A stretch of DNA of 64,000 nt from Phycisphaerae bacterium (GCA_963675745.2 CAXXWX010000019.1:447029-511028); one strand, 5' to 3'; counted from the stretch's first letter, positions 1 to 64,000 are shown. Notes: a model not told the origin generated them from the letters alone. Translations and numbers: made by a program.

Positions 1-335
1 CCGCTCACATGGCTCGCTCGTACGCAGGTTTTTTCCAGGGGCGCCGCGTGGATTCCGGACAGGCGCTCTCCTGGATCGCCCGGGACAGCCGCGCGGTCCG
101 ATGCGTTTCAGGCCGGCACGCTCATCGTGTTCGCTCGGACGCCTGGGTACAATTCGACGGCGCTCTGCGGTTTGGGCGGTTGGGATGCGCAGTCTTTGCG
201 GCGGGGGACAAGTGAGTGCTCGCCGAGAGGCTAAGACCCGGGCCAGGAGTAAAGCCACGGCCCGGTCGCGCGGCGTCCGCAACGAATCATGATTCCATGG
301 AACCTAAGGGCCCTCACCTGACCTATTGATGGTGG

Positions 336-950
336 ATGCACGTGTTTCACCAACGGACCCGCAATATGAGCGTCGCCAACATGACAACTTGCACGGCGGA
401 AGCCGACTGGGCCCAGGCAGAAGCCGAAGCCGACCTCATCAAGCGGGCCAAACGCGACCGAAAAGCATTTGCCGGGCTGTATCGGCAACATTATGGCGCC
501 ATCGCACGTTACCTTTACCGCCGCACCGGTGACGTACACGCCGCCGAAGACCTCGTTGCCGACGTATTCCTGTCGGCGATGAAGCTGTTGCCACGTTATC
601 GGTACCGCGGCGTTCCCTTTCGCTACTGGCTTTACAGGATTGCCACAAATGCGGCCAACCGTTGGGCTCGGCGGCGGCGCAGACACGCGCATCAGTCGCT
701 GAGCAGTGACCCTGTCGCACCAGACGGCGCCGGTGACCCGGTGGTCATCAACGGCGTCAGCACCGACCAGGCGCAACGCGTCCTGCTTTCGTTGGCGCCG
801 AAGCACCAGGCCGTCTTGACACTGCACTATCTGGAAGGATTGCGGATCGAGGAAATCGCCGCCGTTCTGGGCTGCCGGCTTGGAACGGTCAAGTCGAGGC
901 TCAGTCGCGGGCGCCAGGCGCTGCGCGACCGGCTGAAGATACGGAGGTAA
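336..950 (+). CDS. ECF-type RNA polymerase sigma-70 factor
   Basis: Region 2 motifs (AEDLVADVF, FRYWLYRIATN) and region 4 motif (EEIAAVLGCRLGTVKSRLSRGR); start could be 336 or 366. Confidence 0.93.
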   Translation: MHVFHQRTRNMSVANMTTCTAEADWAQAEAEADLIKRAKRDRKAFAGLYRQHYGAIARYLYRRTGDVHAAEDLVADVFLSAMKLLPRYRYRGVPFRYWLYRIATNAANRWARRRRRHAHQSLSSDPVAPDGAGDPVVINGVSTDQAQRVLLSLAPKHQAVLTLHYLEGLRIEEIAAVLGCRLGTVKSRLSRGRQALRDRLKIRR

Positions 951-954
951 GACC

Positions 955-1446
955 GTGAGCGGAGAACAGGATCCAATCAGAAGCGCGCTACGGACGCTGC
1001 GGTCACGTGAATGGCACCAGGAAGATCATAAGCTCCAACTCGAGGAGAAACTCATGCAGGAATTCAGTAACAAACCCGCACCGTGGCGTATGGGTAATCA
1101 CCCGGTGTTGCTCGCCATCATCGGCGTGTTGCTCGTCGGCAGCGTCGGTTTCGCCGCCACCGGTGGGATCAGCATGATCCACGACTGGTTCGTCAAGGTC
1201 TACATCAACGGCGAGGAGGTCGACAGCGAAGTCACCGAATACTACCAGGACCAGGACGGAACCGAGCACATGACGCTCGACCTGGGAGGGGCCGGCGAGG
1301 CGCACCTCGAAATGGTCACCGAGGGCGATCAGCAGAAAACGCTGACCGTCGACCTGTCCGGCGGCGTGCCCGTGGCCGGCGATGGCGAAGTGGCGACCAT
1401 CGAGCTCGAAGTAGCCGCCGAAAAGACCGACGCGGACGACGAGTAG
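955..1446 (+). CDS. Putative anti-sigma factor (single TM helix, acidic extracytoplasmic domain)
   Basis: Starts 5 nt after the ECF stop; short N-terminal region, TM helix (VLLAIIGVLLVGSVGFAA), acidic C-terminus. Confidence 0.65.
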   Translation: MSGEQDPIRSALRTLRSREWHQEDHKLQLEEKLMQEFSNKPAPWRMGNHPVLLAIIGVLLVGSVGFAATGGISMIHDWFVKVYINGEEVDSEVTEYYQDQDGTEHMTLDLGGAGEAHLEMVTEGDQQKTLTVDLSGGVPVAGDGEVATIELEVAAEKTDADDE

Positions 1447-1476
1447 CAACCTCGACGGCCAGGCTCTGACAACGGG

Positions 1477-1515
1477 CGACGCCTGGAATCCACGCGATTC
1501 CGGGCGTCGTTTTAT
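1477..1515 (+). terminator. Intrinsic terminator
   Basis: cgacgcctggaatc-cacgc-gattccgggcgtcg followed by ttttatt. Confidence 0.8.
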
Positions 1516-1656
1516 TCTCTGAGTCTGCTCGGCCGGTTGATGGTTGGCGCCCCACCAGACGCGACGCGGACCGTCGTGGCTTGGATCGGCGGTTTCGGCG
1601 CGGTATGCTGAAGGCAGGGTCCTCGCACGCATATGTCCTGGGCAGGGAGCACAGCC

Positions 1657-3135
1657 ATGATCAGCCGCGCACTCGTTTCGACGACGCTGTTTGCACTGGC
1701 GCTAAGCACATTAGCCAATGGCCAGACCACTTATTACGTCAACGGCGTCTGTGGCGATGACGCCTGGAGCGGGACCGATCCAAGCTGCGTCCCGCCAAAC
1801 GGGCCCAAGGCGACGATCAGTGCGGCGATAGGCGTCGCCGCAGATCATGATGAGATAATCGTCGCACCGGGCACGTATCCCGAGCTGATCAACACCGGCG
1901 GCCTGGCGATCACGCTGCGCAGCGCGGACGGTTCCGACGTGACGATCATCGACGGGCAGGGCGCCGGCACGGTCGTCACCTGCAACACTGACGAGGATCC
2001 GAACACCGTCATAGCCGGCTTCAAAATCATCGGCGGCGCGGGTGATCAGGGCGGCGGGATGCACATCGTCAACAGCAGCCCCACCGTGATCCAATGCGCG
2101 TTCCTGGGTAATGCGGCCCAATACGGCGGCGGGCTGTTCAACCACCACGGCAGCCCCACGCTCATCGAATGCGCCTTTATCGAAAACACCGCCAGCGCTT
2201 CGGCCGGCGGCATGTACAACTACGGCTATCCCGGTCAGCCCAGCGCGACGTTGATCGACTGCGAGTTCAACGAGAACACCGCCGAGACCATAGGCGGCGG
2301 GATGCGCAACTGGGACAGCAGCCCCACACTCACGCGCTGCACCTTCTATTACAACCACGCCCGCTACAGCGGTGCCGGCGTGGCCAACGGCGGTGTCAGC
2401 AGCCCCGCCCTGACCAATTGCATGTTCCTCGCCAATCGCGCAGACGCGCTCTTCGGTGCATGGGACGCCCACGGCGGTGGCATGTACAACGCCGAAGACA
2501 GCAGCCCGACGCTGGTAAGCTGCGCGTTTGTCAGCAACTCGGCCGTCGCTCTGCTCCCGGCCTTGAGCTATGGCGGGGCGCTGGCCAATGATGGCAACGC
2601 CGGCCCGCAACTGGTCAATTGCACGCTTAAGGCCAACCACGCCAACATCGGCGACGGCTTGCACAACGCGCAGAACAGCAACCCGACAGTGACAAGCTCC
2701 ATCCTCTGGGACGGCGTCGACGAGGTTGTCGATGCCGACCTGGCGACAACTTTGATTACCTACTCCGCCGTGCAAGGTGGCTGGCCCGGCGTGGGCAACA
2801 TTACTGATGATCCGCTCCTCGACGACACGCGCTTGCTGCCCGGCTCGCCCTGTATAAATACTGGTGATCCGAACAGCGATCCCGCCGCCCCGCCCGACCT
2901 GGACGGCCACGCGCGCGTTCTATGCGGTCGCGTTGATATGGGGGCCTACGAGTTTGGCATTGGCGACTACACCTGCGACCAGGTAATCGACACCGCCGAT
3001 CTCGCCGGCTGGCCGACCTGCATGACCGGCCCCGACAATCCGCCCTACGGAGCGGGCTGTGAGACGCTTGACTTCGAGTATGACCACGACGTCGACTTGG
3101 TCGACTTCGCGGCGTTTCAGGAATTGCCCGGCTGA
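1657..3135 (+). CDS. Secreted right-handed parallel beta-helix repeat protein with C-terminal dockerin-like module
   Basis: Signal peptide; repeated GGGM(Y)N..SSPTL..C.F..N.A units; SPCI.TG and RVDMGAYE motifs; C-terminal D.D.DVDLVDFAAFQ; agggag RBS before ATG 1657. Confidence 0.85.
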   Translation: MISRALVSTTLFALALSTLANGQTTYYVNGVCGDDAWSGTDPSCVPPNGPKATISAAIGVAADHDEIIVAPGTYPELINTGGLAITLRSADGSDVTIIDGQGAGTVVTCNTDEDPNTVIAGFKIIGGAGDQGGGMHIVNSSPTVIQCAFLGNAAQYGGGLFNHHGSPTLIECAFIENTASASAGGMYNYGYPGQPSATLIDCEFNENTAETIGGGMRNWDSSPTLTRCTFYYNHARYSGAGVANGGVSSPALTNCMFLANRADALFGAWDAHGGGMYNAEDSSPTLVSCAFVSNSAVALLPALSYGGALANDGNAGPQLVNCTLKANHANIGDGLHNAQNSNPTVTSSILWDGVDEVVDADLATTLITYSAVQGGWPGVGNITDDPLLDDTRLLPGSPCINTGDPNSDPAAPPDLDGHARVLCGRVDMGAYEFGIGDYTCDQVIDTADLAGWPTCMTGPDNPPYGAGCETLDFEYDHDVDLVDFAAFQELPG

Positions 3136-3180
3136 GCGGCCTTCGGCGCTACCATCAGCCGCTTGGCGGGTGCCGGTTTG

Positions 3181-3675
3181 TTATCCGCGGAACATGCTGT
3201 GGCACGCCGTACAGGTCGCCTGCATCTGATCGAGCGTGTTGGGCAGTTCGTCGGCGAGGTTGTTCTGGCCCTGCTGCTTGAGGGTCTGGGCCTGCTCGCG
3301 GAGCTTGTCGGTCAGGCTGGCGAATGTCGTTTGCTCTTTCGCTGTCAGGTCCAGCTCGGGCATGGCGAGCTTGAGCATATCCGCCGTATTGACCAGGTCA
3401 TCCGAGACGGCGACGACTTCGCTGAGCAGCTTGGCGCGGTCGGCCTCGGTGTCGTGCTCCTGCGGCAGGCGTCCGAACGTCAGATCCTGGAGATCTCCCA
3501 TCAACTCGTGCAGCCGATCGCTGTGGACGGCGTGGAGGGAAGCCTGATCGGTAGACGCCGCTCGGGACCGATAACTCTCACGCGGCCCGGGAGCACACGA
3601 CGTCGCCACCAGCACCGCTGACAGTAATACTGTGGGGATCACAACGGCAACAGCGATTCGCCGAGTTGATAACAT
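3181..3675 (-). CDS. Cytochrome c'-like (class II) lipoprotein
   Basis: Signal with ATSC lipobox-like site, helical body, single CxxCH (CTACH) at the extreme C-terminus. Confidence 0.75.
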   Translation of the reverse strand: MLSTRRIAVAVVIPTVLLSAVLVATSCAPGPRESYRSRAASTDQASLHAVHSDRLHELMGDLQDLTFGRLPQEHDTEADRAKLLSEVVAVSDDLVNTADMLKLAMPELDLTAKEQTTFASLTDKLREQAQTLKQQGQNNLADELPNTLDQMQATCTACHSMFRG

Positions 3676-3826
3676 CCGATATCTCCTTGCTGGTCGCGTG
3701 AACCGGTCCGTAGTTTGGGGTATTTTATTGCGCCTCGCGTGGACCGGCAATTCAGATTCACCGGCTTCCCAGTTGTGATCCGGGGCCGAATTGCCGATAG
3801 AAACCCTCCTAGGGAGCAGTTCTACG

Positions 3827-4885
3827 GTGTCATCGCATTCGCTGCCGCGGACGTTGGAATGGGTCGGTGATGCCGACGGAGTTCTGAACCTGCTTGACCA
3901 GACGCGTTTGCCCGCCGAGGTCGAGACGCGCGTCTGCCGAACGGCCGAGGATGTCTGGCAGGCAATAAAGGTGCTGGCCGTGCGTGGTGCTCCGGCGATC
4001 GGGGTTGCCGCGGCGTACGGGCTTTGCCTGGGCACGCGGGGTGATCAGGATCTCCCCGCGGACATGTTCAAAGAGCGCGTCAGCCAGGTCGGTGATTATC
4101 TGTGCGCGTGCCGGCCGACGGCGGTGAACCTGGCCTGGGCGGTTCGACGGGTCTCGCGCGCGGCGTTCGAGCGCGAGACACCGGATGCGCGTGCGATGTG
4201 GAGCACGATGCTGGATGAGGCACACACAATAGCTCGAGAAGATGCCGAGATATGTCGGCGGATTGGTGAGCATGGTGCCGATCTGGTGCCGGCCGGCGGC
4301 GGCGTTCTCACACATTGCAATGCCGGGGCTCTGGCGACGGCGGCATACGGCACCGCCTTGTCGTTACTTTATATCGCCCATGAACGGGGCACGCAGTTTC
4401 GCGTGTTTGCCGATGAGACTCGGCCGTTACTTCAAGGGGCGCGGCTCACCGCGTTCGAACTGGCGACGAGCGGCATCGACGTTACGGTGATCTGCGATAG
4501 CGTCGCGCCGACGTTGATGCGGAACGGGGACGTGCAGATGGTGGTCGTCGGGGCGGACCGCATCGCGGCCAACGGTGACGTGGCCAACAAGATCGGCACA
4601 TATGGATTAGCGGTGGCGGCGCGCCATCACGACGTACCTTTTTATGTGGCCGCTCCGCGCAGTACGTTCGACCTCGACCTCGCTGATGGAGCCGCGATCC
4701 CGATAGAAGAGCGCGATGAAGATGAAGTGAGAATGGGGTTCGGTCGGTTGACGGTTGCTCCGGGCGCGCACTGCTACAACCCGGCATTCGACGTCACCCC
4801 GGCCGAACTGGTCACAGGAATCGTCACGGAAAATGGGCTTCTGAAACCGGTTTCGGCTGGTGAAATCGGACGTTTTTTCGGTTGA
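3827..4885 (+). CDS. mtnA: S-methyl-5-thioribose-1-phosphate isomerase
   Basis: LDQTRLP, VRGAPAIG, RPTAVNL, LTHCNAGALAT, ETRPLLQGARLT, GADRIAANGDVANKIGTY, NPAFDVTP; agggag RBS before GTG 3827. Confidence 0.96.
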   Translation: MSSHSLPRTLEWVGDADGVLNLLDQTRLPAEVETRVCRTAEDVWQAIKVLAVRGAPAIGVAAAYGLCLGTRGDQDLPADMFKERVSQVGDYLCACRPTAVNLAWAVRRVSRAAFERETPDARAMWSTMLDEAHTIAREDAEICRRIGEHGADLVPAGGGVLTHCNAGALATAAYGTALSLLYIAHERGTQFRVFADETRPLLQGARLTAFELATSGIDVTVICDSVAPTLMRNGDVQMVVVGADRIAANGDVANKIGTYGLAVAARHHDVPFYVAAPRSTFDLDLADGAAIPIEERDEDEVRMGFGRLTVAPGAHCYNPAFDVTPAELVTGIVTENGLLKPVSAGEIGRFFG

Positions 4886-4890
4886 AGGGG

Positions 4891-4918
4891 TTGCATTGGG
4901 TCGAGAAGCACGTACACT
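4891..4918 (+). promoter_or_regulatory. Sigma70-like promoter ahead of the small-peptide array
   Basis: TTGCAT-N16-TACACT just after the mtnA stop. Confidence 0.5.
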
Positions 4919-5101
4919 TCCGCACTGGTTTTGCGGCGCGGTCATCAGATCTGAGAGTGCCCGTACACGGGTGAGTTCTCCAGTTATAGATCTTGATCCG
5001 GCCGTGGGTATTTCACTTGGGACAGTCGGTGCGTGGCCGGCTGTGGGTTGATGACTCTTGGTTTGGGTTATGGATTGAGTTTCTCTGTGAGGAGGCTCAC
5101 G

Positions 5102-5236
5102 ATGCAGCAACGGATTTGGTTGAAGGGCGCACTGATCACAATGACGATCGGTAGCCTGGCGGCGTTAGCTGGCTGGGGTGATGGTTGCCTCAATGCCACG
5201 ATTCAGCGTCTATTGGTCTCGTACGCATTTGATTGA
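5102..5236 (+). CDS. Small exported peptide 1 (44 aa) MQQRIWLKGALITMTIGSLAALAGWGDGCLNATIQRLLVSYAFD
   Basis: GAGGAGG RBS; basic/hydrophobic leader ending GDGC; same architecture as five neighbours. Confidence 0.75.
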   Translation: MQQRIWLKGALITMTIGSLAALAGWGDGCLNATIQRLLVSYAFD

Positions 5237-5291
5237 TCAACGGGCGTTGTTCGCACACTAGGTACTCAGGCTGAAAATGGGAGAAACACGC

Positions 5292-5441
5292 ATGAAGCGA
5301 AGCATCAAATTGGCGCTAATGTCGCTGAGCACCGGTGCGGTCGCATTGGCACTCGGTGGCTGTGGCGGCTACAACTGGTTCTGGCGTATGCTGGGTGACG
5401 CGGTTGGCGACACCTTCGCGTACAACATTTTCCTGGACTAG
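5292..5441 (+). CDS. Small exported peptide 2 (49 aa) MKRSIKLALMSLSTGAVALALGGCGGYNWFWRMLGDAVGDTFAYNIFLD
   Basis: Translated by hand (absent from ORF track); GGGAGA RBS; LGGC lipobox-like site. Confidence 0.8.
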   Translation: MKRSIKLALMSLSTGAVALALGGCGGYNWFWRMLGDAVGDTFAYNIFLD

Positions 5442-5528
5442 GGCACGATCGTAGTTAATCGCCAGACCACGTCGGCCGGATATAATCAGAGCCGGCCCGG
5501 CTGTCTGGAGATGCAGAGGAGATTCCAG

Positions 5529-5699
5529 ATGAAGAAAGCGAAATTGGTAGCTCTAAGCGCTATGCTGCTTGGTGGCGCCACGCTGTTCGAAGGCTGCGTA
5601 TCGGCCTTTTGGCAGGGCCTGTGGAAGACCGGGTTCCCGGCCAACAACCAGTGGATCGACCTGACGCTCGACATCCTGCGTGAGGATCTGTTGAGCTAG
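5529..5699 (+). CDS. Small exported peptide 3 (56 aa) MKKAKLVALSAMLLGGATLFEGCVSAFWQGLWKTGFPANNQWIDLTLDILREDLLS
   Basis: GAGGAG RBS before ATG 5529; MKK leader, GATLFEGC motif. Confidence 0.82.
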   Translation: MKKAKLVALSAMLLGGATLFEGCVSAFWQGLWKTGFPANNQWIDLTLDILREDLLS

Positions 5700-5860
5700 A
5701 TTTACGTCAGGCGGGGACGGCAGCGTTGACGCGCTGCGTCTTCCGGTCGCACCCCGCGTTTGACTTCAGTCGTAACGGTCGGGACAACCACACGGTAGGG
5801 GGCTGTGGCGCTTGCGTCCAGTCCACCAACGAAACCGTAGTAAGAACACGGAGATAAGCC

Positions 5861-6025
5861 ATGAAGAAGGCCTTTTACGTCAAGCTGATCGTCGGCGGCG
5901 CGCTTTTGCAGGCGACGGCGTTTGCGAGCGGCGCTTCGTGCCTAGGTACTCCGGTACAGGGCGCGCCGATCTACATCGCCTCTGGCAATCTTGTCACGGC
6001 GCTTCAGAACCTTCTCGGTACGTAA
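5861..6025 (+). CDS. Small exported peptide 4 (54 aa) MKKAFYVKLIVGGALLQATAFASGASCLGTPVQGAPIYIASGNLVTALQNLLGT
   Basis: Translated by hand (absent from ORF track); GGAGA RBS; GALLQ...ASC motif; followed by a terminator-like hairpin. Confidence 0.8.
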   Translation: MKKAFYVKLIVGGALLQATAFASGASCLGTPVQGAPIYIASGNLVTALQNLLGT

Positions 6026-6090
6026 GCACCGACGTCTGCCAAGGCGGATGTGGTTTTGTCCCGTCACGCCGTGTAACTGACGTCGACGAC

Positions 6091-6126
6091 GCGGGGCGCG
6101 TTTGCCAAGCAGACGCACCCCGCTTT
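6091..6126 (+). terminator. Terminator-like hairpin after peptide 4
   Basis: gcggggcgcgtttgc-caa-gcagacgcaccccgc then ttt. Confidence 0.6.
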
Positions 6127-6343
6127 CGTGCGCGCCCACCGCGCACCAAGACGCCAACTTGCGGATACGCGGCATCGTGCCGGCTCGCCATGGGCCTGTC
6201 AGGTTGACGTGATCCGCAAGCGAGCGTCGTCGCGGGTGCTTGAGTATCGCGAATGGCGAGCAGCCCCGGTGGGCTGCGTTCAGGGCGGCCAGACGCATTG
6301 GCGTGGCCGCCGCCGTCACCACCTTGTTGTGGCGCCACCCCCC

Positions 6344-6372
6344 TTGTTCGGTCAGCCGGGGTTGCGTATACT
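6344..6372 (+). promoter_or_regulatory. Sigma70-like promoter for peptides 5-6
   Basis: TTGTTC-N17-TATACT, about 50 nt before ATG 6422. Confidence 0.5.
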
Positions 6373-6421
6373 TCAGCACGACCAACGCGGTCACTGGTGC
6401 ATAGCGTTAGTGGAGCTCGTG

Positions 6422-6661
6422 ATGTCGCAAACCAGACGAAAACTGATGGTCTTGGTCTTGATTCTCGGAGCAGGCACGATGTTTCAGGCGGTCGGTTCCG
6501 GCTGCCTCCAGTATTACACTTACGCCGCACTCGAGGGTATCAACTTCTGCTCGGTTCTGAACTGCGACTCGAGTACGTTCTTCAACCTGTGCAGCCCGGT
6601 TCCTCTCCTGGGCCGATTGTCCGACCACGGCCGGGGGCGGCGGCTGATAGCGCGAGGTTAG
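6422..6661 (+). CDS. Small exported Cys-rich peptide 5 (MSQTRRKL...GAGTMFQAVGSGC...INFCSVLNCDSSTFFNLCSPVPLL); true end probably ADCPTTAGGGG-stop at 6647
   Basis: GGAG RBS; leader motif shared with the array; removing one G at 6610-6612 adds a fifth Cys (even number of non-lipobox Cys) and removes the overlap with the next gene's RBS. Confidence 0.75.
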   Translation: MSQTRRKLMVLVLILGAGTMFQAVGSGCLQYYTYAALEGINFCSVLNCDSSTFFNLCSPVPLLGRLSDHGRGRRLIARG

Positions 6662-6663
6662 TG

Positions 6664-6939
6664 ATGCGCAAGACGTCTTCTTTTCGCGGAGTGCTGCTAA
6701 CACTGGGACTATGCGCCGCCGGTACGTTGTGTCAGTTTGGCGGTTGCGGCTTCCCGGAGTTGACCAGTTTCCTCACGAGCATCAATCCGTGCGGCACGAT
6801 CCTGGATTGTGACCCCGCTCAGTACACCTTTGCGACGTCCGGATACAGCGGTCCCGGCGTCGATCTGAATGTGGACATGACTTGCACGTTCCCGCCGTAC
6901 TGCGGTACGGCTCTGGTTCCGGCTGACACAGAGCCCTGA
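6664..6939 (+). CDS. Small exported Cys-rich peptide 6 (91 aa; AGTLCQFGGC...INPCGTILDCDP...TCTFPPYCG)
   Basis: GAGG RBS; shared leader; INxC...LxCD motif shared with peptide 5. Confidence 0.8.
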   Translation: MRKTSSFRGVLLTLGLCAAGTLCQFGGCGFPELTSFLTSINPCGTILDCDPAQYTFATSGYSGPGVDLNVDMTCTFPPYCGTALVPADTEP

Positions 6940-7017
6940 CTCGACGTTGGCCCGGCCCTCCCGCGCCTCGCGCAGGTCGTGTAAACTAACGACCAGTGTA
7001 CAGCCGAGGGGCGCTGC

Positions 7018-10000
7018 GTGTTGCCCAGAAGCGCCCACCCAACAAACCTCTATGCTGCGCGTATCACATGCGCTGCGCTCGTCGCCATAACGCTGCTGCA
7101 CCTTCAGATGGCGGCAGCCCTCTGGGACGAGACGGAGTTGCCGGCACCATCAACAACCGTCGATGCTCTATCGCCCCGCGCCACAGCGCTGATCCCCGAC
7201 AACGTTGACGAATCCGCGGACGCCGGTGTTTTCACCAGACGATCGCATAGTCTGCCGGTCAGCAATGAAGCCGGGCTTCTGATTCAACAGTTGGATAGCG
7301 CGCTCGACGAACGCGAATATCGCCGCGCGGTCCGTGTCGCCGAGCGTCTTTTCGAGTTGCCCGACACGCTTGTTGCGAGTCGCGATGGCAAGGTGTTCTA
7401 TCCGGCGTGGCGCCAGACTGCGGCGTTGCTCGATCAATTGCCACCGGAGGGAGTAGCGCTCTATCGGCAGCTCTTTGACGCGCGCGTCGCCTCACGGCTG
7501 ACGCAGGTCGCCGCGCGGGGTGACCTTGTGGCTCTGCGCACATTGTTCGAGCAGCAGCGCCTCAGCGCGCACTGGCCAGCCATCGGAACCGAGCTGGCGG
7601 CCCAGTCACTCGACCGCGGGGCCTGGCTCGACGTGGTGGACACCACCAGCCAGATGCTGAGTGCGGGGATTGATGACAGTGTCATGCACGCGCAACGGGT
7701 GGTCGCGCTGACCAGGCTTGGCCGGTATGAAGCAGCCGTGCGTGAGCTTGACCGACTGGAACAACTCACGCCAGCGCAACATGATGCGGGCACCACTCAC
7801 ACGGCGGAGCTCGTCCGCGCGTGGTTCGACGCACAACGCGCGCCGCGGCGCGATGTGTCCGCGGCGTGGGGGATGCAGCGGTTGTTGCACGCGGCGGTTG
7901 CGTGGCGCTGCGAGCTGTCAATGCCCGCGGGCTGCCGCGCCTGCCCCGGTTATCGCGAAATAGCGCATGCTATTTCGGTGCTGCGCCGGCCGCCGCGCTA
8001 CCAGGGCGTGCTCGAAGCCGGCATGCTTGTTGTGCGACGGTTTGGCGCGTTGTGGGGCATCAACGCGGACACGCTCGTGACGCAATGGTGTGCGCGCGAA
8101 GCACTGCCCAGCCCGACAAGGGGGGCTGACGCAGCTCGACGATGAGGATGTGGCGACGGCGACACGCCTGGATCGAGACGTCGCTCTCCTGTTTCGTGAC
8201 GCGCACGCGCATGCCCTCTCCGGCGCGTTCGGTCAAGTCTACAGCATCGAGCCATTGGCGTTGGGTCCACCGGAGACTCTCCCGCCGGCCGTGGCGCAAT
8301 ACTGGAGCTTCGGCTCCGAGATATTTGCGAACAGGCTGGTTGCGCGCGACGCGCGGTCCGGTGAGACCACATGGGAGCTTGGAGCCGATCCGACTCATGC
8401 GCTCTATGGCGCGGCGTTCCTTGACGTTCCCGCCGCCATCGGCGACATGCTCGTGGTGCCATACCAACGCCGCGACGAGTTACTCCTGGCCATGCTGGAG
8501 CCGGTCAGCGGTCGGCTGGTTGAGCGCTTCGTAGTCCATGGGTCGCCGACCAGTTTCACACCGCTTGGCGGCCAGTGCTTCGTGCTGGTTGAGCATCCCG
8601 TTGTGTACATTTGCACGGGCAACGGCGTTGCGGCGGCACTCCGCCTGCGCTCGTCACCTACGCGAGGCGCGCCGGCCCTTACGTGGGAGTGGGCCACGCA
8701 TTACGCCGAACCTGAGCCCATCGACTCTGTCGCGACCTGGTGGGTGGCCGATGATGAGCACGATTCATGGCCATCCGAGCGCCCGATATTGACGGATGAG
8801 CTGCTGATACTCCCGCCGTACGACAGTGACGAGCTGGTCGCGCTCAACCGTTTCGACGGCCGTGAACGATGGCGCGTGCCCTGGTCGGAGACCGAAATAC
8901 TCGTCGGCCCGCTGCCGGGAGGTTTTGTGACGGCTGGGGACCGCGTGCGCTGTCGCGAATCCGCAACGGGCCGCACGTTCCACTGGCAATCGTTGCCAAT
9001 CGAGCTGACGGGTCGTCCGGCACTCCTCGGCGGAGACGTCGTCGTGCCGACGCCGGACGGCCTGTTGGTGCTTGATGGCGCTACGGGGAAGGTCGTCGCC
9101 GACCAATGGCAGCCGCACGATACGCAGCCGGCGTCGAATCGAGAGGCATCCGCCAACCTGCTGGCTGCGACTGACGCGCTGTTTGCCGTCGGGCCGGACA
9201 TGGTGCAGAAGTACCCCAGCCCGGCAGTGCGCAGCTTGTACTCCAAGGCCGGGTCTGAGCCGGTAACCGCCGCACGAGACAGGTACATCCTGGCGATGCT
9301 TGATGCGCTGGAGGGGGAGCTCGAGTCCGCCTGCGACCGTCTGCGCGACCTGGTGCCCGACGACCCCGGGCTTCGTGCCGCTCGTGACCGCCTGGGTACC
9401 AGCGTGCTGCTGGCGCTGGCCGATCGCGCGCCTAACGACGCCGAGCGCCTGGCGCGATTGCGCGAGGCTGCCGCGGCGGGGGCGGGCACGCGCGCCGGCG
9501 CCCTGTTGGGCGATGTGCTCGAGCAATCGGGCTTTCCCGAGGAAGCGTTGGCACATTTCAAGGAAATCCTGCTCAGCGCCCCGGCAGACCACATTTCGCC
9601 GGGGCCGGTGGCAGGCTATCGCGTCGCGGATTGGTTATATGCCGCGGGGCGCGTCGATTCACTCCTCGCGGGCATGTCGCCGGGTGATCGGCAGGCGTTT
9701 GTGGAAAACCTGGTTACGGACGCGATTGCCTCCGGGCGCCCGAGCAGGATGATGCGCGTATATCCGCTGGTTATCGACGCCCAGCAGCGCGAGCGCCTGG
9801 GCCAGGCACTGGTGTTGTGGCAGCCGGCGGACGCGAACGATCCGGAAACAGGCACGCTGCGGCCTGAGTTGCTGGCGCGATACCTGCCCGACGGCGGCGC
9901 CGGCCGCGCGGAGGTGCCGGCGCGTGATACGCTCAACGGCACAGCGGCCGGCGTGTTCACGTCTGACCTGCAACGCCGTTGGGTTGCCGAAGATCACGAA

Positions 10001-11281
10001 CTGATTCTGCCACGTGGTGAAGGTGGCCCGCCGGACACTCTGCCGCTGCGCCATCTCGTTAACCAGCGCATCAGTCTGGTTACAACGGCGACTGGCCGCG
10101 TGCGAACCTCGACCGTCGATGGCGTCACTGGTGGTCGTGGTGTGGCGGAATCGCTCGCCGACTCGGCCCAGCACGCGCTGTTCAGCAACACCGACATCTA
10201 CTCACCGATCCCAGGCGCCTGGCCGGCAATTCGTCACCGCGATCTTGCCGCTCTGCCAACGGTCGGCGGACTGATCGCGTTTGGACTGGGTGCGGAGCCG
10301 GGTGGTGGGCAGCGTCTCTGGGAATATGCCATCCCGCAATGGCACGCCGACCAAGCGGGTTTTGCGCGGCACGCCGTCGCGGGACCAGATGGCGTGTACC
10401 TCTTTGCGCAACCCGGCCGGCTGATTCACGTGGGATGGTCTGATGGCTTGCTGCGCTGGGAACGCGATCTGCCCGGCATCTCCTGCCGACATCTGGCGCT
10501 CGCCGCGGGGATGCTGGTGCTGACCGATGATGAGGGCCGCGCCTACACACTCGATCCGGCTCTGGGGCACCCGTTATGCAGCGTGACGGCGTTCCAGGAT
10601 GTGCCCGCCGAAAGTGCCGTTGTAGGCGATCTTGTATTACGCTGGACCGACGAAGTACTGCGCGGCGTGGATCCCCGGACGCTGGAGACACTCTGGTCGC
10701 GCAGCACGGGGGCGATCGGCGCCCAGCACGTCGTCACCGGGCGCGAGTGGTTCGCCTATCAATCACGCGTGTCCGGGATCTGGCACCTGCTTGACGTGCG
10801 CAACAATGAGCCACTGCCGGTCAATTTGCCCCACGACGTCGGCGCAGTCGAAGTGGTTGTCGCCACAGAGGGACAGCTGCTGGTGGTCTCGAACGCAACG
10901 GGTATGGCGGAGGCGCCGAATACGGTGTATGAGTTGTCCGCCTATGATCCGCGCGACGGTCGCCAGCTATGGTCGCGCCGCCAGGTGTCCGCGACATCGC
11001 CAAACGCGTCGCAGCTATGCGGGCACCCGGCCTACATCGTCATCCTGCGCTGGAGCGACGGCCAGCCGGCCCTTGAGCTGATTGACCGGCACACCGGCGA
11101 CACGGTTACGCCGACCGGTTGGATGAGCGAACCCGGCCGGGATTTGCTGCCGTTGGGCGAGTATTTCGGCCCCGGCGATGCGTCTCGTGGTAGATTCGTG
11201 CTCGTAACGTCAGACAGTATTATCGTACAGGCGCTGGGCCGTGTAATTGCGTTCGGCAGCGCCGCGCCAGGACCACCGTGA
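7018..11281 (+). CDS. Large exported PQQ-like (BamB-type) beta-propeller/TPR protein, split by an apparent frameshift in the G6 run at 8120-8125
   Basis: ORFs 7018-8145 and 8090-11281 join in frame if one G is removed; repeated A.D..(T/S)G...W propeller motifs; TPR-like helices; start uncertain. Confidence 0.75.
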
Positions 11282-12381
11282 TGCCTCATGGTCGTATCCA
11301 CACAATCGCCGCGCGCTCGTCTTGCGTGCTGATTTGGCTGGGCGCGGCCTGTGGCGCCATATGGCCATCCAGCGCGCCCGGCGGCCAGCCCGAGGAAAGC
11401 CAACGCCCGGTTCCACAGTCCGAGCCCGAGGGGATAACGCCGGAGATCAGGCACGCCATCGACACGGGTCTGGCCTATCTGGTTTCGACGCAGAACCGGG
11501 ACGGGAGTTGGCGAACGCGCGGTCGCGCGGGCAGCTATCCGACGGCGATGACATCACTGGCGGGTTTAGCGCTGCTGGCCTCGGGCAGCACGCCGACCGA
11601 AGGGCCGCACGCACGCAGCGTCAGTCGCGCGCTGACCTTCGTGCTTGACAGCGTTCGGCGTGACGGGCTGATCGCACAACTCGAGGAGGAATCTCACAAC
11701 ATGCACGGCCACGGACTGGCCATGCTGTTTCTCGCGCAATGTTATGGCATGGAGGAAGATCCGAGTCGCGGCGCGCGAATCAGACGCGCGCTACAGCAGG
11801 CGGTTGAACTCACCGCGCGCAGCCAGAGCGTTGCCGGTGGATGGCTATACACGCCGGATTCGCGCGGCGATGAAGGCTCGGTGACGGTGACTCAGGTCCA
11901 GGGACTGCGAGCCTGCCGCAACGTTGGCATCGCGGTGCCCAAACGCGTCATTGACAACGCGTTGGCCTATCTGGAGAAATCGCAAAACGACGATGGCGGG
12001 GTGCGCTACCAGGTCGATGATCATGGCCCCGGCCGGGCGGCGATAACGGCCGCCGCCGTCGCCTGCTGGTATAACGCGGGCATGTATGACGACGTTCACG
12101 CGCGGCGTGCCTTGAGTTTTGCAAAGGACAAGCTGGACCCCGAGCGCGGCGAGACGACCGGTCACCACTATTACGCGCATCTGTATTTTGCGCAGGTAAT
12201 GTACCAGGCCGGCCCTGAGCAATGGCGGAGCTACTTCGCACCCATGAGCAGATATCTCCTTCAAAACCAGGCGAGCGACGGCTCGTGGATGGGGGATTCC
12301 GTTGGGCCGACCTATGGCACGGCGGTCGCATTGATTATTCTGCAACTGCCGCACAAGCATCTGCCGATCATGCAGCGTTGA
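11278..12381 (+). CDS. Prenyltransferase/squalene oxidase repeat ((alpha/alpha)6 barrel) protein
   Basis: QW-type repeats QNRDGSW, QSVAGGW, QNDDGGV, QASDGSW; N-terminal signal; overlaps the upstream stop. Confidence 0.85.
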
Positions 12382-12403
12382 TGCCGGCGGCGCGGAGGAA
12401 CGC

Positions 12404-13492
<1,089 letters not shown>

Positions 13493-14362
13493 CGCGGTCG
13501 CGCGGCTCCGTGGCCTGCAACTCCGCGCGCGCACGATTGTGGCCGGCGCGCGTTCGGGCCTGCACCGCAGCGCCTATCGCGGCTACAGCGTCGAATTCGC
13601 CGAGCACCGCCAATACGTGCCCGGCGACGACGTGCGGCACATCGACTGGCGGCTGTTCGGCCGCAAGGATCGCCTCTACATCAAGCAGTACGAGGAAGAG
13701 AGTAATCTGGCGTGCCAGCTCCTGCTCGACGTCAGCGGTTCGATGTCGCACGGTAGCGGGCCGCTGAGCAAGTTCGATTACGCATGTTGTCTGGCCGCGA
13801 GCCTGGCGTGGCTGTTGATACACCAGCAGGACGCCGCCGGTCTGATTACCTTTGACCGCGATATTCGCGCGACGTTGCCGACCGGCACGGGCACGCAGCA
13901 TCTGGCGTCATTGATCGGCATGCTCGAAGCCGCACAGCCCGCCCAGCCGACCGATGTGGAAGCCCTGCTGCACCGTCTGGCGCGGGAGCTGCGCCGCCGC
14001 TCGATAGTCGCGCTCTTCTCCGACCTGCTGATGCCGGCGGAACGTGTCGTGACGGGCGTCGAACATCTGAGCCATGCGGGACATGAGTTGATCGTGTTTC
14101 ACATCATGGACGATGACGAGTGGCATCTGCCGATGCACGAGAATCTGTTGTTCGAGGGATTGGAGAGCGATGGGCATCTGCTGGCCGATCCACAGAGCCT
14201 GCGCGAGTCCTACCTCGCGGCCGTTGAGCGTCATGTCGTGCGCATCCGCGCCGCCTGCCTTCAGCACGGCGCCGATTACGTGCCGGTGAACACACGAGAC
14301 CCGCTCGACCGCGTGCTCAGTGCCTATCTTGCTCGCCGGGGACGGCGAAGGGCGGGAAGCCG

Positions 14363-16615
14363 ATGATGGCGCCGGCGCTGATCGCGTTTGGCTTCGTCAA
14401 TCCCCTGCTGCTGGCCGGGCTGGGGCTCATCGCACTGCCGATCATCATTCACTGGCTCGCACGCCGGCGGTACCGTGTTCAACCATGGGCCGCGATGCAG
14501 TTCTTGCTCGAGGCCGAGCGGGAGAGTCGCCGGCGCCGGCACCTGGCGCAGTGGTTGCTCCTGGCCTTGCGCTGCCTGGTTATCGCGCTGCTGGCGTTGC
14601 TGGTCGCACGGCCGTTCTTCGAAACCCGGGCCAGCGCCGCGCTGCTCGCGGGTCCGCAACGCACCTGCCATGTGATCGTGCTCGACGATTCGGCTAGCTC
14701 GCAACTGCGGCGCGGGACGACGACCGTTTTCCAGCGCCTGCAAACAGCCGCGACGCGTCTGGTCGATTGGATCAGTCAGTCGTCGGGTGACAGCGCCATT
14801 GCGGTCTACCGTACATCACGACCCGATGAGCCGCTATTGACGCCGAAGCAGTTGACCGCCGAGCGTCTCGGCCCGTTGCGGACAATGATCGAACAACTCG
14901 AGCCCACCACGCTGCGCGCCGCGCCGGCGCGCGTGATGCGCACAATCGCCGGGCAGGTTGCCGCCGGCGAGCAATACGATCGAACCACGATCTACGTGTT
15001 GTCTGACTTCCAGCGCAGCGACTGGATTGGTGATGATGCGAGCGAGGCCGTGTTCCACCCGTTGCGCGCGTTGGACGATCGCGCACCACGCATCCTGATG
15101 TTGACTGCCGATTCAACGGGGCGGGCCAACATCTCCGTGCAGACGCTTCGGCTCGAACGCCCCCATGCACTCGCCGGCATCCCGGCGCGGCTGCGAACTC
15201 GCGTGGCCAATCACGGTGCGCGGCCGATCGAGAAGCTGGTGCTACAACTATCGATTGATGATCAACCACTGCCCGCCATGCCGCTGCCGGTCATCGACCC
15301 CGGCGATATGGCCGAGACGGTGACGGAATTGAGCTTTCCCGCTGCGGGCCATGTTGTGGTGTCCGGCGGTCTCGAAGCGCCGGACGGATTCGATCTCGAC
15401 GACCGCTATGGCCTCGCGGTCAGTGTGGAAGATTGTCTACCGGTGCTGGTGGTCAACGGTGCGCCGGATCTCGACGCGCGGCGCGATGAGGCCTATCTGT
15501 TGCGTCGGGCCCTGGCTCCACCCGGGCCATTTGCCTCCGGAGTTCGCCCGGACGTGATCGACGTCGAGCGGCTCAGCGGCACGGAGCTCGACCCATGGGC
15601 GTGTGTTCTGCTATGTAATGTCGGCCCGCTGCCCGATGACACAGCCGCGAGGTTGCGGCGGTACGTGGAGAGCGGCGGGGGGCTGGCGTTCTTCCTGGGT
15701 GACAACGCGCAAGACACGGCCGCCCTTAACCGCACGTTTGGCAGCGCCGGGCATGACTTGCTGCCCGCAGTACTGACGGAGATCGTTGATGCTCCCGAGG
15801 GGGCGCAGATCGGCATGGTCAGTGCCGCCGCGCACCCGGCGACGGCGGGCTTCCCCGATGATTCCGACGCGCTGTCAGAGTACGTGAGCTTTCGCCGTTA
15901 CGCGCGTTGCCGCATTGATGATGACACCAGTGACGCCACGGTCCTCGCGCGGTTCACTGATGACCGGCAGACGCCGGCGCTGATCGAGCGGCGTATCGGC
16001 GACGGGCGTGTCGCCTTGTTCGCGTCCAGCGCGGATATGGAATGGAACAATTGGCCGGCATCGGTCGATGGCAGCTATGTCGTTGCGCTGCTTGATCTGG
16101 TGCAGTATCTGTCCCGCCGCTCCGAGTCGAATGGAACGCTGGTTTGCGGAGATGAGTTGGCGGTCGCGCTTGCACCGGCGCGTTACGATCCTTCCGTGCA
16201 GTTCAAGCCGCCAACCTATCCGGCCCGGCCCGCGGTTTCCGGCGGAGCGGTGAACGCCGGGATCATCGAGAACGGTCGCATACTGTTCAGGGGGCCGGTT
16301 GCCGATCAACTCGGCACCTACAAGGCTGAGTTGGCACCACGGGTCGGTGGCGTCGAAACGCGGCCGTTGTGCGTAAATATAGACCCGCGCGAATCGGATC
16401 TACGCGTCGCCACCTCTGAGGAGCTCGAAGCGATGGTCGAGGGGCTGCCCCATGTGATCGCCCCGCTCGATGAAACCCTGCCGGATGGGAGTATTGAAGC
16501 GCGCGGTGAAATCTGGCGCGCACTTGTCATCGCAATCGTGTTTATGCTGATGCTGGAACACCTGTGTGCGTGGTGGTTTGGCCGCGCGCGCCGCTCGGCG
16601 CCGCATCGGCCGTGA
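14363..16615 (+). CDS. BatA N-terminal + VWA + Ig/GATase-like membrane protein
   Basis: FVNPLLL...LPIIIH, WAAMQFL, LLLALR, ARP (BatA); DDSAS MIDAS; RESDL and C-terminal TM. Confidence 0.88.
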   Translation: MMAPALIAFGFVNPLLLAGLGLIALPIIIHWLARRRYRVQPWAAMQFLLEAERESRRRRHLAQWLLLALRCLVIALLALLVARPFFETRASAALLAGPQRTCHVIVLDDSASSQLRRGTTTVFQRLQTAATRLVDWISQSSGDSAIAVYRTSRPDEPLLTPKQLTAERLGPLRTMIEQLEPTTLRAAPARVMRTIAGQVAAGEQYDRTTIYVLSDFQRSDWIGDDASEAVFHPLRALDDRAPRILMLTADSTGRANISVQTLRLERPHALAGIPARLRTRVANHGARPIEKLVLQLSIDDQPLPAMPLPVIDPGDMAETVTELSFPAAGHVVVSGGLEAPDGFDLDDRYGLAVSVEDCLPVLVVNGAPDLDARRDEAYLLRRALAPPGPFASGVRPDVIDVERLSGTELDPWACVLLCNVGPLPDDTAARLRRYVESGGGLAFFLGDNAQDTAALNRTFGSAGHDLLPAVLTEIVDAPEGAQIGMVSAAAHPATAGFPDDSDALSEYVSFRRYARCRIDDDTSDATVLARFTDDRQTPALIERRIGDGRVALFASSADMEWNNWPASVDGSYVVALLDLVQYLSRRSESNGTLVCGDELAVALAPARYDPSVQFKPPTYPARPAVSGGAVNAGIIENGRILFRGPVADQLGTYKAELAPRVGGVETRPLCVNIDPRESDLRVATSEELEAMVEGLPHVIAPLDETLPDGSIEARGEIWRALVIAIVFMLMLEHLCAWWFGRARRSAPHRP

Positions 16616-16642
16616 AATACAGAAGGCGCCACTGTGCGCCTA

Positions 16643-16667
16643 CGGCCTGCGAGGCGCAGGCCGCTAC
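16643..16667 (-). repeat. GTAG-type REP palindrome
   Basis: Exact reverse complement of gtagcggcctgcgcctcgcaggccg at 23257-23281. Confidence 0.75.
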
Positions 16668-16712
16668 GAGGTCCCGTTGCACGGGACAGTCAGGTTGAGA
16701 TAAGGACAGCGC

Positions 16713-19010
16713 TTGCTCGCCGACGTTACACAGACGAGTCGCGATTGCATCGAGTTCGCCGCCGTGCCGACCGGTTGGCCGCGACTGATCGGTCTGGCGG
16801 TCACGGTGCTCGCGTGCTACGCCGTCGTTTGGCTGTATCGGCGCGAGAACCGTGAAGGCGCGAGCGTTGCCCTGCGCCTGACGCTGGCGTGCGCGCGTTG
16901 CGCGGTCGTGCTGCTACTGGCAACAATCGCGCTACGGCCGGTGCTGGTGACGTACGTTGAGCGAACACGCGCGGCCCGCGTTGCCGTGCTGGTGGACACA
17001 TCGGCGAGCATGGACATAACGGATGTGGGGCAGGCGGATACGCGGCGTGCGCGCATCGAAGCTCTGCTGGGCGCCTCGGACGGCGCGTGGATCGGACGCT
17101 TGGCCGGCAATAACGAGACAGTGGTCTACGATTTCGCCGCAACCGCGCGACGGCGAGTGGAGGACACAACGGCGGCGCCGCCTGACGCCGGTCGCACCGA
17201 CCTGGGCCTGGCCATCACAAGCGCCGTTGAGCATGCGGCGGGGCAGCCGATGGCGGCAATCGTCGCGTTCACGGATGGTATTGTGAACCAGGGCATGAGC
17301 GCAGATGAGATTGCGTCACTGGCGCGCGTGCGCAAGGTGCCGCTGTACGTCGTCGGTGTCGGTGATGACACGGAGCCGCCAAACGTGCGTATGACGGGTC
17401 TAGCTGGTCCGTCGATCGCCCGCCGCGGCGATCCCTTTGAGATTCGCGTGGACCTGGACGCCGGGGGGGTGACGTCGGCCGACCTCGAAGTTGTGCTCTC
17501 CGAATCCGGGCCGCACGAGCGGCATCTGGAAACACGGCGCGTGCGCTTCGATGCCGCCCAGACGCCGGAGCCGTTGAGATTCAGGGTGGATGCCGATAGC
17601 GCGGGAGAACTGGCCTATGCGGTTTCAGTGACACCGTTCGAGCAGGAGGTGTTCGCTGACGATAACCGTCGCGAGTTGGTCGTGCGCGTGCTTGACGAGC
17701 CGCTACGCGTGCTGTTGGTCGCCGGCCGACCATCATACGAGTACCGCTATATAACACGCCTGTTGGAGCGCGATCGCACGGTCGAGTTGAGCTGTCTGCT
17801 CCAGTCGGCCGACGCGCAGGCCGTCCGCGATGGCGACCTGGGCATAGACCGGCTCCCGGAAGCGCCTGAGGAGCTCTTTGCATACGATGTCGTCTTGCTG
17901 CTCGATCCCGACCCGGCCGCAATCACGACCGACTGGCCTACCAATGTGCGGCGATTCGTCGATGAACTGGGCGGCGGTCTGCTGTACCAGGCCGGCCAAC
18001 ACTATGCCCCCCGTTTCCTGCACGATGACCGAATGCGCGACCTTGTCAGGCTGCTACCGGTGATTCCCGACCCGGAGGCGGACGACCGCCTGGGTCAACT
18101 GGGAACTTACCGCACGCGACTTGGCCGGCTGGCGGTGCCGGATGGGGCGGCGTCACATCCGCTGATCACCCTGGCCGCCGACCCGGCCACAAATGCCGCT
18201 ATCTGGGCGGCATTGCCCGGTGTGTGGTGGACTTATCCGACGGGCCGCCTGAAGCCGCTGGCCGTGCCATTGCTCCAGCGCGCCGGCGAACCGGATGATG
18301 TGCTGTTCGCGCTCCAGCCGGTTGGCGCCGGGCGGACCGCGTTTATGGGGATAGAAAGCACGTGGCGTTGGCGCGCGACGGCCGAGCCGCACTTCGATCG
18401 ATTCTGGGTCCAGTTGGTACGTTACCTGGCGCACGCCCGCCGGCAGAGCGCCAGCACGCGCGGCGCTATCACGCTGGCGCGCGACGATGTTGCCGTCGGC
18501 CGGCCACTGGAAATCGAGGCGCGCCTGCTGGATGAGCACTTCAACCCCTGGCACGAGACACAGGTCATCGCACTGATTGAGATGCCGGGTAGCGATGATC
18601 AATCGGTGACGCTGCGCGCAATCCCCGGTCGAGCCGGCTGGTACTCGGGCCACTTCCTGCCGCCCCGCGCGGGCTCCGGCCTGATCCGCATATCGTTGCC
18701 GCGCGCTGCGCCAGCCGAAGGGCAGAGCGACGCGCTGGTAAAGCACTTTCGCGTGCGACGGCCGGACATCGAAATGCGCGCGCTGGCAATGCAGGCCGCG
18801 GCATTGGAGCAGCTCGCCACACGCGGCGGCGGCCGGTTTATGTCGCTCGCCGAAGCGGTGGACCTGCCGGAGCTGATCGAGTCGGCGGCCGAGACTCACG
18901 TTGACCGTGGTCGCGAACGCGATCTGTGGGATAACCCCTGGGTGCTTGCCTTGCTTGCAGCGTTACTGGGTACCGAGTGGACTCTGCGCCGGAGGAACCA
19001 GTTGCTGTGA
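16713..19010 (+). CDS. VWA + class I GATase-like domain membrane protein
   Basis: Two N-terminal TMs, VDTSASM MIDAS, TDG, VLLVAGRPSYEYRY, TWRWR...FWVQLVRYL, C-terminal EWTLRRR. Confidence 0.85.
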   Translation: MLADVTQTSRDCIEFAAVPTGWPRLIGLAVTVLACYAVVWLYRRENREGASVALRLTLACARCAVVLLLATIALRPVLVTYVERTRAARVAVLVDTSASMDITDVGQADTRRARIEALLGASDGAWIGRLAGNNETVVYDFAATARRRVEDTTAAPPDAGRTDLGLAITSAVEHAAGQPMAAIVAFTDGIVNQGMSADEIASLARVRKVPLYVVGVGDDTEPPNVRMTGLAGPSIARRGDPFEIRVDLDAGGVTSADLEVVLSESGPHERHLETRRVRFDAAQTPEPLRFRVDADSAGELAYAVSVTPFEQEVFADDNRRELVVRVLDEPLRVLLVAGRPSYEYRYITRLLERDRTVELSCLLQSADAQAVRDGDLGIDRLPEAPEELFAYDVVLLLDPDPAAITTDWPTNVRRFVDELGGGLLYQAGQHYAPRFLHDDRMRDLVRLLPVIPDPEADDRLGQLGTYRTRLGRLAVPDGAASHPLITLAADPATNAAIWAALPGVWWTYPTGRLKPLAVPLLQRAGEPDDVLFALQPVGAGRTAFMGIESTWRWRATAEPHFDRFWVQLVRYLAHARRQSASTRGAITLARDDVAVGRPLEIEARLLDEHFNPWHETQVIALIEMPGSDDQSVTLRAIPGRAGWYSGHFLPPRAGSGLIRISLPRAAPAEGQSDALVKHFRVRRPDIEMRALAMQAAALEQLATRGGGRFMSLAEAVDLPELIESAAETHVDRGRERDLWDNPWVLALLAALLGTEWTLRRRNQLL

Positions 19011-21133
19011 GCACGACACCGGCCGGCCTGCCGCCACATCACGCTGATCACGACCTGATGCGCCCGCTGGCGCGGTTGCGGACACGCTGTCGGCTCTATC
19101 TCGCGCTCGACGGATTGGGGGAGCTCTCTGTAGTGATGGTTGCGGTGGTTGCGGCGCAGCTCCTGCTTGACCGGTGGCTCAGACTGTCTCTCGATCAGCG
19201 CCTGGTGCTGGATCTTGTGATTGCCGCACTCTGGCTGTGGGTGGCCTATCGCGCGCTCGTGCGGCGCCTGCGAATCCCGCTTGGCATAGCGCGCCTGGCC
19301 GGCATCGTTGATCAGCGTTATCCCGAATTGCAGGACCGCCTCACCACCGGCGTGGAGTTTGCCGCGGGCAACGACGCCGGTAGTGCCGCCCGCGCGCCGG
19401 CGCTGGTGGCGGCCGTGGTCGCCGAGGCGTGTGCGGCGGCCCGGCAGGTACAATTCTCCGCCGTGCTGAATCATCGACGCGCACGCCGGCGCGCGCTGGG
19501 CCTGTTGGCAATCTGTACGCTCGTCGCGCTGGCAATCGGCTTTCAGCCGGCAACTGTGCGCATCTGGTTCTCGCGCAACTGGCTGCTACAGAGCGTGCCG
19601 TGGCCGCGCCAGACCCACATCTATCCGCTGGGTTTTGACCAGGCACGCTACCGGGCACACGCTCGCGGCGACGAGCTGGAAATCGTCGCCAATGTCACCG
19701 GACGCATGCCGCGCACCGCCACGCTGGACTGGTGGACGCCAGGCGGACAGCGCGGTGCTGTGCCGCTCAAGCGTGTCGGCCGAAACCGGTTGCAGGGCTC
19801 GCTTGGACAGGTGACCGAGAGCGTGTCCTTTTCAATCACCGGCGGCGATGAACACACGCCTGACCACCATGTCGAGGTTGTCGATCGCCCACGCATAATC
19901 CACATTACCGCGCGCGTCACACCGCCCGATTACACAGGCCTCGACCCGATGGTCACCTCACAACAGACGACGATCGAGATTCTCCGCGGGGGGTGGCTCG
20001 ACCTCATGGTCACCACGAACAAACCCGTCGCCGAGGCGTGGCTTGTCGGCGGCGGCGACAGGGTGCCGTGTGTGGTGGCCGGTACGGATCGGGTTACGGT
20101 TTCATTGCCGTCGCCTGACGCCGGAAGCTACGCCTTCGACATACGTGACAAACACGGCCTTGAAAACGTGCGCCCCGTGCCGCTGAGCATCATAGTCCTG
20201 CCGGACACTCCGCCAACGGCGCGCCTCGAACTGCTCGACGTCGGCCAGTACATCACGCCGCAGGCCCGGCTTGACCTGGCCGTATCATTCGAAGACACGT
20301 ACGGCCTCGCGACGGCCGCCGTAACGGTTCAGAGCGCGCGCCTGCCCGAGACCGTGTTTGAGCTGAGTGAATTCGGGCCGGGCGCCAGTGCGTTTGCCCA
20401 GGTGTATCCGCTCGATGTTGCCACGCTCGCCACCACGCCGGGCGACGTGCTGCAACTTGCGGCCGAGGCGACTGACTTCGACCCGCTTGGGCCCAATGTG
20501 GGGCGCTCGAAGGTCGCGCGTCTGGAGGTGCTGTCGCGCGAGGATTTTCTTAGCGCGCTGGTCAAGCGCGAGTTGACCCTCAGGCGCGAGTTCGAGCAGC
20601 TTGTGGCGGCACAGCGGGCGCTGCGTGAGTCCGTCCTGCGCATCCTGGCGGAGACCGACGCGGGTGATCCAGATGTGTTGTCCAGGCTTGCGGCTCAGGG
20701 TCGGCGCCAGGAGTGGCACGCCGGTCGCTGTGATGCCTTTCAGCGAGATTTCGGGGCGATACTGGCCGAAATGCGGACGAGCCGCGTCGCGCGCGCGGCG
20801 GATGAGCTTCGCATCGGCACGCGAATTGCAGCGCCGCTGGCGGAGCTGGCCGGCGATCTGATACCGGCGGCGGCGACCGAGATCACGCAATCCCGTGGAC
20901 CGGCACAGCTTGAGCGCGTACACGCCGGCCAAGACGAGATCGTCGCGCGCATGGACGCGGTGCTCGAGAATATGCTGGAGCGGGAGGGCTATCGCGAAGC
21001 GGTCGAACTGCTCGAAAACATCATCGCCGAGCAAGAGGAGATTCGCGAGGACACGCTGGAGGCGCTTGAACGCCGGCTCGATGAACTGCTCGGCGGATTC
21101 GAGCGTGACGATGACCGCGCGCCGGAGCCCTGA
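19007..21133 (+). CDS. DUF4175-like membrane protein with Ig-like domains and coiled coil
   Basis: N-terminal TMs, PELQDRLTTGVEF, PPDYT, DTPP, DTYGL motifs, C-terminal coiled coil; last gene of the operon. Confidence 0.7.
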   Translation: MSTTPAGLPPHHADHDLMRPLARLRTRCRLYLALDGLGELSVVMVAVVAAQLLLDRWLRLSLDQRLVLDLVIAALWLWVAYRALVRRLRIPLGIARLAGIVDQRYPELQDRLTTGVEFAAGNDAGSAARAPALVAAVVAEACAAARQVQFSAVLNHRRARRRALGLLAICTLVALAIGFQPATVRIWFSRNWLLQSVPWPRQTHIYPLGFDQARYRAHARGDELEIVANVTGRMPRTATLDWWTPGGQRGAVPLKRVGRNRLQGSLGQVTESVSFSITGGDEHTPDHHVEVVDRPRIIHITARVTPPDYTGLDPMVTSQQTTIEILRGGWLDLMVTTNKPVAEAWLVGGGDRVPCVVAGTDRVTVSLPSPDAGSYAFDIRDKHGLENVRPVPLSIIVLPDTPPTARLELLDVGQYITPQARLDLAVSFEDTYGLATAAVTVQSARLPETVFELSEFGPGASAFAQVYPLDVATLATTPGDVLQLAAEATDFDPLGPNVGRSKVARLEVLSREDFLSALVKRELTLRREFEQLVAAQRALRESVLRILAETDAGDPDVLSRLAAQGRRQEWHAGRCDAFQRDFGAILAEMRTSRVARAADELRIGTRIAAPLAELAGDLIPAAATEITQSRGPAQLERVHAGQDEIVARMDAVLENMLEREGYREAVELLENIIAEQEEIREDTLEALERRLDELLGGFERDDDRAPEP

Positions 21134-21240
21134 CCTGCCCGAAGGTCCGCCCGGGCGATCGCGCACTCTGGCCAAGCCGGCCGCCAGACAGTAAGTTGTC
21201 AGCGGCAAATCGAGATCTCGATGATTGGAGAAGGGCCCCG

Positions 21241-22428
21241 ATGAACAAGCTGGCCGTCGCTCGAAAACTGGTTGACGACATGAGCGCCGCCTCATGGATT
21301 CGCGAGATGTTTGAGAAAGGGCGGCGTCTCAAGGCCGAATTCGGCGCCGAGAATGTCCAGGACTTCTCACTGGGCAACCCGAACGCCGCTCCACCCGCGG
21401 AGTTCTTTGACGCCTTGGCCACCGTCGTGGCCGAGCGCAGCCCCGCGGCTCATCGTTACATGCCCAACGCCGGGTTTGACGAGGCGCGTTCGGCGGTGGC
21501 GGCGTTTTTGTCCCGCGAATACGACATGGCGTTTGACGCCGCCGGCACGATCCTCACAACGGGCGCTGCTGGAGCGTCCAATGTCGTGATGCGGACCCTG
21601 CTGGACCCCGGTGACGAAGTCATCGTGTTGGCGCCGTTCTTCCCCGAGTACCGCTTCTATATCGAGCAGGCGCAAGGCCGCATGGTGGTCGCGGAGACCA
21701 AGCCCGACTTTCAGCTCGACCTTGCGGCGATCGACGCGGCGCTGACCGACAAGACACGCGCGGTTCTGCTCAATACACCCAACAACCCCACCGGCGCGGT
21801 CTACCCCGACGCTGATCTCGCGGCCCTGGGCGAGTTGCTGTCGCGGCACGACAGCGATACCCGGCCGATCTACATGGTGTGCGACGATGTCTATCGGCGC
21901 GTTGTGTTCGACATGAGCAGGTGTCCGACGCCGGCTGCCCACTATCACCGCGCCATCGTCGTATCCAGCTACTCGAAAGACGTAAGCGTGCCGGGCGAGC
22001 GCCTGGGGTACATAGCGTTACCCACGGCGATACCGGAGCGCCAGTTGCTGATAAACGCGATGACCATGCTGAACCGGACACTGGGTTTCGTGAACGCACC
22101 GGCCATCATCCAGCGCGCGATTGCGCTGTGCGCCGATGCGCTGTGTGATGTGGGCACATACAAGGAGAACCGCGACCTGCTCTGCGGCGCACTGGTGGAT
22201 TTCGGCTATGAGCTGCCGGTGCCGCAAGGCGCGCTCTACGCGTTTCCCAAAACGCCGCTTGCGGACGACGCCAAGTTCATTGACGTTTTGCTGGAGCAGA
22301 AGATCCTCGCCGTACCGGGCCGCGGTTTCGGCCGCGCCGGCCACATGCGGCTGGCCTACTGTGTGGATCGCCAGACTATCGAGCGGTCTCTGCCCGGATT
22401 CAAAGCCGCCATCGATGCGGTGCGCTAG
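21241..22428 (+). CDS. PLP-dependent class I/II (aspartate-type) aminotransferase
   Basis: NTPNNPTG, DDVY, SYSKDVSVPGERLGY. Confidence 0.92.
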   Translation: MNKLAVARKLVDDMSAASWIREMFEKGRRLKAEFGAENVQDFSLGNPNAAPPAEFFDALATVVAERSPAAHRYMPNAGFDEARSAVAAFLSREYDMAFDAAGTILTTGAAGASNVVMRTLLDPGDEVIVLAPFFPEYRFYIEQAQGRMVVAETKPDFQLDLAAIDAALTDKTRAVLLNTPNNPTGAVYPDADLAALGELLSRHDSDTRPIYMVCDDVYRRVVFDMSRCPTPAAHYHRAIVVSSYSKDVSVPGERLGYIALPTAIPERQLLINAMTMLNRTLGFVNAPAIIQRAIALCADALCDVGTYKENRDLLCGALVDFGYELPVPQGALYAFPKTPLADDAKFIDVLLEQKILAVPGRGFGRAGHMRLAYCVDRQTIERSLPGFKAAIDAVR

Positions 22429-22454
22429 CAGCCGGCAAGACGGCGGAGCAGCCC

Positions 22455-23153
22455 GTGTGCCCACAGGTTTCAGAACTCGACGGCATATTCCTGGATATGT
22501 ACGGGACGTTGACGACCGGCGATCGAATGGCCGTCGAAACCACCTGTCGGCAGATCGTGGCGGACACGGGCGTCGCACTGACCGCACACGAGTTGAGCAT
22601 TCGCTGGGGTGACCGCTTTTTTGCGTGTCTCGACACGTTCAATGACGAACGCTTCAAGAACCTCTTTGACACCGAGGCCGAATCGCTCGTCATGACCATG
22701 CGCGAGTATGGCGTGGAGGTTGATCCGCGGCCCTACGTCGAGAGATTGACCGCCTATTGGCGCGACCCGCCCTTGCAGCCCGAAGCGCCGCAATTTCTCG
22801 CGGAGTTTCCACTGCCGATCTGCATCGTATCGAACGCCGATCGCGACGACCTGGATGTCGCACTGCGGCGGCGGGAGGTCAACGTGGCGGGTGTCGTGGC
22901 GTCGGACGAGGTCGGGTGTTACAAGCCGCAACCGCGGATCTTCGAGGCGGCATTGAACCTCACCGGCTGGAGTCGCGAGCGCGTGATCCACGTCGGCGAC
23001 TCGTTGCACAGCGATGTCGGTGGCGCCCTCGAAGCCGGCATCCGCAGCGGCTGGCTCAACCGCGCGCACCGCATACACGACGTCGGCACGCACATACCCG
23101 ACTACGAGTTCGAAGACCTGCTCGGCATCACGCACCTAATCAACGGCCGGTGA
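22455..23153 (+). CDS. HAD-family hydrolase
   Basis: FLDMYGTL, VSN, KPQPRIF, HVGDSLHSDVGGA. Confidence 0.92.
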   Translation: MCPQVSELDGIFLDMYGTLTTGDRMAVETTCRQIVADTGVALTAHELSIRWGDRFFACLDTFNDERFKNLFDTEAESLVMTMREYGVEVDPRPYVERLTAYWRDPPLQPEAPQFLAEFPLPICIVSNADRDDLDVALRRREVNVAGVVASDEVGCYKPQPRIFEAALNLTGWSRERVIHVGDSLHSDVGGALEAGIRSGWLNRAHRIHDVGTHIPDYEFEDLLGITHLINGR

Positions 23154-23165
23154 CCGCCGTGCCAG

Positions 23166-23338
23166 CCGGCTGCGTGGAAAGTGCTTCCGATGTACGGCGG
23201 CCGGCGAGGCGCCGGCCGTTACATGTAATGTTCGACCGTTTAGCGCGTATCGCGCTGTAGCGGCCTGCGCCTCGCAGGCCGTCTGCGTAGACAGCGCTTC
23301 CAATGTACGGCGTCCGGCGAGGCGCCGGCCGTTACATG
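23166..23338. repeat. REP cluster: two ~60-bp direct repeats flanking an inverted GTAG REP
   Basis: 23166-23225 and 23279-23338 both end in cggcgaggcgccggccgttacatg; GTAG REP at 23257-23281; lies between convergent genes. Confidence 0.85.
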
Positions 23339-23408
23339 CTATGCGGACACGTAGTACGCCACGCGGATATGTAGCACGCCCCCCGCGACGCCTCCCGCGG
23401 GACCGGTG

Positions 23409-23750
23409 CTAGCGCCGGTGCGTAACCCGGTTGTCCTCGCCGATCTGCGTGAACTCGAACACCAGCCCGACCGGGCATGACACGTCATTGTCCTCGCCGA
23501 CGATCTCGATTTTCTCGACGACGGCCCCGTCTTGAATGAAGACGCTATTATCCGCCCCCATGATCGAGAGCTTCGGCACTTGTGAGCCCTTCTCGATCGT
23601 GATCTCGTGGTCAGCGCCGGTGATTCCGACAACTCCGTGATAGATCTGTTCGTGGCGCGTGCTGTCGCCGGTGATGGCGTTTGTGGCGCACCCCGCGATA
23701 GAAACGATCAACAACATACCCGCGCACAGCTTTGCCGATGCTCCAGTCAT
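23409..23750 (-). CDS. Small beta-solenoid lipoprotein (DUF3060-like)
   Basis: IAGC lipobox; repeated I.G.(D/N)(H/N).(V/I) units; ggag RBS. Confidence 0.7.
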   Translation of the reverse strand: MTGASAKLCAGMLLIVSIAGCATNAITGDSTRHEQIYHGVVGITGADHEITIEKGSQVPKLSIMGADNSVFIQDGAVVEKIEIVGEDNDVSCPVGLVFEFTQIGEDNRVTHRR

Positions 23751-24053
23751 CGTGAGTCTCCTGTTGCGGTTCTTTGTCCACACCTGGTCGGAACTGATGC
23801 TACGTCCGTTTCCGTTGAGCCAGCGCTCAGAGCGTAACATGGCCAGACAACATTGTGGACACCGTCGGGGGCACAAGGTTGGCCACGCGTCACAGGTTAC
23901 CGGGGCCGCCACACCTCCCTGACCCGGCCTCGGCCCTGCTCCGGTTTTGTCGATTGTTGTCGAGTCGGCTCGAATATCGCCGGGCGCACAGCGAAGATCA
24001 GCCTGGGCGACGCCACGGCGGCGAAGCCCGATGTGTGTATAAAATAACAGTTG

Positions 24054-24062
24054 TGCTATAAT
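24054..24062 (+). promoter_or_regulatory. Extended -10 promoter of the export operon
   Basis: TGcTATAAT in an AT-rich divergent intergenic stretch. Confidence 0.6.
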
Positions 24063-24150
24063 GGGCACGCGCGGGGTGGGGCGCTACATTGCAGGCTGGA
24101 TTGCGTCGTCGCGTATAAACCGGCGGCGCGCGTTTCAAGAGGACGTCACA

Positions 24151-24963
24151 TTGTCGGAGATACCGGCACCCGCGGTGGCCAGAGCAATTGGTGCGCGCGA
24201 TATCCCGCTCGTGTTCGTCGCGCCACGGCGGCTGTTTGCGCGGGCCGAGGATGTGGGCGCCTACGCCTGGCCGCTGGTCATCCTGCTGACCGCCGTGACC
24301 CTGCTCGGCGCGGCCACGGTGCAGACCGGGTTAATCGAACTTGAGGTCCGACGCGGGGTGGATGCGCGAATAGCCGCGCTCGACAGCGAGCAGCGCGACG
24401 TGGTCGAGCGTTCCGCCCTGCGCGAGATGTATGCGCAGCAGCGCAAAATGGGAGAGTTCTGGGAGCTGCTCACCAACATCAAGGTCGTCGCGGCCGAACC
24501 GCTGAAGGCGCTTGCCAACGTGCTGTTAGTGGCGGCGGTGCTGTACGGCGTGGTGGCGCTTACCGGGCGCAAGACCGAATGGCACACCTTGCTGACAATC
24601 TGCGTCTTCGCCGGCTTCATCGATCTGCTGCGACTTATCACCGTGCTGGGTCTGATGCTGAGCTTTCGCACGCTCGACGTGGACACATCCGCCGCACTGC
24701 TCGCCCCGATGTTGACCGGCTCGGAAGGAGTGGCGCCACAGCAGACCGCGGCGGTGGCCGGGCTGCTGACCGCGGTGGATCCGTTTCGGATCTGGTATTG
24801 GCTGGTGATCCTGATTGGCCTGTCGGCGACCGCGCAACTGCGCGGCTGGCGGGCCTGGAGCGTGTGCGTATTGTGCTGGTTGATTGGGGCGGGGACGCGT
24901 GCGGGACTGGCCGCCGCCGCCGCCGCGAGCATGGCACCCGCATCGGCTTCTCCCGGCGCATGA
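24151..24963 (+). CDS. YIP1-family membrane protein
   Basis: P.R.F N-terminal motif, five TMs, DPF.IW; first gene of a MacAB-type operon; start uncertain. Confidence 0.75.
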   Translation: MSEIPAPAVARAIGARDIPLVFVAPRRLFARAEDVGAYAWPLVILLTAVTLLGAATVQTGLIELEVRRGVDARIAALDSEQRDVVERSALREMYAQQRKMGEFWELLTNIKVVAAEPLKALANVLLVAAVLYGVVALTGRKTEWHTLLTICVFAGFIDLLRLITVLGLMLSFRTLDVDTSAALLAPMLTGSEGVAPQQTAAVAGLLTAVDPFRIWYWLVILIGLSATAQLRGWRAWSVCVLCWLIGAGTRAGLAAAAAASMAPASASPGA

Positions 24964-25003
24964 ACGACCGCGCTGCGCCGCACAGATGTATCGGAGTCAC
25001 GTC

Positions 25004-26398
25004 ATGAAAACAGTGCTCGGATTGGTCGCCCTGGTCGTAGCGGTGGGCGGGATCTACCTGCTTAACGACCGGATGCGCAATGACGACGGCAAGAGCGTGC
25101 TGCACGTCGCGCCGGAGCCGGACGTGTTCGTGGAGGCTCAACACCCCGAGCAGCGCGACATCATTCGCACTGTCCAGGCCCCCGGCGAGGTCGAGGCCTT
25201 CGACGAGGTTGACATAAGTTCGGAGGTCGTCGCCAAGATCCTCGAAATGCCGGTGGAGGAAGGCGATCAGGTGGAGAAGGGGGACCTGCTGTGCCGGCTT
25301 GATGACGCCGACTACCAGGCTCGGGTTTTGTCCAGGCAGGCCAACGTCGCCAAGCTCGAGGCGATGATCACCCAGGCCGAAGCCAATCTCGAGAAAGCCC
25401 AGCGCGACTGGGAATATCTCCAGCGCGTGCGCGAGATTCACGCGACATCGCGGCGCGAGCTGGCCGACTACCAGACCGCGCTGGTAAACGCCCGGGCGAC
25501 CGTCGACATGAGCAAGCAGGAGCTGGTCGAGGCCGAGGCCTTGCTCCAGTCGGCGCGCGAAGACCTGGAACGCACCGTGATCCGCGCGCCGATCAGCGGG
25601 ATTGTGTCGCAGTGCTTCGCCGAAGAGGGCGAAGTCGTCATCACGGGCACGATGAACAACCCCGGCACACGGGTAATGGTGATCAGTGACCTGTCGAAGA
25701 TGCAGGTGCGTTGCCGCGTGGATGAGGAAGACGCCGCCCTGGTCTCCACCGATCAGCCCGCGCGCATCTATCTCCAGTCAGACACGCACCGCAGCATACC
25801 CGGCAAGGTATTCCGAGTCGGCACCAAGGGCACCAAGCAGGCCGGCCGCGATGTTGTCACCTTCGAAACGCTGGTGCTGATTACGGGTGTGGATCGGCGG
25901 GTCAAACCGGGCATGACCGCCAGCGTAGAGATTGAGGTCTCGCGCCGGGAGCAGGCCCTGGTGGTCCCGGTGCAAGCCGTGGTCCACCGCAAACGCCGTG
26001 ATCTTCCGGACGAGCTGATCGAGAAGCTCGACGCGCGGCAGACAGATGCCGACGAGGAGGAATCGCGGAAAGCGGCCGAGTACGTGCGCGTGGCCTACTG
26101 CATGGAGGACGGAAAGGCCTATCCACGCCTGGTTGAAACGGGGATCAACGATGCCGCCGGCGTGGAAATCGTTGCGGGCGTGACCGCCGATGACACGGTG
26201 ATCACCGGTCCATTCCGCAGCCTCGACCAGATCAAGGAAGGTACTCCGGTCAAGCTCACCGAAAAATCCAAGACGGCCCTGGCCAAGAAGGACGAGGTGG
26301 AGGGCGAGGAAGAGAAAGTGACGGACTCCGCCGACGCGCCGGCCGAAACGGTGGCGGCTGACGACGTCGGCGATTCCACTGCGGGCGGTGGGGGATGA
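25004..26398 (+). CDS. Efflux periplasmic adaptor subunit (MacA/HlyD type)
   Basis: VEEGDQVEKGDLL, IRAPISG, VDEED, KPGMTA motifs. Confidence 0.92.
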   Translation: MKTVLGLVALVVAVGGIYLLNDRMRNDDGKSVLHVAPEPDVFVEAQHPEQRDIIRTVQAPGEVEAFDEVDISSEVVAKILEMPVEEGDQVEKGDLLCRLDDADYQARVLSRQANVAKLEAMITQAEANLEKAQRDWEYLQRVREIHATSRRELADYQTALVNARATVDMSKQELVEAEALLQSAREDLERTVIRAPISGIVSQCFAEEGEVVITGTMNNPGTRVMVISDLSKMQVRCRVDEEDAALVSTDQPARIYLQSDTHRSIPGKVFRVGTKGTKQAGRDVVTFETLVLITGVDRRVKPGMTASVEIEVSRREQALVVPVQAVVHRKRRDLPDELIEKLDARQTDADEEESRKAAEYVRVAYCMEDGKAYPRLVETGINDAAGVEIVAGVTADDTVITGPFRSLDQIKEGTPVKLTEKSKTALAKKDEVEGEEEKVTDSADAPAETVAADDVGDSTAGGGG

Positions 26399-27156
26399 TC
26401 ATGGTCGATCACAATGATGCCCCCGCCAAACCGGTAATCGAACTCGTCGACCTGCACAAGATTTACCGCGTCGGCACCGAACTGGTACACGCCTTGCGCG
26501 GCACAACCGTGACCATCCGTGAAAACGAATATGTCGCCATCATGGGGGCCTCAGGTTCCGGCAAGAGCACGATGCTCAACATCCTCGGCTGTCTCGATAT
26601 CCCCACGCGCGGCATCTACCGGTTAGGGGGCAAAGACGTGGCCAGGCTATCGCAATCCAAGCTGGCGCGCATCCGCGGACAGCGCATCGGGTTCGTCTTT
26701 CAGTCGTTTGAGTTGTTGCCGCGCACGACCGCCCTCAAGAATGTCGAGTTGCCTTTGAGCTACACGCGTGTGCGCCATCGTCGGCAACGCGCGATTGACG
26801 CCTTGAAACGCGTCAACCTGCTGGATCGCTCCCACCACCGGCCCAACCAGCTTTCGGGCGGCCAGAAGCAACGCGTCGCCATCGCCCGCGCCCTGGCGCA
26901 ACAACCTGACATCATTCTCGCCGATGAGCCGACGGGCAATCTCGACAGTCAGACCGGCGAGGAGATCATGGATATCTTCGATCGGCTGCATGAAGACGGC
27001 CAGACCATCATTGTTGTCACCCACGAGGACGAAATCGCGCGGCGTTGCAGCCGGACCATCAAACTCAGGGATGGCCGGATTGTGTCGGACAGCGGCAATG
27101 GGCATGTGGTGGACGAGACAGACGGGCTCGTCGATGTTGCGGTGTCAGCACCATGA
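26395..27156 (+). CDS. ABC transporter ATP-binding protein (MacB/LolD type)
   Basis: [34 protein letters not shown]. Confidence 0.95.
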
Positions 27157-28421
27157 AGACGGCTCAGCTCCTGTTCAGCGCCTTCCTGTTCATTCCCGAC
27201 CGCATCGGGGCGGCGATCGGTAATGTGATTACGGCCCTGGTGCAGATCTGGGCCAACAAGGTGCGCTCGCTGCTCACTGTGCTCGGCATCATCATCGCGG
27301 TGATGTCTATCATCACGGTAGTGTCGCTGGTCGAGGGGTTCGGCAATCACGTGACCGGCTTTTTGCGCGGCTTGGGCACCAACCTGATGGTCGTTTATCC
27401 CGAGTGGATCCGCGGCCCGCGCGGCGAGTATCTGCGACCGGCAGAGATGACCATCGAAGACATTCGCGCCGTGGACGCCGGCGTCGAATCGATCCGCTAC
27501 ACGTCGCCGGTGATTTTCGGCGGCGTGTCGGTCGAGTACGGGCGTCAGCAACTGACCGGCGTCACGATGCGCGGTACGAATGAGTTCTTCAAGCACATCC
27601 GCAATTTCTATCCCGACGCCGGACGTTTCTTTGCCGCCGTCGATGTTGATGCGGGGACGTGGGTGTGCGTGTTGGGGCGCGAGGTGCTGCGCAAGCTCGA
27701 ATGCGACGAGTCAATCGTCGGCGACTACGTGCATCTCGACGGCCAGCGATTTCAGGTGATCGGCCTGCTGGAAGCCAAGGGCTCTTTCATGGGCGATAAC
27801 CAGGATGAACTGGTCGTCATCCCCTACACCACAGCGCTGAAGCTGTACCCCTGGCGCCGCAAGTACCTCGCCTTCTATGTCGAAGCGAAGAGCGAGCACG
27901 AAATCACCGAGGCCCGCGTGCAGATGGTGCGTGTGCTCCGCGAGCGACACGGCCTGAAGCCCGGCGACGCCAACGACTTCGGCATCTTCAAGCAGGACCA
28001 GATTCTTCAGCAGTTCAACCAGATTCGCACCGTGGCCACCAGTGTCCTGGCCGGCATCGTCAGCATTTCGCTATTGGTCGGCGGCATCGGCATCATGAAC
28101 GTCATGCTCGTGTCCGTCACCGAGCGCACGCGAGAAATCGGCCTGCGCAAGAGCGTCGGAGCGCACAGACGCGACATCCTGCTCCAGTTCCTGACCGAGG
28201 CCGTTGTGCTGTCAACCGTCGGCGGCGCGATCGGAATCGCGCTCGGCTATGGGATTGTGCATATGTGCTCGCTCTACCCCGGCATGGTCAAGGCCGATGT
28301 ACCCTATTGGTCGGTCCTGCTGGCGCTCGGCTTCAGCGCCGGCGTGGGGATCTTCTTCGGGATTATCCCGGCGTTCAAAGCCGCCATTATCCACCCGATC
28401 GACGCCTTGCGCCACGAGTAA
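27153..28421 (+). CDS. ABC transporter permease (MacB/FtsX type)
   Basis: RSLLTVLGIII, GGIGIMNVMLVSVTERTREIGLRKSVGA, PIDALRHE. Confidence 0.95.
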   Translation: MKTAQLLFSAFLFIPDRIGAAIGNVITALVQIWANKVRSLLTVLGIIIAVMSIITVVSLVEGFGNHVTGFLRGLGTNLMVVYPEWIRGPRGEYLRPAEMTIEDIRAVDAGVESIRYTSPVIFGGVSVEYGRQQLTGVTMRGTNEFFKHIRNFYPDAGRFFAAVDVDAGTWVCVLGREVLRKLECDESIVGDYVHLDGQRFQVIGLLEAKGSFMGDNQDELVVIPYTTALKLYPWRRKYLAFYVEAKSEHEITEARVQMVRVLRERHGLKPGDANDFGIFKQDQILQQFNQIRTVATSVLAGIVSISLLVGGIGIMNVMLVSVTERTREIGLRKSVGAHRRDILLQFLTEAVVLSTVGGAIGIALGYGIVHMCSLYPGMVKADVPYWSVLLALGFSAGVGIFFGIIPAFKAAIIHPIDALRHE

Positions 28422-28531
28422 ATCGAATACCGAACAAGACGAGCGCAGTCGAAGCGGCCGCCCCCAGTGGCGGCCGTAGCTAATGTAGGGTAGGTCGAGC
28501 GCGGCGAGACCTGCCGTGATCGCTACAGCCG

Positions 28532-30097
28532 CTACAGCCTCACGTTGGGCATCGGCAAATCCACGTCACGAGCGCACGTGAGCGGTCCGACGGCGCTTTC
28601 CACCGCGGTGAGCAGCTCGTTGCTCTCGATGAGCTGCCGGATGGCCTCGATGTCGGGATAAAGCACCCGATCGTCCTCCAGGTGCGGCACGCGCTCGCGA
28701 ATAAGGTCATACGCGATCGCCGTACCTTTGCCCGGCCGTTTTCCGTGGTGAAAGTCGATGGCCTGGGCCGCCGCCATCATCTCAACGGCCAGCACGGCAC
28801 GCACGTTGCGCAGTATCTCGCCGCACTTGCGCACCGCGATCGGCCCCATGCTCACATGGTCCTCCTGGTCGGCCGAGACGCTGATCGAGTCAACGCTCGC
28901 CGGGTGCGAGAGCACCTTGTTTTCGGATACCAGCGCGGCGGCGGTGTACTGCGCCACCATCAGTCCCGAATTGAGCCCCTTGCCCTCGACCAGAAAGTCG
29001 GGCAGACCGGAGAGGGTGGGATTCAGCAGACGATTGGTGTGGCGTTCTGACAGGTTGGCCGTCTCGCTCATGGCGATGCACAGGTAATCGACCGCCAGGC
29101 CGACGCCCTGGCCGTGGAAATTCCCGGCGGCGAAGTACTCTCCGTCATCACCCGCGAAGAACAGAGGGTTGTCGGCGCTGGAGTTGGCTTCGATTGTGAC
29201 GATCCGCCGCACGTATTCGAGCGTGTCCAATGACGGGCCGAGCACCTGGGGCGTGCAGCGCATGCTGTAACCGTCCTGCACCTTGCCGGTCTTGTCCTTC
29301 ATGATCTCGCTGTCGGCGAACAGGCGCAGGAGGTTTGCCGCCACCGCGCTTTGTCCGGGATGCGGGCGGACGGCGTGTACCCGCGGGTCAAAGGCCTTCT
29401 CTACGGCACGCAGGGCATCAAGCGTCATCGCGGCGGCGATCATGGCGTTCTTGATCACGCGCTCGGCATCATACGCCAGCAGGGCCGCCCCGCCGGTCAT
29501 CATCTGCGACCCGTTGATCAAGCCCAGGCCTTCTTTGTAGGTCAGATCGGTGGGCTTGACGCCGGCTTTCTTCATCGCCTCCGCGCCGGACATGAGCTCC
29601 CCCTTGTAAAACGCGCGGCCTTCGCCCAGGGCCACTTCGGCGAACTGCGACAACGGCGATAGGTCGCCGCTCACGCCCAGCGAACCCTTCTCCTGAATAA
29701 ACGGCACAACGCCCTTGTTGACCATGTCCACCACGGTATCGATCAAGCTCAGACGCACGCCGGAATAGCCCTTGGCGAGCGTGTTGGCGCGCAGCGTCAT
29801 GGCGGCGCGCACGGAATCCTCCGGGAATGGCTCGCCGGTGCCGGCCGAGTGGCTGTAGATAATCCGCCGGCTCAATTCGGCGGATTGCTCCGGACTGATG
29901 CGGATGCGCGCAAACTCCCCAATGCCCGTCGTGACGCCATAGACGGCGATGTCACGTCTGACGCAATCTTCGAGAAAATCACGCGATTGCTGCGCGGCGT
30001 GGCGGGCCGCATCACTAACACAGATCGTGGCCCCGTTACGGGCCACATCGACAATCTGTTCGATCGAGAGGGAATTACCGTCGAGCGTTACTACCAT
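28532..30097 (-). CDS. hutH: Histidine ammonia-lyase family enzyme
   Basis: YGVTTG, YSH, GSLGVSGDL, GLGLING, QDGYSMRC, DNP, GNFHG, QEDHVSM. Confidence 0.88.
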   Translation of the reverse strand: MVVTLDGNSLSIEQIVDVARNGATICVSDAARHAAQQSRDFLEDCVRRDIAVYGVTTGIGEFARIRISPEQSAELSRRIIYSHSAGTGEPFPEDSVRAAMTLRANTLAKGYSGVRLSLIDTVVDMVNKGVVPFIQEKGSLGVSGDLSPLSQFAEVALGEGRAFYKGELMSGAEAMKKAGVKPTDLTYKEGLGLINGSQMMTGGAALLAYDAERVIKNAMIAAAMTLDALRAVEKAFDPRVHAVRPHPGQSAVAANLLRLFADSEIMKDKTGKVQDGYSMRCTPQVLGPSLDTLEYVRRIVTIEANSSADNPLFFAGDDGEYFAAGNFHGQGVGLAVDYLCIAMSETANLSERHTNRLLNPTLSGLPDFLVEGKGLNSGLMVAQYTAAALVSENKVLSHPASVDSISVSADQEDHVSMGPIAVRKCGEILRNVRAVLAVEMMAAAQAIDFHHGKRPGKGTAIAYDLIRERVPHLEDDRVLYPDIEAIRQLIESNELLTAVESAVGPLTCARDVDLPMPNVRL

Positions 30098-30391
30098 TGA
30101 GCGTCCTTTCCCGGTTGAAATGGGGGCAACCAATGCTGGCAACACCCGCGGCCGCGCCGTTAGTCGCGTCGTGCCCCGCGGGTCGGAAGCGAGAAGTATA
30201 GCCGTATTCGCCCGGTTCTCGTAGGTGCCGCACCTCGAGACGCACGCTACCATTTGTCACCGTGGGCGGCGGCGTCTTCTCACCCCGTCACGTAGCGTTC
30301 GTCATACGTGGGGCCTTCTGTGCCCACAATCGACGCGCGATGGAGCCGTGACTAGAATGGCCAACGACCGCTCGCATAGGGAGGTGCAACC

Positions 30392-31123
30392 ATGTTGCGA
30401 CCGCGTGGTATCCGAGTGTTCAACGGTCTCTGGCTACTTTGCGCGCTCGTCGTGTTGAGCGGATGTGCTACTCCGTACAGAACGCCTGGGGGCGGCGCCG
30501 ACTTCGCCATCTTCGCCGACGATGACATCAAGGCGATCCTTGATCGCAAGCCCGCTTCACCTTTTCCCGTCCATCTCGCGGTCGCCCGTGTGCAAGCACC
30601 CCATTATCGGTCCTATACGGCCCAAGGATACGGTCGCGGTCGCTTCAGCGTCGTGACGGTGCGTGACGTCGAGACGGAAGAGGACTTTGATCGCATTGCC
30701 GAGCTTCCCGAAATCACGCAGGTCGTCCCGCTCAACAGATTGCTGCTCAGCGATGAATTGGAGTCGGATCGGCAACTCAGGCAGGCTGCGGCGTCGCTGC
30801 ACGCCGACATGCTCATGCTGTACACCTTTGACACGGATTTCTTCGTCGGTGACGCCCTGCGCCCGCTATCAGTCATTTCGCTGGGTCTCTCTCCAAACAT
30901 GTATGTGCGCGTGACGACGACCGCATCCGCAATCCTCATTGATGTCCGCACCGGCTATGTCTACGGGGCCTGTGAGACCACGACTCGCAAGGAGCAACTG
31001 GCGAGCGCGTGGACAAGCAATGATGCGGTGGATCACTCGAGACTCAAGACCGAGCGCCAGGCGTTTGAGAACCTCTTGGGGGAGTTTGAGAGGCTGTGGA
31101 AAGCCATAGCCGCTGATCAGTGA
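30392..31123 (+). CDS. Hypothetical lipoprotein
   Basis: GGAGG RBS, LSGC lipobox, LIDVRTGY motif. Confidence 0.75.
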   Translation: MLRPRGIRVFNGLWLLCALVVLSGCATPYRTPGGGADFAIFADDDIKAILDRKPASPFPVHLAVARVQAPHYRSYTAQGYGRGRFSVVTVRDVETEEDFDRIAELPEITQVVPLNRLLLSDELESDRQLRQAAASLHADMLMLYTFDTDFFVGDALRPLSVISLGLSPNMYVRVTTTASAILIDVRTGYVYGACETTTRKEQLASAWTSNDAVDHSRLKTERQAFENLLGEFERLWKAIAADQ

Positions 31124-31170
31124 ACCTGGGCAACGACGGTATCGGTGGAGACAACCTGTCATGCTGAAGA

Positions 31171-31245
31171 ACATGCCGACGCGAACAGCCGTCGGCATGG
31201 CACCAGGCATGGCACCAGGCTGAAAGCTGATTGCTGACCGCTGAC
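31171..31245. repeat. Palindromic repeat (catgccgacg...cgtcggcatggcacc) plus gctgaNN heptamer run
   Basis: Inverted repeat, duplicated ggcatggcacca, and gctgaaa-gctgatt-gctgacc-gctgac. Confidence 0.6.
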
Positions 31246-31265
31246 GGCTTGCACACGCCGCGCAG

Positions 31266-31300
31266 AAAAGCGGGCGGCCGGATATGCTCCGGCCGCCCGT
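31266..31300 (-). terminator. Terminator downstream of tRNA-Leu
   Basis: cgggcggccgga/tccggccgcccg stem followed by TTTT on the minus strand. Confidence 0.8.
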
Positions 31301-31313
31301 TGGCGTTTTCGCA

Positions 31314-31398
31314 TGCGGATGAGAGGATTCGAACCTCCACGAGCGTAATGCCCACTGGCACCTGAAGCCAGCGCGTCTGCCAATTCCGCCACATCCGC
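31314..31398 (-). tRNA. tRNA-Leu (anticodon CAG)
   Basis: GCGGATG acceptor stem, D-arm GGAATTGGCAGAC, CTGGC-TTCAGGT-GCCAG anticodon arm, long variable arm, GGTTCGAATCC; CCA not encoded. Confidence 0.97.
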
Positions 31399-31509
31399 GA
31401 AGGCAATTCGGGTCGGCCGCATTGCATCCGAACCGATGACCCCTCAATATACGAGCATATCGGCCTAAGCGTCAAGGTCGACCTTGGAGGCGCTGATAGA
31501 ATGTCAAGA

Positions 31510-32706
31510 ATGAACGCATCGGAACCGCTTTTTCGCCGTCGCCGACAGGGTGGTCGCCGCGTCGTGGTGACCGGCCAGGTGGGGGTCGAAAAGAAGCCCT
31601 TTCTCGAACGCGTCCGCGAGCTGGCCGAGCGGCATGGCCAGAGTGCACGCGTCTTTCACATCGGCGACATGATGTACGCCGACGCGCCGGACGTGCGCGC
31701 GGGGCAGATCCTCGATCTGCCGCTGGCCCGGCTGCACTCCATCCGCCGCTCGGTGTTCAAGGAAGTGCTGGCCGAGGTCGATCAGCACGAGTTCGCCATC
31801 GTCAACACGCATGCGGCCTTCCGCTGGAAACACGGGCTGTTCCCGGCGTTTGACCACGATCACATGCAGGCCCTCGACGCCGATCTGTACATCACGCTCG
31901 TCGACAACGTCGATGCGGTACACGAGCGTCTGATGCGCGAGCATGACGTGGCCCACTCGCTAAAGGACATCATGGTCTGGCGTGAAGAGGAGATCCTGGC
32001 GACCGAGATCCTGGCCCACGCGATTCGCGGGCACGGCTGTTTTTACGTGTTCGCGCGGGGACTGGACGACAGCGCCGCCCAGGCGTTGCACCGGTTGATC
32101 TACAAGCCGGACACCAAGCGTGTATACCCGTCTTTTCCCATGACGCACGTAATGGACCTGCCCGACACGCTGGCGGAGATCGACGCCTTTCGCGCGGCTC
32201 TCAGCGAGCACTTCATCACATTCGACCCGGGTGACCTGGATGAGAAACGCCTGCTGTTCGAGGCCGCCGCCGCCGAAAAGCGGGGCGAATCGACCTTCAC
32301 GCTCAAAGTACACGATACTGACGTGGTGTTCAACGTGGCGGAAGTGGTCAGCGTGACGCGCGACATTGACGCCCAGATATACGCGCGCGACTTCAAGCTC
32401 ATCGACCAGTCCGACATGATAGTGAGCTTTGTGCCCGAACTGCCCAACGGCAAACCCGGCCTGTCCTCCGGCGTCGAACGCGAGTTGCAGCACGCGTATG
32501 AGGGTACGAAAGAGGTGTATGTCGTCTGGCAACCCGCCGCCGAACCTTCGCCGTTCATCACCGAAACCGCCACGCGTGTCTTCAAGACCATCGAAGACAC
32601 GCTGAACTTCTTCCAGCAGAAGGGTTATATCGATCAGCTTCAGAAGCCGCTGTTCAAAACCAAGCCCGTAGGTGACGAGCCGCGCGAACGCGGCCGATTC
32701 GGATAG
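31510..32706 (+). CDS. Adenylate-kinase-like P-loop domain fused to a nucleoside-deoxyribosyltransferase-like domain
   Basis: VVVTGQVGVEKK and IVNTHA (archaeal AdkA-like); C-terminal VYPSFPMT, RDFKLIDQSDMIV, SSGVERE; start 31501 or 31510. Confidence 0.65.
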   Translation: MNASEPLFRRRRQGGRRVVVTGQVGVEKKPFLERVRELAERHGQSARVFHIGDMMYADAPDVRAGQILDLPLARLHSIRRSVFKEVLAEVDQHEFAIVNTHAAFRWKHGLFPAFDHDHMQALDADLYITLVDNVDAVHERLMREHDVAHSLKDIMVWREEEILATEILAHAIRGHGCFYVFARGLDDSAAQALHRLIYKPDTKRVYPSFPMTHVMDLPDTLAEIDAFRAALSEHFITFDPGDLDEKRLLFEAAAAEKRGESTFTLKVHDTDVVFNVAEVVSVTRDIDAQIYARDFKLIDQSDMIVSFVPELPNGKPGLSSGVERELQHAYEGTKEVYVVWQPAAEPSPFITETATRVFKTIEDTLNFFQQKGYIDQLQKPLFKTKPVGDEPRERGRFG

Positions 32707-32738
32707 CCGCACCCGGAGATCGGGAAGGGGTGTTGCCA

Positions 32739-33779
32739 ATGTCAGGATATTGCTGCCGGGATGCCCGCGTTCTGCCGAAATCCGCGGCGCGGCGGGGGAC
32801 AACCATCGTTGAGCTGATCGCCGTTGCCGCCTGCACGGGGCTGTTGATCCTGTTGTTCGGTGCGGCGCTTCAGACATCGCGGGAAGATGACAAGGCCGCG
32901 ACCTGCCTGGCGAATCTGCACTCAGTTGCCGTGGCCGCGATGATCTACGGCAACGACTACAACGAGTCTGTCATCCCCATCCGCCCCGAAATGCAGCAAC
33001 CGTCCGATGAGTGGATGTGGAAGACGGTCCACGCATTTGCCTATGGCGGACGCTCCGCAACCAAGCCCATGCGACTGTTCGGTGCGCGGAAGATCTACCT
33101 CAACGACGTCAAGAACCAGGGGAAGGGCACGCGCGGTGCGGCGTATGCGATCAAGACGCGCGGCCTGACGCTCATGAACTACCCCCAAGTCGCGGACGAT
33201 ACCGACGTCGAAGAGCTCGACACACCCTTTTACCACTGCCCGTCGGATACCGGCTATCCGCGCAGTCCGCTGGTGCAATGGTCGCCGCGTGGCAACGCCA
33301 AGAAGTCATGCTATGACACGCTCGGGAACAGCTATCGCGCCAACCTGCACGCGCTATACCGCGACAACGGCGAGGCACTGTCGCTTGGTGCGTGGGGCAG
33401 CAGCGTTGTGTTCGCGGCGCGCGAGGTGCTGTTCGCCGAACCGGTTTTCTTCGAACACGCCACGGCCGACCTGCGCAAGTCCGGACGTCAGCTCAAGAGC
33501 CTTCAGAGCTGGCACGGGCATGACGTCGTGGCCAACGTGGCGTTCGGCGATGGACATTGCGTAAAAATGAAAGACATGGAGAGAACCACCTACGACGAGA
33601 ACGAGTTGAAGGCGATGGGGTTGTCGCGCGCAAATGGGGCATATCTGGCGCGCGGCGCCCGCTGGCAGCTCGACCGCTACCCGATCAAGGGCCGACCGGT
33701 GTGCGGCGACTGGTCTGATTCGGGCGGCTTCGCGGATTTGGATCCGTCCCAGTGGCCGTTCACGCGCGGACGTGAGTAG
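32739..33779 (+). CDS. Prepilin-like N-terminal / H-X9-DG (DUF1559-like) protein
   Basis: RRG|TTIVELIAV, CLANL, YHCPSD, WH...NVAFGDGH. Confidence 0.8.
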   Translation: MSGYCCRDARVLPKSAARRGTTIVELIAVAACTGLLILLFGAALQTSREDDKAATCLANLHSVAVAAMIYGNDYNESVIPIRPEMQQPSDEWMWKTVHAFAYGGRSATKPMRLFGARKIYLNDVKNQGKGTRGAAYAIKTRGLTLMNYPQVADDTDVEELDTPFYHCPSDTGYPRSPLVQWSPRGNAKKSCYDTLGNSYRANLHALYRDNGEALSLGAWGSSVVFAAREVLFAEPVFFEHATADLRKSGRQLKSLQSWHGHDVVANVAFGDGHCVKMKDMERTTYDENELKAMGLSRANGAYLARGARWQLDRYPIKGRPVCGDWSDSGGFADLDPSQWPFTRGRE

Positions 33780-33886
33780 GGCGTTTTGCAGCAATGCGTG
33801 GCGCCCGACTCCCGAGTCGGACGCTATGCGAACGCGGGAGAAGCCCCAGCCATTAGGCTCGGGTTTCTGATCGGAGGTTTCAGCCA

Positions 33887-35092
33887 ATGAGATGTGCCGG
33901 TGTGATCGTCCTGCTGTTGACTGGTGCGGCAGCCGTGGCCCAGCCCGATGTTCGCGGCGATGAGAAGGAGCAATCGCAGGCTACCTACGAGGGAGACGTC
34001 GGGAGTGTACGTGTGCAGGAGGAAGGCACATGGTCCGCCGGGCGACCGCTGAGCCTGCGGGGCAACAAGGCCGTCCTGCTCCATTTCTGGGATGCCAAGC
34101 GCTCCGCAAAAAGCGACCTCGACCTTGTGATGCACCTGCACGAGGCATACTGGCGCAGCGATTTGTTTGTCCGCAGTATTTTTGTCGGCGACCCCGATGA
34201 TCTCCCCAGGTTTGCCGAAGAGCAGGCCCGGCGACGATTCGTCGTCGTTGACGCCGATGGCCAGACCGCCGCGGCTTTTGATGTGAAGTCACTACCGGCG
34301 GTCTTCGTGCTCGATCGTCGCGGAACCGTGTGTTGTATGGAGAGCAGTGCCAAAGACCTGGAGGCGGAGATCCGCAAGGTTCTCCGCGAGGATTGGAACG
34401 TGCAGGGTGATCGCGGGGGAGAGCAGATCAAACACGGTCCACCGGCCAAGCTGGAGCCGCCGCGCAAGCTGGCTTCGCGTTGGCGCTCGCGCACGTATGA
34501 CGTGTACGAGAATGGCAAGAAGACCGGCACCGTCGTAATGTCGCACAAAAACGACCGCGTGGATCGCAAGAAGGCGCTGCGCATGACCGATGAGGCGACC
34601 TGGTCAGAGGATGGCGAGCAACGGCGTTTCCGCTTTGACACGTACTGCACGGACCCGAAGGTGTTGACCGCGTGGAAGGTGAAGGCGGAGTTTCTCGACG
34701 CCAATCCGCCGGGGCCGTCTATCGATCTCACGTTCGAAGACGGTCGCATGACCGGTCGGACGAAGGACGAGGAGATTTCGCGGGCGCTCCCGTCGGGGCC
34801 GGTGGTGTCACATTTCGGGATCTACCGACTGGCCGCCTTGATGCCCCAGAAAGCCGGCGTCGAGTTTGAGTTCAATCGCCTGGATTTCCAGGACGCGCGC
34901 ATAAGCTGGGGCAACACCCTGGTCTGTGTCGGTGAGGAACAGATCGAGTACGACGGGAAAATGCAGAAGACCTGGAAATTCGAGGTCCGCCGCGGTACCG
35001 AGGTGCGCGAGGCAATCTGGATTGACCGGCGCGGCACCATGCTGAAAGGCACGCTCAGTCGCCGTAGCTACCTGTTGCTGGTTGACGATTGA
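33887..35092 (+). CDS. Secreted protein with redoxin-fold domain (no CxxC) and beta-rich C-terminal domain
   Basis: Signal; SLRGNKAVLLHFW, D..GQTAAAFDV..LPAVFVLDRRG. Confidence 0.65.
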   Translation: MRCAGVIVLLLTGAAAVAQPDVRGDEKEQSQATYEGDVGSVRVQEEGTWSAGRPLSLRGNKAVLLHFWDAKRSAKSDLDLVMHLHEAYWRSDLFVRSIFVGDPDDLPRFAEEQARRRFVVVDADGQTAAAFDVKSLPAVFVLDRRGTVCCMESSAKDLEAEIRKVLREDWNVQGDRGGEQIKHGPPAKLEPPRKLASRWRSRTYDVYENGKKTGTVVMSHKNDRVDRKKALRMTDEATWSEDGEQRRFRFDTYCTDPKVLTAWKVKAEFLDANPPGPSIDLTFEDGRMTGRTKDEEISRALPSGPVVSHFGIYRLAALMPQKAGVEFEFNRLDFQDARISWGNTLVCVGEEQIEYDGKMQKTWKFEVRRGTEVREAIWIDRRGTMLKGTLSRRSYLLLVDD

Positions 35093-35389
35093 CACCGGCG
35101 CAGCGCTGCAACCGGTTCCAACACGGCTCCACGGTAGGTCTTCACCTGGTGCGGCTCGCGCCGTGACGGTTGCTTCTGTGCTTCGCAACGTCCTGTCAGA
35201 ATCCGCGTGACGCCGTGACGCCGGGCGGGATCGCCCCGCAGCGGTGTTATGGGGTTTTTCTTCCCGTGTCCGATCGACCGTTCACCCAGGGGCATGATAG
35301 AATCACTTCCGCTATGTGGTATCCGGCACGGCGCGAATGGACCGGATGCCGGAGTTTAGACAACACTCAACCCGCTGCGGAGGCACGGA

Positions 35390-36262
35390 ATGCTCAATCA
35401 CAAGTTGTCCAGATGGACGCTGGCTCTCACGTTCGCCGGCGCGATGATGGCGTTTGGCGTGGCGCAGGCCGCCGCCCAGACAAAAGTGACCAGGAAACAG
35501 CCCACCGCCACCAAGGGAGCGGCACAGAGCAAGCGACCGGTGACGCAACCGCCGGGCACAACGGTCAAGCCGCGCGGCACGGTCGTCCAGACGACGCCGG
35601 TACGCCCCGGAGTTCGCACGCCGAAGAGGTATGTGCGCACGCATCGCGACTACGGCCACGTACGCGTGGTCGAGCGCACGCCGATCGTTCGACGGCGCGT
35701 GGAGACGCGTCAGGTGATCGTCCGCAGCGCGCGAGTTTCGCCGATCATCATCGAGCGTTTTCCGCCGGCGCGGCGTGATCATCTACACTCGGTGATCCGC
35801 CTCTTCCGTGAAGGGCGCCGCCCGGAGGCGCTGAAGGTGTGGGCGACGTTTGTCGGCGGCCTGCGCGACTACGACGAGCCGGTCGATCTGGACGACGTCA
35901 TGCTGTACGTCGCGCGGGAGAGCAGTTTCTACGAAGACACGGATGTTCTGCTCAGTGCTGCGCGGCTGGAGCAATTGGAAGAGCGGGAAGAACGGTTGGA
36001 GAGCTACGTCCGCCAGCTTCACGATCTGCGCAGTGATTGCGAGCGCGGCGTCAGGAACTGCTCGGGCGCGACCGCGTACAACATCGAAAACGAAATCCGC
36101 AACGCGCACGCTGATCTGCTGGCCGCGCGAGCGGATGTTGCGCGGGCCCAGACGTTGTTTGAAGTCGCGATTGCGGCGGCTGAGCGCGACGAAGATCGTT
36201 TCGCCACCGTGCTCGACGGGCTGTACGCGGAAGTCGAGGTGCGTGTGCGGGTCACACCCTGA
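35390..36262 (+). CDS. Hypothetical secreted protein (basic low-complexity N-terminus, coiled coil)
   Basis: GGAGG RBS, AQAAA signal; TGaTAGAAT extended -10 at ~35295. Confidence 0.7.
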   Translation: MLNHKLSRWTLALTFAGAMMAFGVAQAAAQTKVTRKQPTATKGAAQSKRPVTQPPGTTVKPRGTVVQTTPVRPGVRTPKRYVRTHRDYGHVRVVERTPIVRRRVETRQVIVRSARVSPIIIERFPPARRDHLHSVIRLFREGRRPEALKVWATFVGGLRDYDEPVDLDDVMLYVARESSFYEDTDVLLSAARLEQLEEREERLESYVRQLHDLRSDCERGVRNCSGATAYNIENEIRNAHADLLAARADVARAQTLFEVAIAAAERDEDRFATVLDGLYAEVEVRVRVTP

Positions 36263-36375
36263 TTGGTGTGGACGTTGCGCCCGACTGGCCGAGCTAAGCA
36301 CCACGGAGAATCAGCGACCAGCATTGCCGCTGGCTGATATTGAAATACAGACCCCCAACCCACTGGAGAGTTTTC

Positions 36376-36945
36376 ATGCGTGCAACCTTGATTATGACCA
36401 TCATCGGCGCCCTCGCGCTGGCCGGCTGCAATCTGGACGTGGACGAGTTTCTGGACGAGTTGGAGAACATCGAAATACTCATCGGCGACTCGGTGGATGT
36501 CATTCAGCGTGACGACCCCCGGACCGTCCAACTGCCCGACGCATTCATCGACCGCGGAGACAGCGTCGTGATCAACACGTTGGTTGACGTGATCGTCGAT
36601 GTGTCGACGGAGCTCATTTACGAAGAGCTGCCGAACGTAACGCTGATCGGTTTCGAGAACCTCACCGGCTATGACGTATACATGACGTACCTGGTCGACG
36701 GTGAGTTTCAGGGAGTGTTCGTCTATGACGGCGAGACATTGCTGCTCGAGTATCCCTGCGTGGACATAATCGAAATGCTCACCGAGGAAGATTTTGACCC
36801 CATCTTCGGCGACTTCGTACGGGAGTTCGACATCAGCGACACGTACTACACGAACCCGTTCGACTTCGAGTGCGGCGACGCGCTGATCGTCACGATTGAT
36901 CCCGTATCCCTGGTTGCCAACGCCGAACGTCTCGACTTGTACTAG
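36376..36945 (+). CDS. Acidic hypothetical lipoprotein
   Basis: GGAG RBS, LAGC lipobox, two additional Cys. Confidence 0.75.
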   Translation: MRATLIMTIIGALALAGCNLDVDEFLDELENIEILIGDSVDVIQRDDPRTVQLPDAFIDRGDSVVINTLVDVIVDVSTELIYEELPNVTLIGFENLTGYDVYMTYLVDGEFQGVFVYDGETLLLEYPCVDIIEMLTEEDFDPIFGDFVREFDISDTYYTNPFDFECGDALIVTIDPVSLVANAERLDLY

Positions 36946-36983
36946 CAGTCTCCCGCGCTGCGGGACTTGCCGATCGCCGGGAA

Positions 36984-37020
36984 GCCGCGCCAACCGCCGT
37001 TTACCGGCGGTTGGCGCGGC
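36984..37020. terminator. Hairpin between convergent genes
   Basis: gccgcgccaaccgccg / cggcggttggcgcggc inverted repeat. Confidence 0.65.
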
Positions 37021-37026
37021 CGTTCC

Positions 37027-37884
37027 CTATTCGGGGGGCTCGCATCGGGAGCACGGTCTGAGACCGCGCTTCTTGGCCTCGTCAAGCGTGATCGTCAACT
37101 CACTGCCGTGCAGATGCGAGCAGTCTTTCTTGTGATAGCACTGGCCGCTGGGGGTGATATAGACCATTGTCGCTGATTCGGTCTTCTTCGCCTCGGTGGT
37201 ACGCTCGCGCGTCGGTCGCGCGGATGCGCGGCGCGCGCTCTCCTCGCTGTCTCTGTCCCGTGGTTCTAGTCGGCGGGCACGCGGTGCCCAGTTACCCCGG
37301 CGGTGCTTGCGGGCGGATGCGTCGTAGTACGCGAACAACTCGCCGTAACGCAGCGCACCCTGCGAGTCCGCACGGACATAGCCCTGTCGCACGAGCTCCA
37401 GATTGACAAAGAGACCATCCGGTGCGCGGAACACATAGGCTCCGGTTGCGCTATGGGAGTCCGGGCTCGGCGTGACCGCCGGCGCATCCGGTTCTTCGGC
37501 AGCTTCGCCGCCAGCGTCGGGGTCTGGCACTTCCTGCTCGAGATACACAGATTCACCGCGCAGCAGATTGTCGAGAAATCGTCGCGTGTCATCGGCCCTG
37601 GGGCTTGCCGAACTGGGGGGGCGAATCCCGAGCAGCCGGTACTTCGTCCGCACGCCGCCAGCTTCGACTATGACAACATCTCCGGCCGGCACCGACAGAA
37701 CCCGCAACGGCTCACGATCAGCGAAATCCATCACCGGCAGACGCGGAGGCTGGATATCCGGCGTCGGGCCACCACCGGTGAGCAGCATCATTGCCATCGC
37801 CAGCGCGCCAATCGCCCAGCGGCGGCCCGGGCCGACGATCGCGGTGGCAGGCAAACGACTGAGGCGATTGAAGACAGTGAACAT
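37027..37884 (-). CDS. Thermonuclease (SNase)-fold protein with C-terminal Ada-like metal-binding motif
   Basis: YRLLGI, AYVFR...FVNLELVRQGY, ARK.RRG.W; YITPSGQCYHKKDC...PCSRC. Confidence 0.75.
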   Translation of the reverse strand: MFTVFNRLSRLPATAIVGPGRRWAIGALAMAMMLLTGGGPTPDIQPPRLPVMDFADREPLRVLSVPAGDVVIVEAGGVRTKYRLLGIRPPSSASPRADDTRRFLDNLLRGESVYLEQEVPDPDAGGEAAEEPDAPAVTPSPDSHSATGAYVFRAPDGLFVNLELVRQGYVRADSQGALRYGELFAYYDASARKHRRGNWAPRARRLEPRDRDSEESARRASARPTRERTTEAKKTESATMVYITPSGQCYHKKDCSHLHGSELTITLDEAKKRGLRPCSRCEPPE

Positions 37885-38107
37885 GAGAACCCCGGACGCT
37901 GTAGAAGTAGATCAGCACCCCTACAAACTCTTGACCGTCATAATACGGGTTCTGGCTCGAAGAGACAACTCCATCCATATGCGCCCGGCGGATGGTTGCA
38001 GTGGCTCATCGCGGATCGGGGCCCCTCCTGGGGGGCTTACGCTCCGGGCACACGTACTGGCAGCCATCTCTATGTGCCGCGTGGCACATGCGCCCTTTTC
38101 TGAAAGA

Positions 38108-39157
38108 TCAATACAGGAAGTGCTCTTCGATAAACGCGGCTGCTTCGGGAAAACGCTCAGCAGCCGCCGCGAAATCGACATCCATCAGCTTCATTTTGCT
38201 CAAATCAGCCACGCGCGAGCGGGCCGTCGTCTTGCGGTTCAGCGGGATCTGGGCCGACGGCCCTTCGGCCAGGCGCGCTTCAACCTCGGCGGATAGCAGA
38301 TATTCGATCAGCGCCAAGGCCTCCCGCGGGTGCGGAGCACCTTTGACAACCGACAGCGTGTTCGGTAAGGCCAGGGTCCCCATCTGACCGTCGCCGCCGT
38401 CGGGAAAGATTATCTCGACCGGACGCCCGGCTTCCACCTCGATGATCGCGTCATCGGTGTCGGTCAGGGCGTACGCCAATTGGCCGGCGGCGACCTTCTC
38501 CGCGCACGTCTTGTTGCCCGCCAGGATTTCGATCTCATTGTCCTTGAAAGAAGTCAACAGCGATCGGGCCGCGTCGGGGCCCAGGGCGGCGAACAAACAG
38601 GCCACATGAGAGGCCGTCGTGCCAAACAGCGGCTTGGCAATCCCTGTTTTGCCGCGCCAGTCCGGGGCCGCCAGGTCAGACACAGACGTCGGCATGTCAG
38701 AGCGTGTGACAAGCTCGGTGTTAACGATCAGTACACGCGCGCGCGCTGCAAACCCATACCAGAAACCCTCGGCGTCGCGAAACTGCTCGGGGTAATTCGC
38801 CGCTGCTTCCGGCTTACACGGCTGCAACAGACCCTCGTTTTTCAACCGCAGCGTGTTGAGAATCTCATTGTTCCAGAAGACATCACAGCGCGGGTTACCC
38901 GCCTCGGCGCGGATTCGGTTGACCAGCCCCACCGTCTTGGTTGCCTCGGTGTCATAGGCGGCGCGCATCGCTATCCCGGTCTTCTCCGTGAAGCTCTCCA
39001 GGATCGGCGCTGAGAACTCCCGATCCAGCGCCGTGTAGACGATGACAACGCGGTTGGCACCGGCATGTGTTTGCTCGGAACCACGATCACAGCCGGTTCC
39101 CAGGACTATCAACCCCGTCGCGAGAGCGACTGCAATACGCAAATGCCCGGTCATCAT
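38108..39157 (-). CDS. ABC transporter substrate-binding lipoprotein (AfuA/FbpA iron-type)
   Basis: GTGC lipobox-like site, YTALDREFS, DTEATKTVGL, DVFWNNE, ARARV, TDTDD. Confidence 0.85.
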   Translation of the reverse strand: MMTGHLRIAVALATGLIVLGTGCDRGSEQTHAGANRVVIVYTALDREFSAPILESFTEKTGIAMRAAYDTEATKTVGLVNRIRAEAGNPRCDVFWNNEILNTLRLKNEGLLQPCKPEAAANYPEQFRDAEGFWYGFAARARVLIVNTELVTRSDMPTSVSDLAAPDWRGKTGIAKPLFGTTASHVACLFAALGPDAARSLLTSFKDNEIEILAGNKTCAEKVAAGQLAYALTDTDDAIIEVEAGRPVEIIFPDGGDGQMGTLALPNTLSVVKGAPHPREALALIEYLLSAEVEARLAEGPSAQIPLNRKTTARSRVADLSKMKLMDVDFAAAAERFPEAAAFIEEHFLY

Positions 39158-40740
39158 CTCAATACCTCCGCGCGCGTGCGGCGATGCAGAATCGCCAGCA
39201 GCGCGATCCATGGGAGCACGATATACGCGATTGCGGCGACCGCGAGCACTGCCAGGTCGCGGTATACGCCCGAGTGCAACAGTGTAAACGCACGCACCGA
39301 CGCCGGCATCACGCCCGGCGGGGCAACCAGCACCGTGGCCCCGATTTCGCCGAAGCACAGAATCACCAATACGAGCCACACAACCAGCGCGTTGAGCCCG
39401 ACAACCGGCCAATACACATGACGCTGCGATCCCAGCCAGCCGCAGCCGTCCACGCGCGCCGCGAGTTCCAGCTCGAGCGGTACGCGCCGCACAGCCGGCA
39501 GCAATAACAAGATGCCCAGCGGAACCGCGCGCGTCAGGTACGCGAGCACGACAATGGCCGGCGAATCGTAAACCCGGCCCAGCATGCCGGGCCGGTTGAA
39601 GATTTCGATCAGGCTTATCCCGACCACCGGTGCCGGCAGCGCCAGCAGCAACACCACGACCACCAGCACGACCCTGCCCGGTAGCCGCGTGCGGCGGACC
39701 GCCCAGGCCAGGCCCACTCCTGACAGCACGGCTACCGTGGCCGCCGCCGCCGCGCACCGCGCCGAGTAGTTGAGATCAGACGTCAGTCCTCCGCGGCCCA
39801 GTGCGGCGACGAAGTGTGCAAGCGAGCCGATCCTGGTTGTGAGCCCTATCGCCGGAGGGACACCGAGCGCCGCAATGATCAGCAGGCAAGCCAGCGCCAA
39901 CGGCCAGCGCGCGCGCCTCAGCATTAACTGGCGTGCATTGCGTCCGAGTTGTGGAGACGGTTGTTCGCCCAGGATCGGGAAACGCCGCTGGAACACCACC
40001 AGCAGCAGCGCAATCGCGACCAGCACGGGCAACGCGGCCAGTACCGGCCCGGCGGAGGCCCGGCGTTGCGCATACTGCGTGTAAACCTCCTCGGCAAATG
40101 TGCGCACCAGCAGAAGGTCGGATATGGTGATGTCCGTCGCCACGATCAGAATCACAATCAGGGCCACCGTCGCGATTCCCCAACCGGCGAGAGGCAACGT
40201 GACTCGCCAAAGCACGCGCCACGGCCCAACATCCAGCAGCGCCTGTTCTTCAAGCTCCCGTTCGGTCGAACGAAATGCCGCCGCCAGAATCAGCGTTGCC
40301 AGCGGCGTATATGCCAGCCCGTACACCAAGCCGCAGAAGACAGTCGATTCGGCAAATTGCCAGACGGGGAAAACGGAGAACACAAAGACGGCGCTGACAT
40401 ACGTCGGCACACACGCGCCCAGGACGGCGGCAGCCACAATGAGCAAGCGTCCGGGCAGATCAGTGCGCGCAATGAGAAAGCCGAGCAGCACGCCGCCACC
40501 CGTGGCCACGGCGGTGGCCACACCCGCGACGACGACGCTGTTCCGGAGCAGAACCAACCATCGACCGAGTTGTGCCAGTGCGTTGGCGTGAGCAGCCGGC
40601 TGCGCGATCAACTCGCAAGCGGCGTCTGCGATCGCGAATACCGGCACCGCGGCCAGCCCCAACAACACGACGGCGTGCGCCGCGATAATGGCTTTTTCAA
40701 CAAGGCCAGTCGGTCGGGACCAGCGGTCGGGCGCGTGCAT
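39154..40740 (-). CDS. Iron-type ABC transporter permease (duplicated TM module)
   Basis: Two EAA loops (ELEEQALLDVG, ELELAARVDG); about 12 TMs; start 40740 or 40779. Confidence 0.88.
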   Translation of the reverse strand: MHAPDRWSRPTGLVEKAIIAAHAVVLLGLAAVPVFAIADAACELIAQPAAHANALAQLGRWLVLLRNSVVVAGVATAVATGGGVLLGFLIARTDLPGRLLIVAAAVLGACVPTYVSAVFVFSVFPVWQFAESTVFCGLVYGLAYTPLATLILAAAFRSTERELEEQALLDVGPWRVLWRVTLPLAGWGIATVALIVILIVATDITISDLLLVRTFAEEVYTQYAQRRASAGPVLAALPVLVAIALLLVVFQRRFPILGEQPSPQLGRNARQLMLRRARWPLALACLLIIAALGVPPAIGLTTRIGSLAHFVAALGRGGLTSDLNYSARCAAAAATVAVLSGVGLAWAVRRTRLPGRVVLVVVVLLLALPAPVVGISLIEIFNRPGMLGRVYDSPAIVVLAYLTRAVPLGILLLLPAVRRVPLELELAARVDGCGWLGSQRHVYWPVVGLNALVVWLVLVILCFGEIGATVLVAPPGVMPASVRAFTLLHSGVYRDLAVLAVAAIAYIVLPWIALLAILHRRTRAEVLR

Positions 40741-41067
40741 GGCGTATCCGCGGCACGGGCGTCGCGCCCGCGCCATCATGGGTCAGATGCAAACTGGCTG
40801 CAAAACCACGCTATCGTGCATGACAACCCCCGCGCGGGTCAAGCGCCCGCCGCGAGCTGCGCGCAAAACCAACCACCATGATGGCGTCTTCTCGTGGCTT
40901 GGGATGGCCCCGGGGGCGGCAGCGCGGTGCGCCTATGCGCAAAATCAGCGCCGTCCCCAGCGTGAGCGGTCGGCGCCTCGTACAAATCTACCGACCTATC
41001 ATACGGCAGCGCGGCATGCTGAAGCAAGACCATCTGCCGCTCTGCGTAGCCTCGAACACGGCCCTTT

Positions 41068-41096
41068 TTGACTCGGTGTGTAACCGGAGGTATGCT
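41068..41096 (+). promoter_or_regulatory. Sigma70-like promoter of rpoN
   Basis: TTGACT-N17-TATGCT. Confidence 0.65.
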
Positions 41097-41230
41097 AATA
41101 TAAAGACTGGGCGTTGGCCCCTCAGGAACGTGTGTCCGGTCATCGAACACCAAACCAACCCTGCCGGTGATGCCGGTCTCCGAGCAATGCGGCGAAATCG
41201 AGCCATACGCCGCGAAATGCGTGTGTTTTC

Positions 41231-42715
41231 ATGTCGCAGATACTATCACAGGTTCCACGCCACCTGATGCGGCAGGAGCAGCGTCTCACGGCGCAGCTCA
41301 TCCAGGCGATGGATATCCTGCAACTTAACACCATGGCGCTCGAAGCGCGCATTTCACAGGAGATCGACGGGAATCCGGCACTAGACTACGCCCCGGATGA
41401 TGAGGCCCACGCCGCTGACGCCGAGCCTGATGCACGGGCGAACGAGCGGCCCGAGGGCGAGCAGGCCATGGTTGTGCAGGAGGGGGACGCGAAGGAGTTT
41501 GAGCGGCTCGACAACCTGGTCAGTGAATACGACTGGATTGAGGATGACGCCGAGTATCGCGGCACACGCTCGCGCCAGCGTTCGCTCGAAGAAGCTGATT
41601 CGAAGATGGAGGCGATGGCAAACACCGCCGCCCGGCCGGTCAGCTTGCAGGAACATCTGCTGGAACAGTGGCAGTTCGCTGATGTCGATGACGAGGTGCG
41701 CCGCATCGGTGCCGCGATCATCAACTACATCGACGACACCGGGCGCTTGTCCACGCCGCTCGCGCAGATAGGTGACACACTCGACCCCGCCCCCGATGAG
41801 GGCTTGCTCGAGGAGTCTCTGGCGCGCGTCCAGGAGCTGGATCCCAAGGGAGTCGGCGCGCGTGATCTTAAAGAATGCCTGCTGCTCCAACTGCAAGCCT
41901 GGCCCGGCGACAACACGCTCGAGTGCAGCATCATCCGCGATCACTTCGAAGACTTGCAGCGCAACCGGCTGCCGGCTATCGCCAAGGCGCTCGACGTTGA
42001 CCTAGAGGACGTCAAGGGCGCGCTGGCCGCGTTCGCGCGTCTCTCGCTGCACCCCGGCCTCGACGTCGTCGATCGGCGCGTGCCGCGCGTCGTCCCCGAC
42101 GTGATCGTCGAGTACAACGAGGAGCGTGACCGCTATGACGTGCGGCTGACGCGCACCAATCGGCGCGATTTGCGCATTTCTCCCGAGTTCCGCCGACTGC
42201 TCGAACGTTCGCGCAATGACAAGGCTTCGCGCGCGTTTGCGCGACAGAAGATCGACGCCGCCAATGCGATCATTGACGCCGTGCAATACCGCCGCAATCG
42301 CCTGCTCGAAGTGGCCAAAGCCGTCGTCGAGGCGCAGCGCGACTTTCTGGACAAGGGCGAACAGCACATCAAAGTCCTGCGCATGAGCGATCTCGCGGAG
42401 CGCTTCGGCTGCGACCCGTCAACCATCAGCCGTACCGTCGACGAGAAGTACATCGAGACGCCCGATGGCATCTTCCCGCTGCGGCGGTTTTTTACTGGAG
42501 GGGCGGAGACGGGCAACGGGGATCTGCTTGGCTGGGACAGCATCCGCGCGAAGGTCCAGGAAATCATCGACCAGGAAGACAAGTCCGCGCCGTACAGTGA
42601 CGATGCGATCGTCGGGCTGCTCAAGGAACAAGGCATAGCCATTAAACGCCGCACGGTCGCAAAGTATCGCGCCCAGCTCGCGATCCCCACCGCACGGCAA
42701 CGGCGGCAGTATTGA
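41231..42715 (+). CDS. rpoN: RNA polymerase sigma-54 factor
   Basis: Q-rich N-terminus, LDPKGVGARDLKECLLLQL, STISR, RpoN box RRTVAKYR. Confidence 0.97.
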   Translation: MSQILSQVPRHLMRQEQRLTAQLIQAMDILQLNTMALEARISQEIDGNPALDYAPDDEAHAADAEPDARANERPEGEQAMVVQEGDAKEFERLDNLVSEYDWIEDDAEYRGTRSRQRSLEEADSKMEAMANTAARPVSLQEHLLEQWQFADVDDEVRRIGAAIINYIDDTGRLSTPLAQIGDTLDPAPDEGLLEESLARVQELDPKGVGARDLKECLLLQLQAWPGDNTLECSIIRDHFEDLQRNRLPAIAKALDVDLEDVKGALAAFARLSLHPGLDVVDRRVPRVVPDVIVEYNEERDRYDVRLTRTNRRDLRISPEFRRLLERSRNDKASRAFARQKIDAANAIIDAVQYRRNRLLEVAKAVVEAQRDFLDKGEQHIKVLRMSDLAERFGCDPSTISRTVDEKYIETPDGIFPLRRFFTGGAETGNGDLLGWDSIRAKVQEIIDQEDKSAPYSDDAIVGLLKEQGIAIKRRTVAKYRAQLAIPTARQRRQY

Positions 42716-42754
42716 CGCACGCGCCGGTCTGACTTTGCACGCCTGAGATGCGCA

Positions 42755-44476
42755 TCAATCCACGATCAGGTCGATCAGCTCAAAGCGGTCAACATCGACC
42801 AACCCCTGGTCCGTGATCTTCAGCGATCCTATCACCGACAGGTTCAGGAACGATAGCGCCATGAACGGACGCCGCAGCTTGCCATCGAGCTGTTGCGCCG
42901 CCTCGTGCAGACGCGTCAGTTGTCCGCTGAGCGCGGTCGCGCCGACTTCGCTCATCAGGCCCGCGATCGGCAACGGTACCTCGGCCAGAACCGCGCCGTC
43001 TTTCACCACGCAGAAACCGCCACGCATCTTCACAAGTTGCACGGCGGCCGTGAACATGTCCTGGTCGTTTGTGCCGGCCACCACCAGATTGTGTGAATCG
43101 TGGCACACCGACGACGCAATCGCTCCGCCGGTTAATCCAAAGCCGCGCACAAAACCGAGCCCGACATTGCCGCTGGCCTGGTGACGCTCGATCACGGCGA
43201 TCTTGCACAGATCGCGCGACGGGTCGGCGTGCAGCAGACCGTCAACGATCGGCATCTCCTCCGCGCTGCGTTGCGTGTCGATGCGGCCTTCGACAACTTC
43301 AATCACGTTGACCTTGCACGTGCCCGTGCGCTCCGGCTTGATCTTGAAATCGTCGAGCTCGAGCCAGTGTACGTTGATCGCGCTGCGCAGTATCTGGCGC
43401 TTGCGGCGACCGGCGTCGCGGTCGATTACCTCGCCGTCCTTGGCAACCAGGCGGCCCGACTGAAACGTGTGGGTCACGTGGCAACGTTCGAGATCATCCA
43501 GAACCACCAGGCTGGCAAGATACCCCGGCGCGACCGCGCCCAACCCCGCCAGACCGAAATAGCGCGCCGTGTTTATCGTCGCCAGCTTGACCGCATGTAC
43601 CGGCGACAGCCCACCGGCGATCGCGCGGCGGATGATGTGGTCCATGTGGCCGTGGGCCAGCAGATCTTCGACATCCTTGTCATCGGTGACGAACATGAAT
43701 CGTTCGAGCGTGGCCGGCGATACCAGCGGCAAGAGCGCGTCAAGGTCTTTCGCCTGGCTGCCCTCGCGAATCATGATGTACATCCCCATCCGCAGCTTTT
43801 CGCGCGCCTCTTCGATGGTCGTACACTCATGGTCACTGGCTATCCCCGTGGCCACATAAGCACACAGCTCACGCCCGCTCAGCCCCGGCGCGTGACCGTC
43901 AATGCGCTGACCATCGATCATGCGCAGCTTGTCGAGGCACTCGCGCTCGGCGGCGACCACGCCGGGGAAGTTCATCATTTCCGCCAGGCCCAGCACCCAG
44001 GGGTCGCTCAGCAGAGGCATGATGTCGAGGGCGGTCAGCTCGGCACCGGCGCTTTCGAACTGCGACGCCGGCACGCACGAACTGGCCATCACATACACGT
44101 GGATCGGGCAGTATTTGCTCGACGAGAGCATGAAGCGGATGCCCTCCGCACCGAGCACGTTCGCAATCTCATGCGGATCGGTGACAACCGCCGTCGTTCC
44201 GTGAACCGCCACGAGCTTGGAGAATTCCGGCACGCTGAGCAGCGAGGATTCAATGTGTATGTGCCCGTCGATGAATCCCGGGCAGACGTATTGGCCCCTC
44301 ACGTCCACGATCTCGCGGCCATCGTATTGACCTATACCGACAACTCGGTCGCCGGCGATTGCGACGTCGCCATCATGCACTTCGCACGAGAGCACGTTTA
44401 CGATCCGCCCGTTCTTGAGAACCAGGTCAGCCGGTACGCGTCCCGCGGCGATGTCGATATGTGTCTTCAGATCCAT
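42755..44476 (-). CDS. ade: Adenine deaminase
   Basis: PGFIDGHIHIESS, DPHEIANVLG, EMMNFPG, DGHAP, SDHEC, IREGS, HDSHN; GGAGG RBS. Confidence 0.95.
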   Translation of the reverse strand: MDLKTHIDIAAGRVPADLVLKNGRIVNVLSCEVHDGDVAIAGDRVVGIGQYDGREIVDVRGQYVCPGFIDGHIHIESSLLSVPEFSKLVAVHGTTAVVTDPHEIANVLGAEGIRFMLSSSKYCPIHVYVMASSCVPASQFESAGAELTALDIMPLLSDPWVLGLAEMMNFPGVVAAERECLDKLRMIDGQRIDGHAPGLSGRELCAYVATGIASDHECTTIEEAREKLRMGMYIMIREGSQAKDLDALLPLVSPATLERFMFVTDDKDVEDLLAHGHMDHIIRRAIAGGLSPVHAVKLATINTARYFGLAGLGAVAPGYLASLVVLDDLERCHVTHTFQSGRLVAKDGEVIDRDAGRRKRQILRSAINVHWLELDDFKIKPERTGTCKVNVIEVVEGRIDTQRSAEEMPIVDGLLHADPSRDLCKIAVIERHQASGNVGLGFVRGFGLTGGAIASSVCHDSHNLVVAGTNDQDMFTAAVQLVKMRGGFCVVKDGAVLAEVPLPIAGLMSEVGATALSGQLTRLHEAAQQLDGKLRRPFMALSFLNLSVIGSLKITDQGLVDVDRFELIDLIVD

Positions 44477-44680
44477 GGGGAACCTCCTCGTGCCGGACGC
44501 ACAATGTCCCGTATGGTTGCGGGACGAAGCGAGGCGGGCCTCTCCAGGGACCGGAGCGGTCCGCCGTCGAGGCCGGCGGCGTGCGCGGCAGATCCTCGCA
44601 CTGCGGCTACAGGTGCCCAATCAACGGCGTCTCGCAAGTCGCCGTTAGCAAGTGACTTACGAGACGGTCACCTTATCAGA

Positions 44681-44767
44681 CGGAGAGGGCGGGATTCGAA
44701 CCCGCGGAACGGTTACCCGTTCACACGCTTTCCAAGCGTGCACAATCGGCCACTCTGTCACCTCTCC
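44681..44767 (-). tRNA. tRNA-Ser (anticodon GGA)
   Basis: GGAGAGG acceptor, CACGC-TTGGAAA-GCGTG anticodon arm, long variable arm, GGTTCGAATCC; CCA not encoded. Confidence 0.97.
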
Positions 44768-45041
44768 AAATGCGTGCTGAACTGAACCACTCACCCAGAC
44801 TTCCCATCTGCCTCGGGATGGCACACGTCCAGGCGTGAGGTAGTAGGGCGGCGCGCCGGCACGCCCGGGCATCCTGGTCAAGCAGCCCGGACACCGGATC
44901 GTGAGAAACACCGCCTGTCCTTCAATCAGCCGCAGCGCGGGTTCTACATTATCCGATCCGATGCCAAGCGACAAGAATTCAGAACCGCGGGCTTGCCCGC
45001 CGCGTGAAAGCGACAAGAGCCCCACGCGTTATACTGGCACT

Positions 45042-46079
45042 ATGAACCGCCGCCGCCTGCTCTTGGTAAGTGTCGTTCTGGGACTTGTCGCGTGCGTGAA
45101 CAGCCCTCCCGGCGAGGTCGGCGTCTGGAGCGAATTCCTGCCCGCCGACGAGGTTCAGGACTCGCTGGAGACGTTGGCGGCGTATGACGCCGACCTCTAC
45201 CTCGCCGTCGAACCCGCCACCATCGACGCGAGCCTCTGGGCGCTCTGCGCCGAGGCCCGCGCAGCCGGCGTCGGTGTGCGGCTGTGGCCCCAACTCCCAG
45301 AACGTGGCATCTGGCTCAACGAGCAGAACATCGCCGACTTCGCTGCGTTCACTGAGACACTCATCGACGCCGCGGCCCACGAGGAAATCGCGATCGAGTG
45401 GATCATTCTGGATATTGAGCCGGCATTGGCGTATGCGGAAATGCTCCGAGCAGCCGCGGCAAGCGGCCTGCCGGACCTGATAGATCTGCTGGGGGACCAT
45501 CGCGACAGAGCCGCGTTCGCCGCCGCCCAGATCCAATTGCAAGCTCTCGTCGACGCCCTGCACGCGCGCGGCGTGAAGGTGATGGCCGTGACCCTCCCGT
45601 GGACCGTGGATGATCTGGGCGATGGTGATCCGGACATCCAGGATGTCTTCGACACGCCGCTCGCAGGCCCGGAGTGGGACCAGGTGTGTGTGATGGTGTA
45701 CCGTCCGACGTTCTCCGATTTCTTCGGCGTCGATCTGCCGCCGGATTATGTTGGCAGCTATGCCCGGACGGCCCGGCAGGTGTTCGGGCCCAACGCACAG
45801 GTGGCGATCGGTAACATCGGCACCCGCGGGCGCGTCCTGGCTCCCGGCTACACGAGCCCAACCGACATCGTTCGCGACGTGGCCGCGGCCCGCGCCGCCG
45901 GATTAACCAGCATCAGCGTCTACTCGCTCGATGGCATGATAGCATCGGGGAACCCGGAACCGTGGCTGGCAGCCGCCGCCGGCGTCACGCCACGCACGTT
46001 CTGTGTGGACCCTGTGACCGCACTGCTCAGATTCGCGCTACGCGGCCTCGACAGCGCGGCGGACGACCTGGGCAAATGA
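45042..46079 (+). CDS. Lipoprotein with putative glycoside-hydrolase-like TIM barrel
   Basis: LVAC lipobox; WIILDIEP, D...VMVY, ISVYSLDG pattern. Confidence 0.6.
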   Translation: MNRRRLLLVSVVLGLVACVNSPPGEVGVWSEFLPADEVQDSLETLAAYDADLYLAVEPATIDASLWALCAEARAAGVGVRLWPQLPERGIWLNEQNIADFAAFTETLIDAAAHEEIAIEWIILDIEPALAYAEMLRAAAASGLPDLIDLLGDHRDRAAFAAAQIQLQALVDALHARGVKVMAVTLPWTVDDLGDGDPDIQDVFDTPLAGPEWDQVCVMVYRPTFSDFFGVDLPPDYVGSYARTARQVFGPNAQVAIGNIGTRGRVLAPGYTSPTDIVRDVAAARAAGLTSISVYSLDGMIASGNPEPWLAAAAGVTPRTFCVDPVTALLRFALRGLDSAADDLGK

Positions 46080-46234
46080 TGCCTGTGTGATCGGACGTGC
46101 GCCGTCCAGCCTCCGGGAGCACGATGTGTTTACCCGCCTGCCGTGGGGGCCAGCGTGGTAGAATAACTGGTGAAGGTCAGGGGATAACCGTGGGCCGAAG
46201 CTCGATGCGCTCGAGCCCCATGCAGGCTGCAACG

Positions 46235-47596
46235 ATGAACTTCACACCGCTCGACCGAAAGCGCGGGCTGACCGCCTGCGGCCGGCTGGCGCTCGCCGCG
46301 ATTCTTGCGACAACCGCTCCCTTGCTTGCCGCCGATCCTTGTCCGTTCACCTGTGGCGACCTGGACGACGACGGCATTGTTGGCTGGGACGACTTCGCGG
46401 GCTTTGCGTTTTGCCTGGGGCAATTGCCGAGTTTTTCTCAGGAGTGCGCTTGCTCCGATCTCGACGGCAGCGGTGCGATCGACATGCAGGACTGTGCCGT
46501 GTTCTCGGAGTTGTTTGGCGGGGCCTCTGATGAGTTGCCGCCCGGTTGCACCGGAGCCCTGGCTGCGACGGCCAATCTGACGGCCTATCGTCCTCAGCAC
46601 GGTTCCGGCTACGCGCCCTTTGTCCGCACGCCGGTAAGCGAGGATGACGAGGAAAGCGCAACGTGGGGAGCGGGCATACGGATCAACCAGCCGGGTGACG
46701 TCGATCCGATGGGCGAGGACGACCTCATTGAAGTTCTGCTGAGTGTCGATCCGCCGGGGGCGCAGCTTGCGTTGCGCCGAAGCGCTGCGGCCATTGAGGT
46801 GTGGACAACACGCGACAAGCAGCCCGGCACCGCGATCGCTTTTGCCAATAACAAGTCGGATGCGTTGCCTCTAGCCCCCTCGCAAGACCAGTTGACGGTT
46901 TGGGTTGAGTGGGCATCCGTCACGCACGGCGTGGTCGAGTTACATGTTGAACCGTTGATGACATACGCACCCAAGGACACGCTGGTGTTTCACTCTTTTC
47001 AAACGCTTGTCGCGGCGCTCGGCGGTGAGGACCAGATCCCGTCTGATCCGCCTGATCCCGAGACGGGTACGTTCGTGGTGGCGCAGGCGTTATATCAGCA
47101 AGGCTACGACGTACACATGTTTGACGAGGACAACGTCGGGGCGGACGGTTCGGGTGTCGTTTTCGACGAAGTCGCGAACGCCATACAGAATCGCGGCATC
47201 AACGAGGTCGCGATCTTCGGCTATAGCCATGGCGGCGGGTCCACCTATGACCTCGCGGACTTGCTCGACATCAGCCGGCCGGCGCTGGGGGTCTTTGAAA
47301 TCCGATTCACTTCCTACGTCGACGCCGTGTCAAACAACTCCGACATCGACATCGGCCAGGAGCTGCGCCGACCACCCAGCTCGGCCTATCATCTGAACCA
47401 CTATCAACACGGCTCGTTCTTTGAGGATCTCGGCCTGGACGGCGGTCCCGTGACTAACTCCAATCCGCCGCCCACCGGGCTGGACGTGGAGACCACACCC
47501 TGGGGGGCGGACTGCACGCACTTCGAGGTGGACGACTTCTCGCAGGTCCTGGATCTGATCGAAGCAAGCCTGTACGCAACGATTACGCAGCCGTAG
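46235..47596 (+). CDS. Secreted protein with N-terminal dockerin-like module and C-terminal alpha/beta-hydrolase-like domain
   Basis: GDLDDDGIV...SDLDGSGAIDMQD; FGYSHGGG nucleophile elbow, YVDAV, late His (CTHF). Confidence 0.7.
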   Translation: MNFTPLDRKRGLTACGRLALAAILATTAPLLAADPCPFTCGDLDDDGIVGWDDFAGFAFCLGQLPSFSQECACSDLDGSGAIDMQDCAVFSELFGGASDELPPGCTGALAATANLTAYRPQHGSGYAPFVRTPVSEDDEESATWGAGIRINQPGDVDPMGEDDLIEVLLSVDPPGAQLALRRSAAAIEVWTTRDKQPGTAIAFANNKSDALPLAPSQDQLTVWVEWASVTHGVVELHVEPLMTYAPKDTLVFHSFQTLVAALGGEDQIPSDPPDPETGTFVVAQALYQQGYDVHMFDEDNVGADGSGVVFDEVANAIQNRGINEVAIFGYSHGGGSTYDLADLLDISRPALGVFEIRFTSYVDAVSNNSDIDIGQELRRPPSSAYHLNHYQHGSFFEDLGLDGGPVTNSNPPPTGLDVETTPWGADCTHFEVDDFSQVLDLIEASLYATITQP

Positions 47597-47608
47597 AGGA
47601 CAATTCCC

Positions 47609-48493
47609 ATGATCACAGATTGGCCAGGCTTCATGACACGCGGGTTTGCAGACCTCGGGCGACGTTCCCGGATACTATTTGCCCTGATCCTGTTCACGAT
47701 GCCCCCCGGTGCCGCCGTCGCCGTGGACGACAACCAGCCTGCTGTTCATCCGGACACGGCTATTCAGGCGGCCATTGCTCGTGTCGTTGATGCGCGCACG
47801 CGAGAGCACCAGCAGGCGGGCCTGGATCAGCTTGTTGAGTTGGATACGGCCTCACATCAACAACTCGTCCGCCAGTTGGTCTACTTCGCCAGCCGCGCGC
47901 AAAACACCAAGGACGCCATGGTTGTCGGCGTGATCATCCGGCGAATGGACATTCCTGACGCTGCGATTGCGCGGGCGCTTGTGCCGTGCCTGGAGACAAC
48001 TGATCGCGCTCTCGATAAGTCCGTGCGAAACATCCTCGGCGGGCTTGAGAAGCGGGCGGCCGGTCGCAGGCCGGACTTCTCCATCTACCGCGAGATTATC
48101 GCCGACCACCTGCGGGCCGGTGAGCAGCTTCCAGACGGTCTGATCCGGTACATGTACGATGCCGACCCCGGCGTCGCGCTGCTCGCGCTCATGAGGGCCC
48201 ACCAGCTAAGGGAGCCCGAGGAACTCAAGGTCATTCTGTGGGCGGAGCACGTCGTGTCAGACGTACTCTGGAAGCAACAGTATGGCTTTCTTAACCGTGA
48301 CGAAGTCGAGCCCGCCGCCGCCCGGGAACTCGCCAGGCTCGCGAGTCACGACGAGTGGTGGGTGCGACTGTATGTGGCGGAGATCATGCGGCAGCAACCC
48401 GGATTCCGTCAGCCCGGGTTGATTGGCAAGCTGATTAACGACCGGCACCAGGTCGTGCAAGCGGCCGCCATAAACATCCTGGACCAGCCGTGA
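47609..48493 (+). CDS. Hypothetical exported helical (HEAT-like) protein
   Basis: Signal-like N-terminus; D.WWVR...A and D.HQVVQAAA HEAT-like units; 12 nt after the upstream gene. Confidence 0.6.
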   Translation: MITDWPGFMTRGFADLGRRSRILFALILFTMPPGAAVAVDDNQPAVHPDTAIQAAIARVVDARTREHQQAGLDQLVELDTASHQQLVRQLVYFASRAQNTKDAMVVGVIIRRMDIPDAAIARALVPCLETTDRALDKSVRNILGGLEKRAAGRRPDFSIYREIIADHLRAGEQLPDGLIRYMYDADPGVALLALMRAHQLREPEELKVILWAEHVVSDVLWKQQYGFLNRDEVEPAAARELARLASHDEWWVRLYVAEIMRQQPGFRQPGLIGKLINDRHQVVQAAAINILDQP

Positions 48494-48551
48494 TGCCCGC
48501 CACGTACGCCGCTGACCCGTAGCGTCCGCCCCCCGAGTCGGACGTCCTTGC

Positions 48552-49979
48552 TCAGGAACCGGTGAAGGCCGCCTGGAACTCCGCGAAATCCACCGTATCC
48601 ACATCGCCCGACAGGTCGGCATCGTGATTGTCGCACGGGCTCTGTAAGGTGCCGCCCGGCCCCGTCATGCAACCCTCGAACGTCTCGAACTCGGCGAGCT
48701 CCACAAAGCCGTTTCCGTTGTCGTCGAACGGGAAGATCGCGGGCGCGATGACCTCGAGAATAACCGTGATCACGTCATTCGCATCAGCGGAGCCCTGTCC
48801 CGTGGCGGCGCCATCAACGTCCAGATTGTCGATCGTGACCGTGCCGCTCTTGAGCCCGGCGATTGCGGTCGACGTCAGCAGGCCCACTTCGATGTTGGCG
48901 GTCTGCGCATTCATGCTGAAGGCGTTGAATCCACCGCTTAGGCTGGACGTCGCCTCGCCGGCGGCGGTCACCGAGTAGTACGTGGGGGCAAAACCGTCCT
49001 TGTGCAGCACAACGGTCTGTGGCGACGGCAGTGGATCGCCCAGATTGACCTGGCCCAGATCGACCGTGATCGACGACGCGCCGTCACTTGCCGGACTGCC
49101 ACCGACATATAGCTGGCTGTCGTTGTTGCCGCCGCCGAAAACCGACCAGACGAATTCCGGGTGATCGATGTACGGATTGCGGTTGCCCTGGTAGTTGGCG
49201 TAGATGATGTGGTTGCGTCTGCGCTCGAATTGGGCGGCCGGGGCGGCGTAGTGATATTCGAGCAGCCGATCGAGATTCCCGAGCGTCGAGCCGCCAGAGG
49301 CCGGATCGCCCACGACTAACTGAAGATTGGTCGTGCTGGCATCAGATCCATCGTAACGCGTGGCCATGTAAAACATCTGGCGGGCGACGTGGCCGGCGTC
49401 GAGTCCCGAATACCAGACCGTGGCCCCCGCATCCGACGTGATCCCGTAATCGCCGTAGGCACCACCGACCCCGAACGCGCCGCCGAAATTCAGATTGCCT
49501 CGCGAGCCGTTAACGCTCGGGTTGCAGGGGCGCAGATTGTGCAGGTCGGAATTGTCCGGGCCCGACGTGCCCACACCCCGACTGCGTGGCCAGGTGTGCT
49601 CTCGATTCCAGGACAGGCCGCTGTCCCAGCCGGGTATGCCCACTGAATACAAACCGCTGATGTCGAGCGACACGCCGCTGTAAACCAGAATGATCGCATT
49701 CGGATCGACCGGATCGACATCCGTGATTTGCAGCGAGATGCGGGCGTCGTCATAGCTCCGCACGATGTGGTCATCGATTATGTTGTGGAGTTGGGCCTGC
49801 AACGCCGCACCGGTCCCCACGGCGGTGTCGTAGTAACCGGGCGGAGGATCAAACTCGTCGGCGTGCGTGGCGAATGCGCAGATGCCGAGCATTGCGGTGG
49901 CGGCAAGCACGTGGATGGCGCTGGTAGCACGGTGTGGTCGCGGACAGACCGGGTCGGTCACTCTTGTATTTTCACTCAT
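48552..49979 (-). CDS. Secreted endonuclease I-family nuclease with Ig-like and C-terminal dockerin-like modules
   Basis: WNREHTWPRS, SDLHNLRP, VNGSRGN, ARQMFYMATRY, QGNRNPYIDHPE. Confidence 0.9.
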   Translation of the reverse strand: MSENTRVTDPVCPRPHRATSAIHVLAATAMLGICAFATHADEFDPPPGYYDTAVGTGAALQAQLHNIIDDHIVRSYDDARISLQITDVDPVDPNAIILVYSGVSLDISGLYSVGIPGWDSGLSWNREHTWPRSRGVGTSGPDNSDLHNLRPCNPSVNGSRGNLNFGGAFGVGGAYGDYGITSDAGATVWYSGLDAGHVARQMFYMATRYDGSDASTTNLQLVVGDPASGGSTLGNLDRLLEYHYAAPAAQFERRRNHIIYANYQGNRNPYIDHPEFVWSVFGGGNNDSQLYVGGSPASDGASSITVDLGQVNLGDPLPSPQTVVLHKDGFAPTYYSVTAAGEATSSLSGGFNAFSMNAQTANIEVGLLTSTAIAGLKSGTVTIDNLDVDGAATGQGSADANDVITVILEVIAPAIFPFDDNGNGFVELAEFETFEGCMTGPGGTLQSPCDNHDADLSGDVDTVDFAEFQAAFTGS

Positions 49980-50165
49980 CTCCCCAGCTTAGCAGATTCC
50001 ATTGTCAGAATCAGCCACTCAATCCCGGCAATTGCGCAATCACCGACCTTGTCGCGCGCGTGCGATAGGGGAATACCCTTATTATCAGCCGCAAGCGCAC
50101 TTCCACTGCCCTCCCTCGAACTCCGTGGACAACCCCTGGCCCGCACCCGGGGGTAGATGGTCTGC

Positions 50166-50813
50166 TTACCAGCCGCCACGCCGCGTGAACCTGAAGTCGT
50201 ACCGCTTAAAGCCGGGCATGAGCGGTATCAAAACCCAGGCGACGATGAGGGCGACGTATGAGCCCATGATTACCCAGTAGCCGGCGGGCCGATACTGCAC
50301 GTGCCATGCTTTCGGGTCATGAAGCCGATTCGGGTCGAGCGTTGTTCGCGACCGCACCTCAGTCGCCCACACCGTTCTGGTAGGCCACGTTTGGAGGAAA
50401 TCATCCTGTTTGTCGAGCAGGAAGAACCCCTCGTAGCAGTCACCAATGGCATAGCGCTCGTCCACGTTAAACGCCGTCACGTGGCCCGCCATGGTCGCGC
50501 CTTGCTGGCGTGCGCCGAGCTCTCGACGGGCTTGCCACCACGCCCCTTCGGTTTCATAGTCCCTGGTCTCTTTGGTGTTCCGGTTGTAGATCACAAGGGA
50601 ATCCTCGCCACGCCAGGCGATCCAAGCTGACGGGGGACGCGGGTCTGTCGATTCCCAGTAGGCCAGGTCGCACCGACTGCCCTGCGAAACGGCCCCAACG
50701 TTGTAGCCATTGCCGAGTTCGACCCATGGGTCGCGCAGGATGCAACCTTCGATGATCATCCCAATGAAAGCGCCGATGGCGAGCTTCACGACGACCTTGA
50801 TTGCTCTGGCCAT
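50166..50813 (-). CDS. Hypothetical membrane protein
   Basis: N- and C-terminal TM segments; follows the upstream gene almost directly. Confidence 0.6.
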   Translation of the reverse strand: MARAIKVVVKLAIGAFIGMIIEGCILRDPWVELGNGYNVGAVSQGSRCDLAYWESTDPRPPSAWIAWRGEDSLVIYNRNTKETRDYETEGAWWQARRELGARQQGATMAGHVTAFNVDERYAIGDCYEGFFLLDKQDDFLQTWPTRTVWATEVRSRTTLDPNRLHDPKAWHVQYRPAGYWVIMGSYVALIVAWVLIPLMPGFKRYDFRFTRRGGW

Positions 50814-50814
50814 C

Positions 50815-51150
50815 TCAGACGTCCCTGCCAACCACGCGCTCGCCACACTCCGGACATCGGCCACTCTCATTGCCGGTCAAATCGTACCCGCACATCGTGC
50901 AGAGGCCCTGTTCAGCTCGGTTATTCCACAGACTGCGTTGGCCACGCTCGACACGTTTCGCGACAATGTACCCGCCGGCCAGACCGGGGAGCCAGCCCGC
51001 GAACCCCAGTTGACAGTAGTGGATACCGACCAGATCCCAGTAGTTGCGGCTCCCAGATCGAGTCGCCGGAATCGCGCTTACAAGCGCTTCGAGCACGCCG
51101 GCGAGGATGCCGATCACGATTCCCCAGAGGACGTACTTCCTTACGTTCAC
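50815..51150 (-). CDS. Small membrane protein with C-terminal Zn ribbon
   Basis: Two TMs then CTMCGYDLTGNESGRCPECG. Confidence 0.75.
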   Translation of the reverse strand: MNVRKYVLWGIVIGILAGVLEALVSAIPATRSGSRNYWDLVGIHYCQLGFAGWLPGLAGGYIVAKRVERGQRSLWNNRAEQGLCTMCGYDLTGNESGRCPECGERVVGRDV

Positions 51151-51252
51151 GCATCGGGGGGCGCGAGCCGACTTACGTAGCTGTTGATCCAGCTTACGTC
51201 CCAAAGCTCCGTCCTGCTCAGTGCCCACAACCAGCACGCCGGTATCGCGAAG

Positions 51253-52428
51253 TCAATCACCGTCGTCGAGCGAGGCGACGAAGCGCGCGTATGCCGCTGC
51301 GCGGGCATCCCACGAATTATGGTCCGCGAACGACTGTCGTGCTTCGGCTCGCGCCGCTCCCTCGGACAGCGCCCTGCGCAGCAGCGTGATTAGTTCCTCC
51401 GGCGTTCGACCCACGGCAACCAGGTCGTCAAAGCTCTCCGTGTCGGCGACCGGCGTCGAAACCACCGGTTTGCCCAGCGCCAGGTACTCGTAGATCTTCA
51501 CCGGATTGGCCGCGGCCGCAACGCTGTCCTGCTTGAACGGCACCCAACATGCGTCGAACGCGGCCATGTAAGCCGGGACAGTGTCGTATGGCTTCGCACC
51601 GTGCAGTGTCACGTTCGTCAGCGCCGCCACACTGCCCACATCGCTGCGGCCGTCGTGGGGGCCGACGAAGACGAAATCGATGTCGGGCAGCGCGCCAGCG
51701 ACATCGACGATCAACGGCCAGTCGATCCACTCGTACAGCGCCCCGACAAAACCGATTACCTGCCGGTTGCGCGGCGGCATGTCAGGTGGACGTGGCGAGG
51801 CTGCGCCGCGCTCGCGGAACCGCCGCGCGTCAACGCCGTTGCGAATCGTCGTGATCGGCAGGTCCGACCGACGTGCGCTGAGCCCTTCGGCCAGCACGTT
51901 GGCCGAGACCACCGCCGCGCTGCACCGCTTGATCAGCTCGTCCTCCCAGCGCTTGAAAAGCGGCGCCAACTCCGGCAACGGCGTCTGCACGCTCAACTCG
52001 TCGATGCAGTCGTAGATTACATGCCGAAACGGCAGCTCGCGCAGCCACGGCGTCCAGGCCGGCGTGACCACCAGCGCCGCCGCGTCATCCCAGTCGATCA
52101 GCCGATCGAGCCTGCGCCGCAACCAGCGGGCCGGCGTGCGTATCGCCCGGCAAAGCCGCTCTTCGCTGATGCGCGCCCACCAGCGCGCCGGCCAGGTCGG
52201 CCACGCCCGCACGACACACGCCGGCGGTCGGCCGAATAGCGGCCCGGTAAGGCGTGACAGCGCGCCGCGCAGCGATGGGATCTCGACAAAAAGGGGGGCC
52301 TGTCCAAGACGTTGCCACGCCTCGACCAGCATGCGCGTGCGCCCGACCAGCTTGAAATCCCAGGTCACCGCCGCCAGTGAGACCAGCCGCGGCCCGGGCC
52401 GATCGGGAAGCGTCGCTTGCTCAGCCAT
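51253..52428 (-). CDS. Glycosyltransferase family 4
   Basis: IYDCID, IGFVG, NPVKIYEYLALGKPVVST, SWDAR. Confidence 0.9.
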   Translation of the reverse strand: MAEQATLPDRPGPRLVSLAAVTWDFKLVGRTRMLVEAWQRLGQAPLFVEIPSLRGALSRLTGPLFGRPPACVVRAWPTWPARWWARISEERLCRAIRTPARWLRRRLDRLIDWDDAAALVVTPAWTPWLRELPFRHVIYDCIDELSVQTPLPELAPLFKRWEDELIKRCSAAVVSANVLAEGLSARRSDLPITTIRNGVDARRFRERGAASPRPPDMPPRNRQVIGFVGALYEWIDWPLIVDVAGALPDIDFVFVGPHDGRSDVGSVAALTNVTLHGAKPYDTVPAYMAAFDACWVPFKQDSVAAAANPVKIYEYLALGKPVVSTPVADTESFDDLVAVGRTPEELITLLRRALSEGAARAEARQSFADHNSWDARAAAYARFVASLDDGD

Positions 52429-53560
52429 AAAACGCGTTGATCGTCGCGATCACGAAGTCCTGCATTTCGCTGGTCAGCTCCGGGTAAATCGGTAGCGCCA
52501 GCGTCTGCCGGGCGGCCTGTTCGGCAACTGGAAAATCTCCCGGCCGATAGCCCAGGTTCTTGAAACACTCCTGCATGTGAAACGGTATCGGGTAGTAGAT
52601 CGCCGATCCGATTTCCGCCTCCGCCAAGTGGCGCTGGAGCCCGTCGCGGTCGCGCGGCACCGATATCACGTACTGGTTATAGATGTGGTGCTCGCGGCCA
52701 TGGACCGCGGCCGGTGCCGTGAGTCCGTCAACCTGCCAGCCGGCGTCATAGCGTGCGGCGTTTTCGCGGCGCATGGCGTGCCACCGCTCCAGGTGCGGCA
52801 GTTTCACGAGCAGGACGGCGGCCTGAATGGGATCGAGCCGGAAGTTGCCGCCGACGATCGCGTGGTGATAACGCGTGCTTTCACCGTGCATGCGCAACTG
52901 GCGGATTTTCTCGGCCAGGGCCTCGTCGTTGGTTGTGACCATCCCGCCGTCGCCAATCCCGCCGAGGTTCTTGCTCGGGAAGAACGAGAAGCAGCCGCAG
53001 GTGCCCATGCTGCCGGCGGGTCTGACTTTGCCGTCACCGGTGGGGTAGGTGGCGCCGATGGCCTGGGCGGCGTCTTCGACGACGGCGATATTATGCTCGG
53101 CGGCTATCGCCAGAATCGCGTCCATGTCCGCGCACTGCCCGTACAGATGGACCGGGATGATTGCCTTGACGCGGTCTATCTTGTCCGCATTGTCGGCCAG
53201 CCAGCCGCGCAGCGCGACAGGGTCGATGTTGTAGGTCCGCGGCGCGCAGTCGATCAGCGCCGGCGTCGCGTTCAACCTGGTGACAACGCCGGCCGTCGCA
53301 AAGAACGAATACGTCGGCACGATAACGATGTCGCCGGGGCCCACGTCGAGTGCCATGAGTGACACGAGCAGGGCGTCGGTCCCCGATGCCACGCCGACGG
53401 CATACCGGGCCTTGGCATAGCTTGCCACCGCATCTTCCAGCTCCTCAACGCGCGGTCCCATGATGTAGCGCGTGGAGTCGATGACGGCGTTGACCGCGGA
53501 TTTGATCTCCGCCTCGAGCGCCTGTAACTGCGGCTTCAGGTCCAGCAGCGGTACTCTCAT
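52421..53560 (-). CDS. DegT/DnrJ/EryC1/StrS sugar aminotransferase
   Basis: SGTDAL, PVHLYGQ, EDAAQA, SFFPSKNLG, NFRLD, LALPIYPEL. Confidence 0.95.
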   Translation of the reverse strand: MRVPLLDLKPQLQALEAEIKSAVNAVIDSTRYIMGPRVEELEDAVASYAKARYAVGVASGTDALLVSLMALDVGPGDIVIVPTYSFFATAGVVTRLNATPALIDCAPRTYNIDPVALRGWLADNADKIDRVKAIIPVHLYGQCADMDAILAIAAEHNIAVVEDAAQAIGATYPTGDGKVRPAGSMGTCGCFSFFPSKNLGGIGDGGMVTTNDEALAEKIRQLRMHGESTRYHHAIVGGNFRLDPIQAAVLLVKLPHLERWHAMRRENAARYDAGWQVDGLTAPAAVHGREHHIYNQYVISVPRDRDGLQRHLAEAEIGSAIYYPIPFHMQECFKNLGYRPGDFPVAEQAARQTLALPIYPELTSEMQDFVIATINAFYG

Positions 53561-53740
53561 ATGACACTCCCATGCCCACGCGGCGCACCGGCAAGCGTGG
53601 ACCAAAGCCGGCCGCAACACGCGACCGTCGGATGCACAAGACGAATGCGTACCAGCGCGCCGCCCACAAGTCAACGGCGCAAAGGCGGCGTGCGGGGCCG
53701 GACAAGCGGCAAAGCCGGAGATTGGCCTGATTCCGGGCAT

Positions 53741-53781
53741 AAAACCGGCCCGAGCGTCGAGATCGACGATCGGGCCGGGTT
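53741..53781 (-). terminator. rpsA terminator
   Basis: ccggcccga.cgtcga / tcgacg.tcgggccgg stem followed by TTTT on the minus strand. Confidence 0.8.
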
Positions 53782-53825
53782 GCGGTCAATTGCCGCGTCT
53801 ACGCGGCTTTGCCGGGGGGGTGCAA

Positions 53826-55607
53826 TCAGGCACCGCCACTCGGGAACTGGATGTCACCAAAGCCGCCAAGGTCTTCACCCAGGCCGCCGCGGCGTTCCTT
53901 CTTGGGTTTATCCGCGGGGCGGTCGGCGGCGCCTTGGTCTTCGCCTTCGCTCGCCTCGCCGGCCCAGTCGGCCCGCTTCTTGGACAGGCCGATCTTGCGT
54001 TCAATCGTGTCCACGCGCAGGATCTTGACATCGATCTCGTCGTTGATCTTTACCTCTTCCTGCGGATTGTCGACCTTGTGGTCGGCCAGCTCAGAAACGT
54101 GCAGCAGGCCTTCGAGATCAGGTTCGAGCTCGACAAACACGCCGAAGTTCGTGATCTTGGTGACCTTTCCGCGAACGACCATGCCGGGCTGATAGCGCTC
54201 GGGCACGGCGCGGACCCACGGGTCCTCGACCATCTGCTTGAGGCCCAGGGCCACCCGCATCTTTTCCTGATCGACGCTCAGCACGACGCATCGAACCGTG
54301 TCGGCCTTTTTCAGCATCTCGGACGGATGGCTGACCTTCTTCGTCCAGCTCATATCGCTGATGTGCAGCAGGCCGTCGATGCCCTCCTCAATCTCGACAA
54401 ACGCGCCGTAGTTGGTGAGGTTGCGCACCGTGCCTTCGACAACCGTGCCCGTGGGGTATTTCTGGGCCACGGTGGTCCAGGGGTTGACCTCGGTCTGCTT
54501 GATGCCGAGCGAGATTTCCTGCTTGTCCTTGTTGACGTCGAGCACCACAACCTCGATCTCGTCGTTCACGTTGACGACCTCGGAGGGGTGGTTGATGCGG
54601 CGGGTCCAGCTCATCTCCGAGATGTGTACCAGGCCTTCAATGCCGGCCTCAAGCCGCACAAACGCGCCGTAGTTGACGATGTTGACGACCTCGCCCTTGA
54701 TGCGCGTTCCGACCGGGTAACGACCCTCGACACGCTCCCAGGGGTTCTCGTCTTTCTGCTTGAGCCCCAGGGCGATCTTCTCGCGCTCGCGGTCGATATT
54801 GAGCACCATGACCTCGAGCTCTTCGTCGATCTTGACGATCTGGCTGGGGTGCTCGATGCGGTCCCAGCTCATGTCGGTGATGTGCAGCAGGCCGTCGATA
54901 CCGCCCAGATCCACGAACGCGCCGAAGTCGGCGATGTTCTTCACCGTGCCCTTGCGAACCTGGCCGATCGCGATCTCTTCCATCAGATTGGCCTTGGCCG
55001 CGGCGCGCTCTTCCTCGATCAGTTTGCGGCGTGAGACCACGACATTTCGGCGTTCCTTGTCGATGCGGAGAATCTTGGCCTCGATATCGCGGCCGATGTA
55101 CTCGCCGATCTCGGCCGGGCGGCGAATGTCGACCTGCGAGGCCGGCAGAAACACCGGCACGCCGATGTCGACGAGCAATCCGCCCTTGATTTTGCGGAGC
55201 ACGCGGCCCTTGACCGTGTCGCCTTCCTCACGTTCCTCGACGATGCGCTTCCAACTGATAAGGCGGTCGGCGCGGCGCTTGGAAAGCAGAACGAGACCGG
55301 TCTCCGGTTCGACGTCTTCAAGCAACACCTGGACTTTGTCGCCGATGTCAACTTGCGTCGAATCTGCCCACTCTTCGAGCGCAACGACGCCTTCGCTTTT
55401 AAGTCCGACATCCAGCAACACCTCGTTGCCGGTGATTGCGATGACCTTGCCGGTGAGCACGCGGTCGTCGTCTTTCGGAGGGGCCGCCGTGCTGATGGTC
55501 TCTTCGAAGACGTCCATGTTGCCGGCGTCGCCGAAGGCGGCGGCAAGTTCGCGGTCGATGTCACTGTCGCTGACATCGATGTCCTTGATCAGAATCCTGT
55601 CGACCAT
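53826..55607 (-). CDS. rpsA: 30S ribosomal protein S1
   Basis: Six S1 repeats (FGAFVDLGGIDGLLHITDMSW etc.). Confidence 0.97.
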   Translation of the reverse strand: MVDRILIKDIDVSDSDIDRELAAAFGDAGNMDVFEETISTAAPPKDDDRVLTGKVIAITGNEVLLDVGLKSEGVVALEEWADSTQVDIGDKVQVLLEDVEPETGLVLLSKRRADRLISWKRIVEEREEGDTVKGRVLRKIKGGLLVDIGVPVFLPASQVDIRRPAEIGEYIGRDIEAKILRIDKERRNVVVSRRKLIEEERAAAKANLMEEIAIGQVRKGTVKNIADFGAFVDLGGIDGLLHITDMSWDRIEHPSQIVKIDEELEVMVLNIDREREKIALGLKQKDENPWERVEGRYPVGTRIKGEVVNIVNYGAFVRLEAGIEGLVHISEMSWTRRINHPSEVVNVNDEIEVVVLDVNKDKQEISLGIKQTEVNPWTTVAQKYPTGTVVEGTVRNLTNYGAFVEIEEGIDGLLHISDMSWTKKVSHPSEMLKKADTVRCVVLSVDQEKMRVALGLKQMVEDPWVRAVPERYQPGMVVRGKVTKITNFGVFVELEPDLEGLLHVSELADHKVDNPQEEVKINDEIDVKILRVDTIERKIGLSKKRADWAGEASEGEDQGAADRPADKPKKERRGGLGEDLGGFGDIQFPSGGA

Positions 55608-55913
55608 TTGTAGGTTGAATCCTTGTCAGGCCCAGCCTATTTCCCGTACGCAAGCCCGAATGCTATCCCGGAAGCAAGGACGGAAGCCAGGAGAGGGGGG
55701 AGGGTTAGAGGGTCATGTGATTCTCGCCACGGACCATCCGCGGCCACCTCAGAAACACAAGTTCCGCAGTATATGAAAGGACGGCGCGGCTGGCAAGATG
55801 ATCCGCTTGGTGAACGCGGTTTTTACCGCTATTTTCGCCTCGAAAGTCGGGTGCGCGCCCGAATCGGACACCAGTCGGGTGGATCGGCGGAACGCGGGAT
55901 CGTATCGGACGAA

Positions 55914-56885
55914 CTATGCCGGCAAAGCCCGCGCAAACCCGCGGATCAGCGTGTCCTGGCGGACGTTGTAGCCCAGGCACGCCAGACGGTGCCCCCACCA
56001 CGCCAGCCGGCGGGCTGCCCGGCAGACGGCCCGTTCCCACATGCTCGACGCATCCGCCAGACGCCGTTCAGCCTCCGCCTGTAGACAAAGCCACACATCG
56101 TCGGCCAGTTTCTCCGGCGTGCCGAAGGCACCGCACATGGCGGCCTGACCGCTACGGATATTGGCGATCAATTGTGTCGGGGTGTCGCCCTGGCTGAGCG
56201 TATAGGTCGTCCCCACCCGGTTGGTGTGCGAATCGCTGCCGCCGATCATCACTTTGTCGTGCCCGCGCGTCGCATACCAGGCAAACGCGTTGTGCGCGTA
56301 GCTGCGCGTGCCGTTGAGCCCCTCGAATACCGGGAACAGACGCAGCATGGCCTCGATCTGCCACGGCTTCAGCACGCGGTGCTGCGCGGTCCAGGTCAGG
56401 TGGTTGATCACGTAGAGCTTGTCAATCCGGCGCAGGTATTCGACGCACTCGTAGATATTACGCCGCAGCGGTTGGATCTCGCGGTGTTGTTGTTCATTGT
56501 GGTCAAACACGTTGATGTGTACGACCGTACCGTCCTCGGGAAACGTCACCGAGACTTCCTCGCCGATGAAGAAATCCGCCAAATCGCCGCGGCGGTTCAG
56601 CAGGTGCAGGCAGCCATCGATGGTGTCGTGGTCGGTGATGGTGACGAAGTCCATGCCGCGCGCCTTGGCCTGGTCATAGACCTGCTCAGGCGTGCTCATG
56701 GGGTGATAGACAACACCCGGCAACCAGCGCAGCCGCTCGTCGGAGAAGGTCGAGTGACAGTGCATGTCGACGCGCGCGCCCGGCAGGCGCTGCCACGACG
56801 GAATCTGATCGGCCTCAAACCGACGGGCGAATTCGAGCACAGGGCTCAAGACACCATTTGTCGTAATGCTGTCCGTTTCAGACAT
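55914..56885 (-). CDS. PHP-domain protein
   Basis: DMHCHS, TITDHD, GEEV, NH, GGSDSH. Confidence 0.88.
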   Translation of the reverse strand: MSETDSITTNGVLSPVLEFARRFEADQIPSWQRLPGARVDMHCHSTFSDERLRWLPGVVYHPMSTPEQVYDQAKARGMDFVTITDHDTIDGCLHLLNRRGDLADFFIGEEVSVTFPEDGTVVHINVFDHNEQQHREIQPLRRNIYECVEYLRRIDKLYVINHLTWTAQHRVLKPWQIEAMLRLFPVFEGLNGTRSYAHNAFAWYATRGHDKVMIGGSDSHTNRVGTTYTLSQGDTPTQLIANIRSGQAAMCGAFGTPEKLADDVWLCLQAEAERRLADASSMWERAVCRAARRLAWWGHRLACLGYNVRQDTLIRGFARALPA

Positions 56886-57007
56886 AGCCTTGAAATTATA
56901 TCCTAACCGCGCGGCGGATTGGGGGCCGCGCGCGAGGTTTTCGCCGTCCGCATTTCACGCCTGCGAAATAACCACGCTGCCCGCCGGCGTATCCCCGTCC
57001 GCCATGC

Positions 57008-60000
57008 CTATTCCACGATTATCGACAATTGAGCTTCGTGATTCTCAATCCTGACGGCGTGCCGCGTCCCGCCCGGCGGGGCCGTAAACGCTACTGATGT
57101 CGCCAGGCACTCCCGCTGAATCGTCGCCTGATGTCGGCTGAAAATCTCCGCCAATTCCGTCGGAGCCTCAATGTAAACCGCTATGCGTGCTTCATAGGCC
57201 AGATCCTGGTCCTTACGCAGCGCCTGCACGTGGTGGATCAATTCGCGCGTCAGCCCCTCCTCGATCAGCTCGAGCGTGAGCTCGGTCTTGACAACCACCA
57301 CCCCGCCGCGGCCCTGGGAGGCTGACCAACCCGGCCGGGCCTCGAGCCGGACATCAACCTCATCCAGCGTCAGCCGTACCGTATCGGCCCCCACGGTTAC
57401 CTCAATCCAACCGGCGTCCATGAGTTGCTGCCGCGCGTCGGCCGCGTCGATGCCTTGCAGCGCCTTGGCGATCAGCGGCGCCTGCTTGCCGAACTTCGGC
57501 CCCAGAGCCTTGAAATTGGGCTTGATGCTGTATGTCACGTAGTGATCGGCCTCGGTTGTGAACTCGATCTGCTTGATGTTGAGCTCTTCGGCGATCAATG
57601 CGCTATGGGCCTGGAGCCACGCTGTGTGCTCCGGCCGGGCGAGAATGATCTCGGCGAGGGCCAATGGCTGGCGCACCTTGAGCTTTGCGGACGTTCGCGC
57701 GGCGCGCCCCTGCGACACAATCTGCCGCACCAGCTCCATCTCCTGCGCCAAATCCTCATCAACCAGCGCCTCATCAACCACCGGATACTCGCACAAATGA
57801 ACACTCACGGCGCCGACCGGCTGTTGTTTCTCGCCTTGTTGCCTCGTTGCCTGGCTGCCTTGATGCCTCACCAAATTCTGATACATCGTCTCCGCAAAGA
57901 ACGGTGTGAACGGCGCAATCAGCTTGCTGAGCGTGACCAACACTTCGTAGAGCGTGTTGTAGGCGTCCCACTTGTCCTGATCCTTGTCGCTACGCCAGAA
58001 GCGCTCACGCGAACGGCGGACATACCAGTTGCTCAGCGCGTCGACGAACTCGTTCAGCCGCTGCGCCGCCGGGAAGTTCTCGAATTTGTCGAGCGCCGCG
58101 CAAACGGCTCGGGTAGCTCGGTGCAGCTCACTGACGATCCACCGATCAAGTTCCGACCGCTCCGCGACCGCCCGCCACCCCGTTCCTGTTCCCCGTTCCC
58201 CGTTCCCCGTTCCCTCGACGGCGAAGCCGTCAATATTCGCATAGATATTGAAGAAACTGAAAACGTTATACAGCCGCACCAGGAACTCGCGATGGGCGTC
58301 GCGGATGTTCTGCTCCTGGAAGCGCACGGAGGTCCACGGCGTCTGCCCGCTGAACAGGAACCAGCGCAGCGCGTCGGCGCCGTAATGGTCGAAGATGTAG
58401 CTGGGCTCGCGGTAGTTCTGCTTCCGCTTGCTCATCTTGAGCCCATCCTCACCCATCATCAGCCCGAGGACGATGCAGGCCTGGTAGGGCATCGGATAGT
58501 CGGGGCTCGGCGCCGCTACCGCTGGCACAGGCTCGGCCCCGCCAACGTCGACAAGCACCCCGCGACGACGCAATACCGCAATCCTCTCGTTGGTGCCTTC
58601 CGGAAGAGTCGGTAACGCGCCGACACGACGCAGCCAGCCGAAGAGTCGATCAAGCGGTCCGCCCAGCGCCTCTTCGTCTTCTCGTTGCTTAGTCGCTTCG
58701 TCGCTGCCGAACAGCAGCGTGCTGATCGCCAGCAGCCCGTAGAACCACCCGCGGGTCTGATCGAGCGCTTCGCTGATGAAATTGGCCGGGAAGTTGTTCG
58801 CGAACTTCTCGATGCTGCCCTCGGCGTGCGGGAAGCCCCACTGCGCGAACGGCATGCTGCCAGCGTCCCACCAGCAGTCGATTACTTCGGGCACACGGCG
58901 CATTCTGGCGGGCGGGACGCCCGCGCCACCCCCCGGACCACCCGGTGCGAACGGGCTGTCATACGTGACCGCGTCTATATACGGCTTATGCACTTTCAAG
59001 TGCTCCGGCAGGTCCGGCTCGGCCCGCTTGGCCTCCTCCCACACGTCAGTGCCTGCCAGGCCGGGCTTTTCGAGCAGTTCGCCATACGACCCGATCGCCT
59101 CCATCTGGCCCGTCTGCTCGCACTTCCAGATCGGCAGCGGCGTCCCCCAGAAGCGCTCGCGCGACAGCGCCCAGTCCACATTGTTCCGCAGGAAATCGCC
59201 GAAGCGGCCTTCGCGGATGTGATCGGGCAGCCAGTAGATGCCGGCGTTGTTCTTCAGGAACTCGTCCTTGAACTGGCTCGTGCGGACGAACCAGCTCTTG
59301 CGGGCGTACTGGATCAGCGGATCATCCTCGGCCCGCGGGCAGAACGGATAGTCGTGGCGCACCGTCTCGCTGTGCATGAGCACGCCGCGGTCGCGCAGCT
59401 CGCGGATGATCTCCTTGTCACAGTCCTTGACCCACCGGCCCTGGTATGCCTGGGGCGCGTCCTGGTTGAATGTCCCATCGGGCTTGACGGCGTTGATGAG
59501 CGGAACAGCTTCGAAATCCGCAAAGCGGCTGCGTTCATCCTGGAGCAGATCAAAATCGACCTCCCCATAGGCCGGCGCTTCGTGTACCAGCCCCGTACCG
59601 CTGTCGAGCGTGACAAAGTCCGCCAGCGTCACGCGCCACCCGATGTGCTCCTCGCCGCCGTCCTTGAGTGTGGCGGTCTGGTCCGCCATCGTTTTGTGAT
59701 AGGCATTGAACGGCGGGATATACCGCTTGCCGACCAGGTCGGTGCCCATACACGTAGAGACCACCTCGAACTCGTGCTTGACCTTCTCGGCGATGGTCGC
59801 GACCAGCGCGGCGGCGATGTAGAGCCTCTCGCCGGTGGTCTTGTCGTGGACCAGCGCATACTCCAGCTCCGGATGGACGGCGGCGAAGTGATTGCTGATC
59901 AACGTCCAAGGCGTAGTCGTCCAAACCAACAGACTCGTTAACCCCTCCCCGACCGTCGGGACGACCCCACTCCCCCCCTCGGGGCCTTGTGGCCTCGTGG

Positions 60001-60658
60001 CCTCGTGGCCTTCCTCCCCCACCAACGGAAACCGCACATACACGCTCGGATCATCGACCGGGCGATAGCCCTCGCCGACCTCGCCGGCGGACAGGGCCGT
60101 GCCGCCCTGGGCCCACCACCAGACGACCTTGTGGCCCTGGTAGAGCAGGCCACGCTCGAAGAGCGTTTTGAGCCCCCACCAGACGCTCTCGACATAGCTC
60201 TGGTGATAGGTGACATAGGCCTCGTCGAGATTGACCCAGAAGCCCAGCCGCCGGGTCATGTACTCCCAGTCCTTGGTGTAGCGGAAGACGCTCTCGATAC
60301 AGAGCTTGACGAACTTCTCTACGCCGTACTCCTCGATCTCCTCCTTGGTGTGGATACCGAGCTCTTTGCAGACCTCGACCTCGACCGGCAGGCCGTGCGT
60401 GTCCCAGCCGGCCTTGCGGTCTACGAGCTTGCCGCGCATGGTCTGATAGCGCGGAAAGAGATCCTTGATCGCCCGCGTCAGGCAGTGTCCGGGGTGGGGC
60501 AGCCCGTTGGCGGTTGGTGGGCCCTCGTAAAAGACGAAACGCTCGGCGTTGGCGTGTTGCGCAAGCGATTGCTGGAAGACCTGGTTGGCCTCCCAGAACT
60601 TGAGGACATCCTCCTCGGATTTCGGGAAATCGAATTTCGGCGGCAACGGCTCGAACAT
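57008..60658 (-). CDS. ileS: Isoleucine--tRNA ligase (type 2-like) with in-frame insertions
   Basis: EGPPTANGLPHPGH, GWDTHGLPVE, WTTTPWTL, DWALSRERFWGTP, DQTRGWFY, KMSKR, KVRQPL. Confidence 0.96.
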   Translation of the reverse strand: MFEPLPPKFDFPKSEEDVLKFWEANQVFQQSLAQHANAERFVFYEGPPTANGLPHPGHCLTRAIKDLFPRYQTMRGKLVDRKAGWDTHGLPVEVEVCKELGIHTKEEIEEYGVEKFVKLCIESVFRYTKDWEYMTRRLGFWVNLDEAYVTYHQSYVESVWWGLKTLFERGLLYQGHKVVWWWAQGGTALSAGEVGEGYRPVDDPSVYVRFPLVGEEGHEATRPQGPEGGSGVVPTVGEGLTSLLVWTTTPWTLISNHFAAVHPELEYALVHDKTTGERLYIAAALVATIAEKVKHEFEVVSTCMGTDLVGKRYIPPFNAYHKTMADQTATLKDGGEEHIGWRVTLADFVTLDSGTGLVHEAPAYGEVDFDLLQDERSRFADFEAVPLINAVKPDGTFNQDAPQAYQGRWVKDCDKEIIRELRDRGVLMHSETVRHDYPFCPRAEDDPLIQYARKSWFVRTSQFKDEFLKNNAGIYWLPDHIREGRFGDFLRNNVDWALSRERFWGTPLPIWKCEQTGQMEAIGSYGELLEKPGLAGTDVWEEAKRAEPDLPEHLKVHKPYIDAVTYDSPFAPGGPGGGAGVPPARMRRVPEVIDCWWDAGSMPFAQWGFPHAEGSIEKFANNFPANFISEALDQTRGWFYGLLAISTLLFGSDEATKQREDEEALGGPLDRLFGWLRRVGALPTLPEGTNERIAVLRRRGVLVDVGGAEPVPAVAAPSPDYPMPYQACIVLGLMMGEDGLKMSKRKQNYREPSYIFDHYGADALRWFLFSGQTPWTSVRFQEQNIRDAHREFLVRLYNVFSFFNIYANIDGFAVEGTGNGERGTGTGWRAVAERSELDRWIVSELHRATRAVCAALDKFENFPAAQRLNEFVDALSNWYVRRSRERFWRSDKDQDKWDAYNTLYEVLVTLSKLIAPFTPFFAETMYQNLVRHQGSQATRQQGEKQQPVGAVSVHLCEYPVVDEALVDEDLAQEMELVRQIVSQGRAARTSAKLKVRQPLALAEIILARPEHTAWLQAHSALIAEELNIKQIEFTTEADHYVTYSIKPNFKALGPKFGKQAPLIAKALQGIDAADARQQLMDAGWIEVTVGADTVRLTLDEVDVRLEARPGWSASQGRGGVVVVKTELTLELIEEGLTRELIHHVQALRKDQDLAYEARIAVYIEAPTELAEIFSRHQATIQRECLATSVAFTAPPGGTRHAVRIENHEAQLSIIVE

Positions 60659-60766
60659 CGGTTGCTCCAGGTGTTTACGCGTATCGCGGTTTGAATCTCA
60701 CTAACATACTTGTCAACCAGCATTATGCAAAGCGGCCATCCGTGCAGCAGCGGCCGCCCCCGTGGC

Positions 60767-60878
60767 GTCCTGGTGCGAGAATCCTTTCTCGCACCCCCGG
60801 CACTGGTGCTGGCGTCCTGGTGCGAGAGTCCCTTCTCGCACCCTCGACCGTCCTGGTGCGAGAATCCCTTCTCGCACC
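60767..60878. repeat. Three 29-bp palindromic repeats gtcctggtgcgagaRtccYttctcgcacc
   Basis: Copies at 60767-60795, 60814-60842 and 60850-60878; spacers of 18 and 7 nt. Confidence 0.88.
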
Positions 60879-60957
60879 ATCTTCACCGGGTACCCCCGCC
60901 AACTCACCGCACCGGATGTATCTCCCGCAACAGCGGGAGCGAGTCGGGAACGTCGCG

Positions 60958-62496
60958 TCAAGAATCGCGGGCAATAGGGCCGGCGGCGCGTACCGCACCG
61001 CCGATATCCTCCTCGCACAGCACCGCCGGTTCGCCGGGTGTCGCGGTTGCGTCGGGAGCCTCCGCTTCGGCGAGCGCGACGGGCTGGCCCGGTTGTGCCG
61101 CGCCGTCGAACAGCTTGATGTCTTTCCAGTGGCCCATCCGCCAGCGCCATGTGAGAAACACGCCCAGGGCCACGATGTACAGCGTACACATGGACCAGGG
61201 GCCGTTCACACCCCAGTGCGGCATATAGAAAGCCATCAGCACGGCGCCGGCGACCTGGAAGACCCAGCTCGAACAGCACATGATGACCGCCGGCACGCGC
61301 GTATCTCCCGCGCCGCGCAGGGCGCTCATGTGCGTGATCGCCATCGCGTCGAAGAGCTGGAAAACGGCCACCCAGATCATGATCGACGCGCCCATCCTGA
61401 TGACGGCCACATCATCGCTGAACCAGTCCAGCAACCACGTGCGGCCAAGCATGATGACCAGTCCGACCACCGTCATATAGGTGCCCGTCAGCCACATGGC
61501 CACGCGCACGCGCTCGGCGGCCTTCTCCTGGCGGCCCTCGCCGATCGCGAACCCGACCTGTGATGTCAGCGCGAATCCCAGGCCGATCGCCGGCATGAAC
61601 GACAGGTGCATGAACTGCGTCGCCACGTTCTGCGCTGCAAGGGCGGCGGTGCCGAAGCGCGGCATCACCAGCACGGTGAAGACCATCCACGCCCCGATGT
61701 CAATGAGCCATTGCACTGAAGTCGGGGCGCCGACATAGAAGAGCCCGTGGAGCTTCTTCAGCACAGACCCAATGAGTGGCGCGTGTTGTAGATCGCGTTG
61801 AACTCCGGGAGCCACATTGCGCCGGCCAGGAAAAGCGCCCGCACGGTCCCAGCCGATGACCGTCGCCAACGCCGCCCCCCGCGATCCCCATCGCCGGAAA
61901 GCCGAACATCCCGTAGATCAGCGCGCAGTTGCCCAGGATATTGACGAACGTCGAAACCAGCACCGCATACAGCGCCACGCGCGGTCGCTGAATCCCGTTG
62001 AAGAATCCCTGAAAGCCGGCGCAGAGTGTGGCCGGTCCGACCAACAGCACCGCGATTTCAAGATACTCGATCTCGAGCCGGGTCACGGTAGCCGTGTGCG
62101 TGCCCAACGGGCGATCGGCGTCAGCCAGTCCTCGACCGGTCAGCGCCACGGGAATCGAGAGCGCCAGCATCGCCAGCGAGACGTACAACGTCTGCCGAGG
62201 TGTAGGGGCCGGCCTGTTCGGGTTCGCCGCGGCCGTCGGCCTGGGAGACGAACGTCTGAACCGCGGACGCCACACCCATGCCCAGGCAGGCCAGCACGAA
62301 GCCGCAACGTGGCGGCCGGGCCGATGGCGGCTTGTGCGTCGGTCCCCAGCCAGGAGACCATCACGAAGTCGATAAACCCCATCATCATGCGCGAGATCAT
62401 CATCGCGATCATCGGCGCGGCCAGCACCAGCAGCTCGACCGTCGGGTTGGCGTGCTGGAATTTCGGTGCTCGTGGTTTTGTCGAAAGTTGTGACAC
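60958..62496 (-). CDS. MATE-family efflux transporter, broken by several frameshifts (likely sequencing indels; pseudogene not excluded)
   Basis: MATE motifs across three frames: FIDFVMVSWLG..AQAAIG, VSQADG, NILGN..LIYG.FGFPAMG, VGFAIGE, ALRGAGDT. Confidence 0.8.
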
Positions 62497-62638
62497 GTCT
62501 ATGTCCCCAAGCTGCTTGGAGCACACCGCCTCGGTCGCAAGGACCGCACGAGCGGCAAGATAACAGTGTAACCCGCTGCCGCAGAGTCGGTTTGGCAGCC
62601 GCATCAGTCGTGCTTCCTTTCTTCAGGCTGATTTGCCC

Positions 62639-62677
62639 AAAAGGAAAAGCCCTGGCGGGGTTCGCGTCCGCCAGGGC
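62639..62677 (-). terminator. Intrinsic terminator about 140 nt upstream of the MATE start
   Basis: gccctggcgg-N9-ccgccagggc followed by ttttcctttt. Confidence 0.85.
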
Positions 62678-62822
62678 CTTATTCGCTGATTGCTTGGTTT
62701 AGCGACGAGACTAAGGCGGCGCGCATTGCCCTGCACATACGTAATCGGGATGTACAGGGTCATGAAGTCCATGTGCGCCTCGCCAAAATACTCCGCCGCC
62801 TACTACCGAATCCAAACCGTAT
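62639..62822 (-). ncRNA. Candidate structured leader RNA or sRNA
   Basis: Bounded by a promoter and a terminator; several nested and alternative helices. Confidence 0.5.
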
Positions 62823-62828
62823 CGTTGT

Positions 62829-62856
62829 AGTATAAGGATCGGGTTTGCGACGTCAA
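62829..62856 (-). promoter_or_regulatory. Sigma70-like promoter
   Basis: TTGACG-N16-TATACT on the minus strand. Confidence 0.7.
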
Positions 62857-62944
62857 GGCTTGAGGGCCCTACAAACAGCGGGGGCCACTTATAATGGCGG
62901 TCAATTCACGGGGAGCGCACCATGTGGATACCCCGTCTTCGGGC

Positions 62945-64000
62945 ATGGAGCCGGCGCGCGTGTGGAGATTGAAGATAATCAGCACGGCCTGTCTGATTCT
63001 GGCCGCCGCGCTTGCGCCGGCCGGGGCCCAGGAATCCAGGGGCAAGTCGGATCGATCGGTTATCCGTTCGGCAGATCGGCCCGCAGCGCCGTTCGTGAGG
63101 GGCAGTGGTTCCCGATTCGCGTCGAGCTGCGCGCCACCTCTGGTGAGCAGGCCGGCGTCGAGGTCGAGCTGCGCGCCCAATCTGTCGACCTCGACGGCGA
63201 TCGCGTGGACTTCGTCAAGCCCGACGTGACGCTCACCGTCGGCGACATCGAACGCCCGTTCTGGTGTTACGCCGTGGCCTACCGCGGCGGCCCCAGCATG
63301 TTCGAGGAGCTGCGTGTCCCGACCGAGCTCGAAATCGTCGATCCCGCGCGGCGCATGACGCTGGGCACCTTCAGCGTACCGCCTGTGGATGTGGTCGAGA
63401 ACGACGCCGTCCTGGTGTTGGATGTCAGCGCGGGCAGGTCGCTCATTTGCACTCGCTGTCCAGCCCGGTCGATCTGGGGCTCGAAGGCTGGGGTGAGCGC
63501 GAGTTCTACCGCAAGTTCTACTTCGCCCCGATGATGGCGGCCAATCTGCCCGACCGCTGGTTCGGCCTCGAGATGGTAAACGCGGTCGTCTGGGATCTGC
63601 CCGACCCCCAGGCGTCAACAGGTCGGCGCCAGCCAGGTTGAAGCGTTGGTCGAATGGGTGCGCAACGGCGGCCAATTGGTCGTGGGTGTCGGCGGCAACG
63701 CCGACGTGGCTCGCCGAAAACCGCCCTGGCCGATATCCTGCCGCTTGAGTTGCTCGGGGGCTCGTTGACCACCTCGACGCTGGAGCGCTTCGCAAACCAG
63801 TTCGCCACCGGCGACAACTCGCGCAATCCGTTCGAGTCACCGATTGCGGTTGCCAAGGTGCGCACCAGGGAAGGTGCCACCCAGATGTTGTGGGACACGG
63901 CGGGTGGACGCCCCGCAGCCGCTGATGGCTGTATGGAACGTCGGTTCAGGACGCGTGATCGCATCCGCCGCGTCGCTGCGCGATCTCACCGGGGCGCGCG
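62945..64000 (+). CDS. Large exported hypothetical protein (GATase-like segment), frameshifted and running off the window
   Basis: Signal peptide in one frame, VREGQWFPIRVEL in a second, LPDRWFGLEMVNAVVWD in a third; TATAAT at 62890. Confidence 0.55.

Follow-up and report, generated by a model that had tools for sequence, protein, structure and literature searches.

This locus raises the question of whether six very short open reading frames (ORFs), aligned on the + strand downstream of mtnA in a 64,000-nucleotide stretch of Phycisphaerae DNA (hereafter, the window), are genes, and, if so, what kind of products they encode and whether they form one system. An earlier note, made from the sequence alone, had read them as a tandem array of Cys-anchored exported peptides with a shared leader. 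All six ORFs (p1-p6) were present as claimed, each with an ATG start and a GGAG/GAGG-type Shine-Dalgarno (SD) sequence 5-12 nt upstream, and the six leader strings quoted in that note were all found in the window. p1 (5102-5236, +; 44 aa) has a leader ending in GDGC and a predicted mature part of 16 aa with the conserved core C-L-x-A-T-I-Q-R-I-L-V, and p2 (5292-5441, +; 49 aa) has a leader ending in LGGC and a conserved F-L-G-D-x-x-G-D motif in its mature part. The leader of p3 (5529-5699, +; 56 aa) contains GGATLFEGC, followed by a Trp/Phe-rich mature part (C-L-G-A-F-W-x-G-F-W-N-T-G-W-P ... D-I-x-x-E), and p4 (5861-6025, +; 54 aa), the most divergent of the six families, reads ...ALGLNC-LPNIG... 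in most relatives. p5 (6422-6661, +) is 79 aa as written, with an additional G at 6610-6612 that shifts the frame near its 3′ end; the alternative frame, reading ADCPTTAGGGG followed by a stop, brings back the conserved last Cys and ends at 6647, giving 74 aa. p6 (6664-6939, +; 91 aa) has a leader ending in CQFGGC and an acidic mature part of 64 aa with the motifs N-P-C-G-T-I-L-x-C-D-P and D-P-x-C-T-F-P-P-F-C. Two of the ORFs (p2 and p4, below the 60-aa cut-off) were indeed missing from the ORF track, and three were buried in longer ORFs (p1 in 5033-5236, p5 in 6128-6661, and p6 in 6253-6939). Two antisense ORFs (5942-6394 and 5994-6530) were rejected as spurious, with no tblastn match in related loci.

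Our comparative data indicated that the six ORFs are real, conserved genes. Conservation, synteny and dN/dS among relatives, to which the earlier note had pointed, revealed orthologous families (33, 35, 34, and 17 distinct orthologues of p1, p2, p3, and p4, respectively) that keep their order in many Phycisphaerae metagenome-assembled genomes and are syntenic in loci L009-L028. Among 56 further loci, some of them from the same genomes, p5-p6 occurred in every untruncated one and p1-p3 in 28, with p2-p3 only in one other. The p1-p4 genes behave as a block that moves together and is patchily distributed (a p3 profile matched 18/24 genomes of the same family and 4/16 other genomes of the order), and each of the 27 genomes sampled from the order had a single copy of p6. 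The dN/dS values against the closest relative (L011), partly saturated at a dS of 0.8-4.7, were 0.24 for p1, 0.20 for p2, 0.10 for p3, 0.59 for p4, approximately 0.10 for p5 (0.16 for its mature part), and 0.20 for p6, indicating clear purifying selection on p1, p2, p3, p5, and p6 and weak purifying selection on p4. Strain variants recovered as RNA-library contigs carried five of six coding substitutions at third codon positions, and the sole coding-region indel was an in-frame GGC insertion in p2.

That some or all of these ORFs are untranslated, with conservation due to RNA elements, is highly improbable. Such a reading could draw on the conserved structured RNA just upstream and on the fact that the ORFs are short and missing from most gene calls; a word-indexed protein search returned only five clusters, including the window's own protein. 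Against it stand the protein identity of 34-84% with synonymous change dominant, the SD and ATG conserved at each ORF, the gaps in the conserved core that keep the downstream frame and motifs (translations align across the gaps), and the 42 clusters of predicted proteins, among 1.84 billion representatives, matched by a p6 profile. Genes of this size are routinely overlooked, and few protein clusters were recovered by either type of search.

The genomic arrangement pointed to two units, in place of the single tandem array of the earlier note. A consensus scan placed a terminator-like hairpin with a T-run (4847..4879, +) at the 3′ end of mtnA (3791-4885; IF-2B family, Pfam PF01008, 280.5 bits), and a putative p1-p4 promoter lies at 4891..4918 (+), with a -35 element TTGCAT (4891-4896), a 16-nt spacer, and a -10 element TACACT (4913-4918). 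The pattern TTGNNN-N16-18-TANNNT recurred at the same distance in 28/32 p1 upstream regions, compared with 1.3 expected in shuffles. A second terminator-like hairpin with a T-rich tail (6032..6061, +) follows p4 and would end the first unit. The putative p5-p6 promoter at 6344..6372 (+) consists of TTGTTC (-35, 6344-6349), a 17-nt spacer, and TATACT (-10, 6367-6372), and 52 of 58 regions upstream of p5 contained TTGNNN-N16-18-TAYANT (versus 0.25 in shuffles), with TATACT itself in 35. Both promoters in the window were read from sequence. In two genomes (G011 and G021), mtnA-p1-p4 lies on one contig and p5-p6 on another. Given these separate promoters, terminator-like sites and different contigs, our data indicate that p1-p4 and p5-p6 form two units with distinct conserved promoters and distinct evolutionary fates. 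Transcripts are predicted to start near 4925 and 6379 and to stop near 6061 and beyond 6939, respectively. In three sediment RNA libraries from one study, contigs at 90-99% likeness covered 5011-5871, which hints at expression of this interval and is no proof of transcription; the rest of 4600-7300 was represented by just a single 35-nt piece within mtnA, found in one run. The lack of RNA contigs over 5874-7300, and over nearly all of mtnA, is no sign that p5-p6 are silent.

The first unit appears to begin with a structured 5′ leader RNA of approximately 175 nt (4931..5104, +), located before p1 and supported by covariation. An invariant GGCGCGG (4935-4941) lies in its long closing helix; further downstream are a covarying UGCGU-loop hairpin (~5023-5043) and a last hairpin (~5077-5098) that pairs the SD sequence AGGAGG (5090-5095). 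In the leader alignment (A10), 79.6% of the cells were paired, compared with 35-49% when the alignment was slid, and none of 500 shuffles reached 79.6%; one stem showed compensatory pairs in 5/5 cases. RNAalifold recovered one hairpin only from the raw 31-sequence alignment, so that a trimmed alignment was needed. The covariance model (R1) scored 127.5 bits at the leader with the next match in the genome below 20 bits, and the element occurred once per genome, always ahead of p1. Rfam gave no match in the leader (window, E up to 1), and five related loci searched at E up to 0.1 returned tRNAs only. The element is thus, on covariation and conservation, a new structured leader without an Rfam family. 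SD-sequestering 5′ leaders include riboswitch expression platforms and RNA thermometers, and the p1 leader resembles this class in that its last hairpin pairs the ribosome-binding site downstream of conserved, covarying domains; it differs in having no Rfam match, in being single copy, and in being tied to one operon.

The protein leaders of the six families end in a Cys that was present in all 244 family members, 240 of them in one alignment column and four shifted by two residues. Exactly one Cys is conserved in p1-p4, and p5 and p6 have this Cys plus four more; among 63 p5 orthologues, each of the four additional columns was conserved in at least 85%. The even number of remaining Cys residues in p5/p6 would fit lipidation of the first Cys with pairing of the rest. 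All six n-regions carry K/R within the first residues, the distance from the last K/R to the Cys had family medians of 16-20 residues across 238 members, and the uncharged non-polar core had family medians of 12.5-17 residues, with the Cys at position 21-31 in members with a correct start. Position -1 was G or S in 32-33/33 p1, 34/34 p3, 57/63 p5, and 54/62 p6 sequences. The note's description of a non-canonical lipobox was borne out: only 52 of 240 leaders passed a PROSITE PS51257-like rule, and 188 (78%) failed it, the pattern used being {DERK}(6)-[LIVMFWSTAG](2)-[LIVMFYSTAGCQ]-[AGS]-C. Among the window's own members, judged by eye, p2, p4, and p5 passed and p1, p3, and p6 failed. Unusual residues were found at -1 (N or Q in 12/34 p2 and 9/14 p4), at -2 (D/E/N/Q in many p1 and p3), and at -3 (Pro in 32/63 p5), and p1 has Gly at -1 and often at -3.

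A hidden Markov model of the leader, trained on five families and scored on the sixth, placed 64/90 held-out leaders above the 95th percentile of a control of 167 candidate lipoprotein leaders from large ORFs of the same genome, with a weaker result for p1 (6/13) and p4 (3/8). In this control set of large candidate lipoproteins, G was likewise found at -1 in 108 sequences, and Q at -3 or -4 in approximately eight. The leaders of all six families thus appear to be related beyond a generic signal peptide and to have a G-x-T-L-F-Q-like motif in common, which, with the invariant Cys, supports the view of the earlier note that these are Cys-anchored exported small proteins with a common leader. Its proposal of one paralogous family holds in part: p5 and p6 are paralogues by profile comparison (hhalign probability, 97.3%) and the six leaders are related as described, but the genes do not form one array. 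A genome-wide search with the leader model gave 11 matches among 97,051 ORFs, all with 20-63 residues after the leader and with marginal E-values. A wider family of dispersed micro-lipoproteins in the same genome (G000) was rejected, as the candidate set was mixed; for example, a 48-aa ORF on contig C16 had no match in genomes of the same family and one weak match (E 0.006) in another genome of the order, and a 66-aa ORF on contig C1 was present in 13/40 other genomes.

Our preferred explanation, which we consider reasonably probable, is that, in an uncultured lineage of Phycisphaerae, two neighbouring operons, each transcribed on its own, encode six undescribed micro-lipoprotein families with mature parts of 15-64 aa. 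Like lipoproteins processed by Lgt, LspA, and Lnt, p1-p6 combine a basic n-region, a short h-region, a small residue, and an invariant Cys, and the genome that carries them encodes all three enzymes above cut-off: LspA (PF01252; 104.8 bits), Lgt (PF01790; 134.1 and 51.4 bits), and Lnt (TIGR00546; 230.8 bits, two same-frame pieces summed). Two VKOR-type disulfide enzymes were also matched, and the genome, which is 91% complete, gave no match to LolA (PF03548). p1-p6 differ from typical lipoproteins in having Pro, Gly, Asp, Glu, Asn, or Gln often at -3/-2 instead of Leu and Ala/Ser, an extra common leader motif, and mature parts down to 15 aa. We infer that the precursors would be exported by Sec, that Lgt would add diacylglycerol to the invariant Cys, and that LspA would cleave before it, with Lnt possibly attaching a third acyl chain. 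The p1-p4 products would then be lipid-anchored peptides of approximately 15-36 aa, and the p5/p6 products disulfide-stabilised acidic mini-domains of approximately 45-64 aa, both on the periplasm-facing membrane surface. p1-p4 would be further controlled by the structured leader, in which the final hairpin masks the ribosome-binding site and might be expected to open in response to some signal, protein, or temperature. Lipidation of p1-p6 is predicted from these features, and processing by this route is put forward only as probable, since so few leaders pass the lipobox rule and their shared signature exceeds that of a generic signal; the leader may not be just a disposable signal.

These same features could also be read as the mark of uncleaved single-pass membrane micro-proteins (N in, C out) that assemble into a hetero-oligomeric helix bundle, with interfacial Cys residues forming intermolecular disulfides or binding a cofactor. 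Leader and mature part are conserved to about the same degree in p1-p3; a helix motif is common to the leaders and includes, in p5, a polar Gln that hardly varies; the leader signature exceeds that of generic lipoprotein signals and is confined to tiny ORFs; and most leaders fail the lipobox rule. The 19-residue Kyte-Doolittle mean reached 1.6 in 87/238 members, a membrane-helix-like value; hydrophobicity thus lies on the border of signal peptides and membrane anchors, and it was dropped as a discriminator since it did not separate the two. A low-confidence AlphaFold2 model of p3 (pLDDT, 64.8), which, like that of p6 (64.3), was too poor for a fold search, has a single helix running through the Cys. 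Nevertheless, the uncharged core is short for such an anchor, the hydrophobic stretch always closes with a small residue directly before the Cys, the hallmark of a signal peptidase II substrate, and the p5/p6 leader (dN 0.57-0.70 against L011) evolves approximately 2-3 times faster than the mature part (dN 0.25). A fixed six-part bundle is also unlikely because p1-p4 do not always accompany p5-p6, and we regard this reading as rather unlikely. Complex prediction for mature p6 with mature p5 (score of 0.01, without controls) speaks neither for nor against an interaction.

The other fate suggested by a common leader is release of the peptides as signals, bacteriocin- or RiPP-like products, or pheromones derived from the signal peptide, cut by signal peptidase I or by a dedicated protease beside Gly-Gly-Cys. 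RiPP and bacteriocin precursors combine a conserved leader with a variable core (e.g., Nif11/NHLP-type or double-glycine leaders), and p1-p6 resemble them as several small ORFs with a common leader ending in Gly-Gly or Gly-x before the core. The sharing of the leader by six families and some dispersed small ORFs, the Gly residues of p1 (which would fit signal peptidase I), the very short products, and the patchy distribution of p1-p4 are all compatible with release. By contrast, the leader is hydrophobic and of the Sec type rather than amphipathic and double-glycine, the genes are single copy and syntenic across the order, and release would leave the invariant +1 Cys without a role. The mature parts, described as strongly divergent in the earlier note, are not so between orthologues: their pairwise identity (0.35-0.53) is at least that of the leaders (0.30-0.44), and a hypervariable-core RiPP system was rejected on these values. 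No maturase, protease or peptidase, ABC exporter, or immunity gene was found by Pfam among the large ORFs that flank the array in the window, which encode mtnA, a 375-aa unknown protein, a PQQ propeller, a prenyltransferase-like protein, MoxR, DUF58, and BatA. Downstream of p6, relatives have no constant neighbour (an unknown protein and then a PQQ-propeller and MoxR cluster in 23/56 loci; in the other type, a cytoplasmic CCG-domain gene). The absence of a maturase, exporter, or constant partner gene nearby argues against a RiPP/bacteriocin system, and release appears quite improbable. The bacteriocin/RiPP, pilin, or antagonistic roles raised earlier accordingly found no support; for a type IV pilin or pseudopilin, the G|F-x-x-x-E motif is absent, the hydrophobic stretch precedes Gly-Cys, and the Pfam/NCBIfam prepilin models were silent. 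A functional link to mtnA, which lies upstream in 45/56 loci, was rejected, as its product is cytoplasmic and a terminator-like site and a promoter lie between; a link to the BamB-like propeller/MoxR/Bat cluster was likewise rejected, as the downstream genes are of two unrelated types.

Within the micro-lipoprotein reading, p1-p6 were compared with the known small lipoproteins. None of the six matched a Pfam family at E values up to 10, nor did NCBIfam or the ESM Atlas yield a named one; the portions of the literature available to us on Phycisphaerae and planctomycete lipoproteins, the lipobox, small lipoproteins, and entericidin do not treat these genes. Small lipoproteins as a kind are well known, and p1-p6 would be six undescribed families of them, in keeping with the undescribed system that the earlier note had suspected. 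Entericidins A and B of enterobacteria (PF08085) are two tandem micro-lipoproteins of approximately 21-27 mature residues. p1-p6 are similar in being tandem, very small, and probably helical lipopeptides, whereas they comprise six families in two operons, are order-wide, show no sign of a toxin-antidote pair, and do not match PF08085. LptM (YifL) is a small lipoprotein that aids maturation of the LPS translocon; p2 matched its model (NF047847) weakly (13.4 bits, E 0.06; cut-off, 27.7), with a match limited to residues 1-25, the signal peptide, and is not a member. Braun's lipoprotein Lpp is a small and abundant component of the envelope, transcribed from a strong promoter of its own. p1-p6 resemble it as small lipoprotein-like products predicted to have their own short transcripts with consensus-like promoters, and in a housekeeping distribution (p6 by count, p5 by synteny), although no search revealed sequence similarity to Lpp, and p5/p6 are Cys-rich and acidic rather than coiled coils.

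Promoters close to consensus, strong ribosome-binding sites, vertical inheritance in single copy, and the presence of p6 throughout the order suggest that p1-p6 are abundant housekeeping envelope parts rather than weapons or signals. A more specialised version, in which the leader class G-x-T-L-F-Q...G-C, confined here to tiny ORFs, marks dedicated ribosomal lipopeptides that are sorted by a relaxed or separate lipobox logic, with a riboswitch-like RNA switching on p1-p4, seems unlikely to us. If it were true, p1-p4 would be a regulated membrane-active or envelope-remodelling unit, not passive anchors. No cultured carrier of these genes was found among 41 titled loci, and p6, with p5 in every untruncated locus examined, appears to be a core gene throughout an uncultured order of Phycisphaerae. 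Should the atypical lipoboxes truly be in use, lipoprotein predictors would need to accept more sequences in this phylum. With its covariation support and readable expression platform, the leader RNA, which is tied to a single locus, is a candidate for a new cis-regulatory element. Little is understood of the planctomycete envelope, and p5 and p6 provide concrete candidates for abundant components of it.

The six + strand ORFs predicted in the earlier note were found at its positions: p1 (5102-5236, 44 aa), p2 (5292-5441, 49 aa), p3 (5529-5699, 56 aa), p4 (5861-6025, 54 aa), p5 (6422-6661, 79 aa), and p6 (6664-6939, 91 aa), each with an ATG start and an upstream GGAG/GAGG-type ribosome-binding site. 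Every leader string it had quoted was recovered, and, as it had stated, p1, p5, and p6 were buried in longer mechanical ORFs while p2 and p4 fell below the 60-aa listing threshold. Of 41 related genomes, 39 matched p6 in a tblastn-type search (E <= 1), among them 24/24 of the same family, and loci were fetched with 5 kb on either side of the matches. The conservation and synteny that the note had proposed as a check were evident in many genomes, with the order and spacing p1, p2, p3, often p4, then p5, p6 repeated across loci. A further set of 56 loci, partly drawn from the same genomes, had p5-p6 in every untruncated one and p1-p3 in 28, with one more carrying p2-p3 only; distinct sequences after removal of duplicates numbered 33 (p1), 35 (p2), 34 (p3), 17 (p4), 63 (p5), and 62 (p6). 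Its second proposed check, dN/dS, gave 0.10-0.24 against L011, the locus of the closest relative (same genus), for p1 (0.24), p2 (0.20), p3 (0.10), p5 (about 0.10), and p6 (0.20), and 0.59 for p4, the least constrained, with dS, at 0.8-4.7, partly saturated. Within p1-p3, strain variants in RNA-library contigs differed by six substitutions, of which five hit the third codon position, and p2 had a single GGC inserted in frame; the spacers carried many more changes plus a 1-nt deletion. Judged by these sequence patterns, p1-p6 are real genes. Relative to three same-genus orthologues, p5 showed a +1 frameshift at 6605-6650 with an extra G in the 6610-6612 run, and its alternative frame (ADCPTTAGGGG*) regained the conserved final Cys; since DNA-run contigs break between 6457 and 6611, the frameshift may stem from misassembly or reflect real heterogeneity.

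The earlier note had described a single six-gene array; two units emerged instead, distinguished by terminator-like sites, conserved promoters, and distribution. A terminator-like hairpin at 4847-4869 followed mtnA, the gene upstream of p1, and another at 6032-6051 followed p4. Predicted + strand promoters preceded p1-p4 (-35 TTGCAT, 4891-4896; -10 TACACT, 4913-4918) and p5-p6 (-35 TTGTTC, 6344-6349; -10 TATACT, 6367-6372). A TTGNNN-N16-18-TANNNT site lay 151-198 nt 5' of p1 in 28 of 32 genomes (1.3 expected from shuffles), and a TTGNNN-N16-18-TAYANT site lay 28-67 nt 5' of p5 in 52 of 58 (0.25 expected). In two genomes (G011, G021), mtnA-p1-p2-p3-p4 and p5-p6 were carried by separate contigs. 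The p3 profile matched 18/24 same-family genomes and 4/16 others of the order, with no match in three nearly complete genomes (G004, G006, G020). Paralogy of p5 and p6 extended across the leader and first Cys pair (hhalign probability 97.3%, E 2.4e-11), and p1-p4 resembled one another mainly in the leader. Three sediment RNA libraries of one study gave contigs, 90-99% like the window, that covered p1-p3 and the first part of p4 (5011-5871); the rest of 4600-7300 yielded only one 35-nt piece, in mtnA, in one run, and a DNA run covered 4600-6457 and 6611-7300. Such contigs can neither prove transcription nor rank genes, and they give a weak hint that the p1-p4 unit is well expressed in nature.

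The mtnA-p1 spacer was conserved at the DNA level, and 4886-5104, ahead of p1, held the conserved promoter together with a structured 5' leader RNA of roughly 175 nt. An alignment of 22 p1 upstream regions revealed a long closing helix holding an invariant GGCGCGG (4935-4941), a hairpin capped by a UGCGU-like loop, with compensatory changes in 5/5 stem pairs, and a last hairpin pairing the ribosome-binding site AGGAGG. In this alignment, 79.6% of cells were paired, compared with 35-49% when partners were slid, and the covariation score of 0.228 (versus 0.05-0.09) was reached by 0/500 shuffles; support was poor (58% paired) for a proposed helix between columns 121-126 and 172-177. A covariance model of this RNA found a single copy in the source genome (127.5 bits at 4931-5104; next match below 20 bits) and one strong copy in 14/24 same-family genomes (38.6 to 135 bits), and all strong matches checked lay immediately 5' of p1. 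The RNA was also absent from six genomes without a p3-profile match (G004, G006, G012, G013, G020, G024). Leaders in G009, G010, and G016, where p1-p3 are present, and in G019 were too divergent for stricter filters; G019 gave only a 25.6-bit match, on a different contig from its array. The leader RNA is strictly tied to the p1-p4 unit, in single copy per genome. No Rfam family matched it, and we regard it as a candidate cis-regulatory element acting on translation.

All six protein families followed one plan: a Lys/Arg-rich tip, a span of 16-20 residues (family medians) between the last Lys/Arg and the Cys, within it a core of 12.5-17 uncharged, non-polar residues (family medians), and a small residue before an invariant Cys (244/244 sequences). 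The earlier note's view of the lipobox as non-canonical held, with 52/240 leaders passing a PROSITE PS51257-like rule. Pro occupied -3 in 32/63 p5 leaders, many p1 and p3 leaders had an acidic or amide residue at -2, and Asn/Gln stood at -1 in p2 (12/34) and p4 (9/14). Ordinary large candidate lipoproteins of the source genome, likewise a loose set, mostly ended in L/V/A-x-G-C, and about 8/167 had Gln at -3 or -4. The proposed common leader also stood, being alike beyond a generic signal: when each family was left out in turn, 64/90 held-out leaders exceeded the 95th percentile of 167 background leaders from the same genome (p6, 13/21; p5, 19/20; p3, 13/14; p2, 10/14; p1, 6/13; p4, 3/8). Across 97,051 ORFs of that genome, a leader HMM gave 11 full matches, marginal in score (E 4e-4 to 3), all at the ORF start with only 20-63 residues following, four of them from p1-p6. 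The leader evolved faster than the mature part in p5 and p6, but not in p1-p3. The conserved motif and poor lipobox also support the main rival, in which p1-p6 would be single-pass micro-proteins that stay uncleaved and pack through their related helices; this is considered unlikely, being weakened by the shortness of the hydrophobic core and the exact placement of the Cys.

The same genome held a second tandem pair with this leader type, a 66-aa ORF (…GGAALLQAGSC; contig C1:132712-132909, - strand, locus L094 1498-1698) with relatives in 13/40 other genomes searched and, just upstream on the same strand, a 57-aa ORF from an internal ATG (…CLALGGC; L094 1304-1477). Other dispersed small ORFs with such leaders were listed; one of 48 aa (C16:284336-284479) had no same-family match and a weak match in one other genome (E 0.006). 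Some of the order's other families have, after p6, one more small ORF whose leader is similar (L032 5728-5829, L037 5453-5587, L041 5454-5603), which may represent a seventh family.

The mature parts, which the earlier note had seen as strongly divergent, proved short, well conserved among orthologues, and not hypervariable. The mature part of p5 had a dN/dS of 0.16 against L011. That of p1 reads C-L-x-A-T-I-Q-R-I-L-V... (15-16 aa); p2 has an ...F-L-G-D-x-x-G-D... motif, p3 a Trp/Phe-rich stretch probably followed by a helix, and p4 C-L-P-N-I-G... in most genomes. Beyond the leader Cys, p1-p4 have no conserved Cys. In 21-sequence alignments, p6 kept four further Cys without exception and p5 kept them with few or no exceptions, and five Cys columns were at least 85% conserved in the 62-63-member p5/p6 sets, a parity that fits one lipidated Cys plus two disulfides. 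Both proteins are acidic (mean net charge -3.8 for p5 and -6.2 for p6). The source genome encodes Lgt, LspA, Lnt, and two VKOR-type proteins; LolA (PF03548) was not found in it (91% complete).

The sole constant neighbour was mtnA (45/56 loci), whose product is cytoplasmic and which is transcriptionally separate from the peptide genes. Downstream of p6, one type of locus (23/56) carried an unknown 375-aa protein and then a PQQ-propeller, prenyltransferase-like, and MoxR/DUF58/BatA cluster, and the other a cytoplasmic CCG-domain gene. A released-peptide or RiPP-like system, the bacteriocin/RiPP-type option of the earlier note, appears improbable, given this variable downstream gene, the conserved cores, and the absence of any maturase, protease, exporter, or immunity gene from Pfam matches to the large ORFs flanking the array in the window. 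In the window, overlapping + strand genes at 7018-16615 (375-aa unknown, 1063-aa PQQ/BamB-like propeller, prenyltransferase/squalene-cyclase-repeat, MoxR, DUF58, BatA-like) resemble a single long operon of the Bat/MoxR type that begins 79 nt past p6. On the - strand, the C-terminal part of an ORF at 3181-4035 matched cytochrome c' (PF01322, 27.8 bits). About 60 codons at the start of this ORF lie antisense to mtnA, so its true start is probably further in, and tblastn matches to its N-terminal part in relatives were the mtnA antisense frame.

Searched against 1.84 billion representatives, the p6 profile matched only 42 clusters, every one 69-137 aa long and none fused. Of 41 titled loci, 40 were Phycisphaerae, Phycisphaerales, Planctomycetota, or 'Planctomycetales' MAGs; the remaining one, a 1.8-kb contig binned as Thiodictyon (L082, NZ_CAILVI010000010.1, 1810 nt), was probably misbinned and is unlikely to reflect gene transfer. 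When the class was sampled evenly, p6 occurred once per genome in 27/27 same-order genomes, in 3/7 genomes of one other family, and in 0/166 others.

The micro-lipoprotein reading of the earlier note remains the best supported, with the genes confirmed and the lipid anchor still a prediction; on sequence grounds, we consider it fairly probable that p1-p6 are processed by Lgt, LspA, and Lnt. Because small lipoproteins are already a known kind, the six families are counted as new members. They are probably abundant housekeeping envelope parts, to judge from promoters close to consensus, strong ribosome-binding sites, vertical inheritance in single copy, and the order-wide presence of p6. Both the atypical common leader, limited to tiny ORFs, and the leader RNA, which is new, merit testing at the bench.
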